Origin: Candidatus Buchananbacteria bacterium RIFCSPHIGHO2_02_FULL_56_16 | GTDB lineage: Bacteria; Patescibacteriota; Patescibacteriia; Buchananbacterales; UBA6539 | Length of the DNA stretch: 49,330 nt | Direction of reading: 5' to 3' | Assembly: GCA_001817495.1 (NCBI GenBank) | Contig: MHIL01000026.1 | Coordinates: 18,657 to 67,986 of the forward strand | Shown here: piece by piece, positions 1 to 49,330 of the stretch | How the letters are laid out: every line of letters starts with the position of its first letter | Position numbering within the stretch: the stretch's first letter is position 1 | Position numbers and translations under genes: made by a program | The notes under the pieces: model-generated | The model's input: only the letters and a program-made list of their open reading frames with translations | The model's database searches: none | Told to the model about the DNA's origin: nothing

Positions 1-423
1 CCGATCCTGAACCGCGAGGTAAAAACCGTCATTGCCATCATCGGCATCGTCACCAACATCCTGCTGCTCGGCTTCTTCTGGCTCCTCCACCAGTTCAGCA
101 ACTACGACCTTACCAGCCTGCGGACCATGCTCTTCACCATCCTGGCGATTGATTCATTGCTCTACGTCTTCTCCTGCCGCAGCCTGCGCCATTCAGTCCT
201 GACCATGAACCCTTTGACCAATAAATTTCTGCTCGTCGGCGTCGCGGTCGGCGTGCTGCTCCAGCTGCTGGCCGTCTACGAACCGCACCTCCAGCGGCTG
301 CTCGATACCGTCGCTCTGGGCCCGACCGAATGGCTGATCGTGCTGGGGTTGGCCAGCCTTAACCTGCTGGCGATTGAGCTGACGAAGCACTATTTTATTA
401 CTAAAAAAAGAATGGGGAATTAG
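1..423 (+). CDS. P-type cation-transporting ATPase, C-terminal end (5' part outside window)
   Basis: Frame 1 is open from base 1 to TAG 421-423. The hydrophobic tail ..SLLYVFSCRSLRHSV..TEWLIVLGLASLNLLAIELTKHYF resembles the C-terminal membrane domain of P-type ATPases. Confidence 0.6.
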   Translation, partial: PILNREVKTVIAIIGIVTNILLLGFFWLLHQFSNYDLTSLRTMLFTILAIDSLLYVFSCRSLRHSVLTMNPLTNKFLLVGVAVGVLLQLLAVYEPHLQRLLDTVALGPTEWLIVLGLASLNLLAIELTKHYFITKKRMGN

Positions 424-546
424 CTTTTTAGCTTCTTAGCTTATAGCTTCTTAGGAGTTACGCCTCGCACTAAAAAGCTACAAGCTAAGAAGCTACTTCC
501 TAAAAATCTAACAGCTACCAGCTCAAAGCTATAAGCTTTCAAGGTT
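421..546. repeat. AGCT-type periodic hairpin repeat (family F2, copy 1) filling the stop-to-start spacer
   Basis: Arms are built from 7-8 nt units (TAGCTTC/TTAGCTT versus AAGCTAA/GAAGCTA). Segment 478-530 is 50/53 identical to the reverse complement of 25969-26021. Confidence 0.7.
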
Positions 547-1164
547 ATGAAACCATCTCGCCTCCTCACCCTTACTCCCGGCGAACAGCTGGTGCTCATG
601 GTTCGCCAGAGCCCGCTGCAGCTCGTCAGAGCAGCCATGCTGCCGACGCTCATCATCATTGCCGTCTTTTTTATGCTCTTTCCGCTCTTTGCCCAAGGCA
701 CCGTCGGCATCATCATCTTTGCTGCGATGGTGACGGCCGGAACCCTCTGGCTGGTGCGCGCGTTCATCGTCTGGTACTACCGGACGCTGACGATTACCAC
801 CAAACGGATTATTGACGTTGACCAGCAGAAGTTATTCAACAAAACCGTCTCCGAGGTGCCGCTCGAAAAAATCCAGGACGTCTTCTACCGCGTCCGGGGC
901 TTAGGCCAAACCATCAGCCGGGTCGGGAACGTCTACCTAGTCTTAGACGATCAAAAGACGCGCATTGAGGCGCTGAACGTCAGCCAGCCGCAGAAAATCC
1001 AGCAGCTCATTCTCAAGCTGCGGTCGGAAACGCTCCACGACCGGCTCGACACCACCAAGCTGTCGGCCCAGGAGCTCATCGAGCTGGTCAAAAAGATTAA
1101 AGCTGGACTTGGTGAAGAGCAATTTAAAAAAATCATCGACGATGACGCGAGCGATGCATCATGA
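547..1164 (+). CDS. Membrane protein with bacterial PH (bPH_2/YdbT-like, DUF304) domain
   Basis: 205 aa ORF with two N-terminal hydrophobic helices. They are followed by YRTLTITTKRIIDVDQQKLFNKTVSEVPLEKIQDV.. typical of membrane-flanked bPH domains. Confidence 0.55.
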   Translation: MKPSRLLTLTPGEQLVLMVRQSPLQLVRAAMLPTLIIIAVFFMLFPLFAQGTVGIIIFAAMVTAGTLWLVRAFIVWYYRTLTITTKRIIDVDQQKLFNKTVSEVPLEKIQDVFYRVRGLGQTISRVGNVYLVLDDQKTRIEALNVSQPQKIQQLILKLRSETLHDRLDTTKLSAQELIELVKKIKAGLGEEQFKKIIDDDASDAS

Positions 1165-1175
1165 GGAGGGCAGAG

Positions 1176-1206
1176 TTGCGACAATTTATGTTAGATGTGC
1201 TATACT
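1176..1206 (+). promoter_or_regulatory. Sigma70-like promoter (TTGCGA-19-TGcTATACT)
   Basis: -35 at 1176-1181 and extended -10 TGcTATACT at 1198-1206. It lies upstream of a ~170 nt leader before the 1385 ORF. Confidence 0.4.
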
Positions 1207-1384
1207 AATCACAGCGGGCTCTTAATAGAGCCAAAAAGCTCCAAGATCATCAATGGATAAAAACAAAATGAACCAAAATGTGATTAGCTATGGCGATAAG
1301 ATCATCTTGTGATAAGGCAACCATTCTTCCATCAAAAAAACGTTTAGCAATATAAACGCGGCTTTGTAGCCGCTTTTTAAACAT

Positions 1385-4300
1385 ATGGGGAATCGAATAA
1401 TGCAGGCTACCAAAACGCGTACCGAATCGCAAGTTGTTTCACTGGCGAAGGTAATTGCCATCATTTTGGTTGGATCAACGATCCTGACCGTCGGCGTTTT
1501 ACTCGCCATTTTAATTGCGGTTACCAAACAGCCGGTTGCCAAAGCGCTGGCCATGCCGGTACCGGTACTGGTGCTCGGTTTTTACCCCGAGGACCCGGCC
1601 AGGCCTGGCTACCTTGACCCCCGGCTGACCGGCAGTACCGAGAGTATCAGCGTCGTCCGGAGCCGGAACGTCCAGGCGCAAAACCAGGCGGTGCAGCTCC
1701 TGTCGGAAAACTCCAGTTTCCGCGGTTATAGCAATTCGCTTGCCCCGAAATCCTTAAAGTTCAGTATCATGAACACCATGAACTTTATTTTTAAAAGCAC
1801 TGACGCGCCCGGGCAAAACACCGACGCGCCCGGATACCAGCATGGCGACGGGACCCCCGCCGTGAGCGCCGATGAAACCTACAATTTGGACTACCGGTAC
1901 ATCTTAACCGACCTCCTGAAAAAACGGTACAGCCGTGATACGCTCGGCAGCAACAATGATATTGACATCTGCAAACTGGTAGACAGCGGCTACGTCAAGC
2001 AGGTCTGGATCTGGAGCTGGCATCGGAAAGCCGAAATCGGCCCGGCCGCCGGGTACGAGATCGGGCCGGTCGAGTCTAACATGTCAATGGGCCGGAGCGT
2101 CATGGGGTACTGGAACTATGACTCGTTTGGCGACGTCAGCAACTCGGGTCATGTTGATGACTTGCCGACCTGCCAGAAGAGCTACGTGGTGCTGAACCTG
2201 AATCTTACTGCCGGTGCGGGCAACATTCTCCACGACTACGGCCACCAGCTCGAAGTAACCTTCAGGTGGGTTGATAAAACACTCTACGAAAATTGGTCGC
2301 TGCCATTTGGTCACATTACGGTGAGTGGAGAATTCTCGGTTTCACCCAACAAACCGGCACTGACCGTGACAGCGGAGGGGGGCGGCTTGGTCGTAACCCG
2401 CGCGTCGAGCCCGGCTGATCCGAAAAACCTCAATGGATACATTACCGTTTCGTCGCTAGCGGGGTTACCAACATACACCGGACCGGTCAATGATTCAGAC
2501 CCACTATATACCGGTACAACCGGTCAGCTGATCTCAACCGCCAATCGCCGTTACTGGCTCGCCCGACCCGACGGCCAGCGCTATGACCTGAAAATCATTG
2601 TCTGGCACAATCAGGATGCGGTTGGTTTCAAGCTGTTCAAACCCTCGGCTGATACGAATACAATTTTTGGCTGCGGCAACCTCCACACGCCGCCGAACGG
2701 AGAGTCGGAGTACGACTACCGGCCTCGGAACGACGGCGTCTTTTCCGACTGCCAGCGCTGGAACCCGGACCAGCCGATCACCGCTCCGGCCCAGGCGGAG
2801 CGAATCAGCTGCGCTAACTGGAGTTGCGCCGATACTGGCATCGTCAATCCCACCGACTCCCCGGACCTCGCCTACTACCGGTGGTGGATGCAAAATTTTC
2901 CCGGCGAGGATAACCAGCTGACGTATAACGGCAAGCCGCTGATCAATTGGTGGCGATACATCGGCGACTTTGATCAAACGCTGCTCACGACCAATAAAAG
3001 ACTCGTGTACGCGCCGCTACGGCCGCAAATCAGCGTAAAAATCCAGACGCCGGCTGCCACGGTGGTTCGGGCGGGCGGGACAGGCATTGAGCTGGCCCGG
3101 TTGGTTCTCCAGCCCAGTAACCTTAGCCAGCCAGAACAGATTGACGCTGTTACCCCAAGTGTCTCGGTTACCAGCAAGCTGTCACCGAATAATTTTACGC
3201 ACTGCCAGCTGTTCGACGAAGCCAACCGGCCAATCTCGCAACCCGTTGACCTCAAACTGTCCCAGATCTCCCTGCCGACGGCTGGTAATCTGGTACTCAC
3301 CGGCCAAACCGTCCGCACGGTATCACTGCGCTGCAACATTGCCGCCAATGTCTATGGTGGAGTTACCGTCCAGCTGGCGAACGCCAACGCGATCCACCTG
3401 CCGACAGCGCCGGCTTTAAGATCCGTCAATGACCAGGTGCAGATCATCGTCGACACAAACAGTAAGAGCGTTATTTCGATAAATTATCCCCGACTTTTTT
3501 TTACCCCACCCTTGGACGTTGAAAAGAAAACCGGTTTCCTGACCGGTACGCCCCTGAAGTTCGGCCTTCAGATTACTCATTTCACCGCCCGGTACATTGG
3601 CTTCAGCTTACGCGATCCAATCACGGGCGCCTCAACCGACCTCGGTTTCATCGGGCCGGTCGGGGGGTACGTGTCGAAGAGCTGGCGGATACCGGCTAAC
3701 TTCGTCGCCAGCCGCGGCGAGTACGAGCTCCGGGTTACCGCCGTTGACGCCGCCACCGGTGTATATGTACCGGTATTAGATAAGGTCACCGGTCGATCGT
3801 TACCGGGAAATGGCCAAAGAAGGATCATCATCGTTAATCCCCTGGTCAGGGGAAACATCATGAACTACCCGGCGTCAACCGTCGTATTCAGCGACCTGGC
3901 CGCCGGGGTGCGGGATGTTTTTATGGCCCAGCTCATGTTTGAGAACCTCGATCCCGCCGCCTCCGCCGTGGTTCAGGGTTTTACCATGGACTTCAACTTT
4001 AAGCGGATGGAGGGGCTGATTACTACTACCTTTGGTGAGCAGTTTTTTAACCGCTGCACGCTCTCTAAATACCCACAGAAGAGCGCGGTTGCGCCGGCGC
4101 GTTCGATCCCGCTGACGAACGACAGCACGAACGACGCCGACGAGCAGCACCACCTCAACCGGATTTACTTTAACTTGAATCCGAGAATCACCATTAACCC
4201 CCGATCGAGGGTCTTCCTGGAGCTCCGCTGCGACCTCGGGCCAATGAGCAACCTTACCGAGGATTCGGTTAGGATATACCTGCTGGCCTACCCGAGCTGG

Positions 4301-4414
4301 TGGTCGGTTGATGCTGCATCAGCCACCCTTGATGTGACGCTCGCCGGTCAAAAAACCGACCGGGCCGTCATGCAGACTTCAAAAACGCCAACCCCGGTAA
4401 TCAATTGGCGTTAA
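1385..4414 (+). CDS. Large (1009 aa) N-terminally anchored extracytoplasmic protein, unknown function
   Basis: Long uninterrupted ORF with an N-terminal hydrophobic helix (VIAIILVGSTILTVGVLLAILIAV). No family recognised by eye. Confidence 0.6.
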   Translation: MGNRIMQATKTRTESQVVSLAKVIAIILVGSTILTVGVLLAILIAVTKQPVAKALAMPVPVLVLGFYPEDPARPGYLDPRLTGSTESISVVRSRNVQAQNQAVQLLSENSSFRGYSNSLAPKSLKFSIMNTMNFIFKSTDAPGQNTDAPGYQHGDGTPAVSADETYNLDYRYILTDLLKKRYSRDTLGSNNDIDICKLVDSGYVKQVWIWSWHRKAEIGPAAGYEIGPVESNMSMGRSVMGYWNYDSFGDVSNSGHVDDLPTCQKSYVVLNLNLTAGAGNILHDYGHQLEVTFRWVDKTLYENWSLPFGHITVSGEFSVSPNKPALTVTAEGGGLVVTRASSPADPKNLNGYITVSSLAGLPTYTGPVNDSDPLYTGTTGQLISTANRRYWLARPDGQRYDLKIIVWHNQDAVGFKLFKPSADTNTIFGCGNLHTPPNGESEYDYRPRNDGVFSDCQRWNPDQPITAPAQAERISCANWSCADTGIVNPTDSPDLAYYRWWMQNFPGEDNQLTYNGKPLINWWRYIGDFDQTLLTTNKRLVYAPLRPQISVKIQTPAATVVRAGGTGIELARLVLQPSNLSQPEQIDAVTPSVSVTSKLSPNNFTHCQLFDEANRPISQPVDLKLSQISLPTAGNLVLTGQTVRTVSLRCNIAANVYGGVTVQLANANAIHLPTAPALRSVNDQVQIIVDTNSKSVISINYPRLFFTPPLDVEKKTGFLTGTPLKFGLQITHFTARYIGFSLRDPITGASTDLGFIGPVGGYVSKSWRIPANFVASRGEYELRVTAVDAATGVYVPVLDKVTGRSLPGNGQRRIIIVNPLVRGNIMNYPASTVVFSDLAAGVRDVFMAQLMFENLDPAASAVVQGFTMDFNFKRMEGLITTTFGEQFFNRCTLSKYPQKSAVAPARSIPLTNDSTNDADEQHHLNRIYFNLNPRITINPRSRVFLELRCDLGPMSNLTEDSVRIYLLAYPSWWSVDAASATLDVTLAGQKTDRAVMQTSKTPTPVINWR

Positions 4415-4531
4415 ATAAAGCGCTAAACGTCTAACGCGTAAATGCAGAGCGCAAAGCATAACCTGTTTTGCGCTTTGCATTTTGCGCGGTTCGGTTCGTT
4501 TCCCTTCGCTTTTGCGGCGGTCGAACATTAA

Positions 4532-4540
4532 TGGTATAAT
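4532..4540 (+). promoter_or_regulatory. Extended -10 promoter element (TGgTATAAT)
   Basis: TGgTATAAT ends 15 nt upstream of ATG 4556. Confidence 0.4.
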
Positions 4541-4555
4541 GAAACGGTACAGCCA

Positions 4556-4963
4556 ATGGCCAACGAATCATTGCGTTCAACAATCCAAAGAAAGTTGGGC
4601 AGCAAGGCCATCTTGCTGGCAGGTTTGTTGTTGTTGCTGCTCTTTTCCGCTAACTTTATCCGCAGCCGCAGCGGCAACCGGGCTATCAACCGTGAGATCA
4701 GCAGCTTAGAGACTGATATTAACCAGCTTGAACAAGACAACACCCGGCTGGCCGAGCTCATTAAGTACCTGAACTCACCCGCGTACCTCGAGGAAAAGGC
4801 CCGGACCGATCTCGGGTTACGAAAACCCGGAGAGCGGGCGGTCATCGTCCCGGACACCGGAGCCAACCCGATAGCCGAAGCAGCGAACGCCAGTACCCCA
4901 ACGAGCTCGCCAGCGACCTCGAACCCCGGGCGCTGGTGGCGGTACTTCTTCGCCAAAAAGTAA
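4556..4963 (+). CDS. Septum formation initiator (FtsB/DivIC family)
   Basis: N-terminal TM helix then a coiled coil, ..EISSLETDINQLEQDNTRLAELIKYLNSPAYLEEKARTDLGLRKPGE.., the characteristic FtsB/DivIC core. Confidence 0.7.
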   Translation: MANESLRSTIQRKLGSKAILLAGLLLLLLFSANFIRSRSGNRAINREISSLETDINQLEQDNTRLAELIKYLNSPAYLEEKARTDLGLRKPGERAVIVPDTGANPIAEAANASTPTSSPATSNPGRWWRYFFAKK

Positions 4964-4965
4964 GT

Positions 4966-6162
4966 ATGGCTCAAACCAATCCCAACCAACCGCCAGAGAA
5001 CCAGCAGTCCGGGGAAACCTCGCCGGAAGAAACCCGGCGGCTCCGCGAAGCGGTTTTACGCTGGCTGGAGAAAACCACCGCGCCCAAGCCGCACCAAAAG
5101 CCGGCGCAGGTTCCAAAACCGCCAAAACCAATCGAGCCACCCGCTAAAGCAACCCGAGCTGATGTTGCCACAAAATCACCCCAGGCACCTCTGGTTCAGC
5201 GCGCTGAACGTCCGGCAGTTGAAAAACCGAAACGAGCGAGCAGAAAAAAGGGCGGGTGGCGTCGAACCGTCAGCCTGGTAGCCGGAGGAATGATGGCCGG
5301 GCTGGTGCTCGTAGTAGCGGTTTTCGGGTTACTCCTGTACCAGTTCAAGTGGCAGGCCGGCTGGGCGGCGGCAGTCACCAGCATCATTCCGTACCCGGTA
5401 GTAATCGTCGACTACCGGCCGCTGCCGTACCGCGAGTGGCAGCAGCAGGTGACGACCCTGCACCAGTTTTACCTCCTGGAAAAGGACCAGAACCCCGAGC
5501 TCGAAATCCCGACGCTTGCGCAAACCCGGCAGCACATTTTAAATCGGATGGTTGAGCAAGTACTGCTCGATGAGCTGGCAACCCGCTACAACCTCACCGT
5601 CACCGACCAAGAGATTGCCCAGAACACCGCGGCGTTGACCGAGGAGATCGGCGGCGAACAGGCGCTGGTCGAGCAGCTCCAGAAGCTCTACGGCTGGACG
5701 ATTGCTGATTTCCAAAAAACTATCTTGCGATCCGTGCTGCTTAAAAACAAACTGAAGCTGGCGCTTACCCTCGACGAGCGAATCAATCCTGAAGTTCGCC
5801 AGCGCGCCGAGCAGGTGCAGAACCTGGTTCGAACCAGCGGCCGTGATTTTGCCGACCTGGCCGCCGAGTACAGTGAAGACGTCACCGCGGTTCAGGGCGG
5901 AGACCTGGGCTACTTCGCGCCCGGCCAGATGGTGCCGATGTTTGAAGCCGCCGCCAAGACGCTGGAGCCGGGCCAGGTCAGCGACCTGGTTAAAACCGAA
6001 TTCGGCTACCACATCATTAAGCTCGAAGAAAAATTGACTGATGAGGCTGGCACCGTTACCCAGATGCGGGCCCGGCACATTTTACTGCGAACCATAAGCC
6101 TGGACGAGTACCTGGAGCAAATGAAACAAACAGCCGCCATTTGGCAGCTGGTAAACCTGTGA
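4966..6162 (+). CDS. Membrane-anchored parvulin-type peptidyl-prolyl isomerase (PrsA/SurA-like)
   Basis: C-terminal PpiC domain ..DFADLAAEYSEDVTAVQGGDLGYFAPGQMVPMFE..EFGYHIIKLEEK. Start taken at ATG 4966, directly after the upstream stop, rather than track start 4936. Confidence 0.8.
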   Translation: MAQTNPNQPPENQQSGETSPEETRRLREAVLRWLEKTTAPKPHQKPAQVPKPPKPIEPPAKATRADVATKSPQAPLVQRAERPAVEKPKRASRKKGGWRRTVSLVAGGMMAGLVLVVAVFGLLLYQFKWQAGWAAAVTSIIPYPVVIVDYRPLPYREWQQQVTTLHQFYLLEKDQNPELEIPTLAQTRQHILNRMVEQVLLDELATRYNLTVTDQEIAQNTAALTEEIGGEQALVEQLQKLYGWTIADFQKTILRSVLLKNKLKLALTLDERINPEVRQRAEQVQNLVRTSGRDFADLAAEYSEDVTAVQGGDLGYFAPGQMVPMFEAAAKTLEPGQVSDLVKTEFGYHIIKLEEKLTDEAGTVTQMRARHILLRTISLDEYLEQMKQTAAIWQLVNL

Positions 6163-6314
6163 GGATGAAATTCAAATTGAAGCACTACGGGAACAGCAGC
6201 TCATCAAAAAAGCCAACGGTGAGAATCCCCGCCAGGGGCGGATGCGCTTTTTTCAAAAATAATTAATGTGGCGCAGAACTCACGACCTTTCCCTTACCTG
6301 CCCGCCATCGCCAA

Positions 6315-6386
6315 AGCCCATGGCCGGAGTTGAACCGACAACCTATCGCTTACGAAGCGATTGCTCTGCCATTGAGCTACATGGGC
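6315..6386 (-). tRNA. tRNA-Thr (anticodon CGT)
   Basis: The reverse complement folds as a cloverleaf by hand: GCCCATG acceptor, GCTC/GAGC D stem, ATCGC-TTCGTAA-GCGAT anticodon arm, GTCGG-TTCAACT-CCGGC T arm. No encoded CCA. Confidence 0.85.
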
Positions 6387-6430
6387 TCAGGCCGTGGCGG
6401 GTCCGCCCTTGGCGGAAGCTGAGCTACGTT

Positions 6431-6514
6431 GGCAAGTTGGCTTGTCGCAAATCGCGAATTGCCTATCGCGTATCGTTTGCACGATTTGCCATGTGCGATA
6501 AGCGATTGGCAAAA
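6431..6514. repeat. GCAAATC/GATTTGC-type periodic hairpin repeat (family F3, copy 1) in the tRNA-Gly to tRNA-Thr spacer
   Basis: Left arm ..gtcgcaaatcgcgaattgcctatcgc.. and right arm ..cgatttgccatgtgcgataagcgattggc.. share the unit sequence of the copies at 13318, 23262 and 26463. Confidence 0.5.
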
Positions 6515-6587
6515 AGCGGGAAACGGGACTCGAACCCGCGACCTTCTGCTTGGGAAGCAGACGCTCTACCAGCTGAGCTACTCCCGC
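6515..6587 (-). tRNA. tRNA-Gly (anticodon CCC)
   Basis: Reverse complement reads GCGGGAGTAGCTCAGCTGGTAGAGCGTCTGCTTCCCAAGCAGAAGGTCGCGGGTTCGAGTCCCGTTTCCCGCT. Canonical arms, anticodon loop TTCCCAA. Confidence 0.9.
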
Positions 6588-6602
6588 AGAAAAAATAACA
6601 TT

Positions 6603-6777
6603 GAGATGGTTACAAAATTATTTCGTGGCGAAATGTTAGATTTTCCGGCGAAACGAGGAAAACCAGCAAAAAGGATCGAGGCGCACTAGCGGTGCGGTGA
6701 GAGCTTTTTTGCGCCCGTTTGACGAAGTTGCAGCCGAAAATCTAACATTGCAGCAGGAAGAATTTTGTAATCATCTC
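6603..6777. repeat. Long imperfect inverted repeat in the divergent tRNA-Gly / ftsE region
   Basis: 6603-6619 pairs with 6761-6777 (16/17). 6631-6648 pairs with 6734-6749. Confidence 0.5.
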
Positions 6778-6815
6778 TACACTACTATAACCCAAGAAAT
6801 GTAAATTAGCAAGCG

Positions 6816-7496
6816 ATGATTATCTTTAAAAACATCACCAAACTCTACCCGCCCAACACGACCGCGGTTAAAGGCATCAACCTCCACATCAAACCCAAGG
6901 AGTTTGTCTCGATCGTCGGCCGCAGCGGCACCGGCAAAACCACGCTGGTGAAGCTGCTGATTGCCGAAGAGAAGCCGACCGAGGGACGGATCATCGTCGG
7001 CGGCTGGGATATCACCGGCATTCGTTCAAACGAGATCCCGATCCTGCGCCGCCAGATCGGCGTGGTGTTTCAGGATTTTAAGCTCCTGACCAAGAAGACG
7101 GTATTCGAAAACATTGCTTTCGCGCTCCAGGTTTGCGGGGCTAAGCGGTCCCGTATCCAAGAGATCGTGCCCCAGGTGCTCAAGATCGTTAACCTATCGG
7201 GCAAGGAAAACCGCTACCCGCTCCAGCTCTCCGGCGGCGAGCAGCAACGGGTGGCGATCGCCCGGTCGCTCGTCCACCGGCCGAAGATCCTGATCGCCGA
7301 TGAACCAACCGGTAACCTCGATTCATTCAACACCCGCGAGATCATCGACCTCCTGCTCAAGATCAACGAGTTCGGCACCACCGTGCTTCTGGTCAGCCAC
7401 GACCGGGAGGTCGTCAACTACGTCAACAAACGAGTGATTGCCCTCGGCGACGGGCAGATCATCTCCGACCAAAAAATCGGTAAGTACATCATCTAA
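6816..7496 (+). CDS. ftsE: Cell division ATP-binding protein FtsE
   Basis: Walker A GRSGTGKTT, ABC signature LSGGEQQRV and Walker B ILIADEPT. Followed by ftsX. Confidence 0.9.
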   Translation: MIIFKNITKLYPPNTTAVKGINLHIKPKEFVSIVGRSGTGKTTLVKLLIAEEKPTEGRIIVGGWDITGIRSNEIPILRRQIGVVFQDFKLLTKKTVFENIAFALQVCGAKRSRIQEIVPQVLKIVNLSGKENRYPLQLSGGEQQRVAIARSLVHRPKILIADEPTGNLDSFNTREIIDLLLKINEFGTTVLLVSHDREVVNYVNKRVIALGDGQIISDQKIGKYII

Positions 7497-7500
7497 CCCC

Positions 7501-7626
7501 TATGCCCCGTAGTAGCCCCTCACCTTATGTAAGCAAGCATTACTACATGGAACGATGTAATCATGTATTATTAGTAACTACCCCTTACCTTGAAATAAGC
7601 AAGGTGAGGGATCACTACGGGGTATG
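7501..7626 (+). repeat. Start-codon-abutting structured element (SCE), copy A
   Basis: TATGCCCCGTAGTAGCCCCTCACCTT at the 5' end pairs with AAGGTGAGGGATCACTACGGGGTATG at the 3' end. The last ATG is the ftsX start codon. Confidence 0.8.
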
Positions 7627-8541
7627 AGCCTCGCTTCCTGGTACCAACTGATTATCTTTTCCTGGCAGAGCTTTTGGCGTAACATCTGGCTCTCGATTGT
7701 GACGATCACCATTATCGTCCTGGCGCTCGTGTCGATCAATTTTCTCGTCGTCTTGAATGTCATCACCGACACTGCGGTTTCGCTGGTTCAGGAAAAAATT
7801 GACGTCAGCGTCTACTTCAAGCAGACCGTCACCGAGCCGCAGGTGCTGGAGGTCAAAACCTACCTCGCCTCGCTGGCCCAGGTGGACGACATCACCTACA
7901 TTTCCCAACAGACGGCCCTGCAAGCGTTCCGCGAGCGCCACCAGCAGAATACCGCCATCATCGAGTCGCTCGAAGCGCTCGACCAAAACCCGCTGGGCGC
8001 AACGCTCATCATTCAAGCCAAAAGTCTTGATGACTACCCCGAGATCCTCTCGGTGCTCGACAACTCAAAGTACAATGAGCTCATTTTGGACAAAAACTTT
8101 GAAGACCACGCGGCGTACATCAGCAAGCTCAAAAACATCTCAGACACCATCAACCGAATCGGCATCCTGACCGCCGCGGTCTTCATCTTTATCGCGACCC
8201 TGATTGTCTTTAACACCATTCGGGTCGCCATCTACACCCACCGGCAAGAAATCGGCATCATGAAGCTGGTCGGCGCCGCAAACTGGTTCATCCGCAGCCC
8301 GTTTTTGTTCAGCGGCATCTGGTACGGCATCGTCGCCACGGTGTTCGCCGTCGCCATTATGTTCCCCCTCCTCAAGGTGATGCAGCCGCCCCTGAACGCT
8401 TTTTTCCTGACGGCAGACGTCAGCCTGGCCGCCTACTTTCGTCAGCACTTCTGGCAAATTTTCGGCATCGAGTTCCTCGGCATCATCCTGCTCAACGCCG
8501 TCAGCAGCTTCGTCGCGATCCGCCGGTACCTCAAGGTGTAA
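7624..8541 (+). CDS. ftsX: Cell division permease FtsX
   Basis: 305 aa with an N-terminal TM helix, a periplasmic-type loop and three C-terminal TM helices. Positioned after ftsE. Confidence 0.85.
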   Translation: MSLASWYQLIIFSWQSFWRNIWLSIVTITIIVLALVSINFLVVLNVITDTAVSLVQEKIDVSVYFKQTVTEPQVLEVKTYLASLAQVDDITYISQQTALQAFRERHQQNTAIIESLEALDQNPLGATLIIQAKSLDDYPEILSVLDNSKYNELILDKNFEDHAAYISKLKNISDTINRIGILTAAVFIFIATLIVFNTIRVAIYTHRQEIGIMKLVGAANWFIRSPFLFSGIWYGIVATVFAVAIMFPLLKVMQPPLNAFFLTADVSLAAYFRQHFWQIFGIEFLGIILLNAVSSFVAIRRYLKV

Positions 8542-8621
8542 ACGCGATTGACAGGGGAGGTAGTCATGGGGTAAGGTAGGCTATCAGGCGACAGCGGCTG
8601 GCGCAGGCCCCGGACCAAACC

Positions 8622-8692
8622 TCGGGGATCGTCTAAGGGCAGGACAGCGGGTTTTGGTCCCGTCAATCCAGGTTCGAATCCTGGTCCCCGAG
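8622..8692 (+). tRNA. tRNA-Gln (anticodon TTG)
   Basis: TCGGGGA/TCCCCGA acceptor, GCGGG-TTTTGGT-CCCGT anticodon arm, CCAGG-TTCGAAT-CCTGG T arm. 71 nt, folded by hand. Confidence 0.85.
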
Positions 8693-8741
8693 GTTTGCTC
8701 CGGAGCGTAGTCGACAAAACCTAAACCTTACTGAAAAAACG

Positions 8742-8918
8742 TTCACCCAATCATTCATCAAAGCTTCACTACTGGATATGCCCAGTAGTAGAACTTCGAT
8801 TGGGAAATTACGATCAGTTATCCTAAACCACTTTGTAGTGGGTTAAAAAAAGGTCGCGTTTACTCTCATAAAAGAGACATTCACCCAATAATTAATCGAA
8901 GTTTCACTACTGGGTATG
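8742..8918 (+). repeat. Start-codon-abutting structured element (SCE), copy B, with 39-nt direct repeat
   Basis: 8742-8780 and 8880-8918 are 34/39 identical and both end in TATG. 8781-8806 (CCCAGTAGTAGAACTTCGATTGGG) is complementary to both. The last ATG is the yidC start. Confidence 0.75.
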
Positions 8919-9641
8919 GAAATATTTATCGTGCTGTGGAACCAGTACCTCTACATCCCGCTCTACAATTTTCTCATCTGGCTCTACTCAAGTTATTCTT
9001 CTTACAACCTCGGCGTGGCGGTGATTATCCTCACCATCCTGCTGCGGCTGCTGCTGCTGCCGTTCACCATCCTGGTTGAGCGGGGCAAGATCATCGGCGA
9101 GGGACTCGAACAGGCGGTGCGAGAGATTCAGCGCGATTTTCAGAACGACCCGGTCAAGCAGCGACACTTCATCCGGCGGTACCTGAAACGCAACAAGGTC
9201 CGTCCCTGGGCCAAGGCGGTGGTTCTCGGCGTCCAGGGCCTCGTCCTGGTCCTCCTCTACCAGGTGTTCATCGGCGGGATCAACACCCAGGAAAAAATCC
9301 CCCTGCTGTACTCGTGGATGCCCCGGCCCGACTTTATCAACACTCAATTTTTTTGGTTCGACGTCGGCCAGCGCAATTATTTCCTGGCCGCCATCGTCGC
9401 CGGCTACGTTTTTGCCGAAATTCTCATCGGCCAGTGGGAGGAAAAGGTAAAACCGACCCGCCAGGAGGAGCTGTTCGCCCTGCTCTTCCCCGCCATGACG
9501 TTCCTCGTCCTGGCCTGGCTGCCCTCGGTGAAGTCGCTCTTTATTTTGACGTCGCTGCTTTTTTCGACTATAATATCTATGGTTACGGCACTGATTAAAA
9601 AAGGCCTCAAGAAACCGCAGAAACAGCCTAACGTTTCATAA
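8916..9641 (+). CDS. yidC: Membrane protein insertase YidC (short form)
   Basis: 241 aa multi-TM protein with the ..AVIILTILLRLLLLPFTI.. motif of the YidC/Oxa1 family. Confidence 0.75.
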   Translation: MEIFIVLWNQYLYIPLYNFLIWLYSSYSSYNLGVAVIILTILLRLLLLPFTILVERGKIIGEGLEQAVREIQRDFQNDPVKQRHFIRRYLKRNKVRPWAKAVVLGVQGLVLVLLYQVFIGGINTQEKIPLLYSWMPRPDFINTQFFWFDVGQRNYFLAAIVAGYVFAEILIGQWEEKVKPTRQEELFALLFPAMTFLVLAWLPSVKSLFILTSLLFSTIISMVTALIKKGLKKPQKQPNVS

Positions 9642-9655
9642 TTTCAATTCTGACT

Positions 9656-10231
9656 ATGGCCGAAGGCATCGACAAGTTAATGTACTCATTCGTCGTCGAC
9701 GACGTGCTGAAAGGATTTTTCATCCACGTGCCGCCGGGCTACGTCGCCTGCGTCTATGACCTGGGCCGGGGAGTGCTGAAAAAAATTTACAAGCCGGGGC
9801 TGCACTTGAAGATTCCGTTCTGGCAAAAGGCGACGCTGTTTAACACCCAGACGCTGGAGTACAACATCAGCAAAAAATTCGACGTCAACAAGCCGCAGCT
9901 GCTCGGCGACCAGCCGATTACCGCCTCAACTAAGGAAAGTAAAAAGATTGCCGTCGAAGGCACGATCCTCCTGCGCCTCGACGCCGAGCAGATTCCCGAA
10001 ATTTGGCAAAGCATCGGCGAGCAGTTCGTCGAAAAGATAATACGGCCGACCATCCAGAGCCGCATCCGGCTGATTGCCGCCAAGTACACCTTCGACGAAA
10101 TCAACGCCAACCGACGTGACGAGGTCGAAATTGACGCCCGTAAAGAGCTGGAACGAATTTTGTACCCGCGGGGTATCTTTGTCGAAAACGTCCTGTTGAG
10201 CGAAATCAATTTGACCCACGCCGAAAAATAG
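9656..10231 (+). CDS. SPFH/band-7 (prohibitin/HflC-like) domain protein
   Basis: ..PPGYVACVYDLGRGVLKKIYKPGLHLKIPFWQKATLFNTQTLEY.. and the following helical region match SPFH-domain proteins. Confidence 0.7.
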   Translation: MAEGIDKLMYSFVVDDVLKGFFIHVPPGYVACVYDLGRGVLKKIYKPGLHLKIPFWQKATLFNTQTLEYNISKKFDVNKPQLLGDQPITASTKESKKIAVEGTILLRLDAEQIPEIWQSIGEQFVEKIIRPTIQSRIRLIAAKYTFDEINANRRDEVEIDARKELERILYPRGIFVENVLLSEINLTHAEK

Positions 10232-10239
10232 TTTGCGAG

Positions 10240-10276
10240 AAACTGTCCTGCGCTTTTTGGGACGGTTTTTTGTTTT
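10240..10276 (+). terminator. Intrinsic terminator after the SPFH gene
   Basis: 9 bp stem AAACTGTCC/GGACGGTTT followed by a T run. Confidence 0.6.
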
Positions 10277-10306
10277 GAACTGCAGTCCGATACCTAAGGC
10301 GGACAA

Positions 10307-10336
10307 TTGACCGGACGGCGGCTGTTGTAGTAGAAT
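10307..10336 (+). promoter_or_regulatory. Sigma70-like promoter of ugd (TTGACC-18-TAGAAT)
   Basis: Hexamers at 10307-10312 and 10331-10336. ATG lies 20 nt downstream. Confidence 0.5.
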
Positions 10337-10356
10337 AAAAACCTAACCACACCACT

Positions 10357-11661
10357 ATGAAGGTAGCAATCATCGGCACCGGCTACGTCGGACTAACCAC
10401 GGGAGTATGCCTGGCTGACCTCGGTCACCAGGTTGTTTGCGTTGATAACGACCCGGCTAAGCTGGCCCTGCTGCAGCAGCACCGCGCGCCGATCTTTGAG
10501 CCGGGTATCGAAGCCCTGATTGCCAAGAATGCCGAGGCCGGCCGGCTGACCTTTAGCGCGGAAATCGTGCCGGCGGTCCGGCAGTCGGACGTCATCTTCA
10601 TCTGCGTCAACACGCCGCCCAAGGCCGACGGCACTGCCGACCTCAAGTACGTCGAGCAGGTGGCCCGGGAAACGGCTAAGGCGCTCAACGGCGGCTACAA
10701 GGTGATCGTCGACAAGAGCACGGTGCCGGTGACAACCGCCGAGAAGGTGCGGGAAACAATCGAGCGCTACAAAACCGAGCACACCACCTTCGACGTGGTT
10801 TCAAATCCTGAATTTTTACGCGAGGGCAGCGCCCTGCACGACACCTTTGAGCCGGACCGAATCGTCATCGGCGCCGACAGCGAGCGAGGCAAGCGGGTGA
10901 TGCTCGAGCTCTACCGGCCGCTGATCGAAAAAATCCATGCGCCGGTGAAGATCGTTTCAGTCCGGAGCGCCGAGCTGATTAAGCATGGGGCGAACACCTT
11001 TCTGGCAGCCAAGATTTCCTTCGCCAATCTCATCGCCGAACTCTGCGAGCACTCCCAAGCCGACAGCCGCGAGGTGCTGGAAGCCATCGGCATTGACCCG
11101 CGGATTGGCCGGCAGTTTTTAAGCCCGGGCATCGGGTTTGGCGGCAGCTGCTTTCCCAAAGACATCGCCGCCTTTAAAAAAACGCTGGAAACCGCCGGCA
11201 TCGATCCGGCGTTCGTCCGGGCGATCGAGCAAATCAACGACCGGGCCTGGCGGCGGTTTGTCAGCCGCCTCGAGCAAGAGCTCTGGGTGATCGACGGCAA
11301 AACCATCGGCGTGCTGGGACTGTCGTTTAAGCCCAATACCGACGACATCCGTAACGCGCCGGCGTTAAAGATTATTGAAAAGCTCAAAGCCGACGGCGCC
11401 CGCCTCAAGGTCTACGACCCGCAGGCGATGGGTAAAGTCAAACAGCTGTTTACCGACGTCGAGTACTGCCATGACCCCTACCAGGTCGCCAAAGGCAGCC
11501 AGGCGCTCGTCCTCTGCACCGAGTGGGAGGAGTTTAAGACCCTCGACTTCAAGAAGATTAAAGCCCAGATGGCGACCCCGCTGATCTTTGACGGCCGCAA
11601 CGCGTTAAACCCGGCCGAGCTCACGGCGCTGGGCTTCAGGTACGTCGGGGTTGGACGGTAA
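10357..11661 (+). CDS. ugd: UDP-glucose 6-dehydrogenase
   Basis: N-terminal Rossmann motif MKVAIIGTGYVGLTTG and catalytic GFGGSCFPKD motif. 434 aa. Confidence 0.9.
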   Translation: MKVAIIGTGYVGLTTGVCLADLGHQVVCVDNDPAKLALLQQHRAPIFEPGIEALIAKNAEAGRLTFSAEIVPAVRQSDVIFICVNTPPKADGTADLKYVEQVARETAKALNGGYKVIVDKSTVPVTTAEKVRETIERYKTEHTTFDVVSNPEFLREGSALHDTFEPDRIVIGADSERGKRVMLELYRPLIEKIHAPVKIVSVRSAELIKHGANTFLAAKISFANLIAELCEHSQADSREVLEAIGIDPRIGRQFLSPGIGFGGSCFPKDIAAFKKTLETAGIDPAFVRAIEQINDRAWRRFVSRLEQELWVIDGKTIGVLGLSFKPNTDDIRNAPALKIIEKLKADGARLKVYDPQAMGKVKQLFTDVEYCHDPYQVAKGSQALVLCTEWEEFKTLDFKKIKAQMATPLIFDGRNALNPAELTALGFRYVGVGR

Positions 11662-11813
11662 AAAATCAAAAATTAAAAATCAAAATGCAAAATTTAGGTG
11701 TCCCCACCTTTCTGCATCATCTAAGAGATACCGGAAGGCGGGGACAGTTTATTTAAAAATCCCGCATCAGCGGGATACCTTAGCTTTTATTTTTGGTTTT
11801 TGATTTTTGATTT
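11662..11813. repeat. A/T-run periodic hairpin repeat (family F4, copy 1) with two inner hairpins
   Basis: AAAAATCAAAAATTAAAAATCAAAATGCAAAAT pairs with TTTTGGTTTTTGATTTTTGATTT, and the two mismatches are U.G on the + strand. Inner stems at 11700-11745 and 11758-11777. Confidence 0.65.
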
Positions 11814-11841
11814 CCTCTTATTGGGCTCTGGCCCTTTTTTT

Positions 11842-11850
11842 TGCTATACT
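11842..11850 (+). promoter_or_regulatory. Extended -10 (TGcTATACT) 6 nt upstream of ATG 11857 (leaderless-type)
   Basis: TATACT at 11845-11850, ATG at 11857. Confidence 0.5.
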
Positions 11851-11856
11851 ATCCAC

Positions 11857-12999
11857 ATGTACCAAAAGCTACTAGCGCTCTCAACGTTCTGCGGGACGAT
11901 CATCGGTGTCGGGCTGTTCGGCCTGCCGTACGTGACGGCGAAGGTCGGTTTCCTGCCGATGATTTTTTATTTTCTGGTCCTCGGGGCGGTGATGACCCTG
12001 ATCCACCTGATCTACGGCGAGATCGTCCTGCGCACCCCCGGCAAGCATCGCTTGCCCGGCTACAACCGCCTCTACCTCAAGTCGCCGCTGCTCGAAGCGC
12101 TCTCGTACCTCTCGACGATCGTCGGCCTGACCGGCGCGCTCCTGGCCTACCTGGTGGTCGGCGGTGAGTTTCTGACCAACCTGCTCCAGCCGTACCTCGG
12201 CGGATCCCCCCTGCTCTACTCGAGCGTTTTTTTTAGCCTGGGGTTTCTCATGATCTACTTTGGCTCCGGCCCGGTGAGTAAAACGGAGTTCTTCAGCCTG
12301 GGGATATTTTTTTTCGTCCAGGCCGTGCTGCTGGCCAAAGCGCTGCCGTACCTCGAACCTAACCACTTCACCACCGCCCAGCTGAACCCGAGCAACTTCT
12401 TTCTGCCCTACGGCGTGATTCTCTTCTCGCTGGCCGGCACCTCGGTGATCCCGGAGATGCGAGAAATTTTGAAGGGCCGGGAGCGTTCGCTGAAAAATAT
12501 GATCATCGTCGGCTCGATCATCCCGATCATCAGCTACCTGATTTTTATCGTTACCGTCTACGGCGTTACCGGCAGCGCCACCACACCCGAAGCGCTGGCC
12601 GGGCTCAACGCGGCGCTGGGTAACGGCGGCCTGCGGCTGGGTTTCGTCTTTGGCATCCTCACTACCTTCACCTCATTTCTAACCCTCGGCATCACCCTCA
12701 AGAAAGAATTCCAGTACGACCGCAAGCTGCCGGCGCTGCTCTCGGCGGTCTTGGCCTGCCTGCCGGCCTACCTGCTCTACCTCGCGGGGCTCAAGGATTT
12801 CATCGGCATCATCGGCTTTGTCGGCGCCGGTGCCCTGGGCATTGACCTCGTCGTCATCATGGCGATCTACCTCAAGGCCAAAACCAGTCGCCGGACGCCG
12901 GCCTACTCGTTGCGGCTGCCCGGTTATTTACTGGCGCTGCTGATCATCCTTTTTCTCGCCGGCGTCGGCCTTGAACTCACCCACGTGTTTACCCCGTAG
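11857..12999 (+). CDS. Amino acid permease (Trp/Tyr-permease-like transporter family)
   Basis: About 11 hydrophobic segments, N-terminal ..FCGTIIGVGLFGLPYV.. motif. Start moved to ATG 11857, which lies just after the -10 box. Confidence 0.6.
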   Translation: MYQKLLALSTFCGTIIGVGLFGLPYVTAKVGFLPMIFYFLVLGAVMTLIHLIYGEIVLRTPGKHRLPGYNRLYLKSPLLEALSYLSTIVGLTGALLAYLVVGGEFLTNLLQPYLGGSPLLYSSVFFSLGFLMIYFGSGPVSKTEFFSLGIFFFVQAVLLAKALPYLEPNHFTTAQLNPSNFFLPYGVILFSLAGTSVIPEMREILKGRERSLKNMIIVGSIIPIISYLIFIVTVYGVTGSATTPEALAGLNAALGNGGLRLGFVFGILTTFTSFLTLGITLKKEFQYDRKLPALLSAVLACLPAYLLYLAGLKDFIGIIGFVGAGALGIDLVVIMAIYLKAKTSRRTPAYSLRLPGYLLALLIILFLAGVGLELTHVFTP

Positions 13000-13027
13000 T
13001 TGACCCGGCCGCTCACGAACGGCTGGG

Positions 13028-13056
13028 TTGACGGTAGCCAGCCGCTGTAGTACACT
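13028..13056 (+). promoter_or_regulatory. Sigma70-like promoter (TTGACG-17-TACACT) for the small ORF at 13104
   Basis: Hexamers at 13028-13033 and 13051-13056. Confidence 0.5.
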
Positions 13057-13103
13057 AGCAACAAATGTGCGACGTTCATTACACCCAGAGGAGGAAAAAA
13101 CTC

Positions 13104-13190
13104 ATGGCCGAAATCATCATCATCACCATGTTCGGCGCGGTGGCGCTCGCCGTCGCCATCTTCGCCTTGGCAGGTCTGAAGCGACCATAG
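13104..13190 (+). CDS. 28-aa hydrophobic peptide (MAEIIIITMFGAVALAVAIFALAGLKRP)
   Basis: Strong SD GAGGAGGA 8 nt upstream, its own promoter and an intrinsic terminator downstream. Not in the ORF track because it is shorter than 60 aa. Confidence 0.55.
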   Translation: MAEIIIITMFGAVALAVAIFALAGLKRP

Positions 13191-13234
13191 TTTAACTCTT
13201 TAACTAAGTCACCCGTAACAAGGCCCGGTGAATA

Positions 13235-13267
13235 CCACGGAAGGAAAACCGTGGTTTTTTCTTTTTT
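13235..13267 (+). terminator. Intrinsic terminator
   Basis: CCACGG-aaggaaaa-CCGTGG followed by TTTTTTCTTTTTT. Confidence 0.7.
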
Positions 13268-13317
13268 GGGTAAATTGAGGTACCATGAGATAACCCACCG
13301 ATACCAGTCTATGCATG

Positions 13318-13419
13318 GATGCGAGTGGCAAATCGCAAATTGCATATCGCTTATCGTGCTTTCGATTTGCCATTTGCGATTGGCGATTAACGAATTCGCA
13401 TCATTCGTATTACCCATTT
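13318..13419. repeat. Family F3 periodic hairpin repeat, copy 2, ending at the uvrD start
   Basis: 13331-13350 is identical to 26514-26533 (20/20). 13361-13377 is identical to 26544-26560 (17/17). Confidence 0.65.
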
Positions 13420-15453
13420 ATGAAACGCTACACGCTCAAAACAACCGAACCGGCCGACAAAGCCTCTTTTAAAATTGACTACCAGCGGGAGCTCAATGCC
13501 GAGCAGCTGGCCGTGGTTACCGGCGCCGAAGGGCCGTGCCTGGTGCTGGCCGGCGCCGGCTCGGGCAAAACAAGGACCCTGGTCTACCGGGTGGCGTACC
13601 TGCTCGAACGCGGGGTCAAACCAAACCGGATTTTGCTCGTTACGTTTACCAACAAAGCCGCCAAGGAGATGCTCAACCGGGTCGAGGCGCTGCTCAAAGC
13701 GCGGCCCACCGGGCTGTGGGGCGGCACCTTTCACCACATCGGCAACCGTCTGCTGCGCAGCTACGGCAAAAAGATCGGCATCAAGCCGAACTTCACCATC
13801 CTCGACCAGGAAGACGCCCGGAGCCTGACCAAGGCCTGCGTCGCCGAGCTCAACCTCGACCAGAGCCGCTACTTTCCCAAGGCCGACGTGGTTCACAAAA
13901 TCATCAGCTTGAGCACCAACATCGGCAAGCCGGTGGGAACGGTCGTGGCTGAACGGTTTTCTTACCTCGAACCCCAGGACATTGAAAAGATTGAAACCAT
14001 TGCCGCGGCCTACCGCGAAAAGAAGCGGCAAGCCAACGCCCTGGACTTTGACGACCTGCTCGCCCTCTGGGACAAGCTCCTGACCACCGACGCCACGACC
14101 CGTACCAAGCTCCAGGCCCAGTTCTCCTACATCCTGGTTGACGAGTACCAGGACACCAACTACCTCCAGAACCGGATCATCAGCCACCTGGCGGGCGGGC
14201 GGCGAAACGTCCTGGTGGTCGGCGACGACTCGCAGAGCATCTACTCGTTTCGCGGCGCCGACGTGAGTAACATCCTGGCGTTTCCCAAAGTTTTCCCCGA
14301 TTGCCAGACCCAGAAGCTCGAAACGAACTACCGCTCGACGCCGGAAATCTTGAACCTCGCCAACCAGTCAATCCGCCATAACCGCCACCAGTTTGAAAAG
14401 ACGCTCAAAACCACCAAGCCGGCCGGCTCGCTGCCCAATGTCGTGCCGCTCGTGGACGCCTACCAGCAGGCCGAGTTCGTCTGCCAGCGGATCATTGAGC
14501 TCCAGCAGGACCGCGACGTGAGCTTAAACGATGTCGCCGTCCTGGTCCGGGCCCATTTTCAGTCGCTGGAGCTTGAGCTCGAGTTGAACAAGCGCAACAT
14601 CCCTTACGAGATGCGCGGCGGCTTACGGTTTTTTGAGCAGGCCCACATTAAAGACATCGTCAGCCACCTGAAGCTGCTCCACAACCCCCACGACGAGCTC
14701 TCGTGGCTGCGGCTGCTGCGGCTGCAGAGCGGCATCGGCACAGTAACCGCCGGGCGAATCTGGCAGGCCGTGCGCGACTTATCAACGCTGACCGCGATGG
14801 TCCGATCCGACGCCGCGGCAAAAGTTGGCCGAAACGGCTGGCGCGAAGTCACCACCTTGCTGACCAAGCTCGCCGACATTGGGACGGCTAACGTTTCAGC
14901 CTTGATCCAGCAGGTACTGAACTCGGGCTACCACAGCTACGTCGTGGCCAACTTCGAGAACGCAGCCGACCGGCTCGATGACCTGAAGCAGCTGGTTGAC
15001 TTTGCCGCGGGCTACACCGCCCTGGAAACGTTTCTGGCCGACGTCGCCCTGTCCGAGGGTTTTCGCTGCGAGAGCGTCGCCGGCTACCAGGAGGGCGCTG
15101 ACGAGGCAGTGACAGTCTCAACCATCCACCAGGCCAAGGGCCTCGAGTGGCGGGTGGTGTTCATCATCGGCCTGGTCGACGGCCAGTTCCCGCACGCCAA
15201 GGTGTTCGAAAAACCCGCCGAGCTCGAAGAGGAACGGCGGCTGTTCTACGTCGCCGCCACCCGCGCCCAACGCGAGCTCTACCTGACCTACCCGATGGCC
15301 GCGACCCACAGCGGCACCTTGAACCAGACCTCGCAGTTTATCAAAGAGCTGCCCGAAACACTCTACGAAAAGTGGTCAGTCACTGGCCAAACCAACGACG
15401 ACCTGGACAAGCTCAACGATGGGGGAGTGAGCTACGAGCCGTTTGAGGATTAA
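13420..15453 (+). CDS. uvrD: ATP-dependent DNA helicase UvrD/PcrA
   Basis: Motif I AGAGSGKTRTLV, motif II VDEYQDTN, C-terminal ..TIHQAKGLEW... Start taken at ATG 13420 (MKRYTLK..); the track extension lies inside the F3 repeat. Confidence 0.9.
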   Translation: MKRYTLKTTEPADKASFKIDYQRELNAEQLAVVTGAEGPCLVLAGAGSGKTRTLVYRVAYLLERGVKPNRILLVTFTNKAAKEMLNRVEALLKARPTGLWGGTFHHIGNRLLRSYGKKIGIKPNFTILDQEDARSLTKACVAELNLDQSRYFPKADVVHKIISLSTNIGKPVGTVVAERFSYLEPQDIEKIETIAAAYREKKRQANALDFDDLLALWDKLLTTDATTRTKLQAQFSYILVDEYQDTNYLQNRIISHLAGGRRNVLVVGDDSQSIYSFRGADVSNILAFPKVFPDCQTQKLETNYRSTPEILNLANQSIRHNRHQFEKTLKTTKPAGSLPNVVPLVDAYQQAEFVCQRIIELQQDRDVSLNDVAVLVRAHFQSLELELELNKRNIPYEMRGGLRFFEQAHIKDIVSHLKLLHNPHDELSWLRLLRLQSGIGTVTAGRIWQAVRDLSTLTAMVRSDAAAKVGRNGWREVTTLLTKLADIGTANVSALIQQVLNSGYHSYVVANFENAADRLDDLKQLVDFAAGYTALETFLADVALSEGFRCESVAGYQEGADEAVTVSTIHQAKGLEWRVVFIIGLVDGQFPHAKVFEKPAELEEERRLFYVAATRAQRELYLTYPMAATHSGTLNQTSQFIKELPETLYEKWSVTGQTNDDLDKLNDGGVSYEPFED

Positions 15454-15535
15454 CCTTCTTTGAATGTTAAAAATAAAAAAAAATAGAGCGCCGGGGATAA
15501 TGTCCTCACAGCGCTCACCATGATCCTGATGGTAA

Positions 15536-15784
15536 TTAACGAAGAGCCATGCGAAGAATTAAGGAGCCAATGACCAAGGCGCCGAATGCCAGCGTGCGGC
15601 GGAAGGTACGCCTCCTGGCCGCGAGTTCCGTTCTGCCTGGCCGGCCCAACTGCTGGCACTGATGGCACACTCCATCGCGATAATGGATACGGTACCATTC
15701 TGTTCCGCAATGGATGCAGGCCTCTTTCTCTTCCTCGCCCATCGCTACCATATTACGCCGAATCATGTCGGCAAGCTCACTCAC
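15536..15784 (-). CDS. Small zinc-ribbon protein with C-terminal TM helix
   Basis: GTG start preceded by AAGGAGGG (8 nt spacing). CxxC-X13-CxxC (CIHCG..CHQC) then LAFGALVIGSLIL. Confidence 0.55.
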   Translation of the reverse strand: MSELADMIRRNMVAMGEEEKEACIHCGTEWYRIHYRDGVCHQCQQLGRPGRTELAARRRTFRRTLAFGALVIGSLILRMALR

Positions 15785-15798
15785 GGTATAGACCCTCC

Positions 15799-15981
15799 TT
15801 ATTGGTCTTCGGCCGTCAGATCAGCGACCTCTGATTCATCAGGTCTGCTGTAGTAAATAGAGACTTTGCCGTCGTTGTCCACCTGCAGTATTCTACTGTC
15901 AGATAAATGAGCATAGCGTTTGCCCGGAGGCAGCACATAGGTGTGCCCCTCAAACTGAAACCGTACCGCAATATTTGGCAT
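15799..15981 (-). CDS. Small protein (60 aa), unknown function
   Basis: ATG 15981 preceded by GGAGGA (7 nt spacing). Its stop overlaps the SD of the downstream ORF. Confidence 0.5.
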   Translation of the reverse strand: MPNIAVRFQFEGHTYVLPPGKRYAHLSDSRILQVDNDGKVSIYYSRPDESEVADLTAEDQ

Positions 15982-16084
15982 TTTCCCTTCCTCCAATCTT
16001 TGATGCTGGCGCCCGTATCTTATACCAAAACAATACCAGAGTCAACTAAAGTTCTAAGTCCTAACTTCAAATTAATTAACGGGG

Positions 16085-16113
16085 TTGACAGCCCTTTTTT
16101 TTCTGGCTATACT
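16085..16113 (+). promoter_or_regulatory. Consensus-like sigma70 promoter of clpB (TTGACA-17-TATACT)
   Basis: TTGACA at 16085-16090 and TATACT at 16108-16113. Confidence 0.75.
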
Positions 16114-16116
16114 AAA

Positions 16117-16143
16117 TTGGCACTCTCTATTGTTGAGTGCTAA
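16117..16143 (+). promoter_or_regulatory. CIRCE operator (HrcA binding site)
   Basis: TTGGCACTC-N9-GAGTGCTAA versus consensus TTAGCACTC-N9-GAGTGCTAA (one mismatch). Sits immediately after the -10 box. Confidence 0.8.
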
Positions 16144-16166
16144 TAGTTAAACCAAGGGTAAGGGTA

Positions 16167-16215
16167 GCCGAGAGCCTCTGCTCTCGGCGGCAGCGATTGG
16201 AGCAGAGGCTCCAAT
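16167..16215 (+). promoter_or_regulatory. Structured clpB 5'-UTR segment with mutually exclusive pairings
   Basis: Hairpins at 16167-16188 and 16196-16215. The 12-mer 16172-16183 (GAGCCTCTGCTC) is perfectly complementary to 16200-16211. Confidence 0.5.
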
Positions 16216-16324
16216 CTACCCCGCTTGTTGTTTGTAGTTGACCCTAATTATATTAAAAAATGTCCCGACGGAATCGGGACTCAAAAATTTTGATTTTTGC
16301 ATTTTGATTTTTGATTTTATTTCT

Positions 16325-18934
16325 ATGAATCCCCAAAAACTAACCCTCAAAGCCCAAAACGCGCTCCAAGCCGCGCTTGAGCTGGCGGCCGAACGCAGCC
16401 AGCAGTATTTGACCGTCAGCCACCTCCTCGTGGCACTTATTGAGCAAGAGGACGGCGTCGTGCGGTCAGTCTTAAAGAAGCTTGAAGTTGACCTCGGCGC
16501 GCTCCAACGACAGCTCGACGCTGAACTGGCCAAGGTACCGCAGGTCAGCGGCGGCGGCCTGGCCCAGCAGCAAATTGACCAAACCTTTCAAAAGGTGCTG
16601 ATGCAGGCCGAGAAAGAAGCGAAGAAGCTCACCGACGAGTACATCAGCACCGAGCACCTGCTGCTCGCGATCGTTGAGGTAAAGTCGCCGGTAGCCGAGA
16701 TCCTCAAGCGGGCCGGCGTTGACTACGACGCGATCCTGACGATCCTGCGCGACATCCGGGGCACCCAGCGCATCACCGACCCCGACCCGGAGAGCAAGTA
16801 CCAGTCGCTATCAAAGTACGGCGTTGACCTCACCGAGCAGGCCCGGCAAGGCAAGCTCGACCCGATCGTCGGCCGCGACACCGAGATCCGGCGGGTGATG
16901 CAGGTACTGTCGCGCCGGACTAAGAACAACCCCGTCTTAATCGGCGAACCGGGCACCGGCAAAACCGCCATCGCCGAAGGCCTCGCCCGACGGATTACCT
17001 CTGGCGACGTACCTGAAAGTTTAAAAAATAAATCCATCATCAGCCTCGACATCGGCGCTTTGGTGGCCGGCACTAAGTTTCGGGGCGAGTTTGAAGACCG
17101 GCTCAAAGCGGTGCTCAAAGAAATCGAAGCAGCAGCCGGCTCGATTATCCTCTTTATCGACGAGCTGCATTTGGTCGTCGGCGCGGGCGGCGCGGAAGGG
17201 GCGGTTGACGCGGCTAACATCCTCAAACCGGCCCTGGCCCGCGGCACGCTCCACGCCATCGGCGCGACCACCCTGAAAGAGTACCAGAAGTACCTCGAGA
17301 AAGACGCCGCCCTCGAGCGTCGGTTCCAGCCGGTCTACGTCGGCGAGCCGGGTGTCGACGACACCATCGCGATCCTGCGCGGCATTAAAGAAAAGTACGA
17401 GGTCCACCACGGCGTCCGGATTACCGACAGCGCCCTGGTCGCCGCAGCCAAGCTTTCGGCCCGCTACATCACCGACCGCTTCCTGCCCGATAAGGCGATT
17501 GACCTGATTGACGAAGCGACCTCGGCCCTGCGGATGGAGATTGACTCGATGCCCGACGAGCTCGACAGCCTGAAACGAAAAATCACCCAGCTGGAGATTG
17601 AACGCGAAGCGCTGAAAAAAGAATCGGACGCCGCGGCCAAGAAACGGCTGCGCAACCTCGAGCGGCAGCTGGCCGACCTGCGCGAGCAGAGCAACCAGAT
17701 CGAGATCCACTGGCAGAACGAGAAAAAGCTCATCAACGAAATCCAGGCCTGCCAGCACCAGATCGAGCAGCTGAAGATGGAGGCTGATAGAGCGGAACGT
17801 GATGCCGAGCTGGAGAAGGTGGCGGAGATTAAGTACGGCCGGATTCCGGAGCTGGAGAAACGCAGCAAGGCGGCCGCTAAAAAGCTGGCCAATGTCCAGA
17901 AAGACAAGCGGATGCTCAAGGAAGAGGTGACCGAGCACGACATCGCCGCGGTCGTCTCGCGCTGGACCGGCATCCCGGTGACCAAGATGCTTGAGAGTGA
18001 AACCAAAAAGCTGGCGAACCTCGAAGACGAATTGCGCCGGCGCGTGGTCGGCCAGGACGAGGCGCTGCGGGCGATCGCCAACGCGGTGCGGCGCTCGCGG
18101 GCCGGCATCGCCGAGGCCAGCCGGCCGATCGGCTCCTTCATCTTTTTGGGCCCGACCGGCGTGGGTAAAACCGAAACCGCCAAGGCCCTGGCCGAATCAA
18201 TGTTCAGCGACGAGCGGGCGCTGGTGCGCGTTGATATGTCCGAGTACATGGAGAAACACAGCGTTTCCAAGATGATCGGCTAGCCGCCGGGCTACGTCGG
18301 CTTCGAAGAGGGCGGCCAGCTGACCGGAATCATCCGCCGCCGGCCCTACGCCATCGTCCTCTTTGACGAGATTGAGAAAGCCCACCCGGACGTCTTTAAC
18401 ATCCTGCTCCAGATCCTCGACGACGGCCGGCTGACCGACGCCAAGGGACGCGTCGTCAACTTCAAGAACACCGTCATCATCATGACCTCGAACCTGGGCG
18501 GGGATGTAATCAAGGAGTACACCATCGGCTTCACCGACCAGAAGCAGCGCGAAACCGTTGATGAAAAAGAAATGGAGAGCCGCATCACCGAAATTTTGCG
18601 GCGGACGTTCAAGCCGGAGTTTTTGAACCGGCTGGACGAGATTATCATTTTCCACGCCCTGGGGCCGGCCCAGATCGTCCAGATCGTCCTGCGTCAGCTC
18701 GAGCTGGTTACCGCCCGGCTCAAAGAGAAAGACATCAGCCTGACCTTCACCGACAAGCTCAAAACATTCCTGGCGACTAAAGGGTTTGACCCGGTCTACG
18801 GCGCCCGGCCGCTGCGGCGGCTGATCCAGCACCACGTGCTCGACGAGCTGGCGCTGCGCATCATCGAGGGCACCGTCAGCCCCGGCTCTCGGCTGACCGT
18901 CAACGTTTCGAACGGCAAGGTAGTCATTAGCTAG
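16325..18934 (+). pseudogene. clpB: ClpB disaggregase interrupted by a single in-frame TAG at 18281-18283
   Basis: MNPQKLTLKAQNALQ.. N-domain, two AAA+ modules ([18 protein letters not shown]), coiled-coil M domain. Reads ..[22 protein letters not shown].. in the same frame on both sides. Confidence 0.85.
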
Positions 18935-18953
18935 CACGCTACTCCCGATAATG

Positions 18954-18982
18954 AAAATCGCCGGCTAAGGCTGGCGATTTTT
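18954..18982 (+). terminator. Intrinsic terminator after clpB
   Basis: AAAATCGCCGG-ctaagg-CTGGCGATTTT followed by further T residues. Confidence 0.65.
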
Positions 18983-18994
18983 AGTGGTAACGAA

Positions 18995-19027
18995 AACCCC
19001 GCACCTTTTGAAAAAAGGTGCGGGGTT
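18995..19027 (-). terminator. Perfect 15-bp hairpin, terminator for the minus-strand acidic ORF
   Basis: AACCCCGCACCTTTT-gaa-AAAAGGTGCGGGGTT. On the minus strand it is followed by TTTT. Confidence 0.55.
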
Positions 19028-19043
19028 ATTCATCTAAACGGTA

Positions 19044-19184
19044 TTACATGCCTGACTCTTCGCTTGGCTCTTCCTCTTCTTCGGTGGCCTCTGCACCCTC
19101 TTCAGCGCCCGTCTCTTCCTCGTCAGGAGTAGTCGTCATCTCATCATCCTTCTCTTCCTTCTTCTCTTCGTCGTCGAAAAACAT
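19044..19184 (-). CDS. 46-aa highly acidic protein (MFFDDEEKKEEKDDEMTTTPDEEETGAEEGAEATEEEEEPSEESGM)
   Basis: Hand-translated. AAGGAGA SD 7 nt upstream of the ATG and a terminator hairpin downstream. The Ser-rich + strand ORF 19018-19281 is its mirror image. Confidence 0.5.
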   Translation of the reverse strand: MFFDDEEKKEEKDDEMTTTPDEEETGAEEGAEATEEEEEPSEESGM

Positions 19185-19335
19185 GTGTTTTTCTCCTTAT
19201 GAGTTCCGGTCGAAAGCTGCGGCAATCAAGGTCGCCGCAACAAAAAAAGATAACCAGAACTTAATTATTAGGTATCTTTAGCTACATACAGAATAGTACC
19301 GCCAGCAACTTTTGTCAAGGGGCGGCTGTGGACTT

Positions 19336-19368
19336 CACCCCGCAATTTTGAAAAAAAGGTGCGGGGTT
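19336..19368. repeat. Second, degenerate copy of the CCCCGCA..TGCGGGG hairpin
   Basis: CACCCCGCAATTTTGAAAAAAAGGTGCGGGGTT compared with 18995-19027. Confidence 0.5.
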
Positions 19369-19395
19369 TGCAAGGCTACGCTTCTGCGCTATGAT
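19367..19395 (+). promoter_or_regulatory. Promoter of mnmA (TTGCAA-16-TATGAT)
   Basis: -35 at 19368-19373 and -10 at 19390-19395. ATG lies 12 nt downstream. Confidence 0.45.
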
Positions 19396-19407
19396 GCTAC
19401 TACACCG

Positions 19408-20487
19408 ATGGAACTGAAAAAAAACAAGGTGCTCATCGCAATGTCCGGCGGCGTTGATTCGTCGGTCGCCGCCGCCCTGCTCAAAGACCAAGGCTTTGAC
19501 TGCGTCGGCGCTTTTTTCGTGACCTGGACCGAGCGGCTGGCGGGTCTGCACATGTGCCCGTGGGAGCAGGACGCCTTTGACGCGAGACGCGTCTGCGACC
19601 GGCTCGGCATTCCGCTGCGAACCTTCAACTTCGAAGCCGAGTACCGAGCGCGGGTCATCGAGTACTTTTTCCGAGAGTACGAGCAGGGCCGGACGCCCAA
19701 CCCCGACGTGAGGTGTAACCGCGAGATTAAGTTCAATTTATTTTTACAAAAAGCAAAACAGCTCGACGCCGACTTCATCGCCACTGGCCATTACGCGCAA
19801 ATTAAAAAGCAGGGGGATACGTACCAGCTACGCAAGGCTAAAGACGCACATAAGGACCAGTCCTACTTCCTCTACACCCTGACCCAGCCGCAGCTTCGCC
19901 AGACGCTCTTTCCGATTGGCGGGCTGACTAAGCCCCGCGTCCGCCAGCTGGCCAAGAAGTACCGCCTGCCCAACTGGGATAAAAAGGACAGCCAGGGCAT
20001 CTGCTTCTTGGGCGCGGTCAAGCTGCGCGATTTTCTCCAAACCAGAATTCCGATCAAGTGGGGCAACATTGTTGACACGGCTGGCAAGATCGTTGGCGAG
20101 CACGAGGGCACGGCGTTCTACACCATCGGCCAGCGCCAGGGACTTAAGATCGGCGGCGCCGGGCAGCCGTACTACGTTGTCGCTAAAAATCACCAAACCA
20201 ATACGATCATCGTCAGCCGGGCCGACAGCGAAGCGCTCCTCGCGTCAACGCTTGAAGCCGGCGACCTCACCTGGGTCCACGAAATGCCAAAACTGCCGCT
20301 GCGCTGCCACGCCAAGATTCGCTACCGCCAGCCGGACCAGCGCGTCACAGTCAGCCGCGGCGGTGACGGCACGCTGACGGTTAATTTTGCCAAACCGCAG
20401 CGCGCCGCAACCGTTGGCCAGTCAGTTGTTTTCTACCGAGGCAAACAGGTACTGGGCGGGGGAGTGGTCGAGCGGGTCACACCATAG
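19408..20487 (+). CDS. mnmA: tRNA 2-thiouridylase MnmA
   Basis: PP-loop motif VLIAMSGGVDSSVAA and conserved ..DQSYFLY..GICF.. motifs. Start at ATG 19408 (MELKKNKV..). Confidence 0.9.
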   Translation: MELKKNKVLIAMSGGVDSSVAAALLKDQGFDCVGAFFVTWTERLAGLHMCPWEQDAFDARRVCDRLGIPLRTFNFEAEYRARVIEYFFREYEQGRTPNPDVRCNREIKFNLFLQKAKQLDADFIATGHYAQIKKQGDTYQLRKAKDAHKDQSYFLYTLTQPQLRQTLFPIGGLTKPRVRQLAKKYRLPNWDKKDSQGICFLGAVKLRDFLQTRIPIKWGNIVDTAGKIVGEHEGTAFYTIGQRQGLKIGGAGQPYYVVAKNHQTNTIIVSRADSEALLASTLEAGDLTWVHEMPKLPLRCHAKIRYRQPDQRVTVSRGGDGTLTVNFAKPQRAATVGQSVVFYRGKQVLGGGVVERVTP

Positions 20488-20528
20488 TACGTTTTTCCCC
20501 CCCTCACCTGCATGGATTGACCGAGGTT

Positions 20529-20560
20529 CCCTCTCCCACCAGGGGAGAGGGGTCTTTTTT
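20529..20560 (+). terminator. Intrinsic terminator after mnmA
   Basis: CCCTCTCC/GGAGAGGG stem followed by GTCTTTTTT. Confidence 0.65.
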
Positions 20561-20679
20561 GAGGCGACATACCTAGAGCTCCTCTCCCCTTGGTGGGAGA
20601 GCCTGTCCGCCTCTGGCGGGAGGTTGAGAGAGAGGGGGGGTTCCCAAACAGCGCACCGAATATGTAGCGGTGCTTTTTC

Positions 20680-20708
20680 TTGCTTAAATGCGCTTTTTAT
20701 ACTAAGAT
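20680..20708 (+). promoter_or_regulatory. Promoter of alaS (TTGCTT-17-TAAGAT), -10 ends 7 nt before the ATG
   Basis: Hexamers at 20680-20685 and 20703-20708. ATG at 20716. Confidence 0.5.
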
Positions 20709-20715
20709 AGAGGGG

Positions 20716-22575
20716 ATGATTACTACCACCGAACTCAAAAAAAAGTACTTGGAATTCTTCCGAAAGCAGGGCCACAGCGTCATCGCGTCGGCTTCTTTGA
20801 TTCCGGAGAACGACCCGACCGTGCTCTTTACCACTGCCGGCATGCACCCGCTGGTGCCCTACCTCCTGGGCGAGCAGCACCCCGCTGGCCGGCGGCTGGC
20901 TGACGTTCAGAAATGCATCCGGACCGCTGATATTGACGACGTCGGCGATAACTCCCACCTGACTTTTTTTGAGATGCTCGGTAACTGGTCGCTGGGCGAT
21001 TACTTTAAAAAAGAAGCGATTGAGTGGAGCTTTGAATTTTTAACCCAGGTGCTGAAAATTCCGCTGGAAAAATTAGCCGTCTCCTGCTTTAAGGGTGAAC
21101 CAAAAAACAACATTCCTAAAGACGAAGAATCGGCGCGGATCTGGCAGTCCCTGGGCGTACCCAAAGGACGCATTGCGTTTTTGGACCGCGAGGAAAATTG
21201 GTGGGGACCGGCCGGCCAAACCGGCCCGTGCGGACCGGACACCGAGATGTACTACTGGACCGGAAAAGGAGCGGCGCCAAAAAAATTCGACCCGGGCGAC
21301 AAGCAATGGATGGAATTTTGGAATGACGTGTTCATGCAGTACAATAAGACTGCCGATGGCCGGTATGAGGAGCTCAAGCAGAAGAACGTTGACACCGGCA
21401 TGGGCGTCGAGCGCACCACGGCAATGCTGAATGGCCAGGACAACGTGTACGCAACCGATGCGTTTGAACCACTGCTTACGGCGATCGCCAAGCTCGCGAC
21501 TAAACCGGATGTTCGATCAACTCGAATCATCGCTGACCATCTGCGAGCTGCGACCTTTATACTGGGTGATGAGCAGGGGATTGCTCCCTCGAATCTCGAC
21601 CGCGGGTACGTCCTGCGGCGGCTCATTCGCCGGGCAATCCGCCATGGCAAGCTGATCGGTATCACTAAACCATTTACTCACGTCATCGCCGAGGCAGTGA
21701 TTAAACTCATGCATACTGAGTATCCTGAACTGCAAAAAAATAAGGACTTTATTATTGAACAGTTGGTTCAAGAGGAAGAACGATTTGGAGAAACGCTTGA
21801 AAATGGTCTTAAAGAATTTGAAAATATCCTTAAAAGAAAAAAGAAAAAAATACCTCCATTCAGCATACCAATGGCTTCACCAGGGTCAGCAACTACTGAT
21901 TTAACTCCGCGTATGGAAAAATACAAAGATTGGGATAAAAAAATTACCGGCGAAGAAGCATTTATCTTATTTTCAACCTTCGGTTTCCCCCTGGAAATGA
22001 CCGACGAGCTAGCGAAGGAGCGGGGGATAGCGGTGGATAAAAAGATGTTTGAAAGTGAGTTCACTAAACATCAAGCGCTTTCACGAACCGCCACGGCCGG
22101 CCGGTTCAAGGGCGGCTTGGCTGACCACTCCGAGGCGACAACCCGGCTCCACACCGCCACCCATTTGCTGCTCGCGGCGCTGCGCACGGTGCTGGGCGAC
22201 CACGTCTTCCAGCGGGGCTCGAACATTACCGCCGACCGGCTCCGGCTTGACTTCTCCCACCCCGACAAGCTGACCGACGCAGAGCGGCAGCGCGTAGAAG
22301 AGATCGTCAACGAGCAAATTGAGCGAAACCTGCCGGTCAGCTGGCAGGAGATGAGTCTGGACGAGGCGAGAACGTTGAGCGCCATGGGCGTTTTTGAGTC
22401 TAAGTACAGCCAGCGGGTTAAAGTCTACACGATCGGCGACCCGGCCAAGCCATTCAGCCGGGAAATCTGCGGCGGTCCGCACGTGGAAGCCATCGGTTCG
22501 TTAAGTCATTTTCGGCTAACTAAAGAGGAAGCGAGCTCAGCCGGTGTCCGCCGAATTAAAGCAATTTTAGACTAA
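20716..22575 (+). CDS. alaS: Alanine--tRNA ligase, short form (619 aa, no C-Ala domain)
   Basis: MITTTELKKKYLEFFRKQGH..FTTAGM.. class II core. Editing domain HTATHLL..CGGPHV. Ends shortly after the editing domain. Confidence 0.9.
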   Translation: MITTTELKKKYLEFFRKQGHSVIASASLIPENDPTVLFTTAGMHPLVPYLLGEQHPAGRRLADVQKCIRTADIDDVGDNSHLTFFEMLGNWSLGDYFKKEAIEWSFEFLTQVLKIPLEKLAVSCFKGEPKNNIPKDEESARIWQSLGVPKGRIAFLDREENWWGPAGQTGPCGPDTEMYYWTGKGAAPKKFDPGDKQWMEFWNDVFMQYNKTADGRYEELKQKNVDTGMGVERTTAMLNGQDNVYATDAFEPLLTAIAKLATKPDVRSTRIIADHLRAATFILGDEQGIAPSNLDRGYVLRRLIRRAIRHGKLIGITKPFTHVIAEAVIKLMHTEYPELQKNKDFIIEQLVQEEERFGETLENGLKEFENILKRKKKKIPPFSIPMASPGSATTDLTPRMEKYKDWDKKITGEEAFILFSTFGFPLEMTDELAKERGIAVDKKMFESEFTKHQALSRTATAGRFKGGLADHSEATTRLHTATHLLLAALRTVLGDHVFQRGSNITADRLRLDFSHPDKLTDAERQRVEEIVNEQIERNLPVSWQEMSLDEARTLSAMGVFESKYSQRVKVYTIGDPAKPFSREICGGPHVEAIGSLSHFRLTKEEASSAGVRRIKAILD

Positions 22576-22610
22576 AGACAGCCGTTTTCTTAGACTCTCT
22601 TCAAACGTCC

Positions 22611-22639
22611 TTGACAATCAATAGAATATTTAGTAGTAT
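22611..22639 (+). promoter_or_regulatory. Sigma70-like promoter (TTGACA-17-TAGTAT)
   Basis: Hexamers at 22611-22616 and 22634-22639, in the AT-rich spacer upstream of infA. Confidence 0.55.
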
Positions 22640-22711
22640 TTATATTGACTTTTGTAAATTAATATCGTAAGCTATTTTAAGCTATCTGTGGAAAACTTTT
22701 TTGCTTCCTAG

Positions 22712-22754
22712 ATAAAATTCTAGTAGGGTACCTTACTTAGAATTTTATTTTTTT
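22712..22754 (+). terminator. AT-rich hairpin plus T7 run (terminator or attenuator in the infA leader)
   Basis: ATAAAATTCTA (22712-22722) pairs perfectly with TAGAATTTTAT (22737-22747) and is followed by TTTTTTT. Confidence 0.5.
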
Positions 22755-22761
22755 CCCACGA

Positions 22762-22900
22762 TATGCCCGGTAGTGATCCCTCACCTTATTGAGGATAGTG
22801 TAGGAGAAACTACTGCTTGGCAAACCCTCTAACAATAATTACCGTTTCCCTCAACCTTACTGTGTAAGACCAAAATGGTGAGGGACTACTACCGGGTATG
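22762..22900 (+). repeat. Start-codon-abutting structured element (SCE), copy C
   Basis: The 30-nt left end and 24-nt right end are identical to copy D. The last ATG is the infA start. Confidence 0.8.
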
Positions 22901-23134
22901 GCCCAAAACAAAAACGTGCCGCCCAGCAAAGAGTTCATCGAGATGGACGGCGAGGTAAGCGAGCTGTTGCCCGCCGCCAGCTTCCGAGTCCGGCTGGAGA
23001 ACGGCCACGAAATTCTGGCTCACCTCTCCGGCAAGATGCGGATGCACAAGATTAAGCTCTTGCCCGGCGATAAGATTAAAGCCCAGATCACGCCCTACGA
23101 TCTGACCAAGGGTCGCATTGTTTACCGTTACTGA
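22898..23134 (+). CDS. infA: Translation initiation factor IF-1
   Basis: S1-like fold sequence ..[64 protein letters not shown]. Confidence 0.95.
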
Positions 23135-23147
23135 AAATTCAAAAACC

Positions 23148-23261
23148 ATGAAAGTACGTTCATCCGTCAAACCCATGTGCAAGAACTGCAAGGTGATCCG
23201 CCGCAACAAGAAGGTGCTGGTTATTTGTACCAACCCCAAGCACAAGCAGCGGCAGGGGTAA
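23148..23261 (+). CDS. rpmJ: 50S ribosomal protein L36
   Basis: [37 protein letters not shown], hand-translated. Too short for the ORF track. Confidence 0.9.
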
Positions 23262-23359
23262 TTTCGCCTATCGCTAATCGCCTATGGCACATAGTACTAA
23301 TCGAAACAGAGTAACTAGAGGCGCGATTCGCCATGTGCGATTCGCTATTTGCTAACACT
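23262..23359. repeat. Family F3 periodic hairpin repeat, copy 3, ending at the rpsM start
   Basis: ..cgcctatcgctaatcgcc.. versus ..ggcgcgattcgccatgtgcgattcgctat... Occupies the whole rpmJ-rpsM spacer. Confidence 0.45.
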
Positions 23360-23749
23360 ATGGCAAGAATTGCCGGCATCAACCTACCACCCCAGAAGCG
23401 AGTCGAGATCGGCTTGACCTACATTTTCGGTATCGGCAACAGCCTGTCGAGCCAAATTTTAAAAACGGCGCAGATCAGCCCCGACGTCAAGGTTAAAGAC
23501 CTCTCCGAGCAGCAGGTTAACGCGCTGCGCGAAATTATCGAAAAGAGTCACAAGGTTGAGGGTGAGCTCAAACGCGAGGTACTGCTCAACATCAAACGGC
23601 TTAAAGAGATTAACAGCTACCGCGGCAGCCGGCACACCAAGCACCTGCCGTTGCGCGGCCAGCGGACGAAAACCAACACCCGAACGGTTCGCGGCAACGT
23701 CCGGCGAACGATGGGCTCGGGCCGTAAACCGGCCGGTCAAAAGACCTAA
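23360..23749 (+). CDS. rpsM: 30S ribosomal protein S13
   Basis: [26 protein letters not shown].. canonical S13 N-terminus. The track start 23333 lies inside the repeat. Confidence 0.95.
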
Positions 23750-23752
23750 CCT

Positions 23753-24223
23753 ATGGCTCCAGAGAACGTCCAACCGATCGCCGCGCCCGAAACGTCACCC
23801 GTGAGCGAGCCCGCGGCTGCCGCCGCGCCGGTGAGCGATGCCGCCAAGCGCCGGCAGAAGCGCGCTGCCCGCAAGCAGGTGCCGAGCGGCAACGCCTACA
23901 TCCAGGCCACCTACAACAACACGATTATCACCTTCACCGACAAAAACGGCAACGCGCTGACCCAGTGTTCGGCCGGCCAGGTCGGCTTCAAGGGTCCGAA
24001 AAAATCAACCCCGTATGCCGCGGGTATCATTGTCAAGAACGCGGTTGAGAAAGTGAAGCCTTGGGGCCTCAAAGAGGTCAACGTCTTGGTTAAAGGCGTC
24101 GGCAGCGGCCGCGAGGCAGCCATCCGGGCGCTGAACGCCAACGGCATGCAGATTAGCGGCATTAAAGACATCACCCCGATTCCGCACAACGGCCCGCGGG
24201 CCCGGAAGCCGCGACGGGTATAG
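23753..24223 (+). CDS. rpsK: 30S ribosomal protein S11 with ~35-aa N-terminal extension
   Basis: ..GNAYIQATYNNTIITFTDKNGNAL..GFKGPKKSTPYAA.. Confidence 0.95.
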   Translation: MAPENVQPIAAPETSPVSEPAAAAAPVSDAAKRRQKRAARKQVPSGNAYIQATYNNTIITFTDKNGNALTQCSAGQVGFKGPKKSTPYAAGIIVKNAVEKVKPWGLKEVNVLVKGVGSGREAAIRALNANGMQISGIKDITPIPHNGPRARKPRRV

Positions 24224-24344
24224 AAAGTAAAAATTCTAAATCCTAAACGTTACCTGTCAGCTTTTAGCTGATAGCTGTTAGAGGGTACCTACCAAAGCAG
24301 TCTTCTATGACCCTAAAAGCTAACAGCTAAAAGCTCCCTCATAT
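24224..24344. repeat. Family F2 (AGCT-type) hairpin repeat, copy 2, ending at the rpsD start
   Basis: Left end ..AAAAATTCTAAATCCTAAACGTTACCTGTCAGCTTTTAGCTG.. and right end CCTAAAAGCTAACAGCTAAAAGCTCCCTCAT closely match copy 3. Confidence 0.7.
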
Positions 24345-24956
24345 ATGAAGCGTTCTACCGCTAAAATTAGAAAGATGTCCCGCCGGCTCGGCATTCGGAT
24401 TTATGGCAACGAGAAGTCAGCCCTGACCAAGCGCGACTACCCGCCTGGCGCCCACGGCCCGAAGGGTCGCGGCCGGCGCACCGAGTACGGTTTGCAGCTG
24501 GCCGAGAAGCAGAAAGCTAAAATCATCTACAACATCGCCGAACGGCAGTTCCGCGGCTACTACGAAAAGGCGACCCAGAAAAAAGGCGACTCCGGCGAAA
24601 ACCTCCAGCGCCTCTTGGAGCTGCGTCTCGATAACGTCATCTACCGGCTCGGGCTGGCCAAAACCCGCAACCAGGCCCGGCAGCTGGTCAACCATGGCTT
24701 CTTTTTAATCAACGGCAAGAAAGTTGACATCCCTTCCTGCCAGGTTCGAGTCAAGGACGAAATCACCATCAAGCCCCAGAAGCTCAAAACCAAGGTGTTT
24801 GAGCCGGCGGAGAACAATCTCAAAAAAATTCAGCTTCCCGGCTGGCTTAATTTCGACAGCCAAACGCTCAAGGCGCGGGTCGTCGCCGAGCCAACCGCGG
24901 CGGAGATGGAGCGGAGCTTCAACCCCAAGCTCATCATTGAAGTGTACTCAAAATAA
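24345..24956 (+). CDS. rpsD: 30S ribosomal protein S4
   Basis: ..YGLQLAEKQKAKIIYNIAERQFRGYY..LELRLDNVIYRLGLAKTRNQARQLVNHGFFLINGKKVDIPS.. Confidence 0.95.
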   Translation: MKRSTAKIRKMSRRLGIRIYGNEKSALTKRDYPPGAHGPKGRGRRTEYGLQLAEKQKAKIIYNIAERQFRGYYEKATQKKGDSGENLQRLLELRLDNVIYRLGLAKTRNQARQLVNHGFFLINGKKVDIPSCQVRVKDEITIKPQKLKTKVFEPAENNLKKIQLPGWLNFDSQTLKARVVAEPTAAEMERSFNPKLIIEVYSK

Positions 24957-24989
24957 TTAACCTCGCCCGAGGCGAGCTTTTTAAAATCT

Positions 24990-25919
24990 ATGGAACCATT
25001 GGCGCTCCCTTCTAAAATCGAGATTCAGAAAGGCCGCAACGAGAATGAGGCCATCATCAGCATCCAGCCCTGTCATCCGGGCTACGGCACGACGCTCGGC
25101 AACGCCCTGCGGCGCGTCATTTTGTCATCGCTGCCCGGCGCAGCGGTGACCGCGTTTAAGATCAAGGGGGTCAGCCACGAATTCTCGGCCGTTCCACACG
25201 TCCTTGAAGACGTGGTGCAAATCGCGCTGAACCTCAAGCAGCTTCGCCTCAAGGTCCACAGCGCCGAACCGGTTCGCATTGAGCTCGAGGCGAAGGGCGA
25301 AAAAAAAGTAACCAGCAAAGATATCAAGCCGAGCGCCGACGTTGAGGTCGTCAACCCCGAAATGGTCATCGCGACCTTAACTGACAAGAACGCCGAGCTC
25401 AAGATGGAGCTGATCGTCAGCCAGGGCCGCGGCTACGTCCCGACCGAGGTCCAAGAAAAAGAGAACCTCGAGGTTGGGATGATTCCGATTGACGCGATTT
25501 TCACGCCCGCCCGAAACGTCGGCTTCCGGGTGGAGAACGTCCGGGTCGGCCAGATGACCAACTTTGAAAACCTCATTTTGACGATTGAGACCGACGGCAA
25601 CATTACGCCGCAAGAAGCGCTCACCCAGGCCACCCAGATCCTCCTGGATCACTTTAACTTCATCGTCGAAGCGAATAAGGTTGAAGATGAGCCGATAAAA
25701 CCAAAGAGAACCCGGAAGGCTAAAGCAACCACGACCGGCGAAACTGCCGTTGGCGAAGCCGAGAGCGAAACGCAAAAAGAAGCCAAGCCGAAACGGGCCA
25801 GCCGGACCAAGAAAGCGGCGAAAGCCGAAGCCGTAGCGGAAGAAGCGCCCGAGGTACCGGCGCAAAGTGAACCGGAAAAACCGGCAGAAACCAACGACGA
25901 GAGCCAAGCAGCTGCATAA
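24990..25919 (+). CDS. rpoA: DNA-directed RNA polymerase subunit alpha (NTD plus a low-complexity K/E/A tail)
   Basis: Alpha-NTD ..GYGTTLGNALRRVILSSLPGAAVTAFKIKGVSHEF... The last ~80 aa are Lys/Glu/Ala/Pro-rich. Confidence 0.9.
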   Translation: MEPLALPSKIEIQKGRNENEAIISIQPCHPGYGTTLGNALRRVILSSLPGAAVTAFKIKGVSHEFSAVPHVLEDVVQIALNLKQLRLKVHSAEPVRIELEAKGEKKVTSKDIKPSADVEVVNPEMVIATLTDKNAELKMELIVSQGRGYVPTEVQEKENLEVGMIPIDAIFTPARNVGFRVENVRVGQMTNFENLILTIETDGNITPQEALTQATQILLDHFNFIVEANKVEDEPIKPKRTRKAKATTTGETAVGEAESETQKEAKPKRASRTKKAAKAEAVAEEAPEVPAQSEPEKPAETNDESQAAA

Positions 25920-26111
25920 CATACGGTGAGTTGCGTGTAAAAATCCTAAATCCTAAGCGTTACATGTCAGCTTTGAGCTGATAGCGGCTAGATTTTTAGG
26001 AAGTAGCTTCTTAGCTTGTAGTTTTTTAGAAAACGGTAAGTCTCGGCAACTCGGAAGCTAAAAAAAGCTAACTCCTAATTCCTAAAAGCTAACGGCTAAA
26101 AGCTCCCTCAT
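25920..26111. repeat. Family F2 (AGCT-type) hairpin repeat, copy 3, ending at the rplQ start
   Basis: 25969-26021 is 50/53 identical to the reverse complement of 478-530. Its ends match copy 2. Confidence 0.75.
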
Positions 26112-26462
26112 ATGCGCCACCAAAAGCGAGGAAAAATTTTAGACCGAAAAAAGGCGCCGCGTGAAGCGATGATGCGTAACCTGGCGACCAGCTTGATACT
26201 GTACGAAAAAATCAAGACCACCACGGCTAAGGCCAAAGCGCTGCGGCCGCTGGCGGAACGGCTGGTTACCATTGCCAAAAAAAATGATCTGACCGCCCGC
26301 CGCCGGCTCTTGGCGGTGCTCTACCACAAAAAAGCGGTGAGCAAAGCGCTCGAGGTGATCGGACCGCGCTACCAGGACCGCCACGGCGGCTACACCCGGA
26401 TTACCAAAATCGGTCAACGTCAAGGAGATGGAGCAGATATTGCCCAGATTGAATTTGTTTAA
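26112..26462 (+). CDS. rplQ: 50S ribosomal protein L17
   Basis: MRHQKRGKILDRKKAPREAMMRNLATSLILYEKIKTT.AKAKALRP.AE.L. Confidence 0.95.
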   Translation: MRHQKRGKILDRKKAPREAMMRNLATSLILYEKIKTTTAKAKALRPLAERLVTIAKKNDLTARRRLLAVLYHKKAVSKALEVIGPRYQDRHGGYTRITKIGQRQGDGADIAQIEFV

Positions 26463-26591
26463 AATACCGATGCGAAACTGTGAATCAATACGAATGATAC
26501 AAATATACAAGCTAATCGCAAATTGCATATCGCCAATCACCGGTTCGATTTGCCATTTGCAATAAGCGATTAGCGATTTGCCATTCCCCCT
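26463..26591. repeat. Family F3 periodic hairpin repeat, copy 4, ending at the rplM start
   Basis: Shares exact 20-mer and 17-mer blocks with copy 2. Heptad-like units GCAAATC/GATTTGC. Confidence 0.65.
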
Positions 26592-27023
26592 ATGCCGACG
26601 ACTGCGGAAAAAAAATCAGCATCCAAGAAACCGGCGACGACCGAGGTTCAAAAACCAAAATCGAAACCCGGCTTCCAGCGTCAAGCCCACCAGATTGACG
26701 CGACCAACCAGGTCCTGGGCCGCTTGGCGTCGAGCATCGCCATCCTGCTGCGCGGCAAGCACCGGCCGACGTTTACGCCGCACCTCGATCAGGGCGACTT
26801 TGTGGTCGTTCGTAACGCCAAAAATTTAAAAATTACCGGCAACAAACGGGAACAAAAAATCTACTACCACCACTCCGGCTACCCGGGTGGATTAAAACGA
26901 ACCCAGATGAAAGACGTGATCGCCAAAAACCCGGGCGACGTCCTGCGCCGCGCGGTCTGGAACATGCTGCCAAAAAACAAGCTGCGCAGCCGGATGATTA
27001 AGCGGCTAACCATCATCAACTAA
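26592..27023 (+). CDS. rplM: 50S ribosomal protein L13 with basic N-terminal extension
   Basis: ..IDATNQVLGRLASSIAILLRGKHRPTFTPH.D.GDFVVVRNA.. Confidence 0.95.
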   Translation: MPTTAEKKSASKKPATTEVQKPKSKPGFQRQAHQIDATNQVLGRLASSIAILLRGKHRPTFTPHLDQGDFVVVRNAKNLKITGNKREQKIYYHHSGYPGGLKRTQMKDVIAKNPGDVLRRAVWNMLPKNKLRSRMIKRLTIIN

Positions 27024-27025
27024 TT

Positions 27026-27541
27026 ATGCCGACGACAGCAACCAAAAAAACGACAAAAAGGGCGCCGGTGAAGAAAGCGCCAAAAGAAAAAGAACCAGTG
27101 GTGGCCGTAGCGACCGCGGCCGAGAAGCGAGAGAAAAAAAAGCACATCCGCCACCCCTACCTCTACGCGGTCGGCCGACGTAAAAACGCCATTGCCCGCA
27201 CCCGCCTGTTCAGAAACGGCAAGGGCAATATTACGGTTAACCAAAAGGACTACACCGTCTACTTTCCGACCTTCTCGCTCCAGCAAATCATCAAGCAGCC
27301 GCTCGAAGCGGTCGGTAAGCTCACCGACTTTGATTTCTCAATCAAGGTTCACGGTGGGGGATCTCACGGTCAGGCCGAAGCGGCCCGCCACGGCATCACG
27401 AGGGCGCTGGTGGTTTTTGACGAAAACCTCAAACCGATTTTGAAACCCTTCGGCTACCTGACCCGCGACCCGCGCAAAAAGGAACGCAAGAAGCCGGGCT
27501 TGAAGAGAGCTCGTCGGGCCCCGCAGTTCAGCAAACGATAA
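27026..27541 (+). CDS. rpsI: 30S ribosomal protein S9 with basic N-terminal extension
   Basis: ..GRRKNAIARTRL..GNITVN...GGG..GQAEAARHGITRAL...PRKKERKKPGLKRARRAPQFSKR. Confidence 0.95.
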   Translation: MPTTATKKTTKRAPVKKAPKEKEPVVAVATAAEKREKKKHIRHPYLYAVGRRKNAIARTRLFRNGKGNITVNQKDYTVYFPTFSLQQIIKQPLEAVGKLTDFDFSIKVHGGGSHGQAEAARHGITRALVVFDENLKPILKPFGYLTRDPRKKERKKPGLKRARRAPQFSKR

Positions 27542-27549
27542 AACTACCA

Positions 27550-27575
27550 AACGGGGCTTCGGCCCCGTTTTTTTG
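27550..27575 (+). terminator. Intrinsic terminator after rpsI
   Basis: AACGGGGC-ttcg-GCCCCGTT followed by TTTTT. Confidence 0.8.
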
Positions 27576-27627
27576 ATTTCCAATTGATCCATAGCTTTTT
27601 TTTTGGGGGAAAAAAAAATTTATGACA

Positions 27628-27665
27628 GCGCGTAGCAGAACCTTTATGGTTCTGCGTCCTATTCA
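27628..27665. promoter_or_regulatory. Conserved palindrome-containing box, copy 1 (candidate operator)
   Basis: GCGCGTAGCAGAACCTTTATGGTTCTGCGTCCTATTCA is 38/38 identical to 28188-28225. Core inverted repeat CAGAACC-N5-GGTTCTG. Confidence 0.6.
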
Positions 27666-27739
27666 GCGGGCGACCCATACCCGCCTACATATAATTTCGG
27701 CGGGGTAAAAAGGGTCGGCTATGCGGTTTGCTTATTTTA

Positions 27740-27748
27740 TGATACACT
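27740..27748 (+). promoter_or_regulatory. Extended -10 (TGaTACACT)
   Basis: Conserved in the paralogous cassette as TGaTACAAT at 28278-28286. Confidence 0.45.
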
Positions 27749-27782
27749 CAAAACAGCTCTTTGAAAGGAAGGTAATAAGCAA

Positions 27783-28097
27783 ATGTCGGATGAACTCCGC
27801 AGCAACGGATCCAATAAAGGGGTTATACGTTCCATAATGTGGTGTATGGCGCTACCGCTTGGAATATTGAGTGTAATTGCCTTAGGGGGAGTGCTCATGA
27901 AGGGTCCTAGTTCACCAGATGATTGGCAAGCCTTAGTGGTAGGTTTTGGGGTCATACTAGCCCCAAACACTGGCTTATGGTTTGTCATCTGGCATTTATC
28001 AGAAGAATCGAAACGACCACCAGCGCCATGTTGCCCAACGTGCGGGCAGACCTTGCCCGAATGGCATCGCCTCCGTCGAGAAGGCATTACTCAATGA
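27783..28097 (+). CDS. Small membrane protein (104 aa) with C-terminal CPTCGQTLP motif
   Basis: Two hydrophobic segments. The C-terminus aligns with the 28319 ORF (LWFVIWH..CCPTCGQTLP versus TWLVIRH..CPSCGQELP). Confidence 0.6.
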   Translation: MSDELRSNGSNKGVIRSIMWCMALPLGILSVIALGGVLMKGPSSPDDWQALVVGFGVILAPNTGLWFVIWHLSEESKRPPAPCCPTCGQTLPEWHRLRREGITQ

Positions 28098-28150
28098 GAC
28101 TGTGCACACTAAAAAGGCAAAAGTTCTGCCATAACGATCGTCGTTCTTTG

Positions 28151-28181
28151 ATCCTCCGATAGCTAGTTGGAGGATTTTTTT
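28151..28181 (+). terminator. Intrinsic terminator
   Basis: ATCCTCC-gatagctagtt-GGAGGAT followed by TTTTTT. Confidence 0.65.
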
Positions 28182-28187
28182 ATGGCG

Positions 28188-28225
28188 GCGCGTAGCAGAA
28201 CCTTTATGGTTCTGCGTCCTATTCA
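28188..28225. promoter_or_regulatory. Conserved palindrome-containing box, copy 2
   Basis: Identical 38-mer to 27628-27665, while the flanking sequence has diverged. Confidence 0.6.
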
Positions 28226-28277
28226 TCGGACCACCTTGAGCTCGTGGAAAGGTCGGCTACGCGGGTTACTTATTTTA

Positions 28278-28286
28278 TGATACAAT
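28278..28286 (+). promoter_or_regulatory. Extended -10 (TGaTACAAT)
   Basis: Paralogous position to 27740-27748. Confidence 0.45.
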
Positions 28287-28318
28287 TAAAACAGCTCTTT
28301 GAAAGTGAGGGTATAAAA

Positions 28319-28510
28319 ATGTCAGGCTTAGAGCCTATCCTGAATTGGGTAGTCTGGACACAAGTCGGCGTGTCACTACTAATCTTAGGCATACCGACAT
28401 GGTTGGTAATTCGGCATGAGCAAAAAAAGAGAGCACCACGTTGCCCGTCCTGTGGCCAAGAATTACCACAAAATCATTCCCTAAAGCAGGGTGACAGCCA
28501 AAAGGCTTAA
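28319..28510 (+). CDS. Small membrane protein (63 aa), paralog of the 27783 ORF, CPSCGQELP motif
   Basis: ATG 28319 preceded by GTGAGGG. One TM helix plus a conserved C-terminal motif. Confidence 0.55.
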   Translation: MSGLEPILNWVVWTQVGVSLLILGIPTWLVIRHEQKKRAPRCPSCGQELPQNHSLKQGDSQKA

Positions 28511-28589
28511 TGGCCTTTACCTAAATGGCTGCCCCTCCACTGGTCCTCCAATAGCTTTTTGGGGGATTTTTTTATATACTATATGGTAT

Positions 28590-29132
28590 ATGATAGACTC
28601 AAATAATCAAACCGCAATCTTCGGCGGCGGGTGCTTCTGGTGCACTGAAGCGACGTTGAGCGAACTGCGCGGCGTAACTGATGTTAAACCCGGTTATGCC
28701 GGCGGCAGTATGCCGAACCCTAACTACGATCAGGTCTGCGGCGGCAATACCGGCCACGCCGAAGTGGTTCAGGTTACGTTTGACCCGACGCGCATCAGCT
28801 ACCAGGACTTGCTGGACGTCTTTTTTGCGGTTCATGATCCGACGAGCCCTAACCAGCAGGGCAACGACGTCGGCACCCAGTACCGTTCGGTGATTTTTTA
28901 CACCTCCGACGACCAAAAGCAACAAGCTGAAGCGTTCATCAAAAAGCTCACCGATGAGGGTGCCTACGACGGCCGCATCGTTACCGATGTAAAACCGCTC
29001 GATACGTTCTACGAAGCAGAGAGTCACCACCATCGCTACTACCAAAAAAATCCAAACCAGGCCTACTGCCAGGTTGTTATTAACCCGAAACTAAAGAAGC
29101 TTAAAGAAAAATACGCCACCCTGCTGAAATGA
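28590..29132 (+). CDS. msrA: Peptide methionine (S)-S-oxide reductase MsrA
   Basis: MIDSNNQTAIFGGGCFWCTEA..GYAGG..NPNY..VC.G.TGHAEVVQV.FDP. Start at ATG 28590. Confidence 0.9.
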   Translation: MIDSNNQTAIFGGGCFWCTEATLSELRGVTDVKPGYAGGSMPNPNYDQVCGGNTGHAEVVQVTFDPTRISYQDLLDVFFAVHDPTSPNQQGNDVGTQYRSVIFYTSDDQKQQAEAFIKKLTDEGAYDGRIVTDVKPLDTFYEAESHHHRYYQKNPNQAYCQVVINPKLKKLKEKYATLLK

Positions 29133-29557
29133 CACCTCAAGCGACAGCCAAGCGAGCCATTATCATTTTTGGTCTTGCCTTTGGACTCAATTTTATCTGG
29201 GAGTATTTTCACGCCCGGCTGTACCTACACTACCGGGGCGGCCCGATCACCGAGCTGGTTCTACTGCGGGCAACGCTGCTTGATGCGCTTTTTATCACCG
29301 GGTTGTTTATCGCGGTTTATACCATACCGTTCTTCTATAAAAACCGCTGGCGCTGGACGATTCTGTTTAGCTTTGCAGCCGCGGTGCTGCTCGAACGCTA
29401 CGCCCTGGCCACCGGGCGCTGGGCCTATGCCAATGCGATGCCGCTGATACCGCTACTAAAAACCGGCTTAACTCCGACGATTCAGCTGGCACTACTGGCC
29501 GTTCTGGCGTTTCGATTAGCCGGCGAAAAAAAAGCATTAAGCAAATTCTGTGGATAA
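29129..29557 (+). CDS. Integral membrane protein (142 aa), unknown function
   Basis: ATGA overlap with the msrA stop. Four hydrophobic segments. Confidence 0.6.
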   Translation: MTPQATAKRAIIIFGLAFGLNFIWEYFHARLYLHYRGGPITELVLLRATLLDALFITGLFIAVYTIPFFYKNRWRWTILFSFAAAVLLERYALATGRWAYANAMPLIPLLKTGLTPTIQLALLAVLAFRLAGEKKALSKFCG

Positions 29558-29596
29558 GTCATTTTTGATGACTTAATTAAGCGACGGTATAAACCC

Positions 29597-29624
29597 TTGA
29601 CAGATCTTTCAGATGTGATAAACT
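29597..29624 (+). promoter_or_regulatory. Sigma70-like promoter (TTGACA-16-TAAACT)
   Basis: Hexamers at 29597-29602 and 29619-29624. Confidence 0.5.
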
Positions 29625-29630
29625 TGATAC

Positions 29631-29878
29631 ATAAGGTTTAGATTGGATTGAAGTTTACAAGGGATAGGGGTTAGAGGTATGAGGTTACGGGTGATAGTTT
29701 TGAACCGTTTACGGTAAAAGGTTTAGAACTATCACCCCCCAACTTCTCCTCTAAAAAACAACCAAAAAAAATCAACCCCAAAATCCCTCAACAAATAAAC
29801 CTCAATCAACAACAAACACAATCTAAACCTTTTCAATTTGTCAAAAAATGATCCGGACAAGGCCGAGGCCTTGTTTTT
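29631..29878 (+). ncRNA. Candidate ~250-nt hairpin RNA (GT-rich 5' arm, AC-rich 3' arm) ending in an intrinsic terminator
   Basis: 29633-29645 pairs with 29819-29831 (13/13). 29690-29699 pairs with 29727-29736 (10/10). Terminator stem at 29857-29875 plus T run. No ORF. Confidence 0.45.
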
Positions 29879-29896
29879 GCGTATACCGTAATGGCA

Positions 29897-29905
29897 TGCT
29901 ATAAT
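29897..29905 (+). promoter_or_regulatory. Extended -10 (TGcTATAAT) of the cyclophilin gene
   Basis: TATAAT at 29900-29905. This places track start 29891 upstream of the promoter. Confidence 0.5.
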
Positions 29906-29926
29906 CGGACTATTAAGAAACCAGCT

Positions 29927-30619
29927 ATGAAATACTTACTCACTACCACTCTGCTGCTCGCGCTGCTTTTGACCGGCTGCCAGCAAAACACCGTCAGTAA
30001 ACCGGCCCAGCCGACGCCGCCCCCTGCGGCGACCAGCCAGGACAACTACCAAACCAGCCAAAACATTAACGCCCGCAGCCAGCCCACAACCATGAATACA
30101 AATTACCAGCCGACGCCGCCTACCGTAGAAAAACCAGCCTTCACCCAGGCGACGATCACCACCAGCGCTGGCGCAATCACCCTCGAGCTGTTCGCGAGCG
30201 ACGCGCCGGCAACAGTCAACAACTTCATTACCCTCGCCCAGAGCGGCTTTTATAACGGCACCAAGTTTCATCGGGTGATGCAAGACTTCATGATCCAGGC
30301 CGGCGACCCGCTGTCAAAGGACAACCGCCTCAAAGCGCGGTGGGGGACTGGCGGGCCCGGGTACGAGTTTGCCGACGAAATCAACCGCCACAAGCTCGTC
30401 CGCGGCTCCCTGGCCATGGCCAATGCCGGGCCGGACACCAACGGCAGCCAGTTTTTCATCGTGACCAAGGAATCCACGCCGTGGCTCGACGGCAAGCACA
30501 CCAATTTCGGCCGCGTTACCGCCGGCATGGATGTGGTTCTAGCCATTGAAGCCAGCCCGACCGACGCACAGGACCGGCCGATCAAAGATATCATCATTGA
30601 AAAAATCGAGCTCAAATAG
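29927..30619 (+). CDS. Cyclophilin-type peptidyl-prolyl isomerase, predicted lipoprotein
   Basis: MKYLLTTTLLLALLLTGC lipobox. ..FHRVMQDFMIQAGDP..GSLAMANAGPDTNGSQFFI.. cyclophilin core. Confidence 0.9.
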   Translation: MKYLLTTTLLLALLLTGCQQNTVSKPAQPTPPPAATSQDNYQTSQNINARSQPTTMNTNYQPTPPTVEKPAFTQATITTSAGAITLELFASDAPATVNNFITLAQSGFYNGTKFHRVMQDFMIQAGDPLSKDNRLKARWGTGGPGYEFADEINRHKLVRGSLAMANAGPDTNGSQFFIVTKESTPWLDGKHTNFGRVTAGMDVVLAIEASPTDAQDRPIKDIIIEKIELK

Positions 30620-30660
30620 CAACGCAAAAAACGATACCCTTCAGCAAAAATAGAGAGAGC

Positions 30661-30690
30661 CCCCGGCAACTGCGCCGGGGTTTTCTGCTT
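30661..30690 (+). terminator. Intrinsic terminator
   Basis: CCCCGGC-aactgc-GCCGGGG followed by TTTTCTGCTTT. Confidence 0.65.
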
Positions 30691-30718
30691 TGACACCTAA
30701 GTAAAAAAATGGCAAAAT
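30690..30718 (+). promoter_or_regulatory. Promoter (TTGACA-17-CAAAAT), -10 ends 6 nt before ATG 30725
   Basis: Hexamers at 30690-30695 and 30713-30718. Confidence 0.5.
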
Positions 30719-30724
30719 GAGAGC

Positions 30725-32149
30725 ATGGCTGAACGAACTCTAGTCAAAAACACGACCTACTTTACGGCAGCGTTGACGTTCCAAAAGATCCTGTCGTTTA
30801 TTTATTTCTGGTTCATTTCCAACAACCTGTTCGCCGAGAGCCTGGGCCAGTACGTCTTTGCTCTGTCGTTTACCACGCTGTTCTCAATCTTCATTGACCT
30901 GGGCCTCTCGCCAATCCTGACCCGCGAGGCGTCGAAGGACAACGCCGGGGCCAACCGGCTGCTGCGAAACGTCATCGGTCTCAAGCTGCCGCTCGCGGCT
31001 GCCACGCTGCTCGCCGCCTGGCTCTTCATCAACGTCACCGGCAAGCCGCCGGAGGTCAAATTACTCGTCTACCTGGCCAGCTTCGTGATGGTGCTCGACT
31101 CGTTCTCCTTGAGCTTTTGGGTGATGTTCCGGGCCCGGCACACGCTCACCTACGAGAGCATCGCTACCGTGCTGGTCCAGATGATCATCTTTACCTTGGG
31201 CATCATCGCGCTCAAGACCAGCGGCCAGATTCGGCATCTGATGCTCGCGCTCCTGGTCGCCAGCCTGTTTAACTTCGGCTTGAGCGCGCTGCTGCTCAAG
31301 CGTAAACTGCACTTCTCGCTCAAGCCCGAATGGAGTGCCGAGGTAATTGACGGCTTGCTGCGGGTCGTGCCGGCTTTCGCCCTGGCCGGCGTTTTTGTTA
31401 AAATTTACAATACCGTTGACTCGATCCTCCTGAGCTACCTGGTCGGCGACGCGGCGGTCGGCCTGTTCGCCATTCCCGCCAAGGTAGTCTACGCCTTTCA
31501 GCAGGTAATTCCGGCGGCTTTCGCCGCGGTAATCTTTCCGGCGTTTAGCACCTACTACAAACGGTCGCCGAGCCTGCTCTCCGGGACGTTTTTGAAAGCC
31601 TTCCGCTACCTCACCATCATCAGCCTGCCGCTCGCGGCCGGCCTGGTGGTGCTGGTGGGGCCGATTATCGAAACCCTCTGGCCCCGCTACGCGGCGGTGA
31701 TTCCAACCTTCATCGTGATGAGCCTGGCCATTCCGTTCATTTTTTTGGCGTTTCCCACCGGCTACCTCATGAACGCCTGCGACCGGCAGCGCCAGACCAC
31801 AACCAACCGCGGCATCATCACCGCCCTGGCCGTCATTCTCAACCTTAGCCTCATCCCGTCCCTAAGTTTCTACGGCGCGGGCATCGCGTTTTTGATTACG
31901 AATGTCGTCCTGCTCGGCCTCGACTTCATCTGGGTACGAAAGCTCATCCCGCTCAAGCTGGCCGCGCTGGGCAGCTTCGTAGGCAAGTCGGCGCTGGCAA
32001 CCGCGGTCATGGTGCTGCTGCTACTGGGCATCCGTCACCAGGTTCACGTCTTTGTCGCCGCACCGATCGGCGCGCTGGCCTACTTCGCGGTACTGGTCGG
32101 CATTCGGGGCTTTCGATTCTCCGAACTTACCGTAACTAAAGAGCGATGA
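30725..32149 (+). CDS. Polysaccharide flippase (MOP/Wzx family)
   Basis: 474 aa, about 12-14 TM segments, N-terminal ..KNTTYFTAALTFQKILSFIYFWFIS.. typical of polysaccharide biosynthesis proteins. Confidence 0.75.
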   Translation: MAERTLVKNTTYFTAALTFQKILSFIYFWFISNNLFAESLGQYVFALSFTTLFSIFIDLGLSPILTREASKDNAGANRLLRNVIGLKLPLAAATLLAAWLFINVTGKPPEVKLLVYLASFVMVLDSFSLSFWVMFRARHTLTYESIATVLVQMIIFTLGIIALKTSGQIRHLMLALLVASLFNFGLSALLLKRKLHFSLKPEWSAEVIDGLLRVVPAFALAGVFVKIYNTVDSILLSYLVGDAAVGLFAIPAKVVYAFQQVIPAAFAAVIFPAFSTYYKRSPSLLSGTFLKAFRYLTIISLPLAAGLVVLVGPIIETLWPRYAAVIPTFIVMSLAIPFIFLAFPTGYLMNACDRQRQTTTNRGIITALAVILNLSLIPSLSFYGAGIAFLITNVVLLGLDFIWVRKLIPLKLAALGSFVGKSALATAVMVLLLLGIRHQVHVFVAAPIGALAYFAVLVGIRGFRFSELTVTKER

Positions 32150-33309
32150 CACCCCCCAAGAGCCTACTGGTTAGCCTGGAATTCCCGCCCCAGCACGGCG
32201 GGGTCGGTAACTACTACTATCACGTCTGCAAGCATCTGCCGGCGGGCAGTATCGTGGTACTCGCGCCGACGTCGGCCCAGGCACCGGCCTTTGACGTCAA
32301 GCAGCCCTTCACCATCATCCGTGAACCGCGGCTCAACCGGCTCCTCACGCCGTCGCGGCTGATACTGGTCAACTGGTGGCGGCAGTGGCGGGTCTATCGG
32401 GCGATTCGCCAGAGTATCAAAGTTCACCGCGTTACCCTGCTGCACGTCGGCCACGTCCTGCCGCTCGGTACCATCGCGCTGCTGCTGAAACGCTGGCGGA
32501 AGCTGCCGTACCTCCTCTACGCCCACGGCCTCGACATCCTGCTGCCGCAGCGGTCGGTGCGAAAAAAGGCGCTGCTCAAGCGCATCATCAGGCAAGCCCA
32601 CGGCCTGGTGAGCAACAGCAACTTCACCCGCGAGGCGCTGCTCAAGCTCGGAGGCCGGGCCGACACCATCGCCGTGGTCTACCCCTGCCCGAACCTCACC
32701 GACACCCGCGTGCCGGTTGACCGGCTCGAGCACCTGCGCCGCACCCACCGGCTCGATGGCAAGCGGGTGATTCTCACCGTCGGCCGGCTGGTCGAACGCA
32801 AGGGTCATGACCAGATTATTCGGGCGCTGCCGGCGGTCCGCCAGCGGGTGCCGAACGCCACCTACCTCGTCGTCGGCAACGGGCCGTACCGGCACCGGCT
32901 CCAGCAGCTCGTCAACCAGTACCGGCTCGGCGAGCACGTGACCTTCCTCGACCGCGTTGATGAAACCCAGCTCGCGGCCTGCTTCGAGGTCTGCGACGTC
33001 TTCGCCATGCCGTCGCGCCAGATCGGCCCGGACGTCGAGGGTTTTGGCATGGTCTACCTCGAGGCCGGCCTGTTCGGCAAGCCCGCGGTGGCCGGCGAGA
33101 GCGGGGGAGCGACCGAAGCAGTCTTAAACAACCTCACCGGCATCACCGTTAACCCAAACGACACGGCGGCGATCAGCGCGGCGCTGATTAAGCTTCTGAC
33201 CGACCGGGCCTACGCCGGCCGGCTCGGCTTCCAGGCGATGCAGCGCGTCCTCGAAATGTTCACCTGGGATCATCAGGTTGAAAAACTCCAGAAGCTGCTC
33301 CAACGTTAG
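32146..33309 (+). CDS. Glycosyltransferase family 4 (GT-B)
   Basis: ..VGRLVERKGHDQII.. and ..EGFGMVYLEAGLFGKPAVAGESGGATEAV.. motifs. ATGA overlap with the flippase stop. Confidence 0.85.
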   Translation: MTPPKSLLVSLEFPPQHGGVGNYYYHVCKHLPAGSIVVLAPTSAQAPAFDVKQPFTIIREPRLNRLLTPSRLILVNWWRQWRVYRAIRQSIKVHRVTLLHVGHVLPLGTIALLLKRWRKLPYLLYAHGLDILLPQRSVRKKALLKRIIRQAHGLVSNSNFTREALLKLGGRADTIAVVYPCPNLTDTRVPVDRLEHLRRTHRLDGKRVILTVGRLVERKGHDQIIRALPAVRQRVPNATYLVVGNGPYRHRLQQLVNQYRLGEHVTFLDRVDETQLAACFEVCDVFAMPSRQIGPDVEGFGMVYLEAGLFGKPAVAGESGGATEAVLNNLTGITVNPNDTAAISAALIKLLTDRAYAGRLGFQAMQRVLEMFTWDHQVEKLQKLLQR

Positions 33310-33312
33310 CGT

Positions 33313-33999
33313 ATGGCAACCATCAGCATCATCGTGCCGGTATACAACGGCGAAAAAACCATGGCCGCCTGCCTCAAGAGCATTGTGCAGCAGACCATCA
33401 CGGACCGCGAAATTATCGTGGTAAACGACGGCTCAACTGACGGTACGCTGGACATTCTGAAACAGTTCCGTGACCAAATAACAATCATTACCCAAGAAAA
33501 CCAGGGGGCCAGCTCGGCGCGCAACCGCGGCGCGCGGGAGGCGACCGCGCCGTTTCTCATCTTCTGGGACGCCGACCTTGAGGCCCGGCCGGTTATGCTG
33601 GAGCGGATGCACCACGAGCTGCGGCAACACCCCGGCTGCTCCTACGCCTACAGCTCGTTTCGGTTCGGGTTCAAAACGTTTAAGCTCTTCGCCTTCAGCG
33701 CCGGGAAGCTGCGCCGGATGCCCTGCATTCATACCACCTCGCTGCTGCGCCGTGAGCACTTTCCGGGATTCGACGAGCGGCTGAAAAAATTTCAAGACTG
33801 GGATCTGTGGCTGACGATGCTTACGCAGGGACACGCCGGCTGCTTTGTTCCAGAGGTACTCTTTACCGTAAGAGCCGGCGGCACGATGTCGGCCTGGCTG
33901 CCGTCGTTTGCCTACCGGCTGCCGTTACTGCGCCGGCTCAAGCGCGTCCGATCGTACCGGGACGCGGAAACAATCATTAAACTAAAACACCATATCTAG
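33313..33999 (+). CDS. Glycosyltransferase family 2
   Basis: ISIIVPVYNGEKT...VNDGSTDGT..DAD.. GT-A motifs. Confidence 0.85.
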   Translation: MATISIIVPVYNGEKTMAACLKSIVQQTITDREIIVVNDGSTDGTLDILKQFRDQITIITQENQGASSARNRGAREATAPFLIFWDADLEARPVMLERMHHELRQHPGCSYAYSSFRFGFKTFKLFAFSAGKLRRMPCIHTTSLLRREHFPGFDERLKKFQDWDLWLTMLTQGHAGCFVPEVLFTVRAGGTMSAWLPSFAYRLPLLRRLKRVRSYRDAETIIKLKHHI

Positions 34000-34012
34000 C
34001 TTGCCACCACCT

Positions 34013-34693
34013 ATGGTTCGCCTCCAAAAATTTCTCGCTGATGCCGGCGTCGCATCTCGCCGCAAGGCCGAAACGCTCATCGCCGACGGCAAGGTTAAAA
34101 TCAACGGCGCGGTAGTGACCAAACCCGGCACGCTGGTGGATGAACACCGAGACGCGGTCGAGTGCAAGGGTATTTCTGTCAGGCTCAAAACAAAAAAAGT
34201 CTACCTGGCTGTGCATAAACCAGTTGGGTATATCTCGAGCGCGAGCGACGGCCAGGGTAAATCAATTTTGTCAATTATCGGCTCAAGAGAGCGAATTTAC
34301 CCGGTTGGCCGGCTAGACAAGGATTCTTGTGGATTACTTATCTTGACAAACGATGGTGAGTTTACCAATCAAATCACCCACGCCCGGTTCGGCTGCGAGA
34401 AAGAGTACTTCGTCACCCTCGACCGGGATTTGGCAGCCGGCGATATTAAAAAAATCGAGCGGGGGATGCGCTTAAGCGACGGCACCAGGCTGCGATCGGT
34501 AAAAGTCGTGACCGCGAAAAATAAATCAGCCCGCCTCGTGCTCAAGGAAGGCGTCAACCGCCAGATCCGCCGCATGCTCGGCACGCTCGGCTACACGGTC
34601 GTGAAATTGAAACGGATTCGGATCGGCAAGCTGGAACTCGGCACGCTCAAGGCAGGGGAGTGGAAGAGCATCAGGCCGGAGGATGTGCTATGA
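34013..34693 (+). CDS. Pseudouridine synthase (RsuA/RluB family) with S4 domain
   Basis: MVRLQKFLADAGVASRRKAETLI (S4 domain) and catalytic ..YPVGRLDKDSCGLLILTNDGEF.. Confidence 0.9.
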   Translation: MVRLQKFLADAGVASRRKAETLIADGKVKINGAVVTKPGTLVDEHRDAVECKGISVRLKTKKVYLAVHKPVGYISSASDGQGKSILSIIGSRERIYPVGRLDKDSCGLLILTNDGEFTNQITHARFGCEKEYFVTLDRDLAAGDIKKIERGMRLSDGTRLRSVKVVTAKNKSARLVLKEGVNRQIRRMLGTLGYTVVKLKRIRIGKLELGTLKAGEWKSIRPEDVL

Positions 34694-34799
34694 AAAAATT
34701 AAAAATAAAAAATCAAAATGTAAAGCTACAAATCAAATTTCAAAGCTTTGACCTTTTAGCTGCACCTTTGATTTTTGCTTTTTGATTTTTAATTTTTCT
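34694..34799. repeat. Family F4 (A/T-run) periodic hairpin, copy 2, spanning exactly stop to start
   Basis: AAAAATTAAAAATAAAAAATCAAAA.. pairs with ..TTTGATTTTTAATTTTT. Nested AAAGCTACAAATCAAA/TTTGATTTTTGCTTT and central TCAAAGCTTTGA. Confidence 0.7.
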
Positions 34800-35576
34800 A
34801 TGGACATCTCCATCGTCATTGTCTCCTGGAACGTCAAAGATTTGCTGCGGAAATGTCTGCGGACGATTTACCAAAGCCAGCACCGGCTGACCGTTGAGGT
34901 CTTTGTCGTTGATAACGCCTCAACCGACGGGACCGCTAAAATGGTCGAACAAGAATTTAGTTCAGCCGTACTGATCACAAACAAACAGAATCGCGGCTTC
35001 GCCGCGGCCAACAACCAGGCGATTGCCCAAAGTACCGGCCGTTACGTACTCGCGCTTAATCCCGATACGGAACTCACGGCAGACACGCTTCAACGAATGA
35101 TTGACTTCATGAATCAAAACGAGCGCGTCGGCATCGCCGGCTGCCAGCACCGTAATGCTGACGGCAGCCTCCAGCCATCGGTCCGGCGGCTGCCGACGGT
35201 CGGCGCGATGCTTTTGATTACAACCAAGCTGGCCAAGCTCTGGCCGAACGCACCGGCGCTGCGCGTCTACCTGGCCACAGACTTCGATTACCAAATAACC
35301 CAGCCTGCCCCGCAGGTGGCCGGTTCGTTTCTCTTGATGCGCCGGGAGCTGATCGAAAAAATCGGATCGTTCGACGAGCGGTTCTTCATCTGGTTTGAAG
35401 AAGTCGACCTGTGCCGCCGAGCGGCCCGAGCCGGCTGGGGGGTCTGGTACTGTACTGACGCCACGATCATCCACCACGGCGGCCAAAGCTTCAAGCAGCA
35501 GCTCGCCGTCCGGAAGCAGGCGCTGTTTTTCAAAAGCGCGATGCGTTACTTTAAAAAGCATGGCTTTCACGGCTAA
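34800..35576 (+). CDS. Glycosyltransferase family 2
   Basis: MDISIVIVSWNVKDLL..VVDNASTDGT..NRGFAAANN.. motifs. Confidence 0.85.
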   Translation: MDISIVIVSWNVKDLLRKCLRTIYQSQHRLTVEVFVVDNASTDGTAKMVEQEFSSAVLITNKQNRGFAAANNQAIAQSTGRYVLALNPDTELTADTLQRMIDFMNQNERVGIAGCQHRNADGSLQPSVRRLPTVGAMLLITTKLAKLWPNAPALRVYLATDFDYQITQPAPQVAGSFLLMRRELIEKIGSFDERFFIWFEEVDLCRRAARAGWGVWYCTDATIIHHGGQSFKQQLAVRKQALFFKSAMRYFKKHGFHG

Positions 35577-37014
35577 ACCATTCGGGCTAACCCTGGCAGC
35601 GGCTGCAGCCGTTGAGCTCCTCTCGCTGGCCGCCTTCTACCAGCCGGTTATCGGCACGGTCGGCTGCCTGCTATTGATCGCCGCCGCGCTGATTGCGTCG
35701 TTACGCCGACTCGAGTACGGACTCTACTTCATTCTGGCCGAACTGTTTATCGGTTCCCAGGGCCACCTGCTCGAAGCCCAGTTCGGCGGCACGAACGTTT
35801 CGCTGCGCATCGGCCTGTTCATCGCGGTGCTGGCCGCCTGGCTCTGGCACCGGCTCAAAGCAAAAAATGTTACGGTGCCGCGGTCGCCCCTCTGGTACTG
35901 CTATCTTGGGTTGGGTACGTTTATCTCAATCGGCCTGCTCCAGGGACTCGCCGCCAACGATTTTGGCAGCGTCTTTTTTGACTTCAACGCCTGGATGTAC
36001 TTCGGGCTGACGATCGCGTTCTTCGACGCCGCCGGGCCGAAATTTTTAGAACGGACGATTCAAATCCTGCTGGCGGCGACCGCCTGGGTGGCGGCCAAGA
36101 CCGTCGTTGTCCTGCTCTTGTTCTCGCACAACCTCACCGCCATCGGCGGCCCGCTCTATCAGTGGCTGCGCGACACCAGGACCGGCGAGGTTACCTTGGT
36201 GAGCGGCACCATCTTCCGCATTTTCTTTCAGTCCCAGCTCTACGTGCTGATCGGCTACTTCATCGTGGCAGCACTACTCATCCACGGCTGGCAGCAGCTG
36301 CCAAAGAGAAACCGTTGGCTTGGCATCGGCTATCTCTACCTCGTTGGCGTGGCGCTGGTAGTCAGCCAATCGCGCAGTTTCTGGGTGGGGGCCGCGGCTG
36401 CGGCGGTGACGTTGCTGGTGCTGCTGGTCTGGCGGCTTAAGTTGAGCCTGCAAAAAACCGCCCAGATCGGGCTGCTGTTTGGCGTGAGCGCCGCAAGCGC
36501 GCTGCTGACGGTCCAGCTGATCACCGGTAACGTCTTTAGCAACATCGTCGGCAACCGATTCAAAGACTTACCGCGCGAGGCGGCCGGCATGAGCCGGCTC
36601 AACCAGCTCCAGCCGTTGACGAAAAACATCGCGGCGCGGCCGCTCCTGGGCTACGGTTTCGGCAAAACCCTGACCTACCAGAGCCGCGACCCGCGGGTTT
36701 TGGAAACTCACCCGGACGGCAGGTACACGACCTATGCCTTTGAGTGGGGATACCTCGACATCGCCCTGAAGATTGGCGTACTGGGGTTGGGCGCCTATCT
36801 TGTATTGGTCGGCTACGTTGTATTCAAATTAATCCAAAATTTAAAATTTAAAACCAGTGCCTCGCTCGGGCTGCTGGCCGGACTAGTCGCCCTGGTCATC
36901 ACCAACGTCTTCTCGCCCTATCTGAACCATCCGCTGGGCATTGGGTACGTGATGCTGGTGTCGGCGTTGATTGCTCAAGATAAGACCCGCGGAATTTCGA
37001 ATGATGAATTTTAA
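35560..37014 (+). CDS. O-antigen ligase-like membrane protein
   Basis: About 10-12 TM segments. ..VALVVSQSRSFWVGAAAA.. resembles the Wzy_C/O-antigen ligase loop. Start placed at ATG 35560. Confidence 0.6.
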   Translation: MAFTAKPFGLTLAAAAAVELLSLAAFYQPVIGTVGCLLLIAAALIASLRRLEYGLYFILAELFIGSQGHLLEAQFGGTNVSLRIGLFIAVLAAWLWHRLKAKNVTVPRSPLWYCYLGLGTFISIGLLQGLAANDFGSVFFDFNAWMYFGLTIAFFDAAGPKFLERTIQILLAATAWVAAKTVVVLLLFSHNLTAIGGPLYQWLRDTRTGEVTLVSGTIFRIFFQSQLYVLIGYFIVAALLIHGWQQLPKRNRWLGIGYLYLVGVALVVSQSRSFWVGAAAAAVTLLVLLVWRLKLSLQKTAQIGLLFGVSAASALLTVQLITGNVFSNIVGNRFKDLPREAAGMSRLNQLQPLTKNIAARPLLGYGFGKTLTYQSRDPRVLETHPDGRYTTYAFEWGYLDIALKIGVLGLGAYLVLVGYVVFKLIQNLKFKTSASLGLLAGLVALVITNVFSPYLNHPLGIGYVMLVSALIAQDKTRGISNDEF

Positions 37015-37108
37015 ATTTCGAATCAATGTTTAATGTTTTAATTTTAAAAATTCAGTCATTTTAATTCAAAAGTTCAAATTCAAAATTCATACTTGAGGAA
37101 GGAAACGA

Positions 37109-38050
37109 TCACATAAGAACCCACCCGACGCACCGCGGATAGCCGCGCAAAAATTCGGCGGCTGACATTTCTTTCTTGCCCTCAACCTGCACCCGCCCGA
37201 GACAAACCGCGCCCTGGCCGCACTTCACGGCCAGGCCTTTTTTATCGGCTAAAAATACCGTCCCCAGGGCTCCATCAGCCTTAAAATTACCCTCTAAGAC
37301 GCTCAAATTGACGATTTTAAGACGCTTACCCTGCACATGGGTGTAAACCCCCGGCCAGGGCAAAAACGCCCGGAATTGCCGCTCTATTGCCTCGGCCGGT
37401 TTTGACCACTGAATCAGGCCGTCTTCGCGGGTGATGATGCTCGTGTACGTTGCCCGGGCTTCGTCCTGGGCTTTCGGTTGCAGCGCGCCGGCCAGGTAGT
37501 CGGGCAACGTCCGGAGCATCAAATCAGTCGCCAGCACTGCCAGGCGGTCGGTAAGGGTAACGGCCGTGTCGGTCGGCAAGACCGCTAGCTTTTCCTGAGC
37601 CAAGGTCGGACCGTGATCCATCTGCTCGTCGAGCAGCATGACCGTCACGCCGCTCCACTCATCGCCATTTAGAATCGCGTTTTGAACCGGCGCCGGACCG
37701 CGGTACAACGGCAAGAGCGACGGGTGAATGTTGATGAAACCGAAACGGGGGATTGCCAGTGTTTCTTTTTTGATCAATGTCCCGTACGCGGCCAAAATGC
37801 AGACGTCGGGTTTAGCCTGACGCAGCAGCACGTCGAGCGGCTGCCGGCGTTCGGGCTGGCTGACGGGAATGCCTGCCTTTCGGGCAACCGGCTTAACCGG
37901 CGGGGCCTGGAGCAGCTGTTTACGGCCGGCCGGTTGGTCCGGCCTCGTAATTACCAAAACAGGCTTTTGGTCGTTCTCGATCAGCGCCTGCAGGATCGGC
38001 ACCGCGAACTCGGCGGTACCCAAAAATACGATGTTAGCGTTTGCGGCCAT
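37109..38050 (-). CDS. fmt: Methionyl-tRNA formyltransferase
   Basis: ..IVFLGTAEFAVPIL..INIHPSLLPLYRGPAPVQNAIL.G...GVT.M. Confidence 0.9.
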   Translation of the reverse strand: MAANANIVFLGTAEFAVPILQALIENDQKPVLVITRPDQPAGRKQLLQAPPVKPVARKAGIPVSQPERRQPLDVLLRQAKPDVCILAAYGTLIKKETLAIPRFGFINIHPSLLPLYRGPAPVQNAILNGDEWSGVTVMLLDEQMDHGPTLAQEKLAVLPTDTAVTLTDRLAVLATDLMLRTLPDYLAGALQPKAQDEARATYTSIITREDGLIQWSKPAEAIERQFRAFLPWPGVYTHVQGKRLKIVNLSVLEGNFKADGALGTVFLADKKGLAVKCGQGAVCLGRVQVEGKKEMSAAEFLRGYPRCVGWVLM

Positions 38051-38528
38051 TGGCAGGCTGGTCGGCGGTGGTTACCGCCTTGCTCCGGTCAGTAATCAAG
38101 ATACCGTTGGTGTGGTCCACCTCATGCTGGATCACCCGGGCGAACAGCCCCTCGGCGCTGAACCGCAGCGGCTTGCCCTTGGCGTCGAGCGCCTTAACCT
38201 TAATCCGCACCGAGCGCTTAACTTGCGCATAAGTATTCGGGATACTCAAGCAGCCCTCTTCTCCGGTTTCTTTTTTCCACGAGTACGAGGTGATGGCCGG
38301 ATTGAGCAGCGCCAGCGACCCGTCTTTGGTGGCGATCAGCACCAGACGCACCAGCTGGCCGACCTGGACCGCCGCCAGTCCGATACCCTGGTGCTCCTTC
38401 ATGGTTTTTTCAATATCTAAAATCAGCCGAGCGATCGTCGGCGATGTTACCTCGGCGGCGGTCAGGGGCCGCGACGTTTGATGGAGGATTGGATCGGGGT
38501 GAATTTTGAGGGGAAGGGCGGTAACCAT
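38034..38528 (-). CDS. def: Peptide deformylase
   Basis: ..GIGLAAVQVG.., EGCLSIP and QHEVDH motifs. Confidence 0.9.
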   Translation of the reverse strand: MVTALPLKIHPDPILHQTSRPLTAAEVTSPTIARLILDIEKTMKEHQGIGLAAVQVGQLVRLVLIATKDGSLALLNPAITSYSWKKETGEEGCLSIPNTYAQVKRSVRIKVKALDAKGKPLRFSAEGLFARVIQHEVDHTNGILITDRSKAVTTADQPANGRKR

Positions 38529-38549
38529 AGCTGTAATCAGTATAGCACG

Positions 38550-38699
38550 TCAGTGCCGTTCATGCACCGACGGGTCGGCGTCGAGCCGGCCGATGTCTTC
38601 TTCCAGCCGCTCGCACGCTTCAGGGTTCCCACCGAGCTGGGCTTCAATCAGCTGGTTCAAGTGAGCGCGCAACGCTTCGAGGTACATAAGGCGGTCCAT
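38550..38699 (-). CDS. Small protein (49 aa) upstream of def
   Basis: ATG 38699 preceded by AAGGAGA. MDRLMYLEALRAHLNQLIEAQLGGNPEACERLEEDIGRLDADPSVHERH. Confidence 0.4.
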   Translation of the reverse strand: MDRLMYLEALRAHLNQLIEAQLGGNPEACERLEEDIGRLDADPSVHERH

Positions 38700-38717
38700 T
38701 TTTGTTTTTGTCTCCTT

Positions 38718-38751
38718 AAAAAACCAAATATCTCCCAAGGGCGGGGAGATA
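38718..38751 (-). promoter_or_regulatory. Hairpin plus U-run in the leader of the small-ORF/def/fmt operon
   Basis: On the minus strand: TATCTCC-ccgcccttg-GGAGATA followed by TTTGGTTTTTT, directly before the SD. Confidence 0.4.
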
Positions 38752-38769
38752 GTTTTATTAGAAGTTTCT

Positions 38770-38797
38770 ATTATAGCGCTTCAGACCGGCTTGTCAA
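38770..38797 (-). promoter_or_regulatory. Consensus-like sigma70 promoter (TTGACA-16-TATAAT) on the minus strand
   Basis: Reverse complements tgtcaa at 38792-38797 and attata at 38770-38775. Confidence 0.7.
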
Positions 38798-38804
38798 GGG
38801 CTGC

Positions 38805-38834
38805 TTGACGTTTCGCGGCGGCGGGGAGTAAGCT
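38805..38834 (+). promoter_or_regulatory. Divergent promoter (TTGACG-18-TAAGCT) of the small-ORF operon
   Basis: Hexamers at 38805-38810 and 38829-38834. Confidence 0.4.
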
Positions 38835-38865
38835 GCGTATACAAGAGCCAAAAAGGAGGGTACTG

Positions 38866-38919
38866 ATGGCCAGCATTACTGGATTACGGTCAAGATACTT
38901 GATGCTCTTTTACAACTAG
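38866..38919 (+). CDS. 17-aa ORF (MASITGLRSRYLMLFYN)
   Basis: Strong SD AAGGAGGG 5 nt upstream. Could be a leader peptide. Confidence 0.3.
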   Translation: MASITGLRSRYLMLFYN

Positions 38920-38957
38920 CCTGCGTTGGACCCATCGTCTAGGCAGTCATCTGCCGG

Positions 38958-39083
38958 ATGATTCCCTGGTGGTTCCTGCTCCTCGCGGGAACCGGCCTAA
39001 CCCTGCTCGCTTGGCGAGCAGTTCGAAATATGTCCCAGCGGATTTCCTATCGAGAGAGGAAAAACTGTAATGGCTCCACATAG
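38958..39083 (+). CDS. 41-aa single-TM ORF (MIPWWFLLLAGTGLTLLAWRAV..)
   Basis: Hydrophobic N-terminus. Overlaps the start of the next ORF by 14 nt. No clear SD. Confidence 0.3.
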   Translation: MIPWWFLLLAGTGLTLLAWRAVRNMSQRISYRERKNCNGST

Positions 39084-39363
39084 CGCTGTTCCAACCACCG
39101 AAGCCGAAGCATTGATTTACCACCGTCCCGAAAACAAACCAGAACCGCTTCCCTGGCTCCGTCGGTTCGAGTACCGGGCTCAGGTCGCCTCAGCCGTTCG
39201 CGAAATGCGAGACCGGCTGGGACTGAGCCAGTACGCGTTCGCCGGCGTGGTCGGCCTCAAGGTTGACGATATCGAGGCAATCGAAGACTTGGACTTCAAC
39301 GATGAGGCTCTCCCGGGTATTTTTGAGATGATCAAGACCATTGTTGATGAAGAGCCACAGTAG
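39070..39363 (+). CDS. Small XRE-like helix-turn-helix protein
   Basis: ..VREMRDRLGLSQYAFAGVVGLKVDDIEAIE.. resembles the XRE/Cro HTH. Confidence 0.5.
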   Translation: MAPHSAVPTTEAEALIYHRPENKPEPLPWLRRFEYRAQVASAVREMRDRLGLSQYAFAGVVGLKVDDIEAIEDLDFNDEALPGIFEMIKTIVDEEPQ

Positions 39364-39387
39364 TGCATCTGAGAAAGGGGTGAGCTA

Positions 39388-39534
39388 ATGTCACACGTCA
39401 AACAGGGGTTGCAGGTACTTCACGGCTGGATTGGACTGGCTGGTTTTCTGCTGGTTGCATCAGCCGGCTACGTACTATGCTGGGTGTTTTTCAGAAAAAG
39501 ACCGACTGACTGGGAGCATGAAGATCCGGATTAA
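39388..39534 (+). CDS. 48-aa single-TM protein
   Basis: MSHVKQGLQVLHGWIGLAGFLLVASAGYVLCWVFFRKRPTDWEHEDPD. AAAGGGGTGA lies upstream. Confidence 0.45.
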   Translation: MSHVKQGLQVLHGWIGLAGFLLVASAGYVLCWVFFRKRPTDWEHEDPD

Positions 39535-39561
39535 AACAGCTCAATGAGGGAGGAAACAAAC

Positions 39562-39762
39562 ATGGGCGTAAAGCTAAAGCTTGCCTTCGGAGTTACCTTG
39601 GGTGTACTCATATTGGTCGCAGCAAGCTGCTGCTTCCCCAAGCTGATGGTTCGGGTCGCCGTGGTGTATGGTGTTTTGTTTGTCATCATGGCGGTCTGGT
39701 TCGTCTGGGGACTGATTCGGACCGGTGTCCGAAAAAAGGAGGGAAAACAACCATGTGGCTGA
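39562..39762 (+). CDS. 66-aa two-TM protein ending ..GKQPCG (paralog 1)
   Basis: SD GGGAGGA 7 nt upstream. 10-nt overlap with the next ORF. Confidence 0.6.
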   Translation: MGVKLKLAFGVTLGVLILVAASCCFPKLMVRVAVVYGVLFVIMAVWFVWGLIRTGVRKKEGKQPCG

Positions 39763-39944
39763 GTATCGGAATTGTGATCGCGGGTGTCGCAAGGATATTT
39801 CTCACCATTGTTACGGTGTACTTTACCTTGGTACTCGGTCTCATCGTGTACTACGCGATAATGGTAGGAGTAATCTGGCTCTTTGCGAAGGTTTGTGAAG
39901 CGCTTGAAAAAATCTGCGAGCGGAGGAGACAGCCATGTGGATGA
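39753..39944 (+). CDS. 63-aa two-TM protein, MWLSIG.. to ..RRQPCG (paralog 2)
   Basis: SD AAGGAGGG 9 nt upstream. Same 10-nt overlap geometry at both ends. Confidence 0.6.
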   Translation: MWLSIGIVIAGVARIFLTIVTVYFTLVLGLIVYYAIMVGVIWLFAKVCEALEKICERRRQPCG

Positions 39945-40137
39945 GTATTGGCCTGATTAGCTTCATGGCAATTCCGTACCTCGTTTTCAACGTTTGGTTG
40001 GTATTGACAGACTACTACCTGTCAGTGAGAGAAAACCGGGTGAGACCATCGCTCAAAAGACGCTCCTTCTCATTATCGGCGGACTGCCGATTGTCCTTTA
40101 TTACGGCATTTGGAAAGCTGACACTAACGACGAGTGA
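39935..40137 (+). pseudogene. Third paralog (MWMSIG..), apparently frameshifted near 40030-40045
   Basis: SD GGAGGAG 6 nt upstream. The second TM helix (..TLLLIIGGLPIVLYYGIWKADTNDE*) is only readable in the -1 frame, ending TGA 40135-40137, 30 nt before the terminator. The track ORF instead reads through the terminator. Confidence 0.4.
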
Positions 40138-40170
40138 ACCTTACTTCGCAACAGCGTTGCTCCCAAGCGG

Positions 40171-40197
40171 GCAGCTCCCATCGAGCTGCTTTTTTTC
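40171..40197 (+). terminator. Intrinsic terminator of the small-ORF operon
   Basis: GCAGCTC-ccatc-GAGCTGC followed by TTTTTTT. Confidence 0.75.
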
Positions 40198-40224
40198 TTG
40201 TCTCCATCTGCTATACTAACGTTG

Positions 40225-40394
40225 TATGCCCGGTAGTGATCCCTCACCTTATTGGATGAGACCAGAAGAAAATACTACTGGGCAGACTCTTTAATGATAA
40301 ATTACTAAATCACGTCGTTACGCGAACGACGTGATAAACTCCCTTCACCTCGCTGTTTAATGTTAAACCAGGTGAGGGACTACTACCGGGTATG
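40225..40394 (+). repeat. Start-codon-abutting structured element (SCE), copy D
   Basis: Ends identical to copy C. Extended -10 TGcTATACT (40209-40217) ends 8 nt before the first ATG. The last ATG is the start of ORF 40392. Confidence 0.8.
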
Positions 40395-40679
40395 CTCAGA
40401 ATCGACCAACCTGAATCAATGCGGGCCCTGTTGGGCAAGCGATCAACCGTCAAGCCGCCGGCTTACGATTGGCAGGACCTGGCGCTGCGGATCATTGATG
40501 AGCTTGGTATTCCGCCAAAAAAGCGCAACGCGGTGTTTCGGGTCTGCAAGCAGCATCCCAAGCGAGTGATTGAGAAAGCATTGAACGATACCAAGGAGCT
40601 GGTCAAGGTGGGGGAGCGCTGGCGGTACTTTTTCAAGGTTATTGAGAACAAAGAGCGGCCGCTTGAAACAAAAAAATGA
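40392..40679 (+). CDS. Hypothetical protein (95 aa)
   Basis: ORF begins at the terminal ATG of SCE copy D. No family recognised. Confidence 0.5.
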   Translation: MLRIDQPESMRALLGKRSTVKPPAYDWQDLALRIIDELGIPPKKRNAVFRVCKQHPKRVIEKALNDTKELVKVGERWRYFFKVIENKERPLETKK

Positions 40680-40684
40680 GGGTA

Positions 40685-40706
40685 GGCGAGAGCCTCTGCT
40701 CTCGCC
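40685..40706. repeat. GGCGAGAG-cctctg-CTCTCGCC hairpin (second copy of the 16167-16188 motif)
   Basis: AGGGTAGGCGAGAGCCTCTGCTCTCGCCGG versus AGGGTAGCCGAGAGCCTCTGCTCTCGGCGG, with a compensatory G/C swap. Confidence 0.55.
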
Positions 40707-40717
40707 GGTTGACACGA

Positions 40718-40768
40718 GAACCCTGAAGGCGAGGATATATATCCTCGCCTTCAGGGTTCAATTTTCTT
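40718..40768. terminator. Perfect 21-bp palindrome between convergent genes
   Basis: GAACCCTGAAGGCGAGGATAT/ATATCCTCGCCTTCAGGGTTC followed by caATTTTCTT on the + strand. Confidence 0.65.
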
Positions 40769-40792
40769 GCTCGCTTGACTTGACGAAGCTCG

Positions 40793-41590
40793 CTAGCTGA
40801 ACTTGAAGTTGGCGACCAGGTAGCCGACGCCGAACGGCCGCTCATAGGATAACGCCTCGACGCTCACGTTTACCGCCTCGAGGATACCGAGCAGCATCGC
40901 GATCGGCCGCAAGCCGCACTCGCCGGCTTCTTCGGCCAACGCTCGATCGAACTTGAGAATGGCGGCAACGTCATTTTTTTTAACCAGCGAAACAAGCTTC
41001 TTGTCAAACTCGCTTCCGCGCTTGGAGTAGCCGCCCGGCGCGTCCTGGGTCAGCCGGTGAGACAAATCAGCCGAGGCAACAACCGCGAAGCGTTTATCAA
41101 TGCTCGACAGCTGGCGGTGGAGAAACTTGCCGAACGCGAAGTGCTGCTCGAGGCTCGACGCGGCCGAGGTAACCGGAATGATCGGCAGCTGATTCTGGTG
41201 GCTGGTGAGGTAGTGGAGCGGTACGCCGAAGCCGTGGTCAATCTCGGTCGTGCTCGAGAGCACCAGCGGCACGCCGCGCTGGCCCTCGTCGGCGGCGCGG
41301 ATCTGCTGGATCGAGCGATAGTCGCTGCGGAACTTCAGCTCAAGGCCGAAGTCGCCGAACTCCTGAAAATGAACGGTGTAGTCAGCGGCGAGGTTGATGG
41401 TAAAATCGTCGGCCATGACTTTACCGTGCGGCGAAATAATCAACAGGCTCTCCGGCTTGCTGGCGTAGAGCTCTCGTTCCAGTTTTTCCATCGCCGACTT
41501 GGTCTTGACTAACTTCGACACGTTTTCCTTGCCGATTTCCGGAATCAAGACCGGCGGGTGGGGAGTAATGGCGGCGAAGACGAGGGGCAT
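40793..41590 (-). CDS. LigB-family (class III extradiol dioxygenase-like / AmmeMemoRadiSam B-like) protein
   Basis: MPLVFAAITPHPPVLIPEIG.. N-terminus and ..EIDHGFGVPLHYL.. motif. Confidence 0.65.
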   Translation of the reverse strand: MPLVFAAITPHPPVLIPEIGKENVSKLVKTKSAMEKLERELYASKPESLLIISPHGKVMADDFTINLAADYTVHFQEFGDFGLELKFRSDYRSIQQIRAADEGQRGVPLVLSSTTEIDHGFGVPLHYLTSHQNQLPIIPVTSAASSLEQHFAFGKFLHRQLSSIDKRFAVVASADLSHRLTQDAPGGYSKRGSEFDKKLVSLVKKNDVAAILKFDRALAEEAGECGLRPIAMLLGILEAVNVSVEALSYERPFGVGYLVANFKFS

Positions 41591-41675
41591 ACGTCTGCGT
41601 CGATACGTTTCAGTATGTATTAGAAACTTATCTGGACTTACTCACGTATCTGGGCTGTGTTCTCGCTTCTTACCT

Positions 41676-43013
41676 CTATTCCACGTTTTCTCCAAGTTCA
41701 TGGATGTTCACCGCATGGGCCGCAGTTACAATCACATTATCCCACCGGTAGCCAAGCTTGTCAAAAATTTCTTCGTTGGGAATCCAGCGGCGTTCGCCGT
41801 CGGCGATGACGTACACTTTGCTGTCGGAATCAGCCTTGATCAGCTCGCCATCACGAAACTTCATCGGCTCGCCGAGCCAGTACTGCTGCAGCTGCTCGGG
41901 CGCTACCCGGCTGATGACCTTAGTGGGGAAATTCGCTTTCATAATCTCTGGCGAGTAGAGCGGGTAGCGGATACCGTTGTCAACGTAGTAGACGCCGGTG
42001 GTAACGCGGTCCTGCAAGAGCGCACCGGTCGGGTAGGCGCTCGACGAGGTAATCTCTGATCCGAACTGGTAGCCGGCGAGGTCGGCGTCCGCTACCTCGC
42101 TGACCTCGTCCCAGTTAAAGCCGATCAAACGGAATACCTCCATCGAGGTGATGTGCCGCAGCTCATCGTCAACCAAAAGGTAGACCGATCCGTCCGGCGT
42201 GCGCAAGAGCGAGTAGTTGTGGAACCGAATCGGCGGACCGACCTCCCACTTCTCAAGGTCGGTTTTGTTGACGGTAATAATTTTTTTCGGATCGAACCGC
42301 GACAGCAGCACGCCGTAGGACGTAATCGGCCGGCGCAACCCGTACTGAATGAGCCACACCCCTGAGTCGCCGTCGGCTTTCAAGAGCGAGCCGTCCGGGT
42401 GGTTCTTGCCCCAGTACTTGACCCAGAGCCGCCAGAACCGTTCATTGCCCGAGTAGTGCGGCGTGTAGTTGTACAGCCCGGCGGTCGCTTGGTTGACGGG
42501 CGTAACCGTTGATTCATCGAGATCGGCAGTTTTGCCGGCTTGGTAGGTCCACTGGGTCGGATTATCCAAGTACTGCCGAAACTGCCAGGCGGCGCCGTCA
42601 ACCTGTTTGCCGAAACCCAGCCCGTTGGGGTGGCAGCTGCCGCTATCCGGGCAGCGGTAGCCCATCGCCTTGTCGAGCTGATTCTGCGAGGGCCAGATGC
42701 TCTCGATTAAGCTCTGCTCTTTCTGGAGCGTGGTCAGCAGCACTTTCGGGTTGATCCTGCTCTCCTGGCTCGCCTGCCAGATGATCTCCGACGCCAGTTT
42801 CGTCGTGCCCTGGTAGTCGGGCAAGGTACGCAGCGACAGGCCACTGGTTTTCTCCATCAAAAACCGCTGAACCTCCGAGAGCGTCATCGCGTCATAGTCT
42901 TCCATTTCCTCGTCGCTGATGATGAGGTGGGGGTTGAAGTAGTAGTCGGCGAGCACGGGATAGGGTAGCAGCGACAGAAGGCAGATTGAGCAAATGGTAG
43001 TCAGGCGCAGCAT
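41676..43013 (-). CDS. Secreted protein (445 aa), unknown function
   Basis: Signal-peptide-like N-terminus MLRLTTICSICLLSLLPYPVLA. No family recognised. Confidence 0.6.
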   Translation of the reverse strand: MLRLTTICSICLLSLLPYPVLADYYFNPHLIISDEEMEDYDAMTLSEVQRFLMEKTSGLSLRTLPDYQGTTKLASEIIWQASQESRINPKVLLTTLQKEQSLIESIWPSQNQLDKAMGYRCPDSGSCHPNGLGFGKQVDGAAWQFRQYLDNPTQWTYQAGKTADLDESTVTPVNQATAGLYNYTPHYSGNERFWRLWVKYWGKNHPDGSLLKADGDSGVWLIQYGLRRPITSYGVLLSRFDPKKIITVNKTDLEKWEVGPPIRFHNYSLLRTPDGSVYLLVDDELRHITSMEVFRLIGFNWDEVSEVADADLAGYQFGSEITSSSAYPTGALLQDRVTTGVYYVDNGIRYPLYSPEIMKANFPTKVISRVAPEQLQQYWLGEPMKFRDGELIKADSDSKVYVIADGERRWIPNEEIFDKLGYRWDNVIVTAAHAVNIHELGENVE

Positions 43014-43024
43014 ATAATTCTAGC

Positions 43025-43053
43025 TTGATTATAGCATTTTTTACTGGTATAAT
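43025..43053 (+). promoter_or_regulatory. Promoter (TTGATT-17-TATAAT), -10 ends 6 nt before ATG 43060. Overlaps a divergent TGcTATAAT on the minus strand (43028-43036)
   Basis: Hexamers at 43025-43030 and 43048-43053. Confidence 0.6.
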
Positions 43054-43059
43054 CAAAAC

Positions 43060-43626
43060 ATGAAACAGCGGGCTTTTATCGCGATTAACCTGCCAAAAAC
43101 CGCTAAACAGGCCCTCGCCACGTTCATTGCCAATGTTAAAACACACAACCCTGATCCGGCGCTTCGGTACGTTAAGCCCGACGGCCTGCATCTAACGCTC
43201 CACTTCCTCGGCGACCTCGAACCGGCGCAGCTTGGGACGGTGAACACGCTACTACAAAAGGCAGCGGCTGACAGCCCGCCAGTCGGGCTTGAGCTGACCA
43301 ACATCGGCGGTTTCCCCAGCCTGGAGCAGCCGCGGGTGGTGGTGATCAACGCCCGGCAAACCAACGGCAGTAGCCTCATAGACTTCCAACAAACAATCGG
43401 CGCGGAGCTCGAACGAATCAACATCGCAACCGATGCCCGTCCATGGACGCCGCACCTGACGCTGGCCCGCGTCAACGGCCGCTGCCGCTTCCAGACCCAG
43501 GGTCTGACGGTGCCGCCGCTGCGGATTGCCGTGACGAGCATTGAGCTGATGGAAAGCCGGCTGCTTCCATCTGGTACAGAATATAACGTTATCAGCGCCT
43601 TTAACTTGACGGGGGATGAAACTTGA
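43060..43626 (+). CDS. thpR: RNA 2',3'-cyclic phosphodiesterase (2'-5' RNA ligase, LigT/ThpR)
   Basis: Two HxT motifs (HLTLHFLG and HLTLARV). 188 aa. Confidence 0.85.
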   Translation: MKQRAFIAINLPKTAKQALATFIANVKTHNPDPALRYVKPDGLHLTLHFLGDLEPAQLGTVNTLLQKAAADSPPVGLELTNIGGFPSLEQPRVVVINARQTNGSSLIDFQQTIGAELERINIATDARPWTPHLTLARVNGRCRFQTQGLTVPPLRIAVTSIELMESRLLPSGTEYNVISAFNLTGDET

Positions 43627-43911
43627 AACATGAAACATGGCTGAAACCTATCATGAAAAATTGAAAGCGAAGAGGGTACGCACGGGGAAAAAATAAAGTT
43701 CACAAAAATTTTCTTAAAATTTCCTACGGTTCTCTCAAAGAATCAAAATACCTTTTGCATTTTTTTTGGTTGAAAGCTACCTCTCAAAAGCAGACTACCA
43801 GAAAACCATAGCACTGACGGAGGATATTGGTGCGATGCTGCGGGGCATCATTCGAAAACCAGAGTAAAAACTTGAAGCTAAGTACCTCTGCGCAACGTTT
43901 CACGTTTCAAG
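43618..43911. repeat. Long-range GAAAC/GTTTC periodic complementarity across the thpR-to-next-gene spacer
   Basis: CTTGAAACATGAAACAT (43622-43638) versus ACGTTTCACGTTTCAAG (43895-43911). Two A.C mismatches on the + strand. Confidence 0.3.
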
Positions 43912-43928
43912 ACAGCTTTAGCTATTCT

Positions 43929-44675
43929 ATGGATAAAGTCGAAATTCTGGGCGTCGCCATTGACAACGTTTCCTACCAGGAAGCGGTTGAGCGAATCCGC
44001 ACCTTTCTCCGCTCTCCCCACCAGCACTACGTAGTCACGCCCAATCCGGAATTTTTGGTCACCGCCCAGATCGATGCACCGTTCCGGCAAATTTTGAACT
44101 ATGCTGATCTCACCGTCGCGGACGGCGTCGGGCTGATCCACGCCGCGCGGTGGCTCGGCAAACAGTTGCAGCGCACCACCGGCGTTGACTTGTTCTGGAA
44201 CCTGTGTGAGCTCGCCCAGCGTGAGGTGTTGCCCATTTTTCTTCTGGGTGGCGGCGAGGGTGTCGCGACGGCGACGGCGGCGGTGCTCACAAAATATTTT
44301 CCCAAGCTCATCGTCAGTGGTACCGAGAGCGGGGGAGCGGTCAGCGCTGAAGGAAACTCCACCGACGATGGTCAGCTCATCTTTACGATCAACCAAGCCA
44401 AGCCGATGCTGCTCTTCGTCGCCTTTGGCTGCCCCAAGCAGGAGAAGTGGATCTTCCGCCACCTCGACCAGCTGCCGTCGGTGAAAGTCGCGATGGGCGT
44501 GGGCGGCAGCTTTGATTTCATCTCCGGCCATGTGACCCGCGCGCCGGAAGTTCTGCGCAGCCTCGGACTCGAGTGGCTGTACCGGTTGATTAAGGAACCC
44601 TGGCGCTGGAAGCGGATCTACACGGCGGTCGTCATCTTTCCCTTTTTAGTTCTGAGACAGAAATTAAAAATGTAA
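43929..44675 (+). CDS. WecB/TagA/CpsF-family glycosyltransferase
   Basis: MDKVEILGVAIDNVSYQEAVERI...V.TPNPEF......AD...ADG.G... Start at ATG 43929. Confidence 0.8.
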   Translation: MDKVEILGVAIDNVSYQEAVERIRTFLRSPHQHYVVTPNPEFLVTAQIDAPFRQILNYADLTVADGVGLIHAARWLGKQLQRTTGVDLFWNLCELAQREVLPIFLLGGGEGVATATAAVLTKYFPKLIVSGTESGGAVSAEGNSTDDGQLIFTINQAKPMLLFVAFGCPKQEKWIFRHLDQLPSVKVAMGVGGSFDFISGHVTRAPEVLRSLGLEWLYRLIKEPWRWKRIYTAVVIFPFLVLRQKLKM

Positions 44676-44804
44676 AAAGTTAGTAAACAACAAGTTAGCA
44701 AGTTGGCAAGCTAACAAGCGTACGTGCTCACTTGCCAACTGGTCTCGCTTGCTCACATATCCTGACTTGAGTTTTAATTTCTACACTTTACATTCCATCC
44801 TACC
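44676..44804. repeat. AAGTTAGC-type periodic hairpin (family F5) spanning stop to start
   Basis: AGTTGGCAAG (44717-44726) pairs with CTTGCCAACT (44740-44749). Flanking units AAGTTAGC/AAGCTAAC versus GCTTGCTCAC. Confidence 0.5.
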
Positions 44805-46244
44805 ATGCCTAAGAAAATCGTCACCCGCTTCTCGCCCAGCCCGACCGGTTTTTTACACGTCGGGGGCTTGCGGACCGCGCTCTACAACTACCTCTTTGCC
44901 CAACGGAACAAGGGGCAGTTTTTGCTGCGGATTGAAGACACCGACCAAAGCCGCCGGGTGGAGGGCGCGGTTGAAAACATTATTGAAACGCTCGAGGCAT
45001 TTGGTCTTAAGCCCGACAACAAAAAGCCAGTGGTCCAGTCCGAGCGGCTGAAAACCTACCGACAATACGCCGAACAGCTCATCAAAGACGGCCAGGCCTA
45101 CTACTGCTTCTGCACGCCCCAGCGGCTCGAGCAGCTACGCCAGGGCCAGCAGACAAAAAAGCTGCCGCCGAGGTACGACGGCCGCTGCCGTGATTACTCG
45201 AGCGATGAGGTGGAAAAAAATCTGGCGACTAATCAACCGCGTGTCATCCGCTTTAAGACGCCAAAGACTGGGCAGACTACTTTTGCTGACGCTGTCCGAG
45301 GGGCGGTGAGCTTTGACCATCAAACCCTCGATGATCAAATCATTTTAAAATCTGACGGCTACCCGACCTACCACCTCGCCTCGGTGATTGACGACCACGA
45401 GATGGACATCAGCCACGTCATCCGCGGCGAGGAATGGCTGCCCTCCACGCCCAAGCACCTCCTGCTCTACGCGGCATTCGGCTGGCCGCCGCCGCAGTAC
45501 GCCCACCTGCCGCTGCTGCTAAATCCCGACCGGTCAAAACTCTCCAAGCGCCAGGGCGACGTAGCGGTCGAAGACTACCTGAAGAAAGGCTACCTGCCCG
45601 AGGCGCTGCTCAACTTCATCCTGCTGTTGGGCTGGAACCCGGGCACCGAGCAAGAAATCTTCAGCCTGAAGGAGATGGTGCAGGTATTCAAGCTCGAGCA
45701 GGTCAACAAAGCCGGCGCGGTGTTTGATACTAAAAAGCTCGACTGGCTGAACGGCCACTACATCCGGCAAAAATCCCCGGCCGAGCTCACGAGCCTGTGC
45801 CAGCCTTACTTTACTGCAGCGGGCATTACCGCTGACAAAAAGTTTCTCGAAAAAGTGGTCGCCACCGAGCAGCAACGAATCAGGACGCTCGCCGAAATCG
45901 TCGAGGCGACGCGTTTCTTCTTCGAACAACCGAAGTATGAAGCCGAGCTGCTAATCTGGAAACGGATGACCGGCCGCGAGGCAATGGCCAACCTGAAGCG
46001 CCTGGCTGACGAGCTCCAAACGATTGAAGAAAAAAAATGGACCGCCGATTACCTTGAGCAACATATCCAAGCCTTTATTCAGGCCAGCGGCGCCAGGGTA
46101 GGGGAGATGCTCTGGCCAATGCGCGCCGCGCTTTCCGGCCGCCCGGCGTCGCCCGGCCCGTTTGAGATCGCCGGCGTTTTAGGCAAAAAAGAAACGCTGA
46201 AACGAATTGAGCACGCGATGCAGTTGCTCGATGGCCATAACTAA
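44805..46244 (+). CDS. gltX: Glutamate--tRNA ligase
   Basis: [25 protein letters not shown] (HIGH region) and KLSKRQG (KMSKS). Confidence 0.95.
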
Positions 46245-46378
46245 ACCGTCAAGTGCCTGAACGCATCAGGCATTCTAGCCAACTATACACCCGAGATTGA
46301 ACGATGTCTGCCGACAATTGATACTGGAGCGTTCCAGCACAGACAAAACTGATCATTAGTTTCAGATCGCATCAAAAC

Positions 46379-46413
46379 GGGTGGAGCTGTTCAAAGCTCT
46401 ACCCATTTTTTTT
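46379..46413 (+). terminator. Intrinsic terminator
   Basis: GGGTGGAGCT-gttcaa-AGCTCTACCC followed by ATTTTTTTT. Confidence 0.75.
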
Positions 46414-46443
46414 GTTTGAGCTATTGCTCTCTAACCAAAAATA

Positions 46444-46452
46444 TGCTATATT
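46444..46452 (+). promoter_or_regulatory. Extended -10 (TGcTATATT) ending 6 nt before ATG 46459
   Basis: TATATT at 46447-46452. Confidence 0.5.
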
Positions 46453-46458
46453 GGCAGC

Positions 46459-47721
46459 ATGAGAACGTTTCTAAACAAAAATAAGATAGTGCTGCGAGTG
46501 AGTTTTATCGCGCTGACATTGGTTAGCCTGATCGGGGCTAGCTTTTTTGTTATCCCAAGCAAGCCAGCGGCAGCTGAGGACGACATCAGCGGGCTGAACA
46601 ACCAAGTTGAAGACCGGCGGCGGGAAATTGACGATCTGCAGAAAGAAATTGATGCGTATAAACAAAAAATTGCCGCTAAACAGAAAGAAACCCGCAGCCT
46701 GCGCAATCAGCTCGCCATTATCGAAAATGAGGTCGCGAAGCTCGGGCTCGACATCCAGGCTACCGAGAAAAAAATCCAGCAGACCAACCTGGAAATTCAG
46801 GCGCTCAACATCCGCATCAAGCGGCAGGAGGAACGGATCGCCGAACAGAAGGGCTGGATCAGTGAGTACATCCGGCTGATCTACCAGCAGGATCAGGTGA
46901 GCTACCTCGAGGTGATGCTGCTCAACGATTCTTTCTCCCAATTCTTTGACTACTTCGAGCAAACCGAAAAAATCCACAGCGACCTCAACGATGCGCTGGG
47001 CGAGCTGAAAAACAGCCGGCAAGAACTCGAGAACCGGCAGGCCGAGCTGGAGACACAAAAAGCCACCGAAGAAGAACTCAAGACCCAGCTCACCAAACAG
47101 CGGGACGAGCTCGATGAAAAGAGCACGGCCCAGAGCGTCGTGTTGGTTCAGACCAAACTCAGTGAACAGCAGTACCAAAACTACGTCAACCAGCTCCAGC
47201 TTGAGCAGCAGCAGATTAACGCGGAAATCTTCACCCTGGAAAAAAAGATTCGAACTGAGCTTGAGAGCCGGGAAAAAGCCCAGCGGTTCAGAGATTTTGG
47301 GCCAGCCAGACTGGCCTGGCCGGTTGACCCAAGCCGCGGTATCTCCGCCTACTTCCACGACCCCGACTACCCCTTCCGCTACATCTTTGAGCACCCGGCG
47401 ATTGACGTCCGCGTGCCTCAGGGCACGGCGATTGCCGCGCCGGAAGCCGGCTACGTCGGCAAGGTGAAGTTCGCCGGCGACAAGAGCTACGCCTACATCA
47501 TGCTGATTCATACCGACGGCATCTCAACGGTCTACGGCCACGTCTCCGGCGTGAGCGTCAACGAAGATGAGTTCGTCACCAAGGGCCAGGTCATCGGTAA
47601 AACCGGCGGCCTGCCCGGCAGCGTCGGCAGTGGCAACCTCTCGACCGGCGCTCACCTCCACTTCGAGGTGCGCTTAAACGGCATTCCGGTTAACCCGCTC
47701 GAGTACCTGCCGGCGCTCTAA
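46459..47721 (+). CDS. M23 family metallopeptidase with N-terminal coiled coil (EnvC-like)
   Basis: Long coiled coil, then ..HPAIDV..G..I.AP.AG.V...........I.H.DGISTVYGH......V..G..V..G..IG..G......G.HLHFEV. Confidence 0.9.
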   Translation: MRTFLNKNKIVLRVSFIALTLVSLIGASFFVIPSKPAAAEDDISGLNNQVEDRRREIDDLQKEIDAYKQKIAAKQKETRSLRNQLAIIENEVAKLGLDIQATEKKIQQTNLEIQALNIRIKRQEERIAEQKGWISEYIRLIYQQDQVSYLEVMLLNDSFSQFFDYFEQTEKIHSDLNDALGELKNSRQELENRQAELETQKATEEELKTQLTKQRDELDEKSTAQSVVLVQTKLSEQQYQNYVNQLQLEQQQINAEIFTLEKKIRTELESREKAQRFRDFGPARLAWPVDPSRGISAYFHDPDYPFRYIFEHPAIDVRVPQGTAIAAPEAGYVGKVKFAGDKSYAYIMLIHTDGISTVYGHVSGVSVNEDEFVTKGQVIGKTGGLPGSVGSGNLSTGAHLHFEVRLNGIPVNPLEYLPAL

Positions 47722-47780
47722 CTCATTTTTACGCTACCGAAGGCTGGAAATAAAGAAATAGTAAGGAATTTAAAAAGGGA

Positions 47781-47810
47781 AAGGGCTCATGGAAAAACAT
47801 GAGCCCTTTT
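47781..47810. terminator. Bidirectional intrinsic terminator
   Basis: AAGGGCTCATG-gaaaaa-CATGAGCCCTT with T runs on both strands. Confidence 0.7.
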
Positions 47811-47813
47811 GCG

Positions 47814-47975
47814 CTAGTGAGGGAGGTTGGTGGAAGCCTGATCAACCGACACATTCAAGATGTGTAGGACCTTGACGGTCAGAACGATCAGTGCTTCGGC
47901 AACCTCGGGGAGAAATAACTTCAGCACCAGAATGGCCAGTGCTAATGAGAGCGCTCCCGAAAATGCCCTGAACAT
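47814..47975 (-). CDS. 53-aa hydrophobic ORF (MFRAFSGALSLALAILVLKLFLPEVAEAL..)
   Basis: Hand-translated. Ends 4 nt before the terminator. No SD, so support is weak. Confidence 0.3.
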   Translation of the reverse strand: MFRAFSGALSLALAILVLKLFLPEVAEALIVLTVKVLHILNVSVDQASTNLPH

Positions 47976-48209
47976 ATGTCGAGCATTAATGTTTAGCAGG
48001 AGGCTATGCCATCAGGTGACCACCCCGATGGTGTGAAGTTTTTCTCCACGGTTGCCTCACTGTAGCTGGCGGCGAAAAGCTTACACCAGGTACCGTGAGG
48101 CACGCGAATTTTTATCAATGTTCAGGCTGAAATTCAGCCGGGTTTGGATGGTACCACAGAGATGGATACGCTGTCAAGCGGTGCATTTTACGCCGTACCG
48201 TCACCCGTG

Positions 48210-49181
48210 CTACTCGTCCGGCAAGGGATGAAAATCGTGGTGGGTTTTTTCGGCGTAGCGATCAGACGCATGGACGTAGCGCGTGGTCGTGTCCAGCGAC
48301 TCGTGGCCGAGGAGGATCTGGATGGCGGCCGGATTGGCACCGGACTCAGCCAAGTAAGTGGCAAAGCCGTGGCGAAGGCTGTGGGCGCTGGTCGGGACGT
48401 TAATCTTGAGCTTCTCGCGGTAGCGCTTAATCCGCTCCTGCAAGTAGTTCGTTGAAATACGGCGGCGGTACGTCGCCCGGTCCGACGCGTTCAGGCCGCG
48501 GTAGGGAATGAACAGCGCGGTTAAATTATCGTCCCGCAGCGCCAAATACGCGTTTAAATACGTATACGCCCGGGGGGTGAGGTACACGAACCGCTCTTTT
48601 TTGCCCTTACCGCGAATAAAGATCCGCCCCGTGCCGTCAATCTGGTTGCGATTCAGGTTAATCAGCTCGGAAATACGCATGCCGGTTGAAAAAAGCATCT
48701 CGAGCATGGCCCGATTGCGCGCCATAACCAGCTTGTTCGATTCAAACGTCGAGGGCGCTTCGATTAACCGGATTAAATCGTTAAGCTCGGCGACCTGCGG
48801 ATGTTTTCGCTCGGTCTTAACCAGCTTCACCGCCTCCGGCGCGATCGGACAAGGCAGATCCATCTCAATCAAATATTTTAAAAACGAACGCAGGGACGAC
48901 AAGAAACGATTCATTGACCGGCTCTCAAGTTTCTTTTTGCCCCGTTCTTTTTTTTCGGCCGTCTTGCGGTCGATTGAGGTGAGATAGGCTTTGTACTGAT
49001 TGATGACCTGCTTATTGACCCCGGCGAACGGCGTGTCCAGCTCAGCCAGAAATGACTCAAAAACCTTCAGGTCCCGCTCATAATTGTACACGGTTCTGTC
49101 TGAGTAGTTATTGGTCTGTAGGTTCAGTAAAAAGTCGTCGAAGTGGGGGAGTACGGCTGAAGGTTTTTTTTGATTTACCAT
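48210..49181 (-). CDS. xerC: Tyrosine recombinase, XerC/XerD type
   Basis: N-terminal SAM-like domain. Catalytic ..ARNRAMLEMLFSTGMRISEL.. and ..HSLRHGFATYLAESGANPAAIQILLGHESLDTTTRYVH. Confidence 0.85.
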   Translation of the reverse strand: MVNQKKPSAVLPHFDDFLLNLQTNNYSDRTVYNYERDLKVFESFLAELDTPFAGVNKQVINQYKAYLTSIDRKTAEKKERGKKKLESRSMNRFLSSLRSFLKYLIEMDLPCPIAPEAVKLVKTERKHPQVAELNDLIRLIEAPSTFESNKLVMARNRAMLEMLFSTGMRISELINLNRNQIDGTGRIFIRGKGKKERFVYLTPRAYTYLNAYLALRDDNLTALFIPYRGLNASDRATYRRRISTNYLQERIKRYREKLKINVPTSAHSLRHGFATYLAESGANPAAIQILLGHESLDTTTRYVHASDRYAEKTHHDFHPLPDE

Positions 49182-49191
49182 AACGAGAGGC

Positions 49192-49220
49192 TTGACAAAT
49201 TGGTAATTTTGCGCTAGACT
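49192..49220 (+). promoter_or_regulatory. Sigma70-like promoter (TTGACA-17-TAGACT)
   Basis: Hexamers at 49192-49197 and 49215-49220. Confidence 0.55.
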
Positions 49221-49288
49221 TTCAAAATACCAAGAGGTTTTGTGCTATTTCAGCAATCAGATTACGATAGAAAGGATAGAGAAACCCA

Positions 49289-49330
49289 ATGGACATTGAC
49301 ATTCAAGAAGCAGTTCGAACAGAACTGAAC
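49289..49330 (+). CDS. 5' end of an ORF running off the window (MDIDIQEAVRTELN..)
   Basis: ATG 49289 downstream of the promoter, open to the window edge. Confidence 0.3.
   Translation, partial: MDIDIQEAVRTELN

Follow-up and report, generated by a model that had tools for sequence, protein, structure and literature searches.

The window analyzed here is a stretch of 49,330 nucleotides from Candidatus Buchananbacteria bacterium RIFCSPHIGHO2_02_FULL_56_16 (contig MHIL01000026.1, positions 18,657 to 67,986). It contains four hairpin elements of 118-162 bp, designated copies A to D, each of which is bracketed by two copies of TATG and follows the arrangement TATG-CCCNGTAGT…ACTACN'GGG-TATG. An earlier note on this DNA had described four copies that each end on a start codon, and inspection of the sequence confirmed both their positions and this property. 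The final ATG is in every case (4/4) the start of an ORF: ftsX, yidC, infA, and an unnamed ORF. The features of the locus are as follows.

7501-7504 and 7623-7626: TATG duplications of copy A
7505..7622, + strand: copy A, non-autonomous element of 118 bp, CCCTCACC arm subfamily (sequence, fold)
7624..8541, + strand: ftsX, host of copy A; its ATG is the right-hand duplication copy (PF02687, PF18075)
8739..8776, + strand: decayed right arm left by an earlier insertion, immediately 5' of copy B (84% identity to 8877-8914)
8777-8780 and 8915-8918: TATG duplications of copy B
8781..8914, + strand: copy B, non-autonomous element of 134 bp, majority arm type GTAGTAGAACTTCGA (sequence, fold)
8916..9641, + strand: yidC, host of copy B; its ATG is the right-hand duplication copy (PF02096)
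22611-22639: promoter-like site 5' of copy C
22762-22765 and 22897-22900: TATG duplications of copy C
22766..22896, + strand: copy C, non-autonomous element of 131 bp, CCCTCACC subfamily (sequence, fold)
22898..23134, + strand: infA, host of copy C; its ATG is the right-hand duplication copy (PF01176, E 2.5e-24)
40169-40191: terminator-like hairpin, upstream of the -10-like site at copy D
40209..40217, + strand: extended -10-like TGcTATACT, 8 nt upstream of copy D's left ATG (read from sequence)
40225-40228 and 40391-40394: TATG duplications of copy D
40229..40390, + strand: copy D, non-autonomous element of 162 bp, CCCTCACC subfamily (fold -67.3 kcal/mol, z -8.1)
40309-40335: unrelated perfect hairpin inside copy D
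40392..40679, + strand: 95-aa ORF, host of copy D; its ATG is the right-hand duplication copy (no Pfam family)

The 95-aa ORF at 40392 matched no Pfam family. The promoter-like site at 22611-22639 lies upstream of copy C, so that this element would be transcribed within the infA 5' leader. The -10-like site near copy D, a putative promoter read from the letters, suggests that the host ORF was originally leaderless or nearly so. No promoters were found within the elements. The idea that an upstream ORF relays translation to the host's ATG was considered and set aside, as it holds at copy A only; elsewhere the upstream frame ends 20-130 nt before the host ATG. The degenerate right-arm remnant 5' of copy B is also present in a relative, L218. 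Copies A, C, and D belong to a subfamily whose inner arms are unlike those of any gene-bearing copy seen and whose orientation relative to host genes is mixed.

The terminal helix

The window contains 12 occurrences of the motif CCCNGTAGT, where 0.66 would be expected; none of 100 shuffles (0 of 100) reached 12. The RNA folds of the window copies have z-scores of -5.5 to -8.1 (copy A, -46 kcal/mol, z -5.55). The termini are 20-bp inverted repeats that comprise CCCNGTAGT, a conserved 2-nt mismatch, and nine covarying pairs; together, the two termini fold into one hairpin on a single strand. Within the terminal stem, 96% of cells are paired and both sides have changed in 12 of 18 pairs, values as high being obtained in 0 of 500 shuffles. 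The sequence of the inner 9 bp drifts and its pairing is kept.

The covariation anticipated by the earlier note is thus supported by the pairs changed on both sides, and several of its finer observations hold. N and N' covary as C:G, A:T, G:C, and G:C in the four copies, the tandem G.T/A.C irregularity that follows GTAGT was found in 4/4, and copies C and D have 30 nt of left end and 24 nt of right end in common around unrelated interiors. The helix that it estimated at ~20-24 bp covaries as described, but the stem is exactly 20 bp, with the 2-nt mismatch at positions 10-11. The TATG copies, which had been thought to pair the start codon into the stem base, contribute weak pairs only; the stem ends 1 nt before the host AUG. 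The assignment of all copies to the coding strand needs similar qualification: the strand is set by TATG alone, the termini themselves being inverted repeats. An attempt to orient copies by interior similarity failed because the interiors are unrelated between copies and have almost no k-mers in common.

The motifs from which two mutually exclusive folds had been proposed, ACTACNGG and the arm-like sequences in the interiors, do exist, and local alternative pairing is in part reproduced, in that the left arm of copies C and D pairs with internal ACUACUGG once the right arm is blocked. The two-state switch itself is not supported and was rejected on energetic grounds: with the terminal helix, the fold surpasses the best alternatives in stability by 22-36 kcal/mol. 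The interiors are unrelated, and stem mismatches show no overall G.U-type bias on the sense strand (48 vs 52). As a separate observation, C:A is in excess at stem position 4.

Insertion polymorphism, family spread, and start codons

The bracketing TATG copies represent a target-site duplication. On insertion, 3-5 bp of the target are duplicated, usually 4, and TATG is preferred. Perfect 4-bp direct repeats, of ~20 different sequences, border 51 of 74 copies sampled regardless of flanks, and the matching of the two flanks across these 4-mers is seen also within one genome. At L175, one copy is nested inside another and has its own TTTG duplication. The orientation relative to the asymmetric tetranucleotide is uniform in many genomes.

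Relatives of the source genome contain empty sites. The copy A site is empty in relatives with 92, 86, 80, 69, and 57% FtsX identity, an empty ftsX site reading …TAAccTATG-ftsX; the copy is present in 10 of the 10 fetched contigs with FtsX identical to that of the window. Copy B is present at 92% FtsX identity (L218) and absent at 86%. It is absent from L219 (…cgccTATGGAAATATT), L222, and L204, and the empty yidC site in relatives reads …cgccTATG-yidC. The infA start of a distant relative with 74% IF-1 identity (L336) is occupied by a decayed copy with intact arms and an unrelated interior, which could reflect long retention under selection rather than turnover.

The element family is found across Patescibacteria, with more than 300 copies of 65-160 bp outside the window. 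As expected of MITEs, the window copies are short, non-coding, and multicopy, have inverted termini as well as duplications and empty sites, and possess a longer coding relative. Membership in a known MITE family had been named as grounds for abandoning the regulatory reading of these repeats; the element behaves as a MITE, though of no previously described family. Other leads proved to be spurious. A candidate at L185 for the distant matching termini of a long autonomous partner consists of two decayed short copies, and a "long ORF through the element" at L047 is prfB with its frameshift leader. Clustering of ORFs from 200 loci returned housekeeping families only. A phage origin was rejected, the element being on one viral contig only, with no viral relative of the nuclease described below found.

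Of 113 copies retrieved by a pattern that requires TATG, 109 (96%) directly precede an ORF that is real or open. When copies were sampled regardless of flanks, 29 of 31 lay on start codons in this lineage and 36 of 74 (49%) phylum-wide; among the window's non-coding TATG/CATA sites, only 32% are start codons. The claim that the element always ends on a start codon is therefore correct for the window and nearly so for the lineage, but not for the phylum, where copies far from start codons, listed in advance as evidence against regulation, do occur. Hosts are enriched for translation genes, among them rpsL and alaS several times each, tuf, fusA, infA, and many ribosomal proteins.

A host start codon almost always falls within the duplicated bases, so that one ATG remains upstream while a second is restored at the host ORF; in one subfamily, the terminal A of the element regenerates the ATG. 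We know of no other bacterial element that inserts on a start codon and regenerates it. GGAG or GAGG lies upstream of only 6 of 48 window genes. Because the Shine-Dalgarno sequence is hardly used in the source genome, the start codon would be its main portable translation signal.

Gene-bearing copies and the GIY-YIG nuclease

Four copies of ~305-312 bp (one cut by the end of its locus) have the same termini and encode a GIY-YIG protein (PF01541, E 1e-14 to 1e-16). The full-length element measures 303-350 bp (median 313) and consists of the 20-bp left terminus, 5-8 nt, the nuclease ORF, and the 20-bp right terminus, which the nuclease stop codon abuts or overlaps. The nuclease is a single GIY-YIG domain of 85-90 aa for which PF01541 is the only strong domain match. 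Conservation of its catalytic Tyr, Tyr, Arg, His, and Glu is 90% or higher, and its closest solved structures are UPF0213 proteins (PDB 1zg2 and 1ywl; E 7e-10 and 4e-7), followed by SLX1. Relatives of the nuclease are encoded at 539 loci in the genome collection. Among the best 80 of these, both termini were detected at 57 and the pattern used detected none at 23. All 57 two-terminus copies contain the nuclease ORF alone, within 0-8 nt of both termini; 35 of them abut a host start codon, co-oriented with the host in 35 cases and opposed in 0.

One gene-bearing copy lies close to the window. L317, which is 100% identical to the last 1,834 nt of the window, contains a GIY-YIG copy of 320 bp at the start codon of serS; on the same contig, this copy lies 7.15 kb beyond the end of the window. 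Its nuclease gene begins with GTG and is interrupted by an in-frame TAG, and thus may be a pseudogene. The 127-bp MITE L160 keeps the last 32 codons of the nuclease gene, which identifies the short copies as deletion derivatives (MITEs). We are fairly confident that the four repeats in the window are likewise MITEs: members of a Patescibacteria-wide family of DNA mobile elements that have lost the gene through internal deletion. Their earlier interpretation as riboregulators rather than mobile elements is not supported in view of the duplications, the empty sites, the nested copy, and the gene-bearing parents.

How the family moves is a matter for more tentative proposals. A serious possibility, which we hold somewhat short of probable, is that the ~310-bp element is a self-sufficient transposon whose only protein, a single-domain GIY-YIG nuclease of 85-90 aa, acts on the hairpin formed by its own ends, with directional insertion at start codons and an ATG duplication that serves the element's own gene and restores that of the host. 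Lacking its own promoter and always oriented like the host gene, the nuclease ORF is probably expressed from host transcription and the upstream ATG copy. Its translation would probably occur through in-frame fusion to that ATG or through translational coupling, and the host ORF would probably be translated by re-initiation ~21 nt after the nuclease stop codon. One source gives the L012 nuclease as 95 aa, 10 residues longer than the 85-aa ORF, which is consistent with a start at the duplicated ATG. By analogy with the Ssn nucleases discussed below, the putative mover probably recognizes the termini when they are folded as a hairpin in single-stranded DNA, and it would cut a few nt outside the hairpin, with host repair probably finishing the insertion. 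MITEs keep the termini and would probably be moved in trans. In the host mRNA, the MITE stem would contribute ~22-36 kcal/mol of fold stability, and ribosomes initiating at the upstream AUG copy would probably open it. We know of no described autonomous insertion sequence as small as ~310 bp. Several points weigh against a nuclease-driven element: the possible pseudogene on the same contig, the 23 nuclease genes at which the pattern detected no termini, the distinct inner arms and mixed orientation of the subfamily of copies A, C, and D, the half of MITEs that phylum-wide lie away from start codons, and the infA start occupied in a distant relative. GIY-YIG enzymes are, moreover, hydrolytic and, to our knowledge, lack strand-transfer activity, which does not account for the duplication.

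This last point, which follows from general knowledge of the fold, would favor ordinary MITEs moved by an unseen DDE transposase (e.g., IS1380/piggyBac-like), with the GIY-YIG gene as cargo or a homing-type passenger in the loop. IS1380/piggyBac-like elements have CC(C) ends and 4-5 bp duplications; the termini described here begin with CCC, and DDE chemistry typically yields target-site duplications in the 3-5 bp range. However, no transposase was found in ~1.9 Mb of DNA flanking more than 300 copies, and the nuclease ORF is the sole content of the two-terminus gene-bearing copies (57/57), leaving only 0-8 nt to either terminus. An inner 9 bp that drifts and remains paired fits hairpin recognition and not a duplex binding site, and the strict co-orientation with host genes (35 to 0) also argues against a DDE enzyme. 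We consider such a transposase unlikely.

The hairpins might instead be selected cis-regulatory RNAs, namely attenuators or riboregulators that sequester the start region and that spread or arose because they are regulatory. In favor of this, compensatory changes preserve the stem, which reaches down to the AUG, and in copies A, C, and D the right-arm GGTGAGGG pairs with the left-arm CCCTCACC in a manner that resembles Shine-Dalgarno sequestration. The enrichment of translation genes among hosts and the occupied infA start at only 74% IF-1 identity, with its intact arms and unrelated interior, point the same way. Regulation does not account for insertions that are polymorphic between near relatives, duplications of many sequences, one copy nested in another, or the existence of gene-bearing parents; moreover, half of the copies phylum-wide are away from start codons, the sense strand has no excess of G.U-type mismatches, and the alternative folds are weaker by 22-36 kcal/mol. 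The earlier impression that no described RNA family is involved was upheld, with no match in Rfam 15 at gathering score or E<=5. A regulatory origin is in our estimate very unlikely; individual copies may have been secondarily exapted.

Hairpins of the REPIN/RAYT or IS200/IS605 (PATE) type, moved on single-stranded DNA by an HUH Y1 transposase, would explain the GTAG motif at the hairpin foot, the conserved arms around a variable spacer, and the uniform orientation to an asymmetric tetranucleotide in many genomes, but they are extremely improbable here given that HUH elements leave the target unduplicated, with a fixed tetranucleotide beside the insertions of each family, whereas these elements duplicate targets and have flanks that co-vary over ~20 4-mers, including within one genome, that the gene between the termini encodes a GIY-YIG nuclease, and that no Y1 family appeared among the ORF clusters from 200 fetched loci. 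The initial comparison with REP/REPIN elements was apt in that a hairpin repeat is tied to a small nuclease gene, but the gene encodes a GIY-YIG nuclease and not a RAYT.

Significance and comparison with known systems

These results link a phylum-wide hairpin repeat, for which there is direct evidence of mobility, to a GIY-YIG element with a single gene, and thereby connect the Ssn nucleases to transposon biology. A self-sufficient transposon of this kind, if real, would represent a new enzymatic class of prokaryotic transposition and provide a mobile-element origin for Ssn-type nucleases, and its ATG-duplicating strategy would suit bacteria that barely use the Shine-Dalgarno sequence. The genes rpsL, tuf, fusA, infA, and ftsZ tolerate a stem of ~22-36 kcal/mol ending 1 nt before the AUG, with almost no Shine-Dalgarno sequence; such stem-bearing essential genes make translation initiation in Patescibacteria directly testable. 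The elements also distort gene calls, as in the case of the L012 nuclease. They could be used as strain markers, the nucleases are candidate single-strand-specific tools, and the elements may explain some of the unclassified insertions reported in CPR rRNA genes, where both GIY-YIG-bearing and short ORF-less insertions have been described (PMC11270868).

In the searchable literature we found no report of duplications, insertion polymorphism, or start-codon targeting for such elements, and nothing specific on MITEs or repeats in CPR bacteria. The UPF0213 and prokaryotic Slx1-like proteins (PDB 1zg2, 1ywl) have the same minimal GIY-YIG domain. Slx1 is a structure-specific nuclease, and we know of no standalone UPF0213/Slx1-like protein that is mobile or bracketed by inverted repeats. 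T4 seg genes and I-TevI relatives resemble the present nucleases as selfish GIY-YIG genes that lie between conserved host genes and are expressed from host signals. However, they encode proteins of ~200-250 aa with DNA-binding domains, lack inverted termini and duplications, spread by homologous repair into the same locus rather than to many loci, and are not known to leave MITE derivatives.

Correia/NEMIS, ERIC, and RUP are bacterial MITEs that originated from insertion sequences of the DDE type, and their duplication is usually TA. Like the elements studied here, they are short and non-coding, have inverted termini and duplications, include many gene-adjacent copies, and are co-transcribed as stem-loops. 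The parent element described here differs in carrying a GIY-YIG nuclease only, and we know of no member of these three families that lands on or regenerates a start codon. REPIN/RAYT systems are similar in their inverted GTAG arms, less conserved spacer, genome-specific populations, and association with one small nuclease-type gene, but RAYT is an HUH Y1 transposase, its repeats lack target duplications, and they are extragenic rather than located on start codons. PATE of the IS200/IS605 type have separate subterminal hairpins and a fixed tetranucleotide, in contrast to the single hairpin formed here from both ends.

The closest published system is Ssn/NTS. Ssn (cd10448) is a 94-aa single-domain GIY-YIG nuclease that cuts single-stranded DNA a few nt 5' of a hairpin repeat (PMC11893778), and NTS/SRM hairpin repeats often lie on either side of its gene (Chenal et al., Nat Commun 2025, PMC11893778). 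Its proposed role is in the control of natural transformation; the authors remarked that the layout resembles an insertion sequence and raised IS-like mobility as a hypothesis only (PMC11893778). A text search of that paper returned no mention of target-site duplications, start codons, or Patescibacteria (PMC11893778). The two systems have in common a single-domain GIY-YIG protein of ~85-95 aa with similar active-site spacing (SsnA Y6, Y17, and E64 correspond to Y5, Y16, and E62 here), a gene bracketed by inverted-repeat DNA that also exists in many gene-less genomic copies, and directional repeats. They differ in that each Ssn flank is a complete hairpin of 20-50 nt. Such self-contained flanking hairpins (SRM) are not seen in the present elements, whose arms pair across the gene and not with themselves. 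Each flank is thus half of one hairpin, and the nuclease gene sits in its loop.

Four start-codon hairpins and their fold

The four repeats described in the earlier note lie where it placed them and have a common architecture, TATG + CCCNGTAGT … ACTACN'GGG + TATG, in which the last ATG is the start of an open reading frame (ORF) in all four cases.

Repeats in the window and their host genes
7501–7626, copy A: ftsX, start 7624 (Pfam)
8777–8918, copy B: yidC, start 8916 (Pfam)
22762–22900, copy C: infA, start 22898 (PF01176)
40225–40394, copy D: 95-aa ORF, start 40392 (no Pfam match)

The window contains 12 occurrences of the 9-mer CCCNGTAGT, whereas 0.66 are expected and 0/100 shuffles reach this number. 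Nine occurrences fall within the four copies (eight terminal, one inside copy D), and the remaining three lie within long ORFs without a partner arm. The terminal helix forms in all four copies (z-scores -5.5 to -8.1). Copies C and D indeed have common ends (30 nt left, 24 nt right) around unrelated interiors. Copy B carries the majority arm type; the other three copies (A, C, and D) have the inner arm CCCTCACC and make up a local subfamily.

The consensus terminus is CCCNGTAGT-RR-AAYTTCGA, and comparison of 119 copies gave a stem of exactly 20 bp. Elements fall into two size classes of ~65–78 bp and ~115–160 bp.

Stem of the hairpin in 119 copies
Positions 1–3: CCC:GGG
Position 4: any base, paired
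Positions 5–9: GTAGT:ACTAC
Positions 10–11: always mismatched, G.T then A.C or A.C then G.T
Positions 12–20: Watson-Crick pairs, sequence drifts
Position 21: mismatched

Among 70 diverse copies, 96.2% of cells are paired, compared with 29–49% in slid registers; both sides change in 12 of 18 pairs, and the covariation score is 0.458 vs 0.108 in shuffles, none of 500 being as high. Outside positions 10–11, sense-strand wobble-type mismatches (48) are not commoner than those of the antisense strand (52), so mismatch type gives no indication that pairing in the mRNA is under selection.

This bears on the proposal that the repeats are riboregulators with alternative folds. The internal ACTACNGG and arm-like motifs behind it are real and, when the right arm is blocked, the left arm of copies C and D pairs with internal ACUACUGG. 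However, the full terminal helix gives a fold 22–36 kcal/mol more stable than the alternatives, and the interiors are unrelated between copies. The hairpin and its link to start codons stand; the riboregulator reading is not supported. Promoter-like sites were not found inside the elements. One lies ~120 nt upstream of the infA element, and the whole hairpin should thus be present in the infA leader. The simplest idea for the route of host-gene translation is that ribosomes starting at the upstream AUG would open the stem and reach the host AUG. The upstream ATG of copy A opens a 41-codon frame that spans the whole element (7502–7627) and ends in a TGA overlapping the ftsX ATG (ATGA). A CCCTCACC-type element also occupies the infA start of a relative whose IF-1 identity is only 74% (L336, 7401–7521); the left duplication of this element has decayed to TTAT, and its interior is unrelated to that of copy C. 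Individual copies may have been exapted.

Upstream of copy D, an extended -10-like TGcTATACT lies downstream of a terminator-like hairpin and only 8 nt before the left ATG (40169–40217), which looks like a leaderless layout. A perfect 11-bp hairpin inside copy D (40309–40335) is unrelated. The window contains several other repeats.

Other repeats in the window
6447–6520, 13328–13401, 26511–26584, 23321–23355: second family of ~75 nt (GCAAATCGCAAATTGCATATCGC…CGATTTGCCATTTGCGAT…), partly palindromic, adjoining gene starts and a tRNA gene
11660–11830, 16275–16332, 34693–34797: intergenic A/T-rich inverted repeats with a 14-nt period
470–530 with 25969–26029: 61-nt inverted pair, 25 kb apart, 93% complementary
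27619–27778 with 28179–28316: duplicated intergenic block of ~160 nt

Mobility and the gene-bearing parent element

The organism of the window is Buchananbacteria-like, and orthologous sites exist in empty and filled states. The ftsE-ftsX junction is empty (…TAAccTATG… or overlapping ATGA) in relatives with FtsX identities of 92, 86, 80, 69, 57, and 43%, and copy A is present in 10/10 fetched contigs whose FtsX is identical to that of the window. The 92% relative has copy B, which is missing at 86% (…cgccTATGGAAATATT), 69%, and 57%. These sites settle the TATG bracket as a target-site duplication. In the 69% relative (L222, 5079–5918), the Band_7 gene is followed by archease and RtcB genes in place of the UDP-glucose dehydrogenase gene of the window.

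A sample drawn blind to flanks (a one-arm scan plus extra copies from fetched flanks; 74 elements) contains 51 with perfect 4-bp direct repeats of ~20 different sequences. TATG is the commonest; the others include TTGA, CATG, ATGA, TAAA, TATA, CAGG, CCAG, CGGG, and CTTT, and several are present together in a single genome. In locus L175, a copy of 78 bp (6042–6119), flanked by a separate TTTG duplication, is nested in the small internal hairpin of a longer copy (5933–6150). Abutting the left TATG of copy B on its upstream side is a degenerate right end (8739–8776) that is 84% identical to 8877–8914 and is also found in the 92% relative; this remnant of an older right arm suggests repeated insertion at the yidC start codon.

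Two copies of 305 and 312 bp contain an ORF for a GIY-YIG catalytic domain (PF01541, E 2.7e-14 and 1.6e-16), whose best solved-structure matches in a profile search are the UPF0213 proteins 1zg2 and 1ywl, followed by SLX1. Local searches revealed four gene-bearing copies with the same termini, every one on a host start codon, as well as paralogues of the nuclease gene that lack the termini. A 127-bp gene-less copy with a TATA duplication (L160) still encodes the last 32 nuclease residues, so such short copies (MITEs) are deletion derivatives of the gene-bearing element. The four window copies are MITEs of this family. The data establish its anatomy, mobility, parentage, and targeting statistics; the mobilizing role of the nuclease, the chemistry behind the duplication, and the path to host-gene translation are inferred.

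A profile-guided scan of the genome collection returned 539 loci. Among the best 80 of these 539, 57 have both termini; the gene-bearing elements are 303–350 bp long (median 313), with a nuclease ORF that begins 5–8 nt past the left terminus and a stop codon that abuts or overlaps the right terminus. In the same best 80 of 539, 35 elements abut a host start codon, 35/35 co-oriented with the host gene and 0 opposed. Each catalytic residue is conserved in at least 90% of these 80 proteins. Several genomes carry two diverged copies at different genes (e.g., L012 and L196, 85% identity). Duplications around gene-bearing copies are mostly 4 bp (TATG, ATGA, TGGA), with some of 3 bp (ATG) or 5 bp (TATGA); in a subfamily with TCCYGTAGT…GGA termini, the duplication is TGNN and the element's terminal A rebuilds the host ATG.

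No nuclease gene copy was found inside the window. Locus L317, which is 100% identical to the window's last 1,834 nt, contains a 320-bp element with a GIY-YIG ORF (8990–9309) on the same contig, 7.15 kb past the window end. This element lies on the serS start codon, is co-oriented with serS, and has a TATG duplication. With a GTG start and a TAG in frame, its ORF may be an inactive pseudogene.

Distribution and start-codon targeting

An exact search of one genome per species, with the two ends 95–125 nt apart, found at least 114 loci. By record title, nearly all listed loci are Patescibacteria/CPR, and some "TPA_asm" titles name other phyla; lineages among the matches listed include Saccharibacteria, Uhr-, Moran-, Parcu-, Wolfe-, Jorgensen-, Kaiser-, Doudna-, and Azambacteria. 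Also among the matches listed, the ORFs after the final ATG have canonical N-termini of S12, EF-Tu, L14, LeuRS, AlaRS, DnaB, and FtsZ. The four copies without a qualifying ORF include one on the prfB start (L047, 6707–6856), where the 22-codon ORF that comes next is the frame-0 leader preceding the programmed +1 frameshift. A metagenome scan with the A/C/D arm, blind to flanks, yielded 40 loci and 31 distinct elements of this lineage; 28/31 have the TATG duplication, and the host genes include S7, L6, L2, S19, EF-G, and FtsZ.

Copies at start codons
TATG-flanked copies, sampled blind to flanks: 19/23 (83%)
TATG-requiring pattern, matches listed (last ATG followed by an ORF of ≥60 aa or one that runs off the locus end): 109/113 (96%)
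This lineage, blind to flanks (start codons of real genes): ~29/31

Start codons account for 18/57 (32%) of the non-CDS TATG/CATA sites in the window, and the association follows in part from the TATG preference. The observed fractions are much higher, and the ATG occupies three registers within the duplication, so a preference for the tetranucleotide does not by itself account for the targeting.

Reconstructed target sites lack a Shine-Dalgarno sequence, and many are tight stop-start junctions. GGAG or GAGG precedes only 6/48 called genes in the window, and several genes, including the host of copy D, have an extended -10 box (TGnTATAnT) 6–10 nt before the ATG; examples lie at 46444–46458 and 38529–38550 (minus strand). 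Initiation in this genome thus seems largely leaderless or Shine-Dalgarno-independent. In such genomes, the start codon would be the chief portable signal for translation. We infer that a promoterless element duplicates the ATG, using one copy for its own ORF and returning the other to the host. This fits four in-frame fusions of gene-bearing copies, 11 more cases in which an upstream reading frame ends 1–8 nt before the nuclease ATG, and the distance of ~21 nt from the nuclease stop codon to the host ATG. The L012 protein is given in one source as 95 aa, 10 residues more than its 85-aa ORF, consistent with initiation at the duplicated ATG.

In many genomes the MITEs share one orientation relative to the host gene (9/9, 5/5, 4/4, 5/6), and the six majority-type copies of this lineage likewise point one way, a hint of directional insertion. 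The A/C/D subfamily, however, is mixed.

Comparison with published systems

Open-access literature text yielded no description of a GIY-YIG-bearing start-codon element. A survey of CPR rRNA genes reported non-intron GIY-YIG-encoding insertions together with short ORF-less insertions, the ends of which were not analysed (PMC11270868). Among published systems, the Ssn family comes closest. Its members, single-domain GIY-YIG enzymes of 94 aa, bind a directional hairpin repeat in ssDNA form and cleave a few nucleotides to its 5' side (PMC11893778). Such repeats occur on both flanks of 42% of Ssn genes, a layout that the authors liken to an insertion sequence, with IS-like mobility offered only as a hypothesis; the text of that paper makes no mention of duplications, start codons, or Patescibacteria (PMC11893778). 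Ssn genes have a whole hairpin on each flank, whereas the element described here has one arm on each flank.

Follow-up and report, generated by a model that had tools for sequence, protein, structure and literature searches.

Are the very small open reading frames (ORFs) in the gap between a divergent def-fmt operon and a conserved Parcubacteria gene real genes, and what would a DNA-binding protein do among tiny membrane proteins? The locus belongs to a groundwater Parcubacteria (CPR) bacterium (Buchananbacteria-related), and it is an operon that encodes a DNA-binding protein of the Cro/C1 type together with five or six tiny membrane proteins (Table 1). We refer to the entire 49,330-nt stretch of DNA that was analysed as the window. 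A first-pass annotation, made from the sequence alone, had described a segment of lower GC content with seven small ORFs, forming an operon driven by Shine-Dalgarno (SD) sequences in which an XRE-like helix-turn-helix (HTH) protein is combined with tiny proteins of one or two transmembrane (TM) helices. This anatomy was upheld. The GC content of the operon is 51.4%, compared to 55.2% for the window, and its GC3 is 0.60, compared to 0.74 in the core genes. The ORFs of 41, 97, 48, 66, and 63 amino acids (aa) are present, and those of 41 and 48 aa encode one TM helix each, as described; the third of the two-TM ORFs is broken in its frame, and the one of 17 aa is not conserved. The conserved gene on the other side of the gap from def, which had been taken for an orphan, has more than 262 homologues and is widespread in Parcubacteria. 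Its protein is predicted to fold as five helices and had no match in the PDB.

Table 1. Features of the operon and its flanks, in positions of the window.
Feature	Position	Strand	Basis
Consensus sigma-70-type promoter, TTGACA-16-TATAAT	38770..38797	-	12/12 positions matched in promoter scan
Back-to-back -35 boxes forming the inverted repeat GTCAAG-N5-CTTGAC; candidate HTH operator	38792..38811	.	Read from sequence
Putative operon promoter, TTGACG-18-TAAGCT	38806..38835	+	-10 with 3/6 matches; uncalled by scan
17-aa ORF behind AAGGAGG	38866..38919	+	ORF and SD present
o41: 41 aa, single TM, basic C-terminal tail	38958..39083	+	Hydropathy
97-aa Cro/C1 (XRE)-type helix-turn-helix protein, presumed operon repressor	39070..39363	+	Weak sequence matches and AF2/Foldseek
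o48: 48 aa, single TM, conserved acidic tail (D/G)WE(D/H)ED(P)D	39388..39534	+	Homologues
P4: 66-aa two-TM hairpin, (C/Y)(C/Y)FP(K/E) turn, basic tail	39562..39762	+	Hydropathy, homologues
P5: 63-aa two-TM protein	39753..39944	+	BLASTP, junction repeat
P6: two-TM gene with -1 frame break at 40055-40058	39935..40137	+	ORF list, family alignment
Intrinsic terminator of the operon	40169..40198	+	Predicted hairpin 40169-40191 plus U run

Six of the seven ORFs have an SD-like motif at a suitable distance upstream (AAGGAGG, GAGAGGA, GAAAGGGG, GGGAGGA, AAGGAGGG, and GCGGAGGAG); the ORF without one is o41. In contrast, the 28 core-gene starts of the window all lack an SD, and several of them look leaderless. 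The operon does differ from the surrounding core genes in its translation signals, as had been noted. An anti-SD motif was detected in only 48% of Parcubacteria genomes in a survey (PMC9297842). Adjacent ORFs run into one another: o41 overlaps the HTH gene by 14 nt, the stop of P4 overlaps the start of P5, and the P5/P6 junction has a stop/start overlap as well. In the window's lineage, the gene finder picked up just a part of the mini ORFs; in the relative L119, it missed them all. The operon sequence is absent from the sole RNA runs of these samples, which are SOLiD metatranscriptomes of 2-3 Mb.

Four of the small ORFs and the HTH gene are kept in lineages A (L002 and L086) and B (L003), whose alignable parts differ from the window by 22-30% at the nucleotide level. 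Across the comparable ORFs of the cassette, dN/dS ranges from 0.17 to 0.49; dN is 0.2-0.7, compared to 0.08-0.09 for the neighbouring conserved gene. For the HTH gene, dN/dS is 0.26-0.37. The o41 homologue in L003 is 55% identical (phmmer E 9e-12, dN/dS 0.40), the o48 homologues in L002 and L003 are 42 aa long (phmmer E 6e-7, dN/dS 0.17-0.34), and the P4 homologues in L003, L002, and L086 are 48-55% identical (dN/dS 0.24-0.38). The alignments show the small ORFs, retained in relatives under purifying selection, to be real, constrained, fast-evolving, and lineage-restricted genes.

For the 17-aa ORF, the SD is mutated and the frame shifted in one strain variant, and a second variant is heavily substituted and carries an indel. 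ATA replaces its ATG in the relative L117, where the conserved block TCTTTTACAACT (38906-38917) falls in a different reading frame. Listed as a gene in the first-pass annotation, it is, judging from these variants, probably a leader feature rather than a conserved protein. Predicted folds of the leader RNA were no better than those of shuffled sequences.

Matches to the sequence of the 97-aa protein are weak yet concordant, and fall within residues 36-76. In Pfam, HTH_31 and HTH_25 scored 14.9 and 14.2 bits, where the respective cut-offs are 27 and 24.6; the NCBIfam matches were all far under their cut-offs, and the PDB profile match was to the 434 repressor (residues 40-76). The AF2 model has a pLDDT of 76.7, with block means of 86-92 across residues 31-70, and is a predicted helical bundle with the HTH at residues 54-72 or thereabouts. 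Foldseek matched this model to C.BclI, C.AhdI, C.Esp1396I, HipB, and SinR with a probability of 1.0 and an rmsd of 1.5-2.2 A over about 60 residues; YmfM is also among the structural matches. The sequence scores are under the curated family thresholds; the predicted structure shows a protein with a Cro/C1 HTH fold, and so backs the XRE-like assignment that had been made. An N-terminal extension of 35 residues is conserved solely within the lineage. Only three homologues of the HTH protein were found among 5.8e9 proteins, and none in GTDB genomes. Two JGI matches (L004 and L005) were rejected as relatives; they are unrelated YiaG/MqsA-like HTH proteins. When every ORF was scanned against Pfam, PHROGs, NCBIfam, and PADLOC, the sub-threshold HTH matches were the only ones returned, the matches of the TM proteins being noise; nothing significant thus contradicts the earlier remark that the TM ORFs belong to no recognised family.

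P4, P5, and P6 had been read as three tandem paralogs, a description that did not survive comparison. In BLASTP, P5 resembles P6 over its first 34 aa only and P4 in its last 8 aa only; the DNA shared among the two-TM genes is limited to a 23-nt junction repeat with a spacing of 182 nt. On sequence similarity, P4 and P6 are distinct families, and P5, which is missing from L003 and L086, is a lineage-specific chimera whose N-terminus is P6-like and whose C-terminal tail is P4-like. The P4 profile had three matches among 5.8e9 proteins and two among 1.84e9 representative proteins. Hydropathy predicts two TM helices and a charged C-terminal tail for both P4 and P5, a feature that is not specific to holins. 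We rejected P4 as a bacterial lipoprotein: AAS|C occurs only in the window, the homologues have SSYY and SGYC, and the lipobox Cys is therefore not conserved.

The P6 family always provides the last gene of the cassette in relatives, and intact homologues of 58-61 aa are found in L086 and L003. In the window, frame 1 (39935-40219) encodes 94 aa and reads through the terminator, and TM2 is encoded in the -1 frame (to 40137). The frame is broken at CTC AAA AGA (40052-40060), and contigs from six independent runs are identical there. A programmed -1 frameshift was rejected, as the window has C_AAA_AGA and no canonical X_XXY_YYZ heptamer; no stimulatory structure was predicted downstream of the break (fold of 40040-40140, z -0.2 compared to shuffles). 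A +1 slip was rejected as well, because the resulting tail would be non-TM. L119 has a homologous break on A_AAA_AAU, and the -1 breaks in the window and in L119 are independent. Part of the operon may be decaying, because P6 is broken and o41, in addition to being SD-less, has its AUG inside a predicted hairpin.

The operon had been described as bracketed by a promoter and a clean terminator. The perfect promoter is on the minus strand, facing a 49/62-aa gene, def, and fmt, and is divergent from the operon; an identical TTGACA-16-TATAAT is present in L117. On the plus strand, there is only the weak putative promoter, which the scan did not call because of its poorly matching -10; in this region, the window and L117 share the conserved block GAGTArGCTG. 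The two -35 boxes make up an inverted repeat that is kept in L117, which also bears the HTH, as TTGTCAAG-TGCTGG-CTTGAC. We regard it as a candidate operator of the HTH protein; it may be just two divergent -35 boxes. The predicted terminator stands as described, with a fold of -18.4 kcal/mol (z -2.5); it is 92-93% conserved in L003 and L086 and is also conserved in L117.

The site itself was compared across 50 GTDB loci with divergent def and neighbour genes. The gap between these genes is at most 136 nt in 28 of the 50 loci. The 11 loci closest to the window (LigB identity of at least 57%) all have gaps of 360-1554 nt, and nine of these gaps are filled with SD-led mini ORFs encoding one or two TM helices. 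The gene sets differ between lineages, and the HTH is usually absent; mini TM genes without it are found in L119, L136, L141, L152, L153, and L137. By their gene content, these loci show the gap to be a hotspot that is filled only in the window's clade. L091 was considered as a different genomic context and rejected, since it proved to be this locus again in a slightly different assembly. No contigs that skip the cassette were found.

The relative L117 encodes a 178-aa protein in which a homologue of the HTH protein (40% identity, E 9e-17) shares one chain with a two-TM domain whose CYWFP turn is similar to the P4 turn. This fusion is known from one Logan contig. Its TM domain resembles P4 only weakly, with E 0.001-0.01 against a small comparison set and a low hhalign probability.

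Our preferred reading, held tentatively and at somewhat under an even chance, is that of an accessory operon that sits at a chromosomal hotspot and autoregulates, an XRE-type repressor acting in it together with small membrane proteins. The cargo is, in this reading, the SD-translated small integral membrane proteins o41, o48, P4, P5, and P6; equivalent mini membrane genes lie at this site in sister lineages, with P6 as the recurrent last gene, and the 97-aa HTH regulator is an addition in the window's sub-lineage. For this operon, we infer an operator, autoregulation, membrane coupling, and a physiological role. The HTH protein would bind the inverted repeat at 38792-38811 and autoregulate the operon, and it may also affect the divergent promoter. 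Because the HTH is fused to a two-TM domain in L117, the HTH protein may act in physical contact with the co-encoded membrane proteins; if it is so coupled, the output of the operon would be tied to the membrane state of the small proteins. Such coupling would not be general, since most relatives carry the membrane genes without the HTH. The membrane proteins are fast-evolving, duplicated, recombined, fused, frameshifted, and confined to a narrow lineage, a pattern that suggests an envelope function that is strain-specific and dispensable, such as exclusion, immunity, or interaction with a partner, and not a housekeeping one.

Several known systems resemble this arrangement in part. The HTH protein has the same predicted fold as small Cro/C1 repressors such as the controller C proteins of restriction-modification systems and HipB. 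Like these, it is a small HTH protein at the head of its own operon, with divergent promoters and an inverted repeat; unlike these, it scores below the curated thresholds and has an N-terminal extension found in its lineage only, no restriction-modification or HipA-type genes are near the cassette, and mini membrane proteins are co-encoded. The L117 protein, with its HTH and two TM helices in one polypeptide, is like the membrane-anchored XRE proteins RodZ and YmfM, the latter being a structural match; in contrast, the HTH protein of the window is a separate soluble protein, and the RodZ C-terminal domain is absent, the match to the RodZ model being noise (14 compared to 208 bits). In the LytTR systems HdrRM and BrsRM, regulators are held in check by co-transcribed membrane proteins. 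The operon would be like these in pairing a DNA-binding protein with a co-transcribed membrane partner, and differs in that its DNA-binding family is not LytTR.

An unlikely alternative makes the gap a contingency locus, a fixed position for hypervariable, SD-translated mini membrane proteins in genomes where initiation is otherwise SD-independent. The proteins would determine strain-specific envelope behaviour; they could, for example, keep out phages or rival episymbionts, or set host-partner specificity. For P6, slippage by one base in the A-run coding for its conserved loop lysine would act as an on/off switch, and a membrane-coupled Cro-like repressor would have been added in some lineages as a feedback sensor.

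We doubt even more that the cassette is the remnant of a prophage or mobile element, be it a CI/Cro-like immunity region with superinfection exclusion or a holin cassette minus its lysin. An XRE-type, repressor-like HTH does adjoin small proteins of one or two TM helices, these evolve fast, and P4 and P5 match class II holins in size, N-in/C-in hairpin topology, and charged tails; the lower GC3 and the translation signals unlike those of the core genes would also fit. In one strain pair, the divergence is 0.4% in the cassette and rises to about 10% in the left flank, a contrast that recent exchange would produce; this mosaic could also be an assembly chimera. No lysin, integrase, recombinase, att site, or other phage gene is present on either side of the cassette, there are no flanking direct repeats except for a 16-nt T-rich match, and the nearest tRNAs are 30 kb away. 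Relatives of the HTH protein or P4 are absent among 2.9 million viral contigs, and no significant match to a phage or immunity family, holins included, was obtained in PHROGs, PADLOC, or Pfam. Furthermore, mini membrane genes occupy this chromosomal position throughout the clade, also where the HTH is lacking, even though the core proteins are only 50-65% identical, which argues for long vertical residence. The analogies to holin/antiholin, immunity or exclusion, and membrane toxin modules offered in the first-pass annotation thus gained no positive support, the locus having neither phage genes nor viral relatives.

Hok, TisB, and GhoT are small membrane toxins of type I/V toxin-antitoxin systems. 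That the cassette is a comparable addiction or stress module, with membrane-depolarising small toxins and the HTH protein as antitoxin, autorepressor, or both, is less probable again than a phage origin. The TM proteins are sized like these toxins (40-70 aa, one or two TM helices), and the occasional frameshift inactivation seen in P6 is typical of toxin genes. The top structural matches include HipB, and the best NCBIfam matches of the HTH protein are antitoxin models (Y4mF/HipB with E 4e-4, and MqsA), but the antitoxin matches reach 20 bits against a cut-off of 72 and cover the generic HTH only. The membrane proteins have no sequence match to Hok, TisB, or GhoT, and they are encoded in a row of genes with translational coupling; an antisense RNA or RNase partner was not evident, Rfam returning just a chance miRNA match. 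Toxin-antitoxin systems do not combine one regulator with five or six membrane genes, the fusion of the HTH to a membrane domain in L117 is unlike the build of an antitoxin, and no cognate toxin of a known family lies beside the HTH gene, the neighbouring ORFs being unmatched TM mini proteins. Sister lineages retain the membrane genes at the same site without the HTH or another soluble partner, which argues against an essential regulator-antidote pairing.

Least probable of all, the ORFs would be weakly constrained, newborn or decaying sequences in a permissive gap, with the HTH protein an ordinary, unlinked local regulator; the very high turnover with gene sets that differ per lineage, the chimeric P5, the frameshifted P6, the unconserved 17-aa ORF, the low GC3, and the lack of homologues beyond the lineage would agree with this, but dN/dS is clearly below 1 in every comparable ORF, the ORFs persist from lineage to lineage together with their SD sites and overlapping junctions, the P6 family keeps its last place throughout a clade whose core proteins diverge by about 40%, and the HTH-TM fusion in L117 speaks for a functional link.

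The genomes of CPR bacteria are tiny, and the lineage-specific genes in them are mostly unannotated. Here, mini ORFs separate two housekeeping genes that lie directly side by side in many related genomes, and the cassette has Shine-Dalgarno initiation within a genome whose core genes are without it. A Cro-like regulator was recruited to mini membrane genes, and in one lineage it was fused to them. The cassette is a small, testable system for what fast-evolving small membrane proteins do in episymbiotic bacteria, and for the coexistence of SD-dependent and SD-independent initiation in Parcubacteria.

The cassette runs on the forward strand from 38805 to 40197, between def-fmt and a conserved neighbour gene at 40392-40679 (features in the table). 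GGAG-type motifs were found 6-10 nt upstream of every cassette start except that of o41, the 41-aa single-TM ORF, and a scan of the whole window found none before any core gene. The remark in the first-pass annotation that the translation signals deviate from those of the core genes is therefore correct. Examples of core starts without an SD are 38528 (-), 43013 (-), 46459 (+) and 29891 (+), and genes internal to operons (32146, 33313) likewise lack one. Because a TATAxT box lies 7-10 nt upstream of the ATG at several of the 28 core starts inspected, several core genes look leaderless, which suggests that these genes have leaderless mRNAs. Other small ORFs with strong SD boxes occur at 13104-13190 (+), 15784 (-), 15981 (-), 19184 (-) and 27897 (+); among these SD-led ORFs, one encodes a 28-aa peptide with a single TM segment, MAEIIIITMFGAVALAVAIFALAGLKRP, and precedes a terminator-like hairpin, two encode 60-82 aa, one a very acidic product of 46 aa, and one 66 aa with a hydrophobic segment. 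In the window, an SD seems to be a mark of small accessory ORFs. A published survey detected the anti-SD motif in only 48% of Parcubacteria (PMC9297842), so the conserved SD boxes of the mini genes are worth attention.

Features of the cassette and its surroundings (window positions unless a locus is named)
Feature	Position	Strand	Remark
17-aa ORF	38866-38919	+	ORF reading
o41, 41-aa single-TM ORF	38958-39083	+	
97-aa soluble ORF (HTH)	39070-39363	+	14-nt overlap with o41
o48, 48-aa single-TM ORF	39388-39534	+	
P4, 66-aa two-TM ORF	39562-39762	+	
P5, 63-aa two-TM ORF	39753-39944	+	ATG overlaps P4 stop
P6, third two-TM gene	start 39935; series ends 40137	+	start overlaps preceding stop, as at P4/P5
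Terminator, hairpin and U run	40169-40198	+	predicted
Consensus promoter, TTGACA-16-TATAAT		-	faces 49/62-aa gene, def and fmt; sole consensus promoter in intergenic region
Putative promoter, TTGACG-18-TAAGCT		+	weak; -10 block kept in distant relative L117
49/62-aa helical protein gene	38550-38751	-	between cassette and def; lacking in L117; AAGGAGA box 5' of inner ATG
Leader of 49/62-aa gene, hairpin and U run	38729-38751		directly 3' of consensus promoter
MITE-like element, ~130-165 nt	40224-40389; 22761-22895; ~7490-7621		20-nt terminal inverted repeats CCCGGTAGTGATCCCTCACC, flanked by TATG
Perfect palindrome, 42 nt (19-bp stem)	40718-40759		between neighbour gene and LigB-like gene; 30-nt relative at 16161-16190
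def-neighbour gaps with other cargo, distant Parcubacteria	L156 760-2578; L158 1585-3467; L175 2796-3380; L190 2754-3356; L135 2965-3462; L155 2267-3394		

The segment is lower in GC, as first described (51.4% against 55.2% for the window); its GC3 of 0.60, compared to 0.74 in 19 core genes, indicates that this is not merely an effect of hydrophobic codons. The clean terminator was also recovered. The bracketing promoter stood only in part: the intergenic consensus promoter points the opposite way, but a weak one with a conserved -10 block is present on the cassette strand. Similarly, the 17-aa ORF exists behind its SD but is not conserved. In one strain variant the SD is mutated and the ORF carries a one-base insertion, and another has about 10 substitutions and an indel. 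In L117, ATA replaces the ATG, and the conserved nucleotide block TCTTTTACAACT falls in a different reading frame. Conservation of the leader, as judged from these comparisons, is at the nucleotide and not the peptide level.

The gene at 40392-40679 was previously considered an orphan, but it has >262 homologues, at 55-95% identity, distributed over Buchananbacteria, Falkowbacteria, Moranbacteria and other Parcubacteria. Invariant residues of its product include KPPA..WQ.LAL and NDTKEL...W.YFFK; the AF2 model contains five helices and had no match in the PDB. The gene almost always adjoins def and a LigB/Memo-like gene. The window's Def and GluRS reach only 45-47% identity in their best GTDB matches, most of which are Patescibacteria genomes. 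An aquifer metagenome is indicated by the sample names. We surveyed 80 genome loci around the neighbour gene and two metagenome contigs. The def and neighbour genes are divergent in 50 loci, with a gap of at most 136 nt in 28 of these; in the 11 loci nearest to the window (LigB identity of at least 57%) the gap is without exception 360-1554 nt. Most of these larger gaps contain series of mini ORFs with 1-2 TM segments, led by AGGAG/GGAGG, which differ by lineage and are not accompanied by an HTH gene, and the gaps of more distant lineages hold other cargo. These gap contents make the site an accessory-gene hotspot, which in the window's clade usually contains mini membrane genes. Among the cargo of the distant gaps are a multi-TM protein of 132-135 aa together with a long protein built of ~40-aa tandem repeats (EPLRxEAWxKLL), a ~200-aa family (MPK...), a 165-aa pilin-like protein, and a membrane protein of 375 aa.

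A remnant of prophage immunity or lysis genes is an unlikely source of the cassette: there is no phage context around it, and no viral homologue was found in PHROGs or the viral contigs searched. A toxin-antitoxin-like module is about as unlikely, given that relatives carry the membrane genes without the HTH gene.

A search of 5.8 billion proteins yielded only three homologues of the HTH protein, each encoded on a short contig from groundwater. The P4 profile had three homologues in the protein collection search and only two matches among 1.84 billion representatives (full HMMER). The contigs harboring these homologues define two further lineages, A (L002 and L086; gene order HTH, 42-aa TM protein, P4, P6) and B (L003; o41-like ORF, second HTH paralogue, HTH, 42-aa TM protein, P4, P6). 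Downstream of the cassette, both share the window's terminator and right-hand neighbours. The check for presence in related genomes proposed in the first-pass annotation thus had a positive outcome, with the HTH gene, P4, P6 and a gene for a 42-aa TM protein present in both lineages. Pairwise dN/dS was 0.17-0.49 for o41, HTH, o48, P4, and P6; dN was 0.2-0.7 for the cassette genes compared to 0.08-0.09 for the conserved neighbour gene, at comparable dS. Judged by these substitution rates, the cassette genes are protein-coding, under purifying selection, and evolving several times faster than the flank. Weakly constrained, decaying ORFs are slightly less probable still as an alternative, given dN/dS values below 1 and the persistence of the P6 family. 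In the sequence searches, none of the TM ORFs had relatives beyond a narrow lineage, and the TM ORF families are in this sense new. Compared with the window, a scaffold of another strain (L001) is ~10% divergent in def and the 49/62-aa gene, as far as position 38686, whereas from 38687 into the cassette only 3 of 812 positions (0.4%) differ. This sharp mosaic boundary reflects either a recent cassette exchange between strains or an assembly chimera.

The two-TM genes are not three tandem paralogs. P4 and P6 belong to two distinct families, and orthologues exist for each. The similarity of P5 to P6 spans its first 34 residues (35% identity), and that to P4 is limited to its last eight. P5 is absent from lineages A and B, and the sole DNA-level repeat among the three genes is a 23-nt junction; P5 is best explained as a probable chimera left by tandem duplication across the P4/P6 junction. 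Nor is P6 an intact ORF of ~65 aa: the frame from its start comprises 94 codons and reads through the terminator, whereas TM2 and the proper stop are in the -1 frame. Alignment with intact 58-61-aa homologues of L086 and L003 places the break at CTC AAA AGA (40052-40060), and after a one-base correction the sequence (...VRPSLK-KTLLLIIGGLPIVLYYGIWKADTNDE) aligns without gaps to the L003 homologue. The break is real in this population, because independently assembled contigs from six groundwater/sediment runs are identical, with zero differences. No canonical slippery heptamer was found at the site, and folding revealed no structure downstream. P6 family members are the last gene before the neighbour in the window, lineages A and B, L136_59, L152_69, L153_64, and L119, and the alignment shows a conserved (S/T)LK motif N-terminal to TM2. 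The L119 gene (3025-3209) has also lost one base in the loop at this motif (CTA AAA AAT TTG), here forming an A_AAA_AAU heptamer; after correction, its product matches that of the intact homologue in L136 (phmmer E 6e-7). Two independent -1 breaks are thus present at the homologous A-run.

All three copies of the MITE-like element end directly at ...GGGTATG, so that the duplicated ATG is the start of the downstream genes at 40392 and 7624. The copy beside the cassette sits between the neighbour gene and what is, by comparison with relatives, a leaderless-type promoter. Contig depth over the element is 5-8 times higher. The insertion is polymorphic, since two runs contain an empty-site contig that skips 166 nt with a 6-nt overlap (GTATGC). 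The palindrome beyond the neighbour gene has a contig depth 4-6 times that of its flanks and may be a REP-like repeated terminator.

Residues ~36-76 of the HTH protein align to the HTH core of XRE-type proteins in Pfam, PHROGs, PADLOC, NCBIfam, and a PDB profile search, with every match below curated thresholds. Four sequences went into the AF2 model, in which residues 31-70 have block-mean pLDDT of 86-92. Foldseek matched it to restriction-modification controller proteins, NHTF, HipB, SinR, and YmfM (rmsd 1.5-2.2 A over ~60 residues). The XRE-like assignment is supported at the level of the modelled fold, but not as membership in a specific subfamily.

The neighbour gene of L117 shares 81% identity with its counterpart in the window, and the gap there begins with a gene for a 178-aa protein. 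Over its N-terminal 90 residues this protein is a homologue of the HTH protein from the window (40% identity, E 9e-17), and its C-terminal half is a two-TM domain whose CYWFP turn weakly resembles that of P4. The promoter region of L117 keeps the back-to-back -35 boxes, the -10 block, and the AAAGGAGG box. When proteins encoded separately in other genomes are found fused, this is classically taken as evidence of joint function, and because of this fusion we propose that the HTH protein may act in contact with the membrane proteins.

The reading we favor, though tentatively, is an accessory operon located at a chromosomal hotspot and encoding small membrane proteins, to which a Cro-like repressor would have been recruited and coupled; the operon would be autoregulated, and its role dispensable and strain-specific. 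The probability that remains falls to an explanation not yet thought of. The general arrangement, in which a small HTH regulator accompanies small membrane proteins, is of a known kind; the protein families here are not known ones. The unusual features are the fixed hotspot, the use of SD sequences within an SD-less genome, and the fusion of HTH and TM domains.
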